Below are positions 1-32,000 of a DNA stretch of 32,000 nt, in pieces. The stretch spans positions 393,411-425,410 of the forward strand of contig NZ_JAUYWK010000003.1 of assembly GCF_032656605.1 (NCBI RefSeq). The letters run 5' to 3'. Below the pieces are notes generated by a model. It was given only the letters and a program-made list of their open reading frames with translations. It searched no databases and had not been told where the DNA came from. The translations under genes were made by a program, and so were the position numbers. This stretch comes from Streptomyces sasae (GTDB lineage Bacteria; Actinomycetota; Actinomycetes; Streptomycetales; Streptomycetaceae). Positions within the stretch are counted from its first letter, which is position 1. Each line of letters opens with the position of its first letter.

Positions 1-2
1 TG

Positions 3-1370
3 ATACTCAGCGGATGCGGGCGGGACTCGCACGACGTCAAGGCGGCCGCCGTCGGTGTGCCGGCGCTCGACCCGTTCTTCGACGAGGGCCAGGGGGTCGG
101 CCACGACAAACAGGCCCCTTCACTGCCGGTGCGCGGCAACCTGCAGCAGGGGGACGCGCCCGGTCTCTACGGGGGAACCCGGCAGCCGACGATCTGCGAC
201 GTCGAGAAACTCAAGAAATTCCTCACCGATCCCGCGAATCACCGCAAGGCACAGGCATGGGCCGGTGTCTTCAAAATCTCGACCGAACACATTCCTGATT
301 TTCTCGACCGACTCACTCCGGTACTCCTGCGTCACGACACCCTCGTGAAAAACCACGATTACAAAAGCGGCACCGCAGTGTCCTACGACTCCCTGCTCCA
401 GGCCGGAATCGCCGTTCTCGTCGATCAGCAGGGACAGCCCGCCGTGAAGTGCTCGTGCGGAAATCCGCTGCGGCCTTTCAAGGGCGACGCCGGCCGCATC
501 AAGGTCGACTTCGAGCACGGCAACAAGGTGTGGCCGGGGTACGACGAGCACGAGGTGACGGCGGTACGACCCGCCGCGCGGCCGCTGAGGCAACTCGCGC
601 TCGTCGATGTCGCCGACCCCGAGCGGGGCTTCGAGCGGCCGGTCGGCACGACGGGCTCGCACGACACCGTGTTCGGCACCGGCGAGCAGCATGCCGTCCC
701 CGATGTCGTCGGCCTGTCCTTCGGCGCGGCGAGCGGACGGCTCTCCGGCGCGGGGCTGGCCGCCGCCTACGACAGTGCCGAGCCGCCGCCCGACGACGCC
801 CGGGTACTGGCCTCGGACCCGGTGGCGGGGACACGGCTGACGTTCGGGGAGTACGTCACCCTGCGGGTGGCCGGGGGCACGAGCGGCGACGAGTCCGGCG
901 GATCGTCGTCCTCCGGACCCGTGGGAGGGGAGAACTCGGGGTCCTCGTCGTCATCGGATCCGACGTCTCCGGTTCCGGATGCGGGGTCCTCGTCGTCATC
1001 GGATCCGGGGTCCTCGTCATCGGATCCGGGGTCCTCGTCGTCGGATCCGGGGTCCCCGTCATCGTCGTCCTCGTCGCCGTCGGGGGTGTCTTCGTCGGAC
1101 ACGCCGTCGGACTCCGGTACGCCGTCCCGTGCGTCCTCGCCCCTCGCTTCGGGTCCGCTGCCGCCCTCGGACCCGCCCTCCTCCGCCTACCAGGGGGCCT
1201 CCCCCGCCCCGCCGGCCTCCTCGGATCCACCGCCGGACTCGGCTTCCGCGCGCCCGCCGGACTCCCCGTCCGTCAGCCACAGCGCCACCGGCCCTTCTCC
1301 GTCGGGAACGGAACCGGCCGCGCCCGGCGAACCGGTGCCGGCGGACGGTACCGGCTCCGACACCACGTGA
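3..1370 (+). CDS. Secreted lipoprotein (5' end outside window) with PASTA-like domain and Ser/Pro-rich C-terminal tail
   Basis: Frame 3 is open from nt 3. Codons at nt 3-17 read I-L-S-G-C, a lipobox (L-S-G-C), so the signal peptide lies upstream of the window. GC3 is high. The segment VPDVVGLSFGAASGRLSGAGL...LTFGEYVTLRV resembles a PASTA fold. The last ~150 aa are S/P/D/G low complexity. Stop TGA at 1368-1370. Confidence 0.75.
   Translation: MLSGCGRDSHDVKAAAVGVPALDPFFDEGQGVGHDKQAPSLPVRGNLQQGDAPGLYGGTRQPTICDVEKLKKFLTDPANHRKAQAWAGVFKISTEHIPDFLDRLTPVLLRHDTLVKNHDYKSGTAVSYDSLLQAGIAVLVDQQGQPAVKCSCGNPLRPFKGDAGRIKVDFEHGNKVWPGYDEHEVTAVRPAARPLRQLALVDVADPERGFERPVGTTGSHDTVFGTGEQHAVPDVVGLSFGAASGRLSGAGLAAAYDSAEPPPDDARVLASDPVAGTRLTFGEYVTLRVAGGTSGDESGGSSSSGPVGGENSGSSSSSDPTSPVPDAGSSSSSDPGSSSSDPGSSSSDPGSPSSSSSSPSGVSSSDTPSDSGTPSRASSPLASGPLPPSDPPSSAYQGASPAPPASSDPPPDSASARPPDSPSVSHSATGPSPSGTEPAAPGEPVPADGTGSDTT
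938..1075 (+). repeat. Imperfect tandem repeat (21-24 nt unit GGGGTCCTCGTCGTCATCGGATCC) encoding SSSSDPG repeats inside the lipoprotein gene
   Basis: Unit copies read directly at 938-961, 983-1006, 1007-1027 and 1028-1048, with a degenerate copy after 1049. In frame with the CDS. Confidence 0.8.
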
Positions 1371-1404
1371 CACCGCACGCGAACGCGAACCCGGGAGTGA
1401 CTGG

Positions 1405-3279
1405 ATGGGCGAAGGAACCCCTGTGTCAGGAGACGGCCGGGTCATCGGCGGCCGGTACGTACTGCTGAAGCAGCTGGGCAGCGGCGGTATGGGGCATGTC
1501 TGGCTCGCTCACGACCCGGTCCTGGAGTGCGAGGTCGCGCTGAAGGAGCTGGTGCTGCAGGGTCCGGACGAGCAGGAACGCGCCGACCGGGTGGCGCGGG
1601 CCCGGGCGGAGGCGCGGCACGCGGCCGGGCTGCGCGGGAATCCGCATGTGGTGACCGTGCACGACGTGCTGGAGCACGACGGGCTGCCGTGGATCGTGAT
1701 GGAGTACGTGCCGGACGCGGTCGATCTGCGGGTGCTGGTGGGGCGGGGCGGCCCGTTGCCGCCCGCCGAGTGCGCCCGGATCGGCCTCGCCGTCCTGGAC
1801 GCGCTGACGGCCGGACACCAGCGGGGTCTGATGCACCGGGACGTGAAACCGGCGAACATCCTGCTGGCGCCCGACCGTACCGGGGCGCCGTATGCCCGTG
1901 TCCTGCTGACGGACTACGGCATCTCGGTGCAGCCGTACGGCGGCGAGACCCGGTACACGCAGCCGTCGGCGCTGGTCGGGACGGCGGGGTATGTGGCGCC
2001 GGAGCGGGTCATGGCCGGGCCGCCCACGCCGGCCGCCGATCTGTTCTCGCTGGGGTGCACGCTGTACCACGCGGTGGAGGGGCGGCGGCCGTTCGAGCGG
2101 GGTTCGGACTACTCGGAGATCTCCGCCGCGGTGACGGACGAGCCCTGTCCGCCGGTGCGGGCGGGTGCGCTGGCGCCGGTGCTGCTCGCGCTGCTCGTCA
2201 AGGATCCGGAGCGGCGGATGTCGGCGGTGGAGGCCGAGGCCGCGCTGTCGCTTATCGTGTCGTCGCAGGCGGATGCGTACGTCCGTACGCGCACCGATCC
2301 GGGTTCCGCACCGCCCTGGGGCGACGCACCGGAGGTGCCCGGCTTCGGAGCGCCCGACGTCGTGTCGAGCCCGGTCCCGTCGCCTGCTCCCCGGCCCGAC
2401 GCCCCGGCCGACCCCCCGTCCGGCCACCGCCCCGGCCACCGCCCCGGCCACCGGCGCGGTCCGTACCCGCATGCCCTGCGTGCCGCCATCGCCGCCGCCC
2501 TGGGGCTGGTGCTGGCCGGGGCCGGGATCTGGTGGGCGATCTCGCACGAGAGCCACGGTTCAGCGGCCGGGCCGCCGTACGGCAGCCTGGTGGGCCTTGC
2601 GCAGCCCCTCAAGGGCGGTGACTGTGTGGTCGCCGAGTGGTCCAGCGGGACGCGTTTCGTGGGCACCCCGACCCTCACCGTCGACCCGACCTGCGCGGAC
2701 AGGGCGCCGGACGGCCAGGTGATGACGTTCGTGCCGGTGGCCTCCGCCTCGGAGGCTCGTGAGAAGGGGCCCGCCGGGTGCGAGGAGCGGACCAGGGAGC
2801 TGCGCGGCAAGCTCGCGGATGTGCGGCCCGTCGCCGTCGTACCGAGCGGGGACGGGTTCGAGGCGACCGGAGGGCGGGTGGCCTGTCTGGTGCTGGGGGC
2901 GCACGGACCCGTCTACGGGCCACTCGACGGGTACCGCACGATGGGGGCCTCGTTCGTGGGCAACGCCACCATGCAGAAGCGGGACTGTCTCCGGCTGCCG
3001 CCCAGGCGGACCGCTGAGCTCGTCTCCTGCTCGGGGCCGCACGACGAGGAGGTGCTCGGGTTCACGCGGCTGGCCGCCGACCTGACGCTGGCCAAAGCGG
3101 GGAAACAGCAGGACCAGGCGTGCGCACGGGACGTACCGCCCCAGGAGTACGGATTCGATCCTTCCGTGTACGAGGCGCACTCCTGGACGAGTCAGGCCAC
3201 GTGGACGGCCGGCTTTCATTTCGCCGTCTGCACCGTCCGGAAGCAGAACGGGGGCACCATGGAGGGGGACGGACCCTGA
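1405..3279 (+). CDS. Membrane Ser/Thr protein kinase (Hanks type) with Cys-rich extracytoplasmic C-terminal domain
   Basis: Motifs: G-loop LGSGGMGHVW, VALKEL lysine, HRDVKPANILL catalytic loop, DYG (DFG variant), GTAGYVAPE. Pro-rich linker, TM helix AIAAALGLVLAGAGIWWAI, then ~230 aa with several Cys. ATG 1405 chosen because the kinase domain starts ~10 aa later and GGGAG lies upstream. The 979 start in the ORF track runs through Arg-rich out-of-context sequence that overlaps the upstream gene. Confidence 0.9.
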   Translation: MGEGTPVSGDGRVIGGRYVLLKQLGSGGMGHVWLAHDPVLECEVALKELVLQGPDEQERADRVARARAEARHAAGLRGNPHVVTVHDVLEHDGLPWIVMEYVPDAVDLRVLVGRGGPLPPAECARIGLAVLDALTAGHQRGLMHRDVKPANILLAPDRTGAPYARVLLTDYGISVQPYGGETRYTQPSALVGTAGYVAPERVMAGPPTPAADLFSLGCTLYHAVEGRRPFERGSDYSEISAAVTDEPCPPVRAGALAPVLLALLVKDPERRMSAVEAEAALSLIVSSQADAYVRTRTDPGSAPPWGDAPEVPGFGAPDVVSSPVPSPAPRPDAPADPPSGHRPGHRPGHRRGPYPHALRAAIAAALGLVLAGAGIWWAISHESHGSAAGPPYGSLVGLAQPLKGGDCVVAEWSSGTRFVGTPTLTVDPTCADRAPDGQVMTFVPVASASEAREKGPAGCEERTRELRGKLADVRPVAVVPSGDGFEATGGRVACLVLGAHGPVYGPLDGYRTMGASFVGNATMQKRDCLRLPPRRTAELVSCSGPHDEEVLGFTRLAADLTLAKAGKQQDQACARDVPPQEYGFDPSVYEAHSWTSQATWTAGFHFAVCTVRKQNGGTMEGDGP

Positions 3280-3292
3280 GGAGGGTGTCGCG

Positions 3293-3484
3293 ATGCCCGG
3301 TTCTGCGAACGGTTCGAACGGTTCCAACGGCTCCACCAAGGCGATGGGGGTGCTCACCGTCGGCGGTCTCGTGGTGGTGACGGCCTACACGGTGGCGCTC
3401 GGCAGCAACGGCTGGCTGTGGTTCGGGTGGGTGGTGCTGGGGCTGCTGACGCTGGCGATGGTGATGACCCAGCAGAACGGCTGA
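3293..3484 (+). CDS. Small (63 aa) two-helix membrane protein with NGS repeats, unknown function
   Basis: GAGGAGG lies 7-8 nt before ATG 3293 and 13 nt after the kinase stop. Two hydrophobic helices (VLTVGGLVVVTAYTVAL, WLWFGWVVLGLLTLAMVM). Good GC3. Confidence 0.6.
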   Translation: MPGSANGSNGSNGSTKAMGVLTVGGLVVVTAYTVALGSNGWLWFGWVVLGLLTLAMVMTQQNG

Positions 3485-3488
3485 CCGC

Positions 3489-4697
3489 TCAGTCCGTCGT
3501 CAGGCGGGCGGTCCGGTGCACTCCGGGCTGGTACTTGGGCAGCCGGGCGGTGATCTTCATGCCCGCGCCTGGGGCGGTCTCGATGACGAGGCCGTGGTCG
3601 TCGCCGTAGACCTGGCGGAGCCGGTCGTCGACGTTGGACAGGCCGATGCCGCCCGAGGGGCTGGTCTCGCCGGCCAGGATGCTGCGCAGCAGCACGGGGT
3701 CCATGCCGGCGCCGTCGTCCTCGATGACGACCAGGGCCTCGGCGCCCGTGTCCTGGGCGGTGATCTGGATGTGGCAGGTGCCGGTCTTGCCCTCCAGGCC
3801 GTGTTTGACGGCGTTCTCGACGAGGGGCTGGAGGCAGAGGAAGGGCAGGGTGACCGGGAGCACCTCGGGGGCGATCTGGAGGGTGACCGTGAGGCGGTCG
3901 CCGAACCGGGCCCGGACGAGCGCCAAGTAGTGGTCGATGGCATGGAGTTCGTCGGCGAGGGTGGTGAAGTCGCCGTGCCTGCGGAACGAGTAGCGGGTGA
4001 AGTCGGCGAACTCCAGGAGCAGTTCGCGGGCGCGCTCGGGGTCGGTGCGTACGAACGAGGCGATCACCGCGAGCGAGTTGAAGATGAAGTGGGGGGAGAT
4101 CTGGGCGCGCAGGGCGCGGATCTCGGCCTCGATGAGGCGGGTCCGGGAGCGGTCGAGGTCGGCCAGCTCCAGTTGGACGCTGACCCAGCGGGCGACCTCG
4201 CCGGCCGCCCGGACCAGCACGGCGGACTCGCGCGGGGCGCAGGCGACCAGGGCGCCGTGGACCCGGTCGTCGACGGTGAGGGGGGCGATCACGGCCCAGC
4301 GGACCGGGCAGTCGGGCACCTCGCAGTGCAGCCGGAAGGCCTCGCCGCGGCCGGACTCCAGCGGTCCGGCGAGGCGTTCCATGATCTCGGTGCGGTGGTG
4401 GCCGCCGACGCCGTCCCAGACCAGCAGGCTCTCGTGGTCGGTGAGACAGAGGGCGTCGGTGCCGAGCAGGGTGCGCAGCCGGCGGGCCGACCGGCGGGCG
4501 GTCTCCTCGGTGAGGCCCGCGCGGAGCGGGGGTGCGGCCAGGGACGCGGTGTGCAGGGTCTCGAAGGTGGCGTACTCGACGGGGGTGCCGAGGCCGCCGC
4601 CGAGGCCCTCGGGGCGCGCGGTGCGGCGGCCCAGCCAGAAACCAGCGGCGAGCAGCGGGAGTACGGCGACCAGGAGGCCGGCCAGGAAACCGGTCAC
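3489..4697 (-). CDS. LytS/YehU-family sensor histidine kinase (single N-terminal TM, GAF-like domain, His_kinase + HATPase)
   Basis: Motifs: ISPHFIFNSLAVIASFV (LytS-type phosphoacceptor box), LQPLVENAVKHG (N box), IEDDGAGMD (G1), GGIGLSNV (G2). Only one hydrophobic helix, at the N-terminus. GTG start at 4697. Confidence 0.88.
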   Translation of the reverse strand: MTGFLAGLLVAVLPLLAAGFWLGRRTARPEGLGGGLGTPVEYATFETLHTASLAAPPLRAGLTEETARRSARRLRTLLGTDALCLTDHESLLVWDGVGGHHRTEIMERLAGPLESGRGEAFRLHCEVPDCPVRWAVIAPLTVDDRVHGALVACAPRESAVLVRAAGEVARWVSVQLELADLDRSRTRLIEAEIRALRAQISPHFIFNSLAVIASFVRTDPERARELLLEFADFTRYSFRRHGDFTTLADELHAIDHYLALVRARFGDRLTVTLQIAPEVLPVTLPFLCLQPLVENAVKHGLEGKTGTCHIQITAQDTGAEALVVIEDDGAGMDPVLLRSILAGETSPSGGIGLSNVDDRLRQVYGDDHGLVIETAPGAGMKITARLPKYQPGVHRTARLTTD

Positions 4698-4746
4698 GGC
4701 CTCCCCCCGGGAGACGGCGGCGCGGTCTCGCCTCGGAGGGACGCGG

Positions 4747-6459
4747 TCACGCCTTGACCTCCGCGTGCAGCTCTTCCGGCAGGTGGAAGCGGGCCAGGAT
4801 CGCGGCCGTTCCGGGCGGCACCCGGCTCGCGGTCGCGAGGGACACCAGGATCATGGTGAGGAAGCCGAGCGGCACCGACCAGAGGGCCGGCCACGCGAGC
4901 AGGGCGTGCAGGTTCCCGGTGCCCGGGAAGTCGGCCATCGTCGCGGCCACCGCGCAGAACGCCGAGCCGCCCCCGACCAGCATCCCGGCGGCCGCGCCGG
5001 GCGGGGTCAGCCGCCGCCACCAGATGCCGAGAACCAGCAACGGGCAGAAGGAGGAGGCCGATACGGCGAAGGCGAGCCCGACGGCGTCGGCCACCGGCAG
5101 CCCGCCCACCAGCACGCTGGCCGCGAGCGGTACGGCCATCGCCAGCACGGTCCCGAGTCTGAAGTGCCGTACGCCGCGTGACGGGAGGACGTCCTGGGTG
5201 AGGACTCCGGCGACCGCCATGGTGAGCCCGGAGGCGGTGGAGAGGAACGCGGCGAAGGCGCCGCCCGCCACCAGCGCGCCGAGCAGCTCGCCGCCGACGC
5301 CGCCGACGACCCGGTCGGGCAGCAGCAGGACGGCGGCGTCCGCGTCTCCGGTGAGGGTGAGTTCCGGGGTGTAGAGGCGGCCGAGGGCGCCGTAGACGGG
5401 TGGCAGGAGGTAGAAGAGGCCGATCAGGGCGAGGACGGCGACCGTGGTGCGGCGGGCGGCGACGCCGTGCGGGCTGGTGTAGAAGCGGACGACGACATGG
5501 GGCAGGCCCATGGTGCCGAGGAAGGTGGCGAGGATCAGTCCGTACGTGGCGTACAGCGGGCGTTCCTCGCGGCTCTCGGCGAGCGAGGTGGACATGCCGC
5601 CGTTGGTGCCGCGGTCGGTGGCGGGGACGCGGGTACCCTCGGCGAAGGTCAGCCGGGCGCCGGCGGCGATGCGGTGGGTGCCCTCGGGGAGGGTGACCCT
5701 GGCATCCTCACGCGGGCGGCCGTCCACCGTGCCGGTGACGGTGATCGTGAGGGGGCGGTCGAGTCTGAGGGCGAGGGTGTCCTGGACGTCGACGGTGCGC
5801 CGGTCGCGGAAGGTGGCGGGCTCGTCGAAGGCGTGGGTGGGGGCGCCGGCGCCCTGCCAGGCGAGGACCAGGAAGAGGGCGGGGACGAGGAGCGCGGTGA
5901 GCTTCAGCCAGTACTGGAAGGCCTGGACGAAGGTGATGCTGCGCATCCCCCCGGCGGCGACCGTGGCCACGACGACGACGGCCACGATGAGGCCGCCGAG
6001 CTCGTCCGGGGCGCCGGTGAGCACCGCCAACGTCAGCCCCGCGCCCTGCAGTTGCGGCAGCAGGTACAGCCAGCCGACGCCCACGACGAACGCCCCGGCG
6101 AGCCGTCGTACCGCCTGTGAGGCGAGCCGGGCCTCGGCGAAGTCGGGGAGGGTGTAGGCGCCGGAGCGGCGCAGCGGGGCGGCCACGAAGAGGAGCAGCA
6201 CCAGGTAGCCGGCCGTGTAGCCGACCGGGTACCAGAGCATGTCCGGGCCCTGGACGAGGACCAGGCCCGCGATGCCCAGGAAGGAGGCGGCGGAGAGGTA
6301 CTCGCCGCTGATCGCGGCCGCGTTGAGGCGGGGGCCGACGGTGCGCGAGGCGACGTAGAAGTCGGATGTCGTACGGGAGATGCGCAGGCCGAAGGCGCCG
6401 ACCAGGACGGTCGCGACGACGACGAGGGCGACGGCCGGGACTGCGTACCGGGAGTTCAT
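4747..6459 (-). CDS. Sodium:solute symporter family transporter (ActP-like cation/acetate symporter)
   Basis: 570 aa and polytopic. Sits directly after a DUF485 gene, as in yjcH-actP. SSS-type helices, plus a ~100 aa hydrophilic insertion (FDEPATFRDRRTVDV...AESREERP). ATG at 6459. Confidence 0.85.
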   Translation of the reverse strand: MNSRYAVPAVALVVVATVLVGAFGLRISRTTSDFYVASRTVGPRLNAAAISGEYLSAASFLGIAGLVLVQGPDMLWYPVGYTAGYLVLLLFVAAPLRRSGAYTLPDFAEARLASQAVRRLAGAFVVGVGWLYLLPQLQGAGLTLAVLTGAPDELGGLIVAVVVVATVAAGGMRSITFVQAFQYWLKLTALLVPALFLVLAWQGAGAPTHAFDEPATFRDRRTVDVQDTLALRLDRPLTITVTGTVDGRPREDARVTLPEGTHRIAAGARLTFAEGTRVPATDRGTNGGMSTSLAESREERPLYATYGLILATFLGTMGLPHVVVRFYTSPHGVAARRTTVAVLALIGLFYLLPPVYGALGRLYTPELTLTGDADAAVLLLPDRVVGGVGGELLGALVAGGAFAAFLSTASGLTMAVAGVLTQDVLPSRGVRHFRLGTVLAMAVPLAASVLVGGLPVADAVGLAFAVSASSFCPLLVLGIWWRRLTPPGAAAGMLVGGGSAFCAVAATMADFPGTGNLHALLAWPALWSVPLGFLTMILVSLATASRVPPGTAAILARFHLPEELHAEVKA

Positions 6460-6508
6460 CCGGCCTCGTCCCGGCGGGAGTTCAGGACCGGTGCGGGCAT
6501 GCGACGGC

Positions 6509-6868
6509 TCATCGGTCCTCGACGAGGCGGACGAAGTCCTCCTCGTTGCGTTCGGCGCGGCGCACGTACCAGCGGGCGAGCAGGATCAGCGGGGCGTAGA
6601 GGCAGAAGCCGAGCACCAGCCACTCCAGGCGGCGCGCCTCGGGGGCGGCCGCGAAGACCAGCGGGAGCGGGCCGACGAGGAACACGAGGACCGCGAACAC
6701 GACCAGAGCGGCCCGGAGTTGGGTGCGCATGAGGGAGCGGACATAGGTGTGGCCGAGGGTGGTCTGCTCGTCGATCTCGGTGCGCGGCCGGTAGTAGCCG
6801 GAGGTACGGCGGCTGCGGCGCGGCGGGCCGGTGACGGTGACACGGCGCTCGGCGGGGTCCGCGGGCAT
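6509..6868 (-). CDS. DUF485 (YjcH-like) small inner-membrane protein
   Basis: 119 aa from ATG 6868. Two TM helices (LRAALVVFAVLVFLVGPLPLVF, WLVLGFCLYAPLILLARWY). Start is 2 nt after the regulator stop. The longer 6509..7657 ORF is an Arg/Pro-rich artefact. Confidence 0.8.
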   Translation of the reverse strand: MPADPAERRVTVTGPPRRSRRTSGYYRPRTEIDEQTTLGHTYVRSLMRTQLRAALVVFAVLVFLVGPLPLVFAAAPEARRLEWLVLGFCLYAPLILLARWYVRRAERNEEDFVRLVEDR

Positions 6869-6870
6869 CG

Positions 6871-7620
6871 TCAGACCCTCCTCATCAGCAGGTCCCGCAG
6901 TTCGCGTGCGTGGCGCCGGCTCACCTGGAGTTCCTCGTCGCCGACCAGGACGCTCACCGTGCCCGCGTCCAGGCGGAGTTCGCCGATGTGGCGCAGGGCG
7001 ACGAGGTGGCGGCGGTGGATGCGGACGAAGCCTCGGGAGCGCCAGCGGTCCTCCAGCGTGGACAGGGGGATGCGGACGAGGTGGCTGCCGCGGTCGGTGT
7101 GGAGGCGGGCGTAGTCCCCCTGGGCCTCGACGTGGGTGATGTCGTCCACGGCCACGAACCGTGTGACACCGCCGAGTTCGACCGGGATCTGGTCGGGGTC
7201 GGGTTCGTGCACGGATATCCGGGGTGCGGCGCCGCGCACTTCGGCGGCCCGGCGTACCGCTTCCGCGAGGCGTTCCTTCCGTACCGGCTTCAGGACGTAG
7301 TCGACCGCCTTGAGGTCGAAGGCCCGCACCGCGAAGTCCTCGTGGGCGGTGACGAAGACGACCAGCGGGGGCCGGGCGAAGCCGGTGAGGAGGCGGGCCA
7401 TCTCCAGGCCGTCCAGGCCCGGCATCTGGACGTCGAGGAAGACGACGTCGATCGCCTCGGGGCCCTGTGGTCCGGACTCCAGGGCGCGGGTGATGCGGCG
7501 CAGCGCCTCGGTGGCGTCCCCGGCGCCCTCGACACTGCCGATCCGCGGATCGGCGTTGAGTAAGTAGAGAAGCTCCTCCAGCGAGGGGCGTTCGTCGTCG
7601 ACGGCGAGGGCGCGCAGCAT
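6871..7620 (-). CDS. LytR/AlgR-family response regulator (REC + LytTR DNA-binding domain)
   Basis: MLRALAVDDERPSLEELL...DVVFLDVQMPGLDG...VFVTAHEDFAVRAF (receiver domain), then FVAVDDITHVEAQGDYARLHT...FVRIHRRHLV (LytTR). ATG at 7620. Confidence 0.9.
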   Translation of the reverse strand: MLRALAVDDERPSLEELLYLLNADPRIGSVEGAGDATEALRRITRALESGPQGPEAIDVVFLDVQMPGLDGLEMARLLTGFARPPLVVFVTAHEDFAVRAFDLKAVDYVLKPVRKERLAEAVRRAAEVRGAAPRISVHEPDPDQIPVELGGVTRFVAVDDITHVEAQGDYARLHTDRGSHLVRIPLSTLEDRWRSRGFVRIHRRHLVALRHIGELRLDAGTVSVLVGDEELQVSRRHARELRDLLMRRV

Positions 7621-7731
7621 GAACGGAGTGTAGGCGGCTCGGCGGGGCGCTGGACATGTACCGGACGTGGACGTTCGCGCCGGATGAAGTGGTGCTCCTG
7701 AACCGTCTGCGCGCGTGGATACAGTGCGCAC

Positions 7732-8217
7732 ATGAACAGCGGCACCGTCCCGTTCGACGAACTCGACCGGAAGATCACCACCGCGCTGATGGCGAACGCG
7801 CGGACCAGTTTCGCCGAGATCGGCGCGGCCGTCGGGCTCTCCGCCACCGCTGTGAAGCGGCGGGTCGACCGGTTGCGCGAGACCGGTGTGATCACCGGGT
7901 TCACGGCCACCGTCAAGCCGTCGGCGCTCGGCTGGCGCACGGAGGCGTACGTCGAGGTGTACTGCGAGGGCGCGGCCCCGCCCAGGAGGCTCGCGGAGGT
8001 GGTCCGCAACCATCCGGAGATCACCGCGGCCATGACGGTGACCGGGGGCGCGGACGCCCTGCTGCACGTGCGGGCGCGGGACGTGGACCACTTCGAGGAG
8101 GTGCTGGAGCGGATCCGCGTCGAGCCGTTCATCCGGAAGACGATCAGCGTGATGGTGCTGTCGCACCTGCTCCCGGAGAGCCCGGAGGCGGGCGCGACAC
8201 AGCCCGTGCCCGAGTAA
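7732..8217 (+). CDS. Lrp/AsnC-family transcriptional regulator
   Basis: N-terminal HTH (LDRKITTALMANARTSFAEIGAAVGLSATAVKRRVDRLRETGVI) followed by an AsnC/RAM-type C-terminal domain. 161 aa. Confidence 0.9.
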   Translation: MNSGTVPFDELDRKITTALMANARTSFAEIGAAVGLSATAVKRRVDRLRETGVITGFTATVKPSALGWRTEAYVEVYCEGAAPPRRLAEVVRNHPEITAAMTVTGGADALLHVRARDVDHFEEVLERIRVEPFIRKTISVMVLSHLLPESPEAGATQPVPE

Positions 8218-8340
8218 ACGCATCAATGCTGCGTTTGTACGATCGGATACGCAGTATTCCTGCATAGATGCGCAACATTTATTTCTTGTCGTGCGGATCT
8301 GTCGCTTTCTACCTTGGTGTCAACCCTCAGTCGACACCGC
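8216..8340. promoter_or_regulatory. AT-rich intergenic region with TGCG/CGCA inverted repeats (candidate lrp terminator and/or Lrp operator for the downstream operon)
   Basis: Perfect inverted repeat AAACGCA (8216-8222) / TGCGTTT (8230-8236) overlapping the lrp stop. Imperfect inverted repeat TACGCAG-N5-CTGCATA at 8248-8266. Locally far more AT-rich than the surroundings. Confidence 0.4.
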
Positions 8341-8362
8341 AGGAAAGCGGAGGAACACCTCT

Positions 8363-9172
8363 GTGTCCGAAAGCCGTGTGCCGCGCGTCCGGCGCTTCCT
8401 CGTCTGCGAACCCAGACACTTCGCCGTGCAGTACGCGATCAATCCCTGGATGAACCCCGACACCAGGGTCGACATCGACCTGGCCCAGGAGCAGTGGACC
8501 GCGCTGATCGGCGCATACCGTGCTCATGGCCACAGCGTCGATCATCTGGAGCCGGTCGCCGGCCTGCCCGACATGGTCTTCGCCGCGAACTCGGCGGTCG
8601 TCGTCGGCGGCCGCGTCTTCGGCTCCCTCTTCCACGCGCCCGAGCGGCGCCCCGAGTCCACCCACTACGACCTCTGGTTCAAGACGGCGGGCTATGACGT
8701 GCACCGCCCGGCCTCGGTGGTCGAGGGCGAGGGCGACCTGGTCTGGACGGGCCGCTGCCTGCTCGCCGGCACCGGCTTCCGCACCACCCGTGAGGCGCAC
8801 CGGGAGGCCCAGGAGTTCTTCGGCCACCCGGTGATCAGCCTGACCCTGGTGGACCCGTACTTCTACCACCTGGACACCGCGCTGTTCGTCCTCGACGACC
8901 AGAACATCGTCTACTACCCCGAGGCCTTCTCACCCGGCAGTCAGGACGTACTGCGGCGCCTGTACCCGGACGCGGTGCTCGCCACCCGCGACGACGCGAT
9001 GGCGTTCGGCCTGAACTCCGTCTCCGACGGCCGCCATGTCTTCATCGCGCCGCAGGCCGAGGCGCTCGCCGCCCGCCTCGCCGACCAGGGCTACGAGCCC
9101 GTCCCCGTCGATCTGTCCGAGTTCCACAAGGCCGGCGGCGGCATCAAGTGCTGCACCCAGGAAATCCGCTGA
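8363..9172 (+). CDS. Guanidino-group-modifying enzyme (amidinotransferase / dimethylarginine dimethylaminohydrolase-like)
   Basis: C-terminal GGGIKCCTQEI with the nucleophile Cys typical of the DDAH / arginine deiminase / amidinotransferase superfamily. GTG 8363 is preceded by GGAAAGCGGAGG. Confidence 0.75.
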   Translation: MSESRVPRVRRFLVCEPRHFAVQYAINPWMNPDTRVDIDLAQEQWTALIGAYRAHGHSVDHLEPVAGLPDMVFAANSAVVVGGRVFGSLFHAPERRPESTHYDLWFKTAGYDVHRPASVVEGEGDLVWTGRCLLAGTGFRTTREAHREAQEFFGHPVISLTLVDPYFYHLDTALFVLDDQNIVYYPEAFSPGSQDVLRRLYPDAVLATRDDAMAFGLNSVSDGRHVFIAPQAEALAARLADQGYEPVPVDLSEFHKAGGGIKCCTQEIR

Positions 9173-9191
9173 GGACCAGGAGACCCCACTG

Positions 9192-10412
9192 ATGACCGCA
9201 CCCGCGCGCACACGCTCCTCCGCCGAACTGATCGAGGCGGAGGAACCGGTCCTCGCACACAACTACCACCCGCTGCCCGTCGTCGTCGCCCGTGCCGAGG
9301 GCACCTGGGTGGAGGACGTCGAGGGCCGCCGCTACCTCGACATGCTGGCCGGCTACTCGGCCCTCAACTTCGGCCACCGCCACCCGGTCCTGGTCGAGGC
9401 CGCGCACCGCCAGCTCGACCAGCTCACCCTCACCTCCCGCGCCTTCCACAACGACCGCCTGGCCGAATTCGCCGAGCGGCTCGCGGAGTTGACGGGCCTG
9501 GACATGGTGCTGCCGATGAACACCGGCGCGGAGGCGGTGGAGAGCGGCATCAAGGTGGCCCGCAAGTGGGCCTACGACGTGAAGGGCGTCCCCACCGACC
9601 AGGCCACGATCGTCGTGGCGGCGGACAACTTCCACGGCCGTACGACCACGATCGTCAGCTTCTCCACGGACGAGACGGCCCGGGCAGGGTTCGGTCCGTT
9701 CACGCCGGGCTTCCGGATCGTGCCGTACAACGACCTGGCCGCGCTGGAGGCGGCGGTCGACGAGACGACGGCGGCCGTGCTGATCGAGCCGATCCAGGGC
9801 GAGGCCGGGGTGATGATCCCCGACGACGGCTATCTGACCGGGGTCCGTGAACTGACCCGGCGGGCGGGCTGCCTGTTCGTCGCCGACGAGATCCAGTCGG
9901 GTCTCGGCCGCACCGGCCGTACCCTCGCCGTGGACCACGAGGACGTCGTGCCGGACGTGCTGCTGCTCGGCAAGGCGCTCGGCGGCGGGATCGTGCCAGT
10001 GTCGGCGGTGGTGGCCCGGCGCGAGGTGATGAGCGTGCTGCGGCCCGGCGAGCACGGCTCGACGTTCGGCGGCAACCCGCTCGCCGCGGCCGTCGGCACG
10101 GCGGTGGTCGAGCTGCTGGAGGGCGGCGAGTTCCAGCGCAGGGCGGCGGAGTCGGGCGTGATCCTGCGGGACGGTCTGGCGGAGCTGGTCGGCAGGGGTG
10201 TGGTCGGTTTCCGCTCGCGAGGGCTGTGGGCGGGCGTCGACGTGGACCCGGCGATCGGCACCGGCCGCGAGATCAGCGAACGGCTGATGCGCGAGGGCGT
10301 CCTGGTCAAGGACACGCACGGCTCCACGATCCGGCTCGCCCCGCCGCTGACCATCACGGCGGAGGAACTGCGGTCCGCGCTGGGCTCGCTGGAGAAGGTC
10401 CTGACGGCCTGA
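9192..10412 (+). CDS. rocD: Ornithine--oxo-acid aminotransferase
   Basis: Class-III aminotransferase: LAHNYHPLPVVVARAEGTWVEDVEGRRYLDMLAGYSALNFGHRHP, DEIQSGLGRTG, LLGKALGGG. ATG 9192 lies 19 nt after the upstream stop. Confidence 0.88.
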   Translation: MTAPARTRSSAELIEAEEPVLAHNYHPLPVVVARAEGTWVEDVEGRRYLDMLAGYSALNFGHRHPVLVEAAHRQLDQLTLTSRAFHNDRLAEFAERLAELTGLDMVLPMNTGAEAVESGIKVARKWAYDVKGVPTDQATIVVAADNFHGRTTTIVSFSTDETARAGFGPFTPGFRIVPYNDLAALEAAVDETTAAVLIEPIQGEAGVMIPDDGYLTGVRELTRRAGCLFVADEIQSGLGRTGRTLAVDHEDVVPDVLLLGKALGGGIVPVSAVVARREVMSVLRPGEHGSTFGGNPLAAAVGTAVVELLEGGEFQRRAAESGVILRDGLAELVGRGVVGFRSRGLWAGVDVDPAIGTGREISERLMREGVLVKDTHGSTIRLAPPLTITAEELRSALGSLEKVLTA

Positions 10413-10430
10413 CCCCCGGTCGGCTACGAC

Positions 10431-10458
10431 GGCGGCCGCGCCCGGGAGCGCGGCCGCC
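10431..10458 (+). terminator. GC hairpin after rocD (intrinsic-terminator-like)
   Basis: GGCGGCCGCG (10431-10440) and CGCGGCCGCC (10449-10458) are perfect complements with an 8-nt loop, 19 nt after the stop. Confidence 0.55.
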
Positions 10459-10542
10459 CCGACGCGAGGGTGCGCATTGACGCGCCGCGGGAGGGCACCG
10501 ACCATGGGGTGCGCATGGCGCGGTTGCTCACGGGGGTGCGCA

Positions 10543-12297
10543 ATGGTCACACGAGAGCGGGACGAGCTGCCCTTACGTCCCTTCACCGTCTTCAGGCTGA
10601 GCTTCGCCGCCCTGGCCGTGGCGGCGGTGGTGCTCGGTTGCGTCGGCTTCCGGACCTATCTGCGACAGCGCCCGGAGTTCGGGCACGGCCCGGCCGATCT
10701 CCTCTACTACTCCTGCCAGTTGTTCGTGCTGTCCGCCACACCCCTGGACAGGGGCGGTCCGCTCCCCCCGGCCCTTGACGTGGCCCGGTACACGGCCCCG
10801 CTCACCACGGTCTACGCGCTCGCCGAGACGGTCCGGATCCTCGGCGCCGGTGAACTGCTGCGGCTGCGGATGGCGCGGCTGCGCGGGCACTGCGTGGTCT
10901 GCGGGTCGGGCGGGACCGCCCGGATGCTGGCGGCCCGGCTGCGGGCGGCGGGCAAGACCGTGGTCGTCGTCTCCGCCGCCGGCAACGACGACGGGGTACT
11001 GAACGTGGTCGGGGACGGCCGTCGCCCGGAGACGCTCCGCAGGGCCGGAGCGGTCCGCGCGGCCGCCGTCTACGCGTGCGACGAGGACTACGGTGCCAAC
11101 GTCCTGATCGCCGCGGCGGTGCGGGACCTGGCCACCCGTTCCCGCGAGCCGCTGCGGGTGCACGCGGCGGTCCCCGACCAGGAGATGTGCACCGCCCTGC
11201 AGGCCCGCCACCTGGTGGGCACGGCACAGAGCCGGGTACGCCTCGACTTCTTCAACGTGGATGTCCTCGCGGCCCGTCAACTCGCCGCCGAGGAAGGCTT
11301 CGAGGCCCAGGACGCCGCCGCTCCGGCGGGCTGTCTGATCGTCGGGGTCTCCCCGTTCGCCCGCGCCCTCCTCGTCGAACTGGCCCGGCGCTGGCGGCTG
11401 CGCGAGCACCCGTCCGGGCCGCTTCCGGTGACCTGGGCCGGTGACTCCGCCACCGCCGCGCTCACCGCTCTGTGCACCCGGTACGAGTTCCTGGCCGAGG
11501 TGTGCCGGCTCACCCCACGGGACATGCCAGAGACCGGACACGCCGTCAACGAGCTGCTCTCCGAGCTGCGTTCGGCCGAGCCGGCAACCGTGCCCGGACG
11601 CGTCTACGTCTGCTGCCGACCGGACGACGTCTCCCTGCGTACCGCGCTGACGGCGGTCAGGGCCTGGCCCACCACGCCGGACGGTCTGACCCTCCAACTG
11701 CAGGAGGCCGGCTCCTACGGCGCCTCCCTCGGCGACGGCGACACGGCGATGCTGGACGATCTCGGCGGCAGGCTGCGGCCGTTCGGGGTGCTGGACGCGG
11801 CCTGCCGGCCCGAACTCCTCGACGACGACCTGATGGAGCAGCTCGCCCGGGCCTTCCACGAGGAGTATGTACTGGCCCGCCGCCGGCACGGGGACGTCGT
11901 GGCGGCCAATCCGTCCATGGTCCCCTGGGAACGGCTGCCCGGCCGGCTCCAGGAGGACAACCGGGCCGCGGCCCGGCACATCGGCCCCAAGCTGCGCTCC
12001 ATCGACTGCGCAATCGCTCCTCGGGTGGCGCCGAAGCCGCCGTTCGCCTTCCGCGACGACGAGATCGGCCGGCTGGCCGTCATGGAGCACCGGCGCTGGC
12101 TGGCGGCACGGCAGCGGGAGGGCTGGACATACGGCCATGTCCGTGACGACACGGCCAGAACCCGGCCCGACCTCGTGGAATGGGAGCTGCTCGGTGAATC
12201 CGTTCGGGATCGGGACCGCGATGCCGTGCGCGCACTCCCGTCCGTGCTGGCGACCGCCGGCTTCCAGATCGTCCGGCTGACCCCGGAAGAGCCGTGA
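10543..12297 (+). CDS. Membrane protein with Rossmann/RCK-like (TrkA-N-like) domain and C-terminal RyR (ryanodine-receptor-type) repeat domain(s)
   Basis: Two to three N-terminal hydrophobic helices. HCVVCGSGGTARMLAARLRAAGKTVVVVS is a GxGxxA Rossmann motif. The C-terminus LAVMEHRRWLAARQREGWTYGHVRDDTARTRPDLVEWELLGESVRDRDRDAV matches the bacterial RyR domain pattern, and a weaker copy (LARAFHEEYVLARRRHG...VPWERLPGRLQEDNRAAARHI) lies just before it. Start uncertain: 10477, 10504 or 10543. Confidence 0.7.
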   Translation: MVTRERDELPLRPFTVFRLSFAALAVAAVVLGCVGFRTYLRQRPEFGHGPADLLYYSCQLFVLSATPLDRGGPLPPALDVARYTAPLTTVYALAETVRILGAGELLRLRMARLRGHCVVCGSGGTARMLAARLRAAGKTVVVVSAAGNDDGVLNVVGDGRRPETLRRAGAVRAAAVYACDEDYGANVLIAAAVRDLATRSREPLRVHAAVPDQEMCTALQARHLVGTAQSRVRLDFFNVDVLAARQLAAEEGFEAQDAAAPAGCLIVGVSPFARALLVELARRWRLREHPSGPLPVTWAGDSATAALTALCTRYEFLAEVCRLTPRDMPETGHAVNELLSELRSAEPATVPGRVYVCCRPDDVSLRTALTAVRAWPTTPDGLTLQLQEAGSYGASLGDGDTAMLDDLGGRLRPFGVLDAACRPELLDDDLMEQLARAFHEEYVLARRRHGDVVAANPSMVPWERLPGRLQEDNRAAARHIGPKLRSIDCAIAPRVAPKPPFAFRDDEIGRLAVMEHRRWLAARQREGWTYGHVRDDTARTRPDLVEWELLGESVRDRDRDAVRALPSVLATAGFQIVRLTPEEP

Positions 12298-12421
12298 CAC
12301 TCCTCGACGGGAGGGCCGAGCGGACTGGCGACGTCCCCCAACTGTGCTATTCATACAAGTGGGCCCCGGCCTGGGAGAACGTCAGTTTGAAGTCACCTCG
12401 TGGAGTTGGGGGCTGCCAGCC

Positions 12422-13147
12422 GTGTTCTACTACCTTCTCAAGTACGTGCTCCTGGGGCCGCTGCTGAGACTGGTGTTCCGCCCCCGCATCGAAGGTCTGG
12501 AGCACGTGCCGGCCTCCGGACCCGCGATCGTCGCGGGCAATCACCTCTCCTTCTCCGACCACTTCCTGATGCCGGCCGTACTGAAGCGGCGCATCACCTT
12601 CCTCGCCAAGGCCGAGTACTTCACCGGGCCGGGTCTGAAGGGCCGACTGACCGCGTTCTTCTTCCGCAGTGCCGGGCAGATCCCGGTGGACCGCTCCGGC
12701 AAGGAGGCGGGCCAGGCCGCGATCCGCGAGGGGCTCAAGGTGCTGGGCAAGGGCGAGTTGCTCGGCATCTACCCGGAGGGCACGCGCTCGCACGACGGCC
12801 GGCTCTACAAGGGCAAGGTCGGTGTCGCCGTGATGGCGCTGCGGGCCGGGGTCCCGGTGATCCCGTGCGCGATGATCGGCACCTTCGAGGCGCAGCCGCC
12901 CGGCAAGGTCATCCCGAACGTCCACCCCGTGGTGATCCGCTTCGGCAAGCCCCTCGAGTTCTCCCGGTACGCCGGGATGGAGGACGAGAAGGCCGTCCTG
13001 CGCGCCATCACCGACGAGATCATCTACGCCATCCTGTCCCTCTCCGGGCAGGAGTACGTCGACCAGTACGCGGCCGTCGTCAAGGCCGAGCAGGCCGCGG
13101 AGAAGGGCGGGAGGGAACGCAGGTTCCCGCGCGCGCCGCTCAGTTGA
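12422..13147 (+). CDS. plsC: 1-acyl-sn-glycerol-3-phosphate acyltransferase
   Basis: HX4D motif (AGNHLSFSDH), FFRSAGQIPVDR, IYPEGTRS. GTG 12422 chosen because homologues, as I recall them, begin near FYYLLKYVLLGPLL. In-frame GTGs at 12344 and 12359 are also possible. Confidence 0.85.
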   Translation: MFYYLLKYVLLGPLLRLVFRPRIEGLEHVPASGPAIVAGNHLSFSDHFLMPAVLKRRITFLAKAEYFTGPGLKGRLTAFFFRSAGQIPVDRSGKEAGQAAIREGLKVLGKGELLGIYPEGTRSHDGRLYKGKVGVAVMALRAGVPVIPCAMIGTFEAQPPGKVIPNVHPVVIRFGKPLEFSRYAGMEDEKAVLRAITDEIIYAILSLSGQEYVDQYAAVVKAEQAAEKGGRERRFPRAPLS

Positions 13148-13157
13148 GGGTATGAGT

Positions 13158-13190
13158 GCGGGCGGCGGGGAGATGCTCCCCGCCGCCCGC
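13158..13190. terminator. Bidirectional GC hairpin between convergent plsC and peptidase genes
   Basis: GCGGGCGGCGGGGAG (13158-13172), loop ATG, CTCCCCGCCGCCCGC (13176-13190): a perfect 15-bp stem. Confidence 0.7.
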
Positions 13191-13215
13191 ACCGGCTAAA
13201 CGGCTGTGGCTGTGG

Positions 13216-14820
13216 CTACGGCTTCGGAGTCGCGTGCGGTGTGCAGGTGACGTCCGCACTGTCCAGCTTGCCGGTGAGCAGGTAGGCGTCCACGCGGTCG
13301 TTGATGCACGGGTTGACCAGGCCGGTCACGCCGTGCGAGCCGGCGCCCTGCTCGGTGATGAGACGGGAGCCCTTGAAGCGCTTGTGCAGTTGGACGGCGC
13401 CGGGGTACGGGGTGGCGGCGTCGCGGGTGGACTGCACGATCAGCACCTGCGGCAGCCCCTTGTGGGTCGTGACCTCGACCGGGGTCTGCTGCTTGACCGG
13501 CCAGGTGGCGCACGGCAGGTTCATCCACGCGTTGGCCCAGGTCATGAACGGGTACTGCTTGTTGAGCTCGGTGTTGTCGCGGTCCCACTTCTTCCAGCTG
13601 GTGGGCCACTTGGCGTCGGTGCACTCGACGGCCGTGTAGACGGCGTTGCTGTTCTCCGAGGTGATGTTGCCGGCGGTGTCGGTGAGGTCCGGGGCGGCGG
13701 CGTCGACCAGAGCCTGGGTGTCACCCGCGAAGTACTTGCTGAACACCGTCGCGACCGGGACCCACGAGGAGTCGTAGTACGGCGCGTTCTGGAAGAAGGA
13801 GATCAGCTCGGCCGGTCCGACGACCCCGCCGATCGGGTTCGCCTTGGCGGTGGCGCGCAGCTGGAGCCACTTGGCCTGGACGGCATCGCGGGTGGTCCCG
13901 AGGTGGAAGGCGGCGTCGTTGGCTGCGACCCAGTCCTCCCAGTCCTTCCAGCGGCCCTCGAAGGCGATGTCCTGCTCCAGGTTGGCCTGGTACCAGATGT
14001 TCTCCCGCGACGGGTTGACGACACTGTCGACGATCATCCGGCGCACATGCCCCGGGAACAGCGTGCCGTACACGGCGCCGAGGTACGTGCCGTAGGAGAC
14101 CCCGAGGTAGTTGAGCTTCTTCTCGCCGAGCGCGGCCCGGATGACGTCCAGGTCGCGTGCGGTGTTCGGGGTGGTCATCTGCTGGAGCACCGCCCGGCCG
14201 GTGCGCGCGGCGCAGCCGTCCGCGTACTGCCTGGCGAGCTTGCGCTGGGCGGTCTTGTCGGCCTCGGTGTCCGGCACCGGGTCGGCCTTGGGCGCCTTCA
14301 CGAACTCCTGCGGGTCGATGCAGGAGATGGGCGCGGAGTGGCCGACGCCACGCGGGTCGAAGCCCACGAAGTCGTACGCCTTCGCGGTGTTGACCCACAG
14401 CGGGTTCTTGGTGGTGACCCGGCGCGGGAAGCGCATCCCCGAACCGCCCGGGCCGCCGGGGTTGTAGACGAGCGCGCCCTGGCGCTCCGCCTTCGTCCCC
14501 GTGTTGCCTATTCGGTCGACGGCCAGCTTGATCTGCTTGCCGTAGGGGTTCGTGTAGTCGAGCGGCACGCTGACCCAGCCGCACTGGATGGGCTTTTCGA
14601 AGCCCCAGTCGGCCGGGCAGTCCGCCCAGTCGATGCCGGCCTTGGCGGCACGCGCGGCGGCGACGGAAGCGCCCCACTGTGCACGGTCCTGGCCGCCCTT
14701 GTGCGCCTCGGCACCGGACGCGGGCGCCGCGAGCGCACCGGTGATCAGGGTCGTCGTGACGAGCGCGCCCGCGGAACCGAGCGCCAGCATCCGGCTCCTC
14801 GATCTGAAGTTGTCCCTCAA
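13216..14820 (-). CDS. Secreted alpha/beta-hydrolase, tripeptidyl aminopeptidase (Tap/S33) family
   Basis: Signal peptide MRDNFRSRSRMLALGSAGALVTTTLITGALAAPASGAEA. Nucleophile elbow GVSYGTYLG. C-terminal TAP-like region. TTG 14820 is preceded by GGGGAGGGG. ATG 14790 is an alternative but lacks a charged n-region. Confidence 0.85.
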   Translation of the reverse strand: MRDNFRSRSRMLALGSAGALVTTTLITGALAAPASGAEAHKGGQDRAQWGASVAAARAAKAGIDWADCPADWGFEKPIQCGWVSVPLDYTNPYGKQIKLAVDRIGNTGTKAERQGALVYNPGGPGGSGMRFPRRVTTKNPLWVNTAKAYDFVGFDPRGVGHSAPISCIDPQEFVKAPKADPVPDTEADKTAQRKLARQYADGCAARTGRAVLQQMTTPNTARDLDVIRAALGEKKLNYLGVSYGTYLGAVYGTLFPGHVRRMIVDSVVNPSRENIWYQANLEQDIAFEGRWKDWEDWVAANDAAFHLGTTRDAVQAKWLQLRATAKANPIGGVVGPAELISFFQNAPYYDSSWVPVATVFSKYFAGDTQALVDAAAPDLTDTAGNITSENSNAVYTAVECTDAKWPTSWKKWDRDNTELNKQYPFMTWANAWMNLPCATWPVKQQTPVEVTTHKGLPQVLIVQSTRDAATPYPGAVQLHKRFKGSRLITEQGAGSHGVTGLVNPCINDRVDAYLLTGKLDSADVTCTPHATPKP

Positions 14821-14950
14821 GTGGGCCCCTCCCCGTACATGGTGACGAATGGTCAGAGGGGATCCTTCCGGCTGTGAACCTCCTGAGAACAGGGTGTGAC
14901 AGCCGTCGTTACCAATCCGATAACCGGACGATCACGTCCCGCTGAGCGGA

Positions 14951-15712
14951 TCAGCCAGAGAGATGACCCAACGCCTCGTCCAACACCCGCCGCAGCCGCA
15001 GCGCGTCGACTGCCACCGCACTCACCAGAACGGCGGGCCCGACGAGCGGAGTGAGGGCGGCGCACTCCCCCAGCATCCTCGCCGCCACCGGCTCGGCCTC
15101 GAACTCCGGCCGTACGACGACGAGTTGCCCCACCGCGCGATGTCCCCCCAGCACGGCGGGCCCGTCCCATCCACCGGGCGCCCCGGGACCGCAGGCCAGC
15201 TCCTGGTCCAGTACGGCCTTCCCGGCGACGCGCACGGTGAGCCGACTGGTGAGCCGCCCGGGCTCCTCCCCCGCCCGCCCGAGCACCTGCTCCTCACGCA
15301 GCACGAGCCGCCCGCCGGCTCCGACGTCGGCGCGGGTCGTGACGTGCAGATCGCTCCCCTTCGCCGAGATCAACTGCTCGGGCAGCCACCGTAGTTCACC
15401 GCCGTCGGCGACATCGAGCCGAACGTCGTACCGGGCCTCGCCCTTCGCCTGCCCCGGCAGAGCGATGGTGGCTGCGGCGGACCCGACACACAGCCGTGCC
15501 CCACGCTCCACCGTCGCCTCGACCGAGAACCGGTCGCCACCGAGCGGCCCGCTCATCGCCCCGACGACCATCACCCGGGCCTCGGCACCGCTCCCCCGGG
15601 TGCGCCGCAGCGCGAGCGGCCCCTGGCCCTCCAGCACAGGCAACGACGTCCCGCCCCGCCCGTCCTCCCGGGCGACGATCCGCGCGGTCGCCCGCACACC
15701 GGTGGCGGTCAC
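14951..15712 (-). CDS. ureD: Urease accessory protein UreD
   Basis: Last gene of the ure operon. The GTG at 15712 overlaps the ureG stop (GTGA), suggesting translational coupling. Sequence is typical of actinobacterial UreD/UreH. Confidence 0.8.
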
Positions 15713-16386
15713 GCCGTCCACGCGGCGAGCCGCTCCCGCACCCACGAGGCGACGTCCCCGACACCGGCCTCGCCGCGCAACGACTGGAAGACGACGGGCA
15801 GTTCCGCCCGCTGCGCCTTGGCGTCGGCGGCCATCCGCGCCAGATCGGAACCCACGTAGGGAGCGAGGTCGGTCTTGTTGACGACGAGCAGATCGGCGGT
15901 GGTCACCCCCGGGCCGCCCTTCCGGGGGATGTCGTCCCCGCCGGCCACGTCGATCACGAAGATCTGCGCGTCCACGAGCCCCTTGGAGAAGGTGGCGGTG
16001 AGATTGTCCCCGCCCGACTCGACGAGGATGAGGTCCAGCGGCCCGACCTCGTCCTCCAGGTCCTCCACGGCTTCGAGGTTGGCCGAGATGTCGTCGCGGA
16101 TCGCGGTGTGCGGACAGGCCCCCGTCTCGACGGCGGTGATCCGCTCGGGCGGCAACACAGCCTCCCGCAGCAGGAACTCGGCGTCCTCGCGCGTGTAGAT
16201 GTCGTTGGTGACGACGGCGAGGGACAACTCGTCACGCAGAGCCCGGCAGAGCGCGGCGACGGTAGCGGTCTTCCCGGACCCGACGGGCCCACCGAGCCCG
16301 ATCCGAAGGGCACGCCGGGCCCCATCGGGCCGACGCGCGTCGGCGCTCAGGACTGCGGGACCGTGGTGATCGTGATCGAGGTGCAT
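15709..16386 (-). CDS. ureG: Urease accessory GTPase UreG (His-rich N-terminus)
   Basis: P-loop [21 protein letters not shown]-terminus [13 protein letters not shown] 16386 is preceded by GAAGGAG at 6-nt spacing. The 378-aa ORF in the track is an artefactual extension through the repeat element. Confidence 0.93.
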
Positions 16387-16409
16387 ATACGGCTCCTTCA
16401 TATGATTGG

Positions 16410-16600
16410 CCCACTCTGAGCCCGTCCGACGTCTGACGACAAAGACCGGCCCGCACCCCTTCCAGCCCGTCCGGCGTTTGAGGACGAGGCCGTTCAGGCC
16501 GAAGCGGGGGTCCGGGGGCGGCAGCCCCCGGGACAGGGCGCGGCGGGGGTCGAAGGGGGCGCAGCCCCCTGGTGATGGGAGGGGTAGGGGCGGCGGGGGC
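16410..16600. repeat. GC-rich palindromic intergenic element (REP/MITE-like) between ureF and ureG
   Basis: 221-nt non-coding gap inside the operon. Perfect hairpins CCGGGGGC-GGCA-GCCCCCGG (16512-16531) and AGGGGGC-GCA-GCCCCCT (16554-16570). G-run block GGGAGGGGTAGGGGCGGCGGGGG. The motif CCAGCCCGTCCGGCGTTTGAGGAC recalls a dispersed Streptomyces intergenic repeat (from memory, not verified). Confidence 0.5.
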
Positions 16601-16607
16601 GAGAAAA

Positions 16608-17282
16608 CTAGGACGCGAACAACCGCACCCCCCACCCCGCATGCCACTCCGCCCCGATCTCCAGCAACGGCGCCGACCCCGCGGGCAGTACATCCACCCC
16701 ACCCCCGGCCGCCCCGCGCGCCGCCTCCACCGCCTGGTCGACCACCCGATCCACCTCCGGCGCCAACCGAGCCAGCACCCCCGTCGCCTCGAACGGATCC
16801 AGACTCAGCAACCGCACCACTGCCGTGGCCGGCCCGCTCACGCACTCATACGCCGCGCAGTACGCCGCATCCGCCGCCGAAAGCCCCGCCGCCCGAGCGA
16901 CCACCCCCAACACCACCGGCTGATGCGCCCCCTTGGGAAACTCCCGGGCAACGGCGTCGAGTTCGGGCCCCGGCCAAGTCACCCGAGCGGCCCGCAGCAG
17001 CTGCCGCCCGAGCCTGCGAGCCGTGCCCCGAAGCGCGGGCGACGGCGTCCGCGCATCGGCTGCCGCATCCAGCTCCCGTACCTCCGCACCGAGTACCGCA
17101 GCCGCGGCGAACGCACCCGCCATCAGCCCCGCCGTGTGCAACCGCCCCCGGCAGAACTCCTCCAGATCCGCCGCCCCGCTGATCCGCCCGGCCTTGACCG
17201 CCGCTTCGGCCCCGCCGGAGTGCGCATGCCCTCCGGCGGGAAAGCGGCCGTCGGCCAGCACCAGCAACGCCGCCCGAGACAT
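16608..17282 (-). CDS. ureF: Urease accessory protein UreF
   Basis: [24 protein letters not shown]... is a typical UreF N-terminus. Position between ureC and ureG. GTG 17291 is an alternative start. Confidence 0.88.
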
Positions 17283-17297
17283 CACGACCACCTGCTC

Positions 17298-19011
<1,714 letters not shown>

Positions 19012-19019
<8 letters not shown>

Positions 19020-19323
19020 CGAGGGCACCTCCGGTCTCGCCGCGCAGTCCGGGCACCACGCGGGCGCCGGTGAGCGGGACGAGTTCGACGTCGACGGGGA
19101 TGCCGGGCTCGAAGCGGACGGCGGTGCCGGCGGCGACGTTCAGCCGCATGCCGCGGGCCGCGTCCCGGTCGAACTCCAGTCCGGGGTTGGCCTCGGCGAA
19201 GTGATAGTGGGAGCCGACCTGGACGGGCCGGTCGGCGGCGTTGAGGACGGTCATCCGGGTGACGGCGCGGCCCTCGTTGTACACGATGGGCTCGTCGGCG
19301 AAGAGGATCTCTCCGGGAATCAT
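19012..19323 (-). CDS. ureB: Urease beta subunit
   Basis: [19 protein letters not shown]...[20 protein letters not shown] is the canonical UreB. Confidence 0.95.
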
Positions 19324-19334
19324 CGGCGGCCCCC

Positions 19335-19637
19335 TCAGACGATCGGGTCGTGGACGGTGACGAGCTTGGTGCCGTCCGGGAAGGTCGCCTCGACCTGGAC
19401 GTCATGGATCATCTCGGGGATGCCCTCCATGACGTCGTCCCTGGTGAGCAGCTTGCGTCCGGAGGCCATGAGCTCGGCGACGGTACGGCCGTCACGTGCG
19501 CCCTCGAGGATGTGCGAGGTGATGAGGGCGACGGCTTCGGGGTGGTTCAGCTTGAGCCCGCGGGCCCGGCGCTTCTCGGCGACGTCGGCCGCCACATGGA
19601 TCAGCAGCCTCTCTTGCTCGTGCGGGGTCAGTTGCAC
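19335..19637 (-). CDS. ureA: Urease gamma subunit
   Basis: (V/M)[41 protein letters not shown] 19637 is preceded by GAGGTG. The longer ORF to 19706 adds non-homologous residues. Confidence 0.93.
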
Positions 19638-19812
19638 GTCCCACCTCACAGTCCTCGCTCCGGACCGTGCGGGGTCCGGTTGCCGCAGCCACCTGTACGG
19701 ACACAAAACCGCTGGTGGCGTGGATGGGCAGGCTAGTTCGCCGGAGTTTCAACGACGTTAACCGCACCGGGACCGCCGCACGGGGACACCGGACCGGCTC
19801 TCGGCACACCCC

Positions 19813-20190
19813 GTGGACGACGTCGGTGACAAGTCCGGGGTCCGCATCGGCGGCGATCTCGCCGCGCGCGCTCGTCCGATCGAGGATGTCGCGCGGTGCC
19901 GCGGGGCGGTGACCCTCGCAGCGGTCGGCGGCGCCGTCGAGCGGATCGTGTCCCCGTCGGCCGCCGGGCTCGCGCCCGTAGAGGTGAACGCGGTGTCGTC
20001 GGGCGCGGTCGACGCGGACTGCTATGACTTCCTGCCCGACGGGCGGCGGCAGGCGCAGTTCGCCCCGGCGGCCGACACCGTGTCGGCCGAACGGGTGGGG
20101 CGCCCCGGGGATGTCGCCGTCGTCCGCCGTCTCGTCGACGCCATCCATATGACCGGCTCGATCCTGCCCGCCGACGGAGGCGGCACCGTG
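19813..20190 (+). pseudogene. Probable remnant of a short-chain dehydrogenase/reductase (SDR) gene
   Basis: The translation keeps SDR C-terminal motifs VNAVSSGAVDAD and GRPGDVAVVRRLVDAIHMTGSILPADGG. There is no Rossmann TGxxxGxG N-terminus, and the YxxxK segment is missing between ...SPSAAGLAP and VEVNAV. The ORF then runs on meaninglessly across the opposite-strand antitoxin gene. Confidence 0.4.
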
Positions 20191-20274
20191 GCCCGACGCC
20201 CCGCGGCACGCCCCATGACACCCGATCGGCCCTCCCCCGGATGCTCCGGTGGAGGGCCGATGGCATGTCCGGGG

Positions 20275-20553
20275 TCAGGAGCCCGCGGCCCCCCGGTGCT
20301 CCGCCGCGATGCCGAAGCGGCCGCGCTCCGGGCGCACCGCAGCGGTCTCGCGCACGGTGGAGACCGAACTGACCACCTGGTCCTCGGCGGATTCCGAGAG
20401 CTCTTCGAGGCGCTCCAGGTCGGCGGCGGAGACGAGGGCGACCAGGGGTTTGCCGTGCCGCGTCACCACGACGCGCTCACCGCCGTACACCACCCGGTTG
20501 ATCAGTTCGGCGAGCTCAGCCCTGGCTTGCGTCACCGGAATCTCGTAGGCCAT
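20275..20553 (-). CDS. Phd/YefM-family type II antitoxin homologue (no adjacent toxin gene)
   Basis: MAYEIPVTQARAELAELINRVVYGGERVVVTRHGKPLVALVSAADLERLEEL is a classic Phd/YefM N-terminal fold. 92 aa. Confidence 0.85.
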   Translation of the reverse strand: MAYEIPVTQARAELAELINRVVYGGERVVVTRHGKPLVALVSAADLERLEELSESAEDQVVSSVSTVRETAAVRPERGRFGIAAEHRGAAGS

Positions 20554-20620
20554 GAACCCAGCTTACGGGGCACCTCGGACAACACATCTTGTTCGGCGAC
20601 AGCGGAACACCCACCCGAGG

Positions 20621-20650
20621 CTCTGTACGTCCTGTACATTTTTTACAGAG
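20621..20650. promoter_or_regulatory. AT-rich operator-like site with TGTAC/TGTACA motifs in the antitoxin / clpP-like divergent promoter
   Basis: CTCTGTA (20621-20627) and TACAGAG (20644-20650) form a perfect 7-bp inverted repeat. Inside it lie TGTAC (20624-20628) and the palindrome TGTACA (20633-20638), followed by TTTTTT. TGTACA is the operator core reported for E. coli YefM-YoeB. Confidence 0.45.
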
Positions 20651-20693
20651 AGTCCGGCCGCCGAGACATCTCGGCCGCGAGGAGGGGTATGCC

Positions 20694-21329
20694 ATGACCC
20701 GACCGTCCGCCCGCTATGTGCTGCCAGAGTTCACGGAGCGCACCAGCTCCGGACAGCGCACCCTGGATCCGTACTCGAAACTGCTGGAGGGGCGGATCGT
20801 CTTTCTCGGCGCGCCCGTGGACGAGATCTCGGCCAACGACGTGATGGCGCAGCTGATGTATCTGGAGCACGCCGCCCCGGAGCAGGACATCGCGCTGTAC
20901 ATCAACTCTCCGGGCGGGTCGTTCAGCGCGATGGCCGCGATCTACGACACGGTCCAGTACGTCACCTGTGACGTGGAGACGATCTGCCTGGGGCAGGCCG
21001 GTGCTTCGGCCGCGGTGCTGCTCGCGGCCGGCGCACCGGGCAAGCGGTCCGTGCTGCCGGGCGCACGCATCGTGCTCCAGCAGCCGTCGCTGCCGGAACC
21101 GGTGCAGGGCCAGCCGAGTGATCTGGCCATCCAGGCGGCGGAGTTGGACCGGGTCCGGGCGCTGCTCGAAAGCATGCTCGTCAAACACACCGGGCGCACA
21201 CCGGAGCAGGTCCATCAGGATCTGGACCGGGACCTGGTACTGGACGCGCAAGGGGCGCTGGCGTACGGGCTGGTGGACCGGATCGTGCCCAGCCGCAGGA
21301 CCTCGCTCGGTCTGCCGGACGCGGGGTGA
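20694..21329 (+). CDS. clpP: ClpP-family protease subunit paralogue, catalytic triad apparently degenerate
   Basis: ClpP fold motifs: [44 protein letters not shown] 20694 is preceded by GAGGAGGGG. The active-site regions read [14 protein letters not shown] and RIVLQQPS instead of GQAAS... and ...HQP. Confidence 0.85.
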
Positions 21330-21336
21330 GGCGCCG

Positions 21337-21645
21337 ATGCTGCCACCGGAGCTTCCGCCGCTGCCCGCGCTGACCCGGGCCGAGGGCGAGTTGATCGACC
21401 GTTACCTGGACGTGGTCGACCTGCTGGGCCGTATCAACCCGGCGCAGAACGAGGACACCTATCGAGGGCTGCGCGCCGCGCAGGCGCTGGTGCGCGCGGC
21501 GTCCGAGCTGCGCGACGCGCTCGCCCTGATGCATCGGCGGGGCGAGACGGAGCTTCACGGGGACACGCTGGCACGGGCGTTGCGCGTGCTCGACGGTGAG
21601 CGCCGGACCGCTCGCGTCGTACTCCCGCCCGACTGCGTACGGTGA
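21337..21645 (+). CDS. Hypothetical 102-aa protein, predicted helical, co-transcribed with the clpP paralogue
   Basis: ATG lies 8 nt after the clpP-like stop, with GGGGTGAGG upstream. High GC3 throughout. No recognisable motif. Confidence 0.6.
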   Translation: MLPPELPPLPALTRAEGELIDRYLDVVDLLGRINPAQNEDTYRGLRAAQALVRAASELRDALALMHRRGETELHGDTLARALRVLDGERRTARVVLPPDCVR

Positions 21646-21997
21646 TGCCCGCAGGAGTCCGGGGCGGCGCGTCGACGGCACGCCCGGGCCGGAGTTGAAA
21701 CGACCCAAAGGGGTTACTGCCGTTCGGCGGAGTGTGGCGTGGTTTTACCTGACCGAAGAGGTCGCTCAGGACGCCCGTTCTGAGACACCCGCATGCCGCT
21801 TCGGCGCAGGTCCGGGGCTACGCAGGGGAGTTGACGGAGAATCGAACAAAGGGCTGTCCACCCGAACGGGTGGGTGGTGAGTAACCCCACAAATCCCCGA
21901 TTCCGTTGGGATTTTCGGACACGAGTGAGTGAAGATCCCTGTCTGACGACAAGCCCCCGCCACAGCGGCGGGGCGGTCCGGGCGGACGCCGAGTCCT

Positions 21998-22180
21998 GCC
22001 GCCGCCCGGATTGACCCGTCGACAGAAGTGCATCGGCAGGAGTGGAGGACCCAAGCACGACGGGTCGCCGGAACGGTCACGCCATGACCGGGCCGAGCTG
22101 CCCTTGGGGTGAAGCCGTGGCGACACGGCCGGGCAACTTCGCCAGCCCGAATCCGACAGGTCATCCTTCACAGGCGGCTG
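21998..22180 (+). promoter_or_regulatory. Cyclic-di-AMP riboswitch (ydaO-yuaA motif)
   Basis: Hallmark blocks in the right order: GGAGGACCCA (22045-22054), GGGGUGAAGCC (22106-22116), CCCGAAUCCGACAGG...CCUUCACAGGCGG (22146-22177). The closing stem GCCGCC (about 22001-22006) pairs with GGCGGC (22173-22178). It lies immediately upstream of an NlpC/P60 gene, the usual actinobacterial context. Confidence 0.7.
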
Positions 22181-22194
22181 ACGAAGGGTTGCGC

Positions 22195-22668
22195 ATGACT
22201 GCGCTCAATCGTGTTCCGTCGCTCATGGCCCGGGCCGGTACGGCCTCGGCGCTGACCATCGCCGCCGTGGGCGGCTCGATCGTGATCCCCGGCGTCGCCT
22301 CCGACGCCTCGGCCGCGACGATGGGGACGAAGGCACTGCAGGTCGCTGCCTCGAAGAAGGGCGCGCCCTACAGGTGGGGCGCCACCGGACCCAACCGGTT
22401 CGACTGCTCCGGGCTCACGCTGTACTCGTTCAAGAAGGCGGGCAAGACCCTGCCGCGTACGGCGGCCCAGCAGTACAACAAGACCCGTCACATCTCGGCC
22501 GGCAACCGCAAGGCCGGGGACCTGGTCTTCTTCCACTCGGGTTCCAGCGTGTACCACGTCGGCATCTACGCCGGGAAGGGAAAGATCTGGCACGCCCCGA
22601 AGACCGGGGACGTGGTGAAGCTCCAGAAGATCTGGACCAAGAGCGTCTGGTACGGCCGGGTCAGCTGA
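22195..22668 (+). CDS. Secreted NlpC/P60 (C40) cell-wall peptidase
   Basis: Signal peptide with ASA-type cleavage region. GAPYRWGATGPNRFDCSGLTLYSF (catalytic Cys), HVGIY (His), WHAPKTGD. ATG 22195 follows GAAGGG. Confidence 0.9.
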   Translation: MTALNRVPSLMARAGTASALTIAAVGGSIVIPGVASDASAATMGTKALQVAASKKGAPYRWGATGPNRFDCSGLTLYSFKKAGKTLPRTAAQQYNKTRHISAGNRKAGDLVFFHSGSSVYHVGIYAGKGKIWHAPKTGDVVKLQKIWTKSVWYGRVS

Positions 22669-22702
22669 TCCGCTCGATCGGTCGGCCGGCAGGGGCTCAG
22701 GG

Positions 22703-23161
22703 CTACGGCTCCTGCTGGCCGGCGGTCGTGACGGGTTCGGCGGGGACCGTCCAGGGCAGTTCGATGAAGACGGTCTTGCCGCCCTCCCGGGTGGGGCGCA
22801 CCCGGAGCTTGCCGCCGCACTCGGCGGTGAGCCAGCGGATGATGACCATGCCGCGTCCGTTGTCCTGCTGCACCGCGGCGGGAAGTCTCTTGGGGAAGCG
22901 CGGATGACTGTCCGTGACGCCGATGCGCAGGTGTTCGTCACGGTCCAGGACGAGGTCCACCGTGAAGGTGGGTGACTGCCCGAAGGTGTGCTGTACGGCG
23001 TTGGTGGCGAGTTCCGAGACGATGAGGCGGATGGTGTCCGCGGTCTCCGTCTGCGGTGGCAGTCCCCATTCCTCCAGGGTGCACAGCACATAGGAGCGGG
23101 CCGTGGAGACCGAGGCGGGATCGCTCGGCAGAGTGACGGATGCTTCCAGATGGTCTGCCAT
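22703..23161 (-). CDS. ATP-binding protein, SpoIIAB/RsbW-like HATPase (WhiJ-cluster-associated type)
   Basis: ARSYVLCTLEEWGLP...IVSELATNAVQH...DNGRGMVII matches the anti-sigma-kinase-like HATPase_c_2 pattern. ATG 23161 chosen; a start at 23200 is possible. Confidence 0.8.
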   Translation of the reverse strand: MADHLEASVTLPSDPASVSTARSYVLCTLEEWGLPPQTETADTIRLIVSELATNAVQHTFGQSPTFTVDLVLDRDEHLRIGVTDSHPRFPKRLPAAVQQDNGRGMVIIRWLTAECGGKLRVRPTREGGKTVFIELPWTVPAEPVTTAGQQEP

Positions 23162-23288
23162 GGCGAGGTCGTCCCTTTCCTCGGGACCGGAGTCCGACAC
23201 GGTGCGGATGGTTCGAGTACGGTCCCGGACTGGTGCTTCTTCGTCAGACTGCCATTACCGGGCCGGTCACGGGGAGCGATCCACCAAG

Positions 23289-23298
23289 ATATGCATAT
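23289..23298. promoter_or_regulatory. Perfect palindrome ATATGCATAT in the divergent promoter of the WhiJ-like cluster
   Basis: Read directly. It sits in a short AT-rich patch 75 nt upstream of the XRE gene start and 128 nt from the ATP-binding gene start. Confidence 0.35.
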
Positions 23299-23373
23299 AT
23301 CTGTCGCTCGAAGCGGTGAACTCTGCTACCCCAGACCGTATTTGGGCGGCTCGGAAGGAGTAAGGAGTAGCCC

Positions 23374-24234
23374 ATGCAGAACGGTCCCGCGGTACGCCGC
23401 CGGAAACTGGGCGCCGAACTGCGCATGCTGCGCACCGGCGCGGGTCTCACTAGCGGAGAGGCCGCCCGTCTGGTGGGCTGGCATCAGTCGAAGGTGAGCC
23501 GGATCGAGACCGGCGCCAGCGGTGTGAAACCGGCCGATGTGCGGTTACTGCTCGACGCGTACGGCGTGATCGAGGGACAACTTCGGGAGTTGCTGCTGGT
23601 GTTGGCGGGATCGGAGGATACCGCGGGCCGGCACCACTGGTGGCACGCCTATCGTGGCGTACTGCCCCCGACCTACCGGGATTTCATCAGTCTGGAGTCA
23701 CAGGCCAGCGCGATGCGCACGCTGGAGACCTCGGTCGTACCAGGACTGCTGCAGACGCCCGAGTACGCGCGTGCCGTGACCCGGGTGGCCGCCGACGGGC
23801 TCGACGACGAGGCGTTGGACGCCCTGGTGGAAGTGCGTCTGGCCAGGCAGGACGTACTGCGCAACGAGCCGCCGCTGGAGCTGAGCGCGGTCCTCGACGA
23901 GGCGGTGCTGCGCCGCGAGGTCGGCGGCCCGGGCGTGATGGCCCGGCAGCTGGAGCGGCTGGTGGAAGCGGCCCGGCTGCCCCAAGTACGGCTCCAGGTA
24001 CTGCCGTTCGCGGCCGGGGCGCATGTGGGCATCACCGGGCCTTTCGTAATCTTCTCATTTCCGAGCACTTCTGATCTGGATGTGGTTGTTCTCGACCAGT
24101 TGACGAGTAGCCTCTATCTGGAACGGAAAGAAGACCTCCAGGCCTACGCGGAGGCCTTCAACACCCTTCAGATCCACGCCCTTTCGCCCGAGGACTCGTT
24201 GGATTACATCGCCGGGATAGGTGACGGCGCGTAA
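23374..24234 (+). CDS. XRE-family HTH regulator with DUF5753-type C-terminal domain (WhiJ-like)
   Basis: RRRKLGAELRMLRTGAGLTSGEAARLVGWHQSKVSRIETG (HTH_31-like), followed by the long conserved C-terminal domain typical of Streptomyces WhiJ paralogues. Double GGAG RBS before the ATG. Confidence 0.88.
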   Translation: MQNGPAVRRRKLGAELRMLRTGAGLTSGEAARLVGWHQSKVSRIETGASGVKPADVRLLLDAYGVIEGQLRELLLVLAGSEDTAGRHHWWHAYRGVLPPTYRDFISLESQASAMRTLETSVVPGLLQTPEYARAVTRVAADGLDDEALDALVEVRLARQDVLRNEPPLELSAVLDEAVLRREVGGPGVMARQLERLVEAARLPQVRLQVLPFAAGAHVGITGPFVIFSFPSTSDLDVVVLDQLTSSLYLERKEDLQAYAEAFNTLQIHALSPEDSLDYIAGIGDGA

Positions 24235-24243
24235 GGAGGCACC

Positions 24244-24471
24244 ATGACTGCACTGCCTCGGAACGTACCTTCAAGTGCTGATCTGCACGGATCGCGGTGG
24301 CTGCGCAGCAGCTACAGCACCGGAGCGAACAACTGCGTGGAGACGGCACGGCCGCACTCCGGCCCACCGGCCGGACTGCTCGCCGTGCGCGACTCCAAGA
24401 ACCCGGCCGGACCCGCGCTGCTCTTCTCCCCCGAGAGCTGGGCGGGTTTCGTGGCCACGCTCACCGACTGA
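24244..24471 (+). CDS. DUF397 domain protein (BldB-like small partner)
   Basis: WLRSSYSTGANNCVETA...VRDSKNPAGPALLFSPESWAGFV is the canonical DUF397 signature. Starts 9 nt after the XRE stop. Confidence 0.88.
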   Translation: MTALPRNVPSSADLHGSRWLRSSYSTGANNCVETARPHSGPPAGLLAVRDSKNPAGPALLFSPESWAGFVATLTD

Positions 24472-24530
24472 TCAGCTGACGACCGACTCCGTATCCGCAT
24501 ATGGGCAAGGCCCGGCCGTGTCACGCCGAC

Positions 24531-25658
24531 TCATGGTCGTGTCTCGCCGATCACACGTACAGCGCGTTCGATCTCGGCCCCGGAGAGGTCGGCACGGGCG
24601 GTCAGCCTGAGCCGTGAGATGCCGTCCGGCACGGAAGGCGGACGGAAACAGCCCACGGCCAGGCCTGCCGTCCGGCAGTCGGCCGCCCACTGCACGGCCT
24701 CATCCGGGGACGGTGCCCGCACGGAGACCACCGCGGCGTCCGGTCGTACCGCTTCCAGACCCGCGGCGGTCAGCCGTGCGTGCAGGTCGGCGGCCACCTC
24801 GCGGGCCCGGGCCGCGCGCCCGGGCTCGCGTCGCAGCAGCCGCAGGGCGGCCAGCGCCGCTCCCGCCGCGGCAGGAGCGAGGCCGGTGTCGAAGATGAAG
24901 GTCCGGGCCGCGTTCACCAGATGGTCGATCACCCGGGCCGGGCCCAGGACCACACCGCCCTGGCTGCCCAGGGACTTGGACAGGGTCGCCGTGACGACCA
25001 CGTCGTCGGAGCCGGCCAGCCCGGCCGCGTACGGCGCTCCCTGCCCGCCCTCCCCGAGGACCCCGAGTCCGTGGGCGTCGTCGACCAGCAGCCCGGCGCC
25101 GTGCTCCCGGCACGCCTCCGCCAGTGCGGCCAGCGGTGCCGCGTCGCCGTCGACCGAGAACACCGTGTCGGAGACGACGACCGCGGTCCCCTCGTGCGTG
25201 CCGAGCGCCTTGCGTACGGCGTCCGGGTCGGAGTGCGCCACGACCTGGGTGGTGCCCCGGGCCAGCCGGCAGCCGTCGATCAGGGAGGCGTGGTTCAGGG
25301 CGTCGGAGACGATCAGGGAGCCGTGCGGGCCGAGCGTGGTGACGGCGGCGAGGTTCGCCGCGTAGCCGGAGGAGAAGACCAGGGCCGCCTCGAACCCACA
25401 GAATTCGGCCAGCTCCCGCTCCAGCTCGGTGTGGAGTTCCGTGGTGCCGGTGACCAGCCGGGAGCCGGTGGAGCCGCCGCCCCAGGTCCGGGCCGCCTCG
25501 GCCGCGCCCTCGGCGACCTCCGGGTGATGGGCGAGGCCGAGGTAGTCGTTGCTCGCCAGGTCCAGGAGCGGCGAGTCGGCGGGACGGGGGCGCAGGGTCC
25601 GTACGAGTCCGGCGCGGCGGCGGAGTTCCGCCTGTTCGTCGATCCAGCCGAACGCCAT
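24531..25658 (-). CDS. bioF: 8-amino-7-oxononanoate synthase
   Basis: LDLASNDYLGLAHHPEV, DDAHGLGVLG, TLSKSLGSQGG (PLP lysine). 375 aa. Confidence 0.88.
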   Translation of the reverse strand: MAFGWIDEQAELRRRAGLVRTLRPRPADSPLLDLASNDYLGLAHHPEVAEGAAEAARTWGGGSTGSRLVTGTTELHTELERELAEFCGFEAALVFSSGYAANLAAVTTLGPHGSLIVSDALNHASLIDGCRLARGTTQVVAHSDPDAVRKALGTHEGTAVVVSDTVFSVDGDAAPLAALAEACREHGAGLLVDDAHGLGVLGEGGQGAPYAAGLAGSDDVVVTATLSKSLGSQGGVVLGPARVIDHLVNAARTFIFDTGLAPAAAGAALAALRLLRREPGRAARAREVAADLHARLTAAGLEAVRPDAAVVSVRAPSPDEAVQWAADCRTAGLAVGCFRPPSVPDGISRLRLTARADLSGAEIERAVRVIGETRP

Positions 25659-25780
25659 GACCCCTCCGGTGATTTTGTAGGCAGTGGACAGACCCTAGCG
25701 GGACGACCAGTCACCCAGTGTGTGGCAATACCCACACGTGGTTTTATCAAGCAAGGAGAACGTCCAGGTCAGAGGCTATA

Positions 25781-26238
25781 TCACACCCTAGACTGAAGAT
25801 CGTCTCTCACTGCACGGACCGGCCGCGCCCCCAGGCGGCGCCGACGCGAGTCAGTGGCTGCTGCCGCGCGACCGCACAGCGAAGCGCCTGTAACCGACGC
25901 GCCGAAGACGGTGGTGAAGGTCCGCAGTGCCCCTGGGGTGCGGTCCAGGGCCCAGGCCGCGGTTGAAGTGTGGTGGTCAGGAAGCGGCAGGACTCGGGGC
26001 CGATCACGAACAGCTCTGCCCGGCGGCCGGAGGTGTCGGCGGCGAGCATCACGAGGTCGTTGAAGGTTTGGCGCTTGCGCATGGCGTCCGCGCCGCGCCA
26101 ACGAGCGAGCTTGAACTCCGCGATGCGCTGGTCTGTCTCCAGGTCGTACGGGCGGCTCGGGTCGTTGCCGGCGCCGAGGGAGGGGCAGACGGTGATGCGT
26201 TCTTCATCCCCGAGTTGGTGACCAGCAGGTTGCGCCAC
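25781..26238 (-). pseudogene. Frameshifted remnant of a gene with a PD-(D/E)xK-like motif
   Basis: Strong GC3 coding signal for HQLGDEERITVCPSLGAGNDPSRPYDLETDQRIAEFKLARWRGADAMRKRQTFNDLVMLAADTSGRRAELFVIGPESCRFL (D...E-x-K pattern: YDL...AEFK). At about 25975-25990 the coding signal jumps to another frame (STAAWALDRTPGALRTFTTVFGASV...). No clean start codon. Confidence 0.4.
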
Positions 26239-26843
26239 CGAACCCCGGACGCCGGCGCATAGTCGGGCCTGGGCACCACGGCAGGGGCGGGCGGCGGCGG
26301 AACCTGGACGCCCGCGCGACAGGGGGCTGGAGCTCGTACAGATCGTCACCGGCCACCCATTCCCGAGTCGTGCCCGTGACGTGCGGCCCGAGCGTCTGCA
26401 GGGCCGCCTCGAACGTCGCGGCGACCGACTCGCTGACCCCGGCCGCGTCACCGGGAGAGAGCCTGGCGGTCAACCGGTCCTTGTGCCCGGTGGTCGCGAA
26501 CGTGGCATCCGCCGCCTCCTGGCCCTGGTCCGGCTGCGGCGCCTCAAGAGCAGGCACCGGAACGTCCAGGAATCGGGCCAGGCCGGACAGTGTGGCCGCA
26601 CGGTCGGCGACATGCCGCTCGTACGGGATGACCAGCCGAGGCCGAGCCTCGTTGGCCGGGCCGTGCAACGATCTGGCCAGCAGCAGAGCGTTGACCGCGA
26701 TCAGCCGCCCCCAGGCAGTGAACGGGTCCGGGCCGTCGTCCGGCAGCAGTGCCGCGAACGACGCACGCCAGCGCGGGGCACGGGCCGACGCCGACACCTG
26801 CGCGTACCGGTCGCCGTACCGCCAGCGCTCCCACAGCCCCCCC
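26204..26843 (-). pseudogene. C-terminal part of a sulfotransferase-like gene split by the IS110 element
   Basis: LWERWRYGDRYAQVSASARAPRW...RPRLVIPYERHVADRAATLSGLARFLDVP resembles sulfotransferase C-terminal regions. It continues the reading frame of fragment 28322-28694 across the IS (…SSFARGG | LWERW…). The tail after DDLYELQPP looks out of frame. Confidence 0.5.
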
Positions 26844-27101
26844 GTTATGTTCTTCGCGGTCCTGCAAGAGGGCCGCTGGCCTCCGGGCCCGGCATGGCTG
26901 TTCCCCCCTGTCGAACGGATGACCTGGGGGGTGGTGCCACCGGGCCCGAGAGGCGCCGTTGGAGACGCTGATGAGAGGTCCGACTACCGCCCGGCCGAGC
27001 GCAATGCCCGGCCGTACATGGGCGACAGGTCTGCATAACGTGGATGCGCGCACGACGCCAACGCCCAGGCCAGCACCGCACGCCCCGTTCGGGAGGACGG
27101 C
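26844..27101 (+). ncRNA. Candidate bridge (guide) RNA region in the IS110 left end
   Basis: IS110-group elements encode their bridge RNA in the long non-coding end upstream of the recombinase (established 2024). This region has no credible ORF. It contains a C6 (26903-26908) / G6 (26926-26931) pair and short matches to both IS ends (CATAACG 27034-27040; AGAGGC 26949-26954). Confidence 0.35.
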
Positions 27102-28304
27102 TTGAACGAGCACGACGAGATAGGCGTTTTCCTCGGCCTGGATGTCGGGAAGAGCGCTCATCACGGACACGGACTCACTCCGGCCGGCAAGAAGGTCTTC
27201 GACAAGCAGCTGCCCAACACCGAACCGAAGCTGAGGCAGGTCTTCGACAAGCTCCGCGAGAAGTTCGGCATCGTTCTGGTCGTCGTGGACCAGCCAGCCT
27301 CAATCGGCGCCCTGCCGCTGACGGTGGCTCGCGACACGGGCTGCCAGGTCGCCTATCTGCCGGGCCTGTCGATGCGTCGGATCGCTGACCTCTACCCGGG
27401 TGAGGCGAAGACCGACGCCCGCGACGCGGCCGTCATCGCGGACGCCGCCCGCACCATGCCGCACACCCTGCGCTCGCTGGAGCTGACCGACGAGATCACC
27501 GCCGAGCTCACCGTCCTCGTCGGCTTCGACCAGGACCTGGCGGCCGAGGCCACCCGCACCAGCAACCGGATCCGGGGCCTGCTCACCCAGTTCCACCCGT
27601 CCCTGGAACGGGTCCTGGGCCCGCGCCTGGATCACCAGGCAGTCACCTGGCTGCTGGAACGGTATGGATCCCCGGCCGCACTGCGGAAGGCCGGACGACG
27701 CAGGCTGGTTGAGGTGGTCCGGCCCAAGGCCCCGCGCATGGCGAAGCGGTTGATCGACGACGTCTTCGAGGCGCTCGACGAGCAGACCGTCGTGGTCCCG
27801 GGCACCGGCACCCTGGACGTCGTGATCCCGTCGCTGGCCCGCTCGCTCGGCGCCGTTCACGAACAAAGGCGGGCGGCGGAAGCCCAGATCAACGCCCTGC
27901 TGGAGGACCACCCTCTTTCCAAGGTCCTGACGTCGCTGCCCGGCGTCGGCGTCAGGACCGCCGCTGCATTGCTGGTCACCGTCGGCGACGGAACCAGCTT
28001 CCCCACCGCCGCTCACCTGGCCTCCTACGCCGGCCTCGCCCCGACGACGAAGTCGTCGGGGACCTCGATCCACGGCGAACACGCCCCACGCGGCGGCAAC
28101 CGTGTCCTGAAACGCGCGATGTTCCTGTCCGCGTTCGCCGCCCTGCACGACCCCGCCTCCCGCACCTACTACGACAAATGCCGCGCCCGCGGGAAAACCC
28201 ACACCCAGGCACTTCTCCGCCTCGCCCGCCAGCGGATCAACGTGCTGTTCGCGATGCTCCGCGACGGCACCTTCTACGAACCCAGAACCCCACGCCTCGC
28301 TTGA
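27102..28304 (+). CDS. IS110-family transposase/recombinase (DEDD RuvC-like N-domain + Tnp C-domain)
   Basis: IGVFLGLDVGKSAHHG (first Asp), VVVDQPASIGALP, GEAKTDARDAAVIADAAR, SLPGVGVRTAAALL, ASYAGLAPTTKSSGTS, GNRVLKRAMFLSA. TTG 27102 follows GGGAGGA. Confidence 0.92.
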   Translation: MNEHDEIGVFLGLDVGKSAHHGHGLTPAGKKVFDKQLPNTEPKLRQVFDKLREKFGIVLVVVDQPASIGALPLTVARDTGCQVAYLPGLSMRRIADLYPGEAKTDARDAAVIADAARTMPHTLRSLELTDEITAELTVLVGFDQDLAAEATRTSNRIRGLLTQFHPSLERVLGPRLDHQAVTWLLERYGSPAALRKAGRRRLVEVVRPKAPRMAKRLIDDVFEALDEQTVVVPGTGTLDVVIPSLARSLGAVHEQRRAAEAQINALLEDHPLSKVLTSLPGVGVRTAAALLVTVGDGTSFPTAAHLASYAGLAPTTKSSGTSIHGEHAPRGGNRVLKRAMFLSAFAALHDPASRTYYDKCRARGKTHTQALLRLARQRINVLFAMLRDGTFYEPRTPRLA

Positions 28305-28321
28305 CCAAAGACATAGAGGCA

Positions 28322-28694
28322 CCCCCCCCCCCGCGCGAACGACGACGCGATCCCGACGGGGGCCCGGGTCAGGACGATGGCCGGCGACCGAGGCAGGAGC
28401 CCGAGCACCGTGTCGGCCGCGAAGAACAGGTTCGTCTCCTTCACCAGGTGCCGGCCGGGTCCGTGCAGGTCGCACAGCGCACACCAGCTGGTGCCAGCCC
28501 AGCCCGCTCAGCCCGGCCTCGTGCAGGCTCGGCGGGACGCGGTCGGCGGGCGACAGCGGATGCTCCCGGCTCAACTGCTGCCGGAAGGGCTCGTTGTGCT
28601 GCGGCATCGTCTGACGCAGCGAGTCGGACAGCCAGTGCCTGACATGGTTGGCGATCTCGACGCCGCCGAGTGTGAAGTAGTCGAGCAGCGCCAT
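28322..28694 (-). pseudogene. N-terminal part of the sulfotransferase-like gene, with an additional frameshift
   Basis: ATG 28694, MALLDYFTLGGVEIANH...GLSGLGW in one frame with high GC3. The coding signal then moves to the +1 frame (CALCDLHGPGRHLVKETNLFFAADTVLGLLPRSPAIVLTRAPVGIASSFARGG). The shift lies between about 28465 and 28505. The R-x7-S pattern (TRAPVGIASS) resembles the sulfotransferase 3'-phosphate-binding motif. Confidence 0.5.
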
Positions 28695-28862
28695 GGGCCA
28701 CCTTCCGGGGAATGTTGGCGGCCCGGCCCAGAACCAGCGGCGCGCACGCGAGTGTAGGCGTGCACCCTTCCGCCGGTGTCAGCGTACGGACGGCGGATGA
28801 CCAAGTGGTCCCCGGAGGCGCGTGACCTGTGGCAAGGTCATCTCCGGGGAGGGAAACGACTG

Positions 28863-29174
28863 ATGACCAATTACCAATGCGGGTCGTGCTCGTACGGGAG
28901 CGACGATCTCGATGATCTTCAAAAGCACTTGGACGAGACGGGCCACGTCGGCATCCGCAAGGACGATGCCGGGCCAACCGGAAGCAAGCTCGCCAAAGTC
29001 AGGGTGGCTGCCGAGGTTCTGGGCCTCGCCGCCCTCGGATTCTCCGCCTGGGCCATCAAGGAACTCTGGGAGCGGTTGATGGAGGCGGAGGCGGAGATCG
29101 ACTACCTGAAATCGCCGACTGGCGCAGGAAGGAACCTCAAGAACCAGGACAAGCGTTACGGGCCCGCCGCCTGA
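28863..29174 (+). CDS. Small protein (103 aa) with C2H2 zinc-finger-like motif and one hydrophobic helix
   Basis: YQCGSCSYGSDDLDDLQKHLDETGH fits C-x2-C-x12-H-x5-H. The helix is VAAEVLGLAALGFSAWAI. GGAGGG lies 9 nt before ATG 28863. GC3 is visibly lower than in core genes. An in-frame ATG at 28797 is also possible. Confidence 0.55.
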   Translation: MTNYQCGSCSYGSDDLDDLQKHLDETGHVGIRKDDAGPTGSKLAKVRVAAEVLGLAALGFSAWAIKELWERLMEAEAEIDYLKSPTGAGRNLKNQDKRYGPAA

Positions 29175-29175
29175 C

Positions 29176-29221
29176 CTTCGATCCGAAGACGCGGCCCCAT
29201 GGTCGAGTCTCCGGATCGAAG
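29176..29221 (+). terminator. Long-loop hairpin after the zinc-finger ORF
   Basis: CTTCGATCCG (29176-29185) and CGGATCGAAG (29212-29221) are perfect 10-bp complements with a 26-nt loop, starting 2 nt after the stop. Confidence 0.4.
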
Positions 29222-29291
29222 AGCTACAGCCCTGAGGCAGCGGCGAGCCGGGGCACGACCCGTGTAGGTGCACAACGGCGAAGCCGGGGTG

Positions 29292-29543
29292 ATGATCCCG
29301 ACCACTCCGGCAGGCGCACGCAGCCTGTTTCGGCTCTGCGATGTCGAGCGTGGCGAGACCCGCCGCCGTGCCCTGATCCACTGGGTGGCCGAGCACTCCC
29401 GCCGCATCCGCAAGGACACCGCCGAGGAGACCCGCACCTGGGTGAAAGAGCACGTACGTGGCGCCGTGAACTTCAACTGGGGCGACATCACTGGCACGAT
29501 CCTCCCGGCCCCGGCCGACCTGCGCAGAATTCAGCAGCGCTGA
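29292..29543 (+). CDS. Hypothetical 83-aa protein
   Basis: Coding-type GC3. MIPTTPAGARSLFRLCDVERGETRRRALIHWVAEHSRRIRKDTAEETRTWVKEHVRGAVNFNWGDITG. No motif recognised. GTG 29268 is an alternative start. Confidence 0.45.
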   Translation: MIPTTPAGARSLFRLCDVERGETRRRALIHWVAEHSRRIRKDTAEETRTWVKEHVRGAVNFNWGDITGTILPAPADLRRIQQR

Positions 29544-29608
29544 CCGACACGGATGGAAACCCACGTGCGTGGGCCGCCTGGCCCGCGCTACCGTCTCGTC
29601 TCGTGCAG

Positions 29609-29673
29609 GTGCGCAGGTAGCGGCTACTTCTCCTGTCAAGAGCGTTACGCGGGTTCGAATCCCGCCGCCAGCG
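29609..29673 (+). pseudogene. tRNA-Asp(GUC)-like remnant lacking a pairing 5' acceptor strand
   Basis: Perfect T-arm GCGGG-TTCGAAT-CCCGC (29649-29665). Anticodon loop C-U-GUC-A-A (29633-29639) on a weak stem. D-arm-like GCGCAGGTAGCGG (29611-29623). The 3' acceptor strand CGCCAGC has no complementary 5' strand. Confidence 0.5.
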
Positions 29674-29677
29674 TCGA

Positions 29678-29704
29678 GCCGGTGTCGTCTAGCGGCCTAG
29701 GACA
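29678..29704 (+). pseudogene. 5' fragment of a tRNA-Glu-like gene
   Basis: GCCGGTG-TC-GTCTAGCGGCCTAGGAC matches the acceptor and D-arm typical of actinobacterial tRNA-Glu as I recall it. No anticodon arm or T-arm follows. Confidence 0.45.
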
Positions 29705-29750
29705 CGTACGTTGCCGCAGCCGACCTTGATCTCTGCACACTCAGGCACGA

Positions 29751-29783
29751 GCCGCCCGCCACGGGGGAGTTCCGGCGGGCGGC
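29751..29783 (-). terminator. GC hairpin downstream of the XRE-family regulator gene
   Basis: GCCGCCCGCC (29751-29760) and GGCGGGCGGC (29774-29783) are perfect 10-bp complements with a 13-nt loop, 10 nt beyond the stop at 29793-29795. Confidence 0.6.
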
Positions 29784-29792
29784 TTCGTCATG

Positions 29793-31070
29793 TCAGGCGA
29801 CCAGGGCGCCGGTGCGGGCCGCAAACTCTCGGACGCCCTCGATGCACGTCGGCCCGTACAGCAGCCCGGCCGTCAGCGCCCGCAGCGCGGGACGGCGAAC
29901 CTCCTGCGGCGCCTCCCGCTCGACCTGGCGCAGCGCGCGGAAGGTCTGATTGCCGTCCCCGAGCGCGCTCCACATGCGGGCCATGTCGGTCCACGCCCGT
30001 GCACGCCGCTCCGCCGTCGGCATCCGGTCGACGTTCAGCCGGGCCGCCACAGTCACCGCCTCGTCCGGCACACCGAGGGCGTTGAGCACGCTGATCCGGT
30101 ACGCATCGACCTGCGTCCGCGTGGCCTCCACTGTGAACAGGCCCGGCACGGCCGGATGCCGCTCCGTCTCCTGCTCGGCTTCGTCCAGCAGCGCCAGGGC
30201 CGTTGACCGGTCATGACCGGTCGCTGCAGAGTACGCTCCGGTCAGCAGCAGCGTCGTACGCACGGCGCCGGTGTGGTCGCGGGAGGCGTCCAGGTCCTCG
30301 GCCTCCTTGGCGAGCAGGTGCACCGCGGCCGTGGAGCGGCCCGAGCGGCGCATCGCGATCGCCAGCTGCCGCGAGGCTTCACCAACGGCCACGGGGATGC
30401 CGCTGCAGCGCGCGGCGGCCAGGGCGCGGTCTGCCGCCACCCACGCCGCATCGCTGTGCTGCTTCGTGGCCAGTTCCGCCGCGAGCACGTACGTACGAGC
30501 CAGCGCCAGGTCCGCCTTCTCACGGGCTCGGCCAGAGGAAGCGTCCCTCGTCGCGGTCGCCGAGGCGATCAGGCCCGGCAGCACCTTCCCGAGACGGGTG
30601 TACTGGGTGGCGCAGTAGTCCCGGCGGGCGGCGGTGATCTGCCCAACCAGCAGGGGCAGCGGCATCGGCTCCGCCTGCGGCAGCCGGAACAGGACCACGT
30701 CCAGATCGACCGGCGCGGCAGCAGCGGGGGCCGAGCCGGCGCCGACGGCGGCCGTCGCTCCCGCTGCCACCACTCCCGTCAGCAGCTCCCTACGACGCAC
30801 CTCGTCCTCCTCGTCCGACCGGCAACCTCCGGCCACCGTAGCGACATTGGTCATGCCGGGCACGGCAGACGCACGCAGCTGCTCGGGTGCGATCCGCAGG
30901 AACGCGGCTAACTTCAGAAGGGTCGGGTAGTCGATGCGCAGCTTTCCCGACTCGATGCGGGAGAAGGCCAACGCCGAATAGCCGCAGGCCTTGCCCACCT
31001 CGGTCTGTGTGAGCCGCGCGGCGCAGCGCGCCCCGCGTAAGAGGGCACCGATCTCAGCATCCGCGCCCAT
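29793..31070 (-). CDS. XRE-family HTH protein with internal twin-arginine-like segment and helical-repeat C-terminal domain
   Basis: LLRGARCAARLTQTEVGKACGYSALAFSRIESG (HTH). VRRRELLTGVVAAGATAAVGAGSAPAAAAP at roughly aa 95-125. Then ~300 aa that are Ala/Leu-rich and helical. ATG 31070 lies 6 nt after AAGGAG. Confidence 0.8.
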   Translation of the reverse strand: MGADAEIGALLRGARCAARLTQTEVGKACGYSALAFSRIESGKLRIDYPTLLKLAAFLRIAPEQLRASAVPGMTNVATVAGGCRSDEEDEVRRRELLTGVVAAGATAAVGAGSAPAAAAPVDLDVVLFRLPQAEPMPLPLLVGQITAARRDYCATQYTRLGKVLPGLIASATATRDASSGRAREKADLALARTYVLAAELATKQHSDAAWVAADRALAAARCSGIPVAVGEASRQLAIAMRRSGRSTAAVHLLAKEAEDLDASRDHTGAVRTTLLLTGAYSAATGHDRSTALALLDEAEQETERHPAVPGLFTVEATRTQVDAYRISVLNALGVPDEAVTVAARLNVDRMPTAERRARAWTDMARMWSALGDGNQTFRALRQVEREAPQEVRRPALRALTAGLLYGPTCIEGVREFAARTGALVA

Positions 31071-31106
31071 GGGCACCTCCTTGGACCCGGGTCGGGTGGT
31101 GAGAAC

Positions 31107-31239
31107 CTAGTGTCCTGCGCCAGTAATCCGTTGGTAGATCCGTCTCGTCCCGGCGTTTGGGTTCCGGTCGTCGACCAGGCGTGTTGACCGCCTGCGGCTC
31201 AGTGCGAACTGCCTAGGAACTTCTGCCGCAGGACACTAG
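31107..31239. repeat. Perfect 13-bp inverted repeat pair separated by 107 bp
   Basis: CTAGTGTCCTGCG (31107-31119) and CGCAGGACACTAG (31227-31239) are exact reverse complements, in the intergenic region between the XRE gene and the dehydratase gene. Confidence 0.75.
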
Positions 31240-31453
31240 CGCCGCTTGGGGGGTGTTGGGAGGGCGCGCGGATGCACACCGTGTGCAGGACCCGCAAGCC
31301 GCTTGCCGATGCCTGCACGCCCGATCCGCACGGCTGTGCTGGCCGCCATCGTGAGGACCGCACCCGGCAACCGCTGGGCGTCTCCACGACCGGTCCCCCC
31401 AACGAGCGGCACACCCCATGCCGCCGGCCGGTCATCCTCACCGGAGGCAACAC

Positions 31454-32000
31454 ATGAAGCTGTTGGTTACCGGCGGCGCCGGTTTCATCGGTTCCCACTT
31501 CGTCCGGCGCATGCTCGGCGCCGACGACATCGAGCAGGTCACCGTCCTCGACGCGCTGACGTACGCGGGCAGCAGGGGCAACCTCGGGCAGGCCTTCCTC
31601 AACCCGCGGCTGGAGTTCGTCGTCGGCGACATCTGTAACGCCGCCCTGGTGGACGACCTCGTGGCCCGGCACACCGCAGTCGTCCACTTCGCCGCCGAGT
31701 CCCACGTCGACCGCTCGTTCACGACCGCCGGACGGTTCGTCACGACGAACGTCATCGGCACGCAGACCCTCGCGGACGCGGCCATGCGGTACGGCGTCGA
31801 GAAGTTCGTGCACGTCTCCACGGACGAGGTGTACGGGCCGCTGCTGGAAGGCGCGGCCACCGAGGACTACCCGCTGCGTCCGACTGTCCCCTATGCCGCG
31901 TCGAAGGCCGCCAGTGATCTGATCGCGCTCAGCTACTGGCAGACGTACGGGGCGCCGACCTGCGTGACCCGCTCCTCGAACAACTACGGGCCCTGCCAGC
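31454..32000 (+). CDS. rmlB: dTDP-glucose (NDP-hexose) 4,6-dehydratase, 3' end outside window
   Basis: My own translation from ATG 31454 (GGAGG upstream): MKLLVTGGAGFIGSHFVRRML...HFAAESHVDRS...HVSTDEVYG...YAASKAASD. It is open to the window end. It is absent from the ORF track because no stop is reached. Confidence 0.9.
   Translation, partial: MKLLVTGGAGFIGSHFVRRMLGADDIEQVTVLDALTYAGSRGNLGQAFLNPRLEFVVGDICNAALVDDLVARHTAVVHFAAESHVDRSFTTAGRFVTTNVIGTQTLADAAMRYGVEKFVHVSTDEVYGPLLEGAATEDYPLRPTVPYAASKAASDLIALSYWQTYGAPTCVTRSSNNYGPCQ

Follow-up and report, generated by a model that had tools for sequence, protein, structure and literature searches.

Features of the locus

The 32,000-nucleotide stretch of Streptomyces sasae DNA analysed here (the window) contains an orphan clpP gene, clpP5, which is followed on the same strand by a small gene, orf102, and preceded by a divergent gene for a Phd/YefM-family antitoxin-like protein (Table 1). 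The locus has ure on one side and a bioF-like gene on the other, as the original prediction had it, and this fits the clpP5 gene of S. coelicolor, which the prediction described as monocistronic and placed between ure and bioF. The gene in the window is not monocistronic, however, but belongs to a two-gene unit inside a three-gene module (below). The name clpP5, given to it as the putative Streptomyces orthologue, rests on the literature description and on this ure/bio position. The clpP5 coding sequence begins with ATG and ends with TGA at 21327-21329, and the GC fractions at its three codon positions are 0.72/0.47/0.88, with 0.83/0.49/0.86 for orf102. Its upstream neighbour is the phd-like gene, not a clpP1-type gene, and no second clpP gene was found among the scanned ORFs of the window.

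Table 1. Positions of the clpP5 locus features within the window
Feature	Positions	Strand	Description
Phd/YefM-family antitoxin-like gene	20275-20553	-	92 aa, solo; divergent from clpP5; PF02604, TIGR01552
Paired-GTAC element, 24 nt, GTACGTCCTGTACATTTTTTACAG	20625-20648		phd-clpP5 intergenic region; candidate shared operator/promoter
Shine-Dalgarno AGGAGG of clpP5	20681-20686	+	Read in the sequence; kept in upstream-region alignment
clpP5	20694-21329	+	211-aa ClpP2-type ClpP paralogue, degenerate triad (Ala104, Gln129, Asp180)
GCT (Ala104, nucleophile Ser column) and TCG (Ser105, +1 position)	21003-21008	+	From alignment
CAG (Gln129, catalytic His column)	21078-21080	+	From alignment
GAC (Asp180, third triad residue, kept)	21231-21233	+	Directly after Arg179
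orf102	21337-21645	+	102-aa helical protein, no known family; directly 3' of clpP5

An Rfam scan of positions 19600-22300 gave no RNA element upstream of clpP5; its sole match was a c-di-AMP riboswitch ahead of an NlpC/P60 gene. A scan for sigma-70-like promoters found none, such scans being uninformative, and the lone terminator-like match of a terminator scan falls within clpP5. Control by ClgR/PopR was considered from a GTTCGG-N5-GCG match at ~20593-20606 and rejected, as the match is unconserved in other species.

ClpP5 is a ClpP2-type paralogue

A Pfam scan matches ClpP5 to PF00574 (E = 9.5e-64), and among NCBIfam models it scores 253 bits with NF009205 (cutoff 228 bits) and 200.8 bits with the clpP equivalog TIGR00493, under the 308.6-bit cutoff of that model. 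Its best solved relative is M. tuberculosis (Mtb) ClpP2; it is 54-58% identical to ClpP2 proteins versus 38-42% to ClpP1, and a neighbour-joining tree has actinobacterial ClpP2 as the sister group of the ClpP5 clade. The AlphaFold2 model of ClpP5 superimposes on ClpP2 chains from Mtb and S. hawaiiensis at TM scores of 0.82-0.90 (Foldseek). As a paralogue of the core subunit of the Clp protease, ClpP5 is of ClpP2 type and an orphan, and the architecture of its locus is common to S. hawaiiensis, where the gene order is the same as here, and 78 other species.

Catalytic residues of ClpP5 in this strain

The triad columns of ClpP5 were located by HMMER alignment with Mtb ClpP2 (5dzk_A, E = 1.3e-71) as follows: The alignment is ungapped over residues 3-204, both catalytic motifs included, and sets the ClpP5 motif GQAGAS opposite GQAASA, so that Mtb Ser110 pairs with Ala104 (GCT, 21003-21005) and Ser105 (TCG, 21006-21008) comes next. 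The ClpP5 motif VLQQP lies opposite LIHQP, which pairs Mtb His135 with Gln129 (CAG), and Asp180 is kept as the third triad residue. Ala104 and Gln129 also occupy the Ser and His columns in a family alignment with E. coli ClpP among its sequences. ClpP5 departs from the Ser-His-Asp triad at Ser and His and conforms to it at Asp, and the profile alignment bears out the Ala and Gln that had been assigned to these columns by eye; the positions and codons given for them were correct. The suggestion that the Ser had been displaced did not hold up: related species have G-S-S at this point, the clade to which the window belongs has lost the first Ser (its sister L007 is SSQD), and Ser105 is the second Ser left from the ancestral G-S-S.

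GQAGAS is present in 83 of the 120 closest database homologues and Gln occupies the His column in 87, and the same residues occur in identical or 98-100% identical proteins of independent assemblies (P0002-P0007). Because most of these homologues share the motifs, the triad substitutions are not sequencing errors. ClpP5 has neither the nucleophile Ser nor the general-base His, and its own active site is therefore predicted to be unable to hydrolyse peptides; as encoded in this strain, it cannot be a Ser-His-Asp protease.

Repeated loss of the triad among orthologues

The ortholog set consists of the 80 Streptomyces loci most similar to the window's orf102, a sampling that favours relatives. 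Of 79 species-level ClpP5 orthologues, 28 have an intact triad; the Ser column contains S in 54, A in 22, P in 2 and G in 1, the His column H in 33, E in 17, R in 11, Q in 10, G and S in 3 each, and D and A in 1 each, and the Asp column D in 71, Q and E in 3 each and G in 2, with an invariant Arg179 preceding it. The S. hawaiiensis orthologue is also without the catalytic Ser, and in a distant member outside Streptomyces (L161) Ser, His and Asp are all gone. Contrary to the expectation that Gln and the shifted Ser would be conserved in orthologues, the catalytic columns rank among the most variable of the protein. The original prediction had also allowed for point mutations or errors in this strain if its orthologues proved canonical; intact triads do occur among them, but so do substitutions in most close homologues. 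Parsimony places an intact triad at the root; from there, intact triads became degenerate at least 9 times, and the His column changed at least 15 times. Coming from a neighbour-joining tree and parsimony, this count of losses is a rough one that recombination would inflate.

In the 12-species clade to which the window belongs, all 12 are without the catalytic His (Q or R) and 11 are also without the Ser, at a median dS of 0.27, with dN/dS of 0.24 and zero frameshifts or stops. Within-clade dN/dS of clpP5 is 0.24-0.29 and is equal for triad-intact and triad-degenerate clades; over the whole set it is 0.36 versus 0.09-0.20 in neighbouring genes, so clpP5 evolves faster than they do. The ORF is intact in 78 of 80 species and exactly 211 codons long in 63 of those 78, and dozens of columns are invariant across the 79 orthologues. 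By these measures clpP5 is maintained, not decaying, as originally proposed. Two of the 80 species (L017, L077) have deleted clpP5 yet kept orf102, and because of this the gene is apparently dispensable in some backgrounds. The comparisons show the triad of the ClpP5 clade to be evolutionarily dispensable: by reconstruction it was repeatedly lost while purifying selection remained equally strong. A non-catalytic reading of ClpP5 survives because the whole clade can do without the triad, not because a new motif is conserved.

Conserved ring, gate and docking surfaces

In the N-terminal axial gate V9, L10, P11 and F13 do not vary, and E12, E15 and R16 are found in 77-78 of the 79 orthologues. 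The ring-contact residues D143, R125 and R179 are likewise invariant throughout the family, and from them a heptameric ring and tetradecamer assembly is predicted for ClpP5. Using the pocket residue definitions of PMC9765437, the hydrophobic ATPase-docking pocket has L30, Y69 and L121 invariant in the 79 orthologues; residue 89 is Y in 58 and F in 18, and some positions vary (F/S/L at residue 119 and Y/I/V/T at residue 97). The first pocket residue is S94 in Streptomyces ClpP2 versus Y76 in ClpP1 (PMC9765437), and the corresponding ClpP5 residue 67 is A in the window and S in 44, T in 24 and A in 9 members of the family. ClpP5 thus has the small first residue and conserved Tyr residues of a ClpP2-type pocket.

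The 102-aa partner protein

The orf102 start codon lies 7 nt past the clpP5 stop (TGA 21327-21329 to ATG 21337), not 8 nt as first counted, and the 7-nt gap is kept in 72 of 78 species. A Shine-Dalgarno-like GGGGTGA of orf102 overlaps the clpP5 stop codon, and orf102 is probably translationally coupled to clpP5. It is more conserved than ClpP5 (dN/dS ~0.20). orf102 is a real gene of no known family or fold: there was no match in Pfam, NCBIfam, PADLOC or PHROGs, and a sequence-profile search of the PDB gave only compositional matches to designed repeat proteins. The tight coupling and lack of a recognisable family that had been predicted for this ORF are thus both upheld. Its AlphaFold2 model (pLDDT 90.3) is a 3-4 helix bundle for which Foldseek found no structural relative in the PDB or BFVD (best E 0.6-0.8). 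Its homologues number ~1,500-1,600; almost every one is without a name or annotated as "hypothetical protein", and the named organisms are almost all Streptomyces. At 50% identity the family falls into just 62 clusters in a set of 1.8 billion proteins, and in a profile search of 5.8 billion proteins every source-given name but one was "hypothetical protein". The sole invariant residue of the family is Pro35, and it has no conserved catalytic-looking motif. A HEPN-like Rx5H (R68...H74) was rejected since H74 is unconserved.

All 30 ClpP5-clade metagenome loci with enough downstream sequence have the partner. Another 27 ClpP2-type loci (52-58% identity) have no partner match; all of these keep intact motifs, and in 5 of the 5 checked a clpP1-type gene is directly upstream. 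Three apparent fusions of ClpP with the partner (P0263, P0300, P0245) are frameshifted gene calls with out-of-frame junk between the parts and show adjacency only. Outside Streptomyces, three further architectures link homologues of the partner to ClpP genes. Among the distant homologues examined, six are without a ClpP neighbour. The partner is not strictly dedicated, as had been suggested originally: orf102 accompanies every ClpP5-clade gene examined, but it outlives the deletion of clpP5 in two species; because it is more conserved than ClpP5 and has distant homologues without a ClpP neighbour, its function may not be ClpP5-specific.

The Phd-like gene and the paired-GTAC element

The Phd-like protein matches PF02604 (E = 8.6e-16) and TIGR01552 (E = 1.8e-17). 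Its gene adjoins clpP5 on the minus strand in 74 of the 80 Streptomyces loci and is also found beside ClpP and partner genes in non-Streptomyces loci. No toxin-like gene follows it at the locus, so this is not a type II toxin-antitoxin arrangement; the clpP5-orf102 pair is divergent from it, and no family or fold known from toxins or defence matches orf102.

The 24-nt element GTACGTCCTGTACATTTTTTACAG contains two GTAC cores separated by 9 bp, with a T-run after them. It is unique in the window (0 chance matches expected) and is the sole invariant block within the otherwise variable phd-clpP5 intergenic DNA. The core GTACNNCCTGTAC is present in 79 of 80 loci, including loci without phd or without clpP5; six Streptomyces loci have clpP5, the partner and the DNA element and no adjacent phd. 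Paired GTAC cores also occur in the distant loci L161 and L147. As judged from gene order across genomes, clpP5-orf102 is a conserved two-gene unit within a three-gene module with the Phd/YefM-like gene, and a module of these three gene types recurs outside Streptomyces.

Comparison with known systems

ClpR proteins of cyanobacteria and plastids have a ClpP fold without a functional triad, are retained by selection and are thought to be structural subunits of a mixed Clp core. ClpP5 resembles them in being without the catalytic Ser and His, and the part of the original prediction that described a ClpR-like, non-catalytic subunit stands in that the triad is dead and the gene kept. ClpP5 is nonetheless not a member of the ClpR family: it is an actinobacterial ClpP2-type protein of a different lineage (by its nearest relatives, in a tree that was built without ClpR sequences), the characteristic ClpR insertion is absent (it is ungapped versus Mtb ClpP2), its triad loss is a mosaic among species rather than family-wide, and it is coupled to a small protein of no known family.

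In the Streptomyces ClpP1P2 protease ClpP1 cuts, the S131A mutation of ClpP2 is without effect, and ClpP2 docks ClpX and ClpC (PMC9765437). ClpP2 of S. hawaiiensis and S. lividans (8xn4, 8xon, 8xop), which belongs to the sister lineage of the ClpP5 clade, is the closest parallel: ClpP5 is 56% identical to 8xn4 chain H over the Foldseek-aligned region, shares the N-terminal ARY(V/I)LP.F.E segment and has a small first pocket residue (S/T/A, compared with S94 of ClpP2), and a division of labour in which ClpP1 cuts while ClpP2, its own Ser experimentally dispensable, docks ClpX and ClpC is our working model for ClpP5. Unlike ClpP5, which has lost the triad in most species, all ClpP2 sequences compared have the canonical Ser-His-Asp; clpP2 is in an operon with clpP1 and has clpX nearby, whereas clpP5 is an orphan with orf102 and the Phd-like gene, and ClpP5 evolves much faster. 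Listeria monocytogenes ClpP1, as cited in PMC9765437, is another paralogue with a non-canonical triad, in which Asn replaces the Asp and which depends on a second paralogue in a hetero-complex; in contrast to ClpP5 of this strain, which is without nucleophile and base, it keeps Ser and His and is active in ClpP1P2.

The clpP5 gene was named in S. lividans and S. coelicolor by Viala et al. 2000 (cited in PMC9765437); it is the fifth clpP paralogue and, like the gene here, lies outside any operon with another clpP, the position by ure and bio genes fitting the earlier prediction. As cited there it is a monocistronic ClpP homologue with no stated peculiarity, unlike the gene in the window. Our literature search found no paper on the ClpP5 triad or the downstream gene, searches for SCO1237-1239 found nothing relevant, and the literature that was found names ClpP5 as a homologue only and states no function for it.

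Paired TGTACA cores are a feature of YefM operators (PMC1802561, PMC3303803), and the locus resembles YefM-YoeB and Phd-Doc in these cores and in its Phd/YefM-family gene. It differs in that no toxin gene follows the antitoxin-like gene, the cores are spaced by 9 bp, or by 18 bp in L147, as against 12 bp, and the divergent operon encodes a ClpP paralogue and a helical protein of no known family.

Possible roles of ClpP5 and its partner

We favour, with moderate confidence, a model in which ClpP5 would be a ClpP2-like docking ring subunit with no catalysis of its own, an analogue of ClpR, the partner would be a cap, adaptor or assembly factor, and the Phd-like protein would exert control through the GTAC element. 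ClpP5 would make up a non-catalytic heptameric ring, or part of one, that pairs with a catalytic ClpP1-type ring and supplies docking and gating, not cleavage, as does ClpP2 in Streptomyces ClpP1P2. A hetero-oligomer with ClpP1 or ClpP3 is suggested by this analogy and by the conserved surfaces. The orf102 protein may, at lower confidence, bind or regulate the ClpP5-containing complex, and the solo Phd/YefM-like protein probably controls the operon from the paired-GTAC element. A bolder version, which we regard as improbable, is a three-component actinobacterial module of a solo Phd/YefM-like repressor, a pseudo-protease ring derived from ClpP2 and a new small helical protein; the last would sit on the ClpP5 ring as a dedicated cap or adaptor and gate or re-target a ClpP1-ClpP5 hybrid protease, the repressor being a possible substrate; if true, this would be a self-contained proteolytic switch, previously undescribed.

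ClpP5 could instead be a decoy or negative regulator that titrates Clp-ATPases or caps or poisons ClpP1 rings, lowering or re-routing Clp activity under particular conditions, with the 102-aa protein stabilising or triggering the decoy state. We consider this doubtful. The dead active site, conserved docking surfaces and obligatory small partner on which it draws are the same facts that underlie the main model, and the sequence data do not separate a decoy from a productive ring. That two species have lost clpP5 is easier to square with a modulator than with a core component, and accessory ClpP paralogues remodel complexes elsewhere: ClpPADEP is reported to disrupt ADEP-activated ClpP1 complexes (PMC12607617), and the title of PMC13056064 has P. 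aeruginosa ClpP2 modulating ClpXP assembly. The invariant axial-gate residues, however, suggest that substrate still traverses the pore.

Antitoxins are classic Clp/Lon substrates, and the core of the system might be the Phd/YefM-like DNA-binding protein together with a toxin-like or co-repressor 102-aa partner, ClpP5 being peripheral and tuning Phd-like turnover. S. cattleya provides an example of an antitoxin as a Clp/Lon-type substrate (PMC4989188), the paired GTAC cores between the genes are YefM-operator-like (PMC1802561), phd and the partner stay together after clpP5 deletion (L017, L077), and the three kinds of gene co-occur in differing orders outside Streptomyces. This arrangement is nevertheless unlikely, given that the partner and phd are divergent and not co-transcribed, that no toxin family, PADLOC model or known fold fits the partner, in which Pro35 alone is invariant and no catalytic-looking motif is conserved, that adjacent phd is absent from the six loci described above, and that neither phd nor clpP lies near several distant homologues of the partner.

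It is very unlikely that clpP5 was recently inactivated and is drifting to loss with too little time for decay. Two triad residues are gone, dN/dS is higher than in the neighbouring genes and two species have lost the gene outright, but the 12-species clade has diverged to its present dS with no frameshift or stop, triad-intact clades have equal dN/dS, dozens of columns are invariant over 79 species, and translational coupling to a strongly conserved downstream gene appears to be kept. The idea of an error in sequencing or assembly, or of a point mutation confined to this strain in an otherwise canonical ClpP, for which nothing speaks beyond the Ser, His and Asp kept in 28 of the 79 orthologues, is effectively refuted by the independent assemblies, the motif counts among the 120 homologues and the fact that two separate codons are hit.

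Implications

ClpP5 gains a concrete, testable identity as a ClpP2-type subunit whose own active site is evolutionarily dispensable, a natural counterpart of the ClpP2 S131A experiment. Its gene is not monocistronic but firmly tied to an antitoxin-like regulator and to a small protein that has received no study. Close species with intact and with dead triads form a mosaic that supplies natural variants for experiments on the number of catalytic rings required by a Clp core. Should the partner prove to be a new adaptor or cap for Clp, the list of ClpP regulators in actinomycetes, which include producers of Clp-targeting antibiotics, would lengthen.

Catalytic residues of ClpP5

The 211-aa ClpP paralogue (ClpP5) is unambiguously assigned by sequence to the ClpP fold (PF00574, E 9.5e-64; NF009205 score over cutoff), and among solved structures it matches M. 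tuberculosis ClpP2 best (E 1.3e-71), with which HMMER aligns it without gaps over residues 3-204. Ser110, His135 and Asp186 of the M. tuberculosis protein fall on Ala104, Gln129 and Asp180 of the window protein, respectively, and a family alignment that included E. coli ClpP again has Ala104 and Gln129 in the Ser and His columns, so the by-eye alignment of the original prediction was correct. Ser105 lies just past the nucleophile position; in ClpP the backbone NH of the residue there forms part of the oxyanion hole, so the Ser105 side chain cannot stand in for the nucleophile. Sequencing error is ruled out as the source of the substitutions, since the same residues are present in independent assemblies (ClpP5 proteins identical or 98-100% identical; that of Streptomyces sp. 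Ag109_O5-1 is 100% identical) and in most of the 120 closest homologues (GQAGAS in 83, Gln in the His column in 87).

Coordinates of features in the window and in homologous loci
Feature	Position	Strand	Remarks
Dehydrogenase-like translation	~19810-20230	+	ureA-phd interval
phd, 92-aa Phd/YefM-family gene	20275-20553	-	between ureA and clpP5, divergent from clpP5
Paired-GTAC block	20625-20648		
clpP5, 211-aa ORF	20694-21329	+	ATG start, AGGAGG upstream
Ala104 codon	21003-21005		GCT
Ser105 codon	21006-21008		TCG
Gln129 codon	21078-21080		CAG
102-aa ORF	21337-21645	+	begins 7 nt past TGA of 211-aa ORF
c-di-AMP (ydaO/yuaA) riboswitch, RF00379	22010-22191	+	41.9 bits vs gathering score 38, E 9.5e-08
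HATPase_c_2 / HTH_31/DUF5753 pair	22703-24234	- / +	divergent
IS110-family transposase	27102-28304	+	DEDD_Tnp_IS110 + Transposase_20
Locus L017 (S. longwoodensis)	3634-4306		clean clpP5 deletion
Locus L077	3757-4010		~100-nt clpP5 remnant with original start and stop/ATG junction
Locus L147 (soil metagenome contig Ga0184623_10000249)	228-2136		phd (-), then partner, clpP1-type, clpP2-type
L147 GTAC cores	501-535		18 bp apart
Locus L161 (GCA_010993745.1, WOTN01000001.1) GTAC cores	2376-2395		9 bp apart
L161 ClpP-like gene	2411-3004		197 aa

Mosaic loss of the triad under maintained selection

Eighty species-representative Streptomyces loci were collected with the 102-aa protein as bait, a sample biased to relatives of the window. 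A ClpP gene lies directly upstream of the 102-aa gene in 78 of them; 72 of these 78 have a gap of exactly 7 nt (as in the window, where 8 nt had been claimed), and 63 have a clpP5 ORF of 211 aa. Among 79 ClpP5 sequences the Ser column holds S54 A22 P2 G1, the His column H33 E17 R11 Q10 G3 S3 D1 A1 and the Asp column D71 Q3 E3 G2, and only 28 keep the full triad; Gln and the shifted Ser are thus not conserved in orthologues. The entropy of the His column (2.29 bits) is among the highest in ClpP5, and it is flanked by invariant R125, Q130 (78/79) and invariant P131. With the triad codons left out of the neighbour-joining tree, parsimony (approximate, like the tree itself) puts an intact triad at the root and requires at least 9 independent intact-to-degenerate transitions and at least 15 changes in the His column. 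The window's clade reads A-S-Q-D and its member L007 reads S-S-Q-D; therefore His was lost first in this clade, and the Ser thought to be displaced by one residue is instead the second Ser surviving from an ancestral G-S-S. S. hawaiiensis, which has served for Clp reconstitution, carries GQAGAASS in its ClpP5, with Ser lost and His kept.

Approximate dN/dS values, estimated by the Nei-Gojobori method (NG86), are 0.36 for ClpP5 overall, 0.09 for ureA, 0.20 for ureB, 0.19 for both phd and nlpC, and 0.20 for the 102-aa protein. Four degenerate-triad clades of ClpP5 have values of 0.24-0.29 and two intact-triad clades 0.27-0.29; triad loss therefore leaves the selective regime of ClpP5 unchanged, which bears out the claim that the gene is maintained and not decaying. 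GC3 (0.88 for clpP5, 0.86 for the 102-aa ORF) follows the genus coding pattern in both genes, and the window as a whole has the high GC (70.8%) of Streptomyces DNA. V9, L10, P11 and F13 do not vary at the N-terminal gate, where E12, E15 and R16 are nearly invariant; L30, Y69 and L121 of the hydrophobic docking-pocket core are likewise invariant, with M55 and L99 nearly so; and D143, R125 and R179, the ring-contact and sensor residues, are conserved. These are the surfaces that a ClpP ring uses toward other proteins.

Kinship with ClpP2 and proposed role

ClpP5 shares 54-58% identity with housekeeping ClpP2 and 38-42% with ClpP1, and its clade, which has a long branch, is the sister of ClpP2. 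Its AF2 model (pLDDT 73.7) superposes on M. tuberculosis ClpP2 chains and on S. hawaiiensis ClpP1P2 8xn4_H with TM 0.82-0.90. At the first pocket position ClpP5 has S, T or A; a small residue there (S94) is a ClpP2 signature, and ClpP1 and E. coli have Tyr (PMC9765437). Reinhardt et al. found that in the Streptomyces ClpP1P2 core all cutting is by ClpP1, that ClpP2 S131A is without effect, and that ClpX, ClpC1 and ClpC2 dock on the ClpP2 hydrophobic pocket (PMC9765437). ClpP5 is an orphan ClpP2-type subunit with its docking, gating and ring-contact surfaces kept and its triad drifting. In the simplest reading it would make up or enter a non-catalytic ring paired with a catalytic one of ClpP1 type, so that its own active site would never have been under selection. 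A role as a decoy or negative regulator fits the same data, and is inseparable in silico from the ring model. Under the ring model ClpP5 would resemble ClpR in working as a non-catalytic subunit; unlike the ClpR family it is actinobacterial and ClpP2-derived, lacks the insertion, and has a triad loss that is mosaic rather than fixed. Of the proposed "non-catalytic ClpR-like subunit", the non-catalytic but maintained part holds, and the ClpR-like label holds only by analogy.

The 102-aa partner

The downstream ORF is a real gene. The protein has ~1,500-1,600 homologues, nearly all without a name or called "hypothetical protein" and, where the organism is named, almost all from Streptomyces; it is a small family, with 62 clusters at 50% identity among 1.8 billion proteins. 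Its AF2 model is a confident 3-4-helix bundle (pLDDT 90.3), and, as first supposed, no family match was found, nor any structural relative in PDB or BFVD. Across the same loci the partner (75-99% identity) is more conserved than ClpP5 (66-91%).

In metagenome loci seeded with ClpP5, the partner follows all 30 of the ClpP5-clade genes that have enough downstream sequence. Another 27 ClpP2-type loci (52-58% identity) have no partner match and keep canonical motifs; clpP1 lies upstream in each of the five that were checked, which marks those as housekeeping clpP2. The coupling is asymmetric: two Streptomyces species (L017 and L077) have lost clpP5 and kept the 102-aa gene with its promoter element, and six of the distant homologues looked at lack a neighbouring ClpP gene. 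The suggested dedicated partner is therefore tightly linked but not exclusive. Three apparent ClpP5-partner fusions (P0263, P0300, P0245) are frameshifted gene calls from low-quality assemblies, and P0273 (1147 aa) is a junk tandem repeat whose score reflects chance or composition.

The phd gene, the paired-GTAC element and the neighbourhood

The phd gene is beside clpP5 in 74 of the 80 Streptomyces species, and beside ClpP or partner genes in other actinomycete contigs; no toxin gene is present beside it in the window, and it seems to be a solo regulator, not half of a toxin-antitoxin pair. The phd-clpP5 intergenic DNA is variable save for one block, GTACGTCCTGTACATTTTTTACAG, which occurs once in the window, contains two GTAC cores 9 bp apart (the spacing throughout Streptomyces), and has its core in 79 of the 80 loci, including those without phd or clpP5. 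Operators of the YefM type are palindromes with paired TGTACA cores (PMC1802561, PMC3303803), and this resemblance suggests, without proving, that the Phd-like protein regulates the clpP5 operon through the block. The motif is retained in six Streptomyces loci without an adjacent phd, so the Phd-like protein is a candidate for the factor that binds it.

Upstream, the urease genes lie on the minus strand, with ureD farthest, then ureG, ureF, ureC, ureB and ureA nearest. Between ureA and phd a translation resembles the C-terminal half of a short-chain dehydrogenase (VNAVSSGAVD, GRPGDVA, MTGSILPADGG); a Pfam scan of the full 294-aa ORF gave no match, and it may be a gene remnant. S. hawaiiensis has a TetR gene and an ABC-2 membrane gene in this interval instead. 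Downstream of clpP5 are the riboswitch, immediately 5' of an NlpC/P60 hydrolase gene, then the HATPase_c_2 (anti-sigma-like) and DUF5753-HTH regulator pair, also found at the S. hawaiiensis locus, and a bioF-like aminotransferase gene, with the transposase a few kb past it. The aptamer makes the listed NlpC/P60 start (22042) too early; the true start is probably after it.

The module outside Streptomyces

The three gene types recur beyond Streptomyces in unrelated genomic surroundings. P0253 has phd, then clpP and partner, as does L161, where the clpP-like and partner genes overlap by 4 nt and the intergenic region is CGTACAatcTGTACA. The L161 protein (Ser to Pro, His to Arg, Asp to Gln; NSPGG to NCPDG) is an extreme pseudo-protease variant within the same module. 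In L147 the genes overlap or nearly adjoin, both ClpPs have intact triads and the intergenic motif is TGTACG-N12-CGTACA, an arrangement that may resemble the ancestral form. L084 has a TetR gene, then an intact ClpP, then the partner. Because the partner is linked to ClpP genes in several architectures, a functional connection to the Clp core is likely.

Two papers name clpP5 as the fifth clpP of S. lividans and call it "monocistronic" (PMC9765437, PMC12607617). In the literature searched, neither the catalytic residues of ClpP5 nor the downstream gene nor the neighbouring Phd-like gene is mentioned; older subscription papers, outside this search, may contain a prior remark. What is new here, in a three-gene module for which we found no earlier description, is a non-catalytic ClpP paralogue whose triad has been lost as a mosaic.

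What the first reader, a model, noticed from the sequence alone, without database searches (positions are those of the whole stretch)
26844..28321. IS110-family element with a candidate bridge RNA and promoter halves split between its two ends
The element has the asymmetric IS110-group layout: a 258-nt non-coding left end, a DEDD recombinase gene and a 17-nt right end.

**Split promoter.** The right end contains TTGACC (28301-28306, overlapping the stop codon). The left end begins GTTATGTT, with TATGTT at 26846-26851. Joining right end to left end, as in the excised circle, gives TTGACC-N17(+core)-TATGTT, a near-consensus promoter that exists only in the circular form. Junction promoters of this kind are known for IS110-family elements.

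**Possible guide RNA.** IS110 recombinases were shown in 2024 to use a bridge RNA encoded in this non-coding end, with loops pairing to target and donor DNA. The left end contains:
- a C6/G6 pair (26903-26908 and 26926-26931) that mirrors the C/G homopolymer target;
- a 7-nt reverse-complement match to the left junction (CATAACG 27034-27040 versus CGTTATG 26843-26849);
- a 6-nt match to the right end (AGAGGC 26949-26954 versus 28315-28320).

These short matches could be chance, but together they make a testable guide assignment for a Streptomyces IS110 member.
Basis: partly seen in the sequence, partly recalled or inferred. Interest (0 to 1): 0.7.

Follow-up and report, generated by a model that had tools for sequence, protein, structure and literature searches.

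The report
Streptomyces IS110 element with bridge RNA
This is an ordinary, intact IS110-family insertion sequence sitting in a run of C's, and comparison with about 100 relatives shows that its left end encodes a guide ("bridge") RNA of the kind described in 2024, whose loops match the poly-C target and the element's own ends.

Summary
The element (26844-28321) is an intact IS110-family IS. Its transposase is about 92% identical to ISfinder's ISStac1 over the aligned columns. It sits inside a C-run and interrupts a sulfotransferase-like gene.

More than 55 independent insertions of relatives all lie in C-runs. The 258-nt left end folds into a 5' stem-loop plus two long hairpins, and 14 base pairs show compensatory changes.

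- **Hairpin 1** carries C6 and G6. These match the target, and their length tracks the flanking C-run lengths.
- **Hairpin 2** carries CAUAACG, complementary to the left terminus. It also carries AGAGG(U) at 26974-79, which matches the right terminus. Both change together with the termini in four diverged sister families.
It is kept in only 21 of 56 relatives, so it is not a guide.

TTGAC(C/G) lies 15 nt from the right end and TAnnnT lies at left-end positions 3-8. Both are conserved even where the TTGAC is non-coding, and the layout is the same as in IS621. The promoter spacer is 17 plus the number of C's in the circle junction, which sequence alone cannot settle.

This is a new member of a known kind. 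Transcription and activity were not tested.

The parts
26837..26843 (+). Left half of the poly-C target (7 C)
   Evidence: Read directly. All relatives have at least 4 C immediately left of the element.
26844..28321 (+). IS110-family insertion sequence, 1478 bp, ISStac1-like
   Evidence: Blastn against 80 loci starts and stops at these bases. About 92% aa identity to ISStac1 over aligned columns.
26846..26851 (+). TATGTT, candidate -10 half of the circle-junction promoter. It is also part of the donor right arm.
   Evidence: T3, A4 and T8 are conserved in all families as TATGTT, TACCTT or TACCGT. It occupies the same position (left-end bases 3-8) as TATTAT in IS621.
26854..26879 (+). 5' stem-loop of the predicted bridge RNA. 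By analogy with IS621, the predicted transcription start is near 26858.
   Evidence: RNAalifold helix with compensatory UA<->CG changes in 11 of 56 and 8 of 23 sequences.
26881..26952 (+). Target-binding hairpin (TBL).
   Evidence: 17-pair basal helix, 97% of cells paired, 5 pairs with double changes. Coordinates.
26900..26908 (+). Left target guide, GUUCCCCCC (C6 at 26903-08)
   Evidence: The length of its C-run (5 or 6) tracks the minimum number of C's left of the element: a=4 in 9 of 21 versus 0 of 24, Fisher p=0.0003. The base 5' of the run (U or G) tends to match the base left of the target run.
26926..26933 (+). Right target guide G6, plus UG
   Evidence: GGGGGGUG is kept in 55 of 56 and is complementary to the observed right junction CA-CCCCCC. 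The right-flank C-run has mode 6 (23 of 55) and is followed by a purine in 23 of 23 of those.
26958..27056 (+). Donor-binding hairpin (DBL)
   Evidence: The outer helix has GC<->AU at 10 versus 10 sequences and four pair types at another pair. The distal stem has CG<->UA in 14 sequences.
26972..26980 (+). Left donor guide region UGAGAGGUC (AGAGG at 26974-78), same sense as the right end ATAGAGGCA
   Evidence: AGAGG is kept in 56 of 56. It changes A<->G together with the right end: AGAGG/AGAGGCA in family A and in Kitasatospora L099, AGGGG/AGGGGCA in families B, C and D.
27034..27043 (+). Right donor guide CAUAACG, followed by UGG. It is complementary to C+GTTATG at the left junction.
   Evidence: Kept in 55 of 56. 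It changes to CGUAACG where the left end is GTTACC, and to CGUAAUG where the left end is ATTACC.
27102..28304 (+). DEDD/Ser recombinase gene (400 aa)
   Evidence: PF01548 and PF02371. The C-terminal domain aligns with IS621 and ISCro4 structures, and S319 lies opposite the IS621 catalytic Ser.
28301..28306 (+). TTGACC, candidate -35 half of the circle-junction promoter
   Evidence: TTGAC(C/G) always lies 15 nt from the right end in all families. This holds in variants where the stop codon is 30-550 nt upstream and the motif is non-coding.
28313..28321 (+). Donor left arm, ATAGAGGCA (right terminus)
   Evidence: Nearly invariant terminus: four of about 60 copies vary in the last 2-3 bases. It matches the DBL 5' loop.
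28322..28332 (+). Right half of the poly-C target (11 C)
   Evidence: This is the longest right-hand run among 55 sites.
26204..26836 (-). Downstream part of the interrupted sulfotransferase-like host gene
   Evidence: 99% identical to a 197-aa S. sasae protein, and homologous to intact genes of 380-466 aa. Weak Sulfotransfer_3 match.
28333..28694 (-). Upstream part of the same host gene. It also carries a frameshift.

Best explanation
Bases 26844-28321 are an intact IS110-group insertion sequence, a close relative of ISStac1 and ISSam1. It inserts into runs of about 8-11 C.

Its 258-nt left end encodes a bridge RNA of about 200 nt, built from three parts.

- **A 5' stem-loop.**
- **A target-binding hairpin.** Its two loop strands are GUUCCCCCC and GGGGGG(UG). 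They read the two strands of the C-run.
- **A donor-binding hairpin.** Its 5' loop, (U)GAGAGGU, reads the right terminus ATAGAGGCA. Its 3' loop, CAUAACG, reads the left terminus C|GTTATG.

The RNA, and probably the recombinase, would be transcribed mainly from a promoter that exists only in the excised circle. TTGACC from the right end supplies the -35. TATGTT from the left end supplies the -10.

**Shown here:** the element's identity and boundaries, its target preference, the conserved RNA fold, and the co-variation of guides with DNA.

**Inferred by analogy with IS621:** transcription, binding by the recombinase, circle formation and RNA-guided strand exchange.
For: - **Protein and boundaries.** Domains and catalytic Ser are present. 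Boundaries come from 80 genomic relatives.
- **Target.** All 52 distinct left flanks but two aberrant copies, and all 55 distinct right flanks, are C-runs.
- **Fold.** The structure is conserved: 96.6% of cells are paired, against 41-50% when the partners are slid. Fourteen pairs have double changes. The covariation score is 0.321 against 0.06-0.09.
- **Loops versus stems.** Loop sequences are invariant while stems vary.
- **Target guides.** The length of the guide's C-run tracks the left-flank C count, p=0.0003. The right-flank mode of 6 equals the length of G6. The next base is a purine in 23 of 23, opposite the U.
- **Donor guides.** They change with the termini at three positions.
  - Left-end base 1, G/A, pairs with guide C/U.
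  - Left-end base 5, T/C, pairs with guide A/G.
  - Right-end AGAGG/AGGGG matches guide AGAGG/AGGGG. The Kitasatospora element matches its right end perfectly over 9 nt.
- **Promoter halves.** They are conserved independently of coding. Their layout equals IS621's TTGCAG-N13-CT-TG-TATTAT.
- **Integrated copy.** No sigma-70-type promoter is found in it.
- **Prior prediction.** Durrant et al. place a predicted bridge RNA in the left end of ISStac1 and ISSam1.
Against: - No expression, binding or transposition data exist.
- No Rfam family matches the left end.
- The left end alone does not fold much better than shuffles (z = -1.77).
- In the free RNA the C6 and G6 guides are predicted to pair with each other. 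The target loop would then be a closed helix rather than an open internal loop.
- The window's left donor guide matches the right end at only 5 Watson-Crick pairs plus one wobble.
- The guide-terminus changes rest on about three independent evolutionary events. One of them, guide A/G with left-end T/C, is also compatible with an RNA-RNA pair, 142:200.
- No single register for the crossover fits all four guides, the flank counts and the promoter spacer.
- One decayed relative (L098) breaks one pairing.
Confidence: 0.85

Rival explanations
1. The left-end hairpins are a regulatory leader for the recombinase gene, for example an attenuator, an RBS-masking structure or an antisense target. On this view, choice of the poly-C target is made by the protein alone, and the C6/G6 and terminal matches are by-products.
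For: C6 and G6 simply form a helix in every prediction. Helix 7 shows RNA-RNA compensatory changes inside the supposed donor loop, at pairs 142:200 and 143:198. All families share the same target, so the target guides show conservation but little base-by-base covariation.
Against: A leader gives no reason for three things.
- A loop base changing C to U exactly where the first base of the element changes G to A.
- The loop AGAGG/AGGGG following the right terminus.
- The guide's C-run length predicting the left-flank C count.

The family's tested members need the RNA for recombination.
Confidence: 0.07
2. The short matches between the left end and the junctions are chance, and the left end holds no guide.
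For: AGAGGC occurs in 7.5% of shuffles, and C6 followed by G6 in 3.9%.
Against: CATAACG occurs in 0.6% of shuffles and is kept in 55 of 56 relatives. The loops are invariant while the stems drift. The guides change together with the termini in sister families.
Confidence: 0.03
3. The window copy is a structurally intact but currently silent fossil. The integrated form lacks the -35, so neither RNA nor recombinase is made here.
For: No promoter-like site is found in the integrated copy. There is only one copy in the 32-kb window. The nearest relative in the collections is 95% identical, not 100%.
Against: The ORF, both termini and all guide positions equal the family consensus. Single-IS contigs of about 1.5 kb in many draft assemblies point to multicopy, recently active relatives. 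This is a statement about activity, not a different identity.
Confidence: 0.3

Closest known systems
IS621 (E. coli) recombinase and bridge RNA (Durrant et al. 2024, PMC11208160; Hiraizumi et al. 2024, PMC11208158)
   Same: - DEDD + Ser recombinase, with a long left end and a short right end.
- An RNA with a 5' stem-loop followed by a target loop and then a donor loop.
- Left guides have the sense of the top strand and right guides are its complement.
- The two bases 3' of the right target guide (UG) are complementary to the last two bases of the donor left arm (CA), like the handshake guides.
- -35 in the right end and -10 at left-end bases 3-8. Compare TTGCAG-N13-CT-TG-TATTAT with TTGACC-N13-CA-(C0-2)-GT-TATGTT.
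   Different: - Only the C-terminal domain is recognisably similar by sequence (E = 4.6e-14).
- The target is a C homopolymer rather than a REP sequence with a CT core.
- The two target guides are complementary to each other, so the target loop is predicted to be closed.
- The RNA is about 200 nt rather than 177 nt.
- The core cannot be read off, because the flanks are homopolymeric.
ISStac1, ISSam1 and IS110 itself (ISfinder entries, as tabulated in Durrant et al. supplementary files 4 and 8)
   Same: The transposase is 307/335 identical to ISStac1 and 289/335 identical to ISSam1 over the columns kept in that table. Both are listed there with the predicted bridge RNA in the left end, and they cluster with IS110.
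   Different: It is not identical to any listed entry. The table gives no guide assignment or target for these elements. ISStac1 is listed there under the IS1111 group, although its RNA is placed in the left end.
IS1111-group elements
   Same: Same recombinase family, and RNA-guided choice of target.
   Different: According, those carry the RNA in a long right end and have 7-17-bp subterminal inverted repeats. This element has a 17-nt right end and at most a 4-bp subterminal repeat (CATA...TATG).

Membership tests
IS110 family (IS110 group) | N-terminal RuvC-like DEDD domain | tested here: met
   PF01548, full length, E = 1.2e-48.
IS110 family (IS110 group) | C-terminal Tnp domain with catalytic serine | tested here: met
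   PF02371, E = 1.9e-21. S319 in KSSG aligns with the ESG serine of IS621.
IS110 family (IS110 group) | Long left non-coding end, short right end, no terminal inverted repeats | tested here: met
   258 nt versus 17 nt. The ends GTTATGTTCTTC and GACATAGAGGCA are not inverted repeats.
IS110 family (IS110 group) | Sequence-specific insertion around a short core | tested here: met
   All 52 left flanks but two aberrant copies, and all 55 right flanks, are C-runs. The core itself is not resolved.
IS110 family (IS110 group) | Circular intermediate that assembles a junction promoter | not testable with these tools
   Only the two conserved halves and their IS621-like layout can be shown. A metagenome scan for junctions found only neighbouring insertions separated by 5-7 C.
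Bridge RNA | Structured RNA in the long non-coding end: 5' stem-loop plus two guide-bearing hairpins | tested here: met
   Consensus fold with 14 compensatory pairs, and controls. The target loop is predicted to be self-paired.
Bridge RNA | Target loop strands match the left (same sense) and right (complement) halves of the insertion site | tested here: met
   C5-6 and G6 against the C-run.
Bridge RNA | Donor loop strands match the right and left termini and change with them | tested here: met
   Three co-varying positions across five families. One position has an alternative RNA-RNA reading.
Bridge RNA | Transcribed, bound by the recombinase, and required for recombination | not testable with these tools
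   No expression or biochemical data.
Bridge RNA | Match to a curated covariance model | tested here: inconclusive
   No Rfam 15 family matches the left end at E <= 10, apart from a spurious miRNA hairpin hit. Whether Rfam holds a bridge-RNA model is not known to me. Durrant's own models flagged the left end of ISStac1 and ISSam1.

The most novel reading that the evidence does not exclude
The donor and target crossover dinucleotides may be different. If the last two bases of the right end (CA) occupy the core position, the promoter spacer becomes 17 nt and the layout becomes identical to IS621's, while the target core is CC.

The observed junctions are then what inheritance from the top strand alone predicts. 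No left junction out of about 70 carries CA, and about 57 of 60 right junctions do. Resolution of a Holliday junction on both strands would instead give a 50:50 mix.

Natural insertions of this family would then be a ready-made record supporting the single-strand (top-strand) insertion model proposed in 2025-26 preprints. The family would also be an example of a bridge RNA whose two target guides are mutually complementary and must be melted to work.
Probability: 0.2. Interest if true: 0.6.

Novelty: new member of a known kind. Interest (0 to 1): 0.38.

Why it matters
The analysis gives a concrete, comparatively supported guide map for a high-GC actinomycete bridge recombinase: which bases read the target and which read the donor. 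That map could be tested or reprogrammed directly in Streptomyces.

It also documents a homopolymer-targeting member whose target guides pair with each other. The family's many natural junctions could bear on the open question of single-strand versus double-strand exchange.

As biology, however, it is an expected instance of a mechanism described in 2024, in an IS lineage already catalogued.

Tried and rejected
1. **Rfam.** Scans of the window and a sensitive scan of the element found no bridge-RNA family. The only hit in the left end was a spurious miRNA hairpin match to the target hairpin.

Rejected. It is a stem strand, it is variable (kept in 21 of 56), and it is unrelated to the invariant right end.

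3. **Counting the C's in the circle junction.** Four approaches failed.
   - *Reading frame of interrupted genes.* The window gene needs a run length of 2 mod 3. With 18 flanking C's that gives 1, 4... C's in the junction. L047 needs 0 or 3. The two are contradictory, probably because runs drift after insertion. Sister plasmids L198 and L199 differ at the same site.
   - *Empty-site search.* Joined flanks were searched in the plasmid collection. Relatives diverge before the site.
   - *Metagenome pattern scan for right-end/left-end junctions.* Of 97 matches, only two were genuine, and both were neighbouring insertions with 5 and 7 C.
   - *Fitting IS621 guide registers.* Junctions of 0, 1 and 2 C each fit most features, but none fits all.

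4. **Literature.** A search for a Streptomyces IS110 bridge-RNA study found nothing relevant.

5. **Cargo ORF.** A Pfam search of the 181-aa cargo ORF in the 1.98-kb relatives gave no match.

Full report
**What is in the sequence**

The stretch reads ...CAG-C7 | GTTATGTTCTTC ... GACATAGAGGCA | C11-GCGCG....

- The only long ORF in sense is 27102-28304: a TTG start, GGAGG 6 nt upstream, 400 aa.
- It carries both IS110 domains, PF01548 at 1.2e-48 and PF02371 at 1.9e-21.
- Its C-terminal half aligns with the solved IS621 and ISCro4 recombinases. Ser319 lies opposite the catalytic serine.
- The window holds only one copy.

**Boundaries and target**

A protein-guided scan of one genome per species returned 80 loci, almost all Streptomyces, at 83-95% DNA identity. 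The plasmid collection holds more than 100 further records.

Alignments begin at 26844 and end at 28321 in most loci. Every copy has C's immediately outside both ends.

- **Right flanks.** Among 55 distinct right flanks the C-run has a mode of 6 (23 sites) and is rarely shorter. At those 23 sites the next base is always a purine.
- **Left flanks.** These hold 4-9 C.
- **Total.** The usual total is 10-12 C. The window, with 7 + 11 = 18, is the extreme.

The element interrupts a sulfotransferase-like gene on the minus strand. The downstream 197 aa are 99% identical to a Streptomyces sasae protein. Intact homologues read ...SSFARG(G/R)LW... at the site.

**Which IS**

Supplementary tables of Durrant et al. 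2024 list ISStac1 and ISSam1. Both have transposases that begin VFLGLDVGK...HHGHGLTPAGKKVFDKQLPN. Both have the predicted bridge RNA placed in the left end, and both sit in a cluster with IS110 itself.

Over the columns kept there, the window protein is 307/335 identical to ISStac1 and 289/335 identical to ISSam1. The element is therefore a close relative of catalogued elements.

**The RNA fold**

Fifty-six distinct left ends align with 89% mean column identity. RNAalifold gives three parts (coordinates):

- a 5' stem-loop (26854-79);
- a long hairpin (26881-26952);
- a second long hairpin (26958-27056).

Four diverged sister families from plasmids, plus a second element in L052, were then added. 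The consensus keeps the same architecture.

On that alignment 96.6% of cells are paired, against 41-50% when the partners are slid by 1-3 columns. Fourteen pairs carry changes on both sides. The covariation score is 0.321 against 0.06-0.09. The stems vary and compensate, while the loop strands are nearly invariant.

Folded alone, the window's left end is only mildly better than shuffles (z = -1.77). No Rfam family matches it.

**Target loop**

In hairpin 1 the strand GUUCCCCCC (26900-08) and the strand GGGGGG-UG (26926-33) flank a 3-bp distal stem.

Under the IS621 rules, the left guide has the sense of the top strand and the right guide is its complement. A C-run target therefore demands exactly C's on the 5' side and G's on the 3' side.

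Three observations tie the loop to the target.

1. Lineages whose guide has five C's (GUCCCCC, UGCCCCC) include insertions with only four C's on the left, in 9 of 21. Lineages with six C's never do, 0 of 24 (Fisher p = 0.0003).
2. In UGCCCCC lineages the base left of the run is G in 10 of 12.
3. The right run has mode 6, which equals the length of G6, and is then followed by a purine opposite the U 5' of G6.

GGGGGGUG is also complementary to the observed right junction CA-CCCCCC. This fits the handshake idea of Hiraizumi et al..

The two guides are complementary to each other, so every prediction pairs them. The target loop of the free RNA is probably closed.

**Donor loop**

In hairpin 2 the 5' loop is UGAUGAGAGGUCC and the 3' loop is UGCAUAACGUGGAU.

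CAUAACG is the complement of C|GTTATG, the left junction. It occurs by chance in 0.6% of shuffles and is kept in 55 of 56 left ends.

In sister families the terminus and the loop change together.

| Element feature | Families | Terminus | Guide loop |
|---|---|---|---|
| Left end | B, D, K | GTTACC | CGUAACG |
| Left end | C (six loci; one, the decayed L098, differs at another loop position) | ATTACC | CGUAAUG |
| Right end | A and Kitasatospora L099 | ATAGAGGCA | AGAGG (L099: AUAGAGGCA, 9 of 9) |
| Right end | B, C, D | ATAGGGGCA | AGGGG (family C: UAGGGGCA, 8 of 8) |

The window's own left donor guide is weaker, with AGAGG plus a U.G wobble.

There are three caveats.

- These are about three independent events.
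- The A/G change in the right donor guide also fits an RNA-RNA pair with the 5' loop, columns 142:200.
- One decayed copy (L098) breaks a pair.

It is replaced by GGAGGT, AGGGGT, GGGGTG and other variants in 35 of 56 relatives whose right end is unchanged. It is not the guide.

**Promoter halves**

The right end finishes TTGAC(C/G)-N15 in every family. This includes variants whose stop codon lies 30-80 nt upstream, and 1.98-kb variants where it lies about 545 nt upstream. The TTGAC is therefore conserved as non-coding sequence.

The left end keeps T3, A4 and T8, as TATGTT, TACCTT or TACCGT.

I fetched an IS621 copy for comparison. It reads TTGCAG-N13-CT-TG-TATTAT, and the bridge RNA starts at left-end base 15. 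The window reads TTGACC-N13-CA-(C)n-GT-TATGTT. A start at the same place (26858) falls at the foot of the 5' stem-loop.

The integrated copy has no sigma-70-like promoter. So the split-promoter idea is well supported by conservation and layout. The spacer is 17 + n.

**What could not be settled: the crossover register**

Both flanks and possibly the junction are C's, so n cannot be read from sequence.

- **n = 2 (core CC).** This makes both 3' loops parallel, as guide, then core, then handshake, then 2 nt. It satisfies both handshake predictions, UG with donor CA and GG with target CC. It leaves a U opposite the first core base and gives a 19-nt spacer.
- **n = 1.** This makes CAUAACGUG a perfect 9-nt complement of CA-C-GTTATG and gives an 18-nt spacer.
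- **n = 0.** This reproduces the IS621 layout exactly, with a 17-nt spacer. It also places the left donor guide in the IS621 register. But it implies unlike cores, CA in the donor and CC in the target.

With unlike cores the observed junctions would require inheritance from the top strand only. That agrees with the single-strand models in recent preprints. I regard this as an open possibility, not a finding.

Attempts to count n all failed. They used reading frames, empty sites and junction scans.

**Verdict**

One guide assignment is corrected and the spacer is left open. Expression, circle formation and activity are inferred, not shown.

Noticed in passing
window 26837-26843 and 28322-28332: The IS is flanked by 7 + 11 = 18 C, the most among 43 sites (the usual total is 10-12). 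Intact homologues of the host gene encode only Gly-Gly or Gly-Arg here, which is at most about 8 G in a row. So the run was either unusually long in this strain or has expanded since insertion. Sister plasmids L198 and L199 also differ in run length at one shared site.
   Followed up: partly
window 28333-28694 (minus strand): The upstream part of the interrupted sulfotransferase-like gene also needs a frameshift near 28480 to stay aligned with its homologues (...GWHQLV / CALCDLHG...). The gene is decaying, or there is a sequencing error.
   Followed up: partly
window 18566-18858 (+): Rfam match to 5_ureB_sRNA (71.8 bits; gathering score 40), presumably lying over a urease gene.
   Followed up: no
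window 22010-22191 (+): Rfam match to the c-di-AMP riboswitch (ydaO/yuaA leader), 41.9 bits against a gathering score of 38, with a large insertion in one stem.
   Followed up: no
L099 100-2080 (Kitasatospora plasmid); L100 reverse strand 125-2104; L085: Relatives of about 1.98 kb carry about 545 nt between the recombinase stop codon and the conserved right end. This stretch encodes a 181-aa antisense ORF with no Pfam match, so it is a small cargo-bearing variant of the same IS lineage.
   Followed up: partly
L198 and L199 (S. albidoflavus and Streptomyces sp. GBA 94-10 plasmids), right flank: The IS sits at the first unit of a CRISPR-like array. The repeat is GGAGCACCCCCGCAGGCGCGGGGCCGAC, with spacers of about 32 nt. 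The C5 run of the repeat apparently served as the target.
   Followed up: partly
L052 1508-1560, L053 left flank, L200 left flank, L127, L133: These are head-to-tail neighbours: the right end of one element, then 5-8 C, then the left end of another element, often from a different sister family. Each insertion recreates C-runs on both sides, so copies attract further copies.
   Followed up: partly
L019 424-560; L081 1700-1950; L087, L094, L097: These are aberrant copies. One is a hybrid left end, with an ATTACC-type start and target hairpin joined to a family-A donor hairpin. The others are degenerate or truncated solo left ends without a recombinase gene.
   Followed up: no
L202 1380-1480 (E. 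coli IS621 locus): One IS621 left end is interrupted by another IS621 left end, exactly after ATCGGGCCT. That is the DNA encoding its own left target guide, which mimics the target.
   Followed up: no
window 27300-28694 (minus strand): A 464-aa ORF runs antisense through the recombinase gene. It is an Arg/Gly/Pro-rich artefact of high G+C content and is not evidence of a gene.
   Followed up: no
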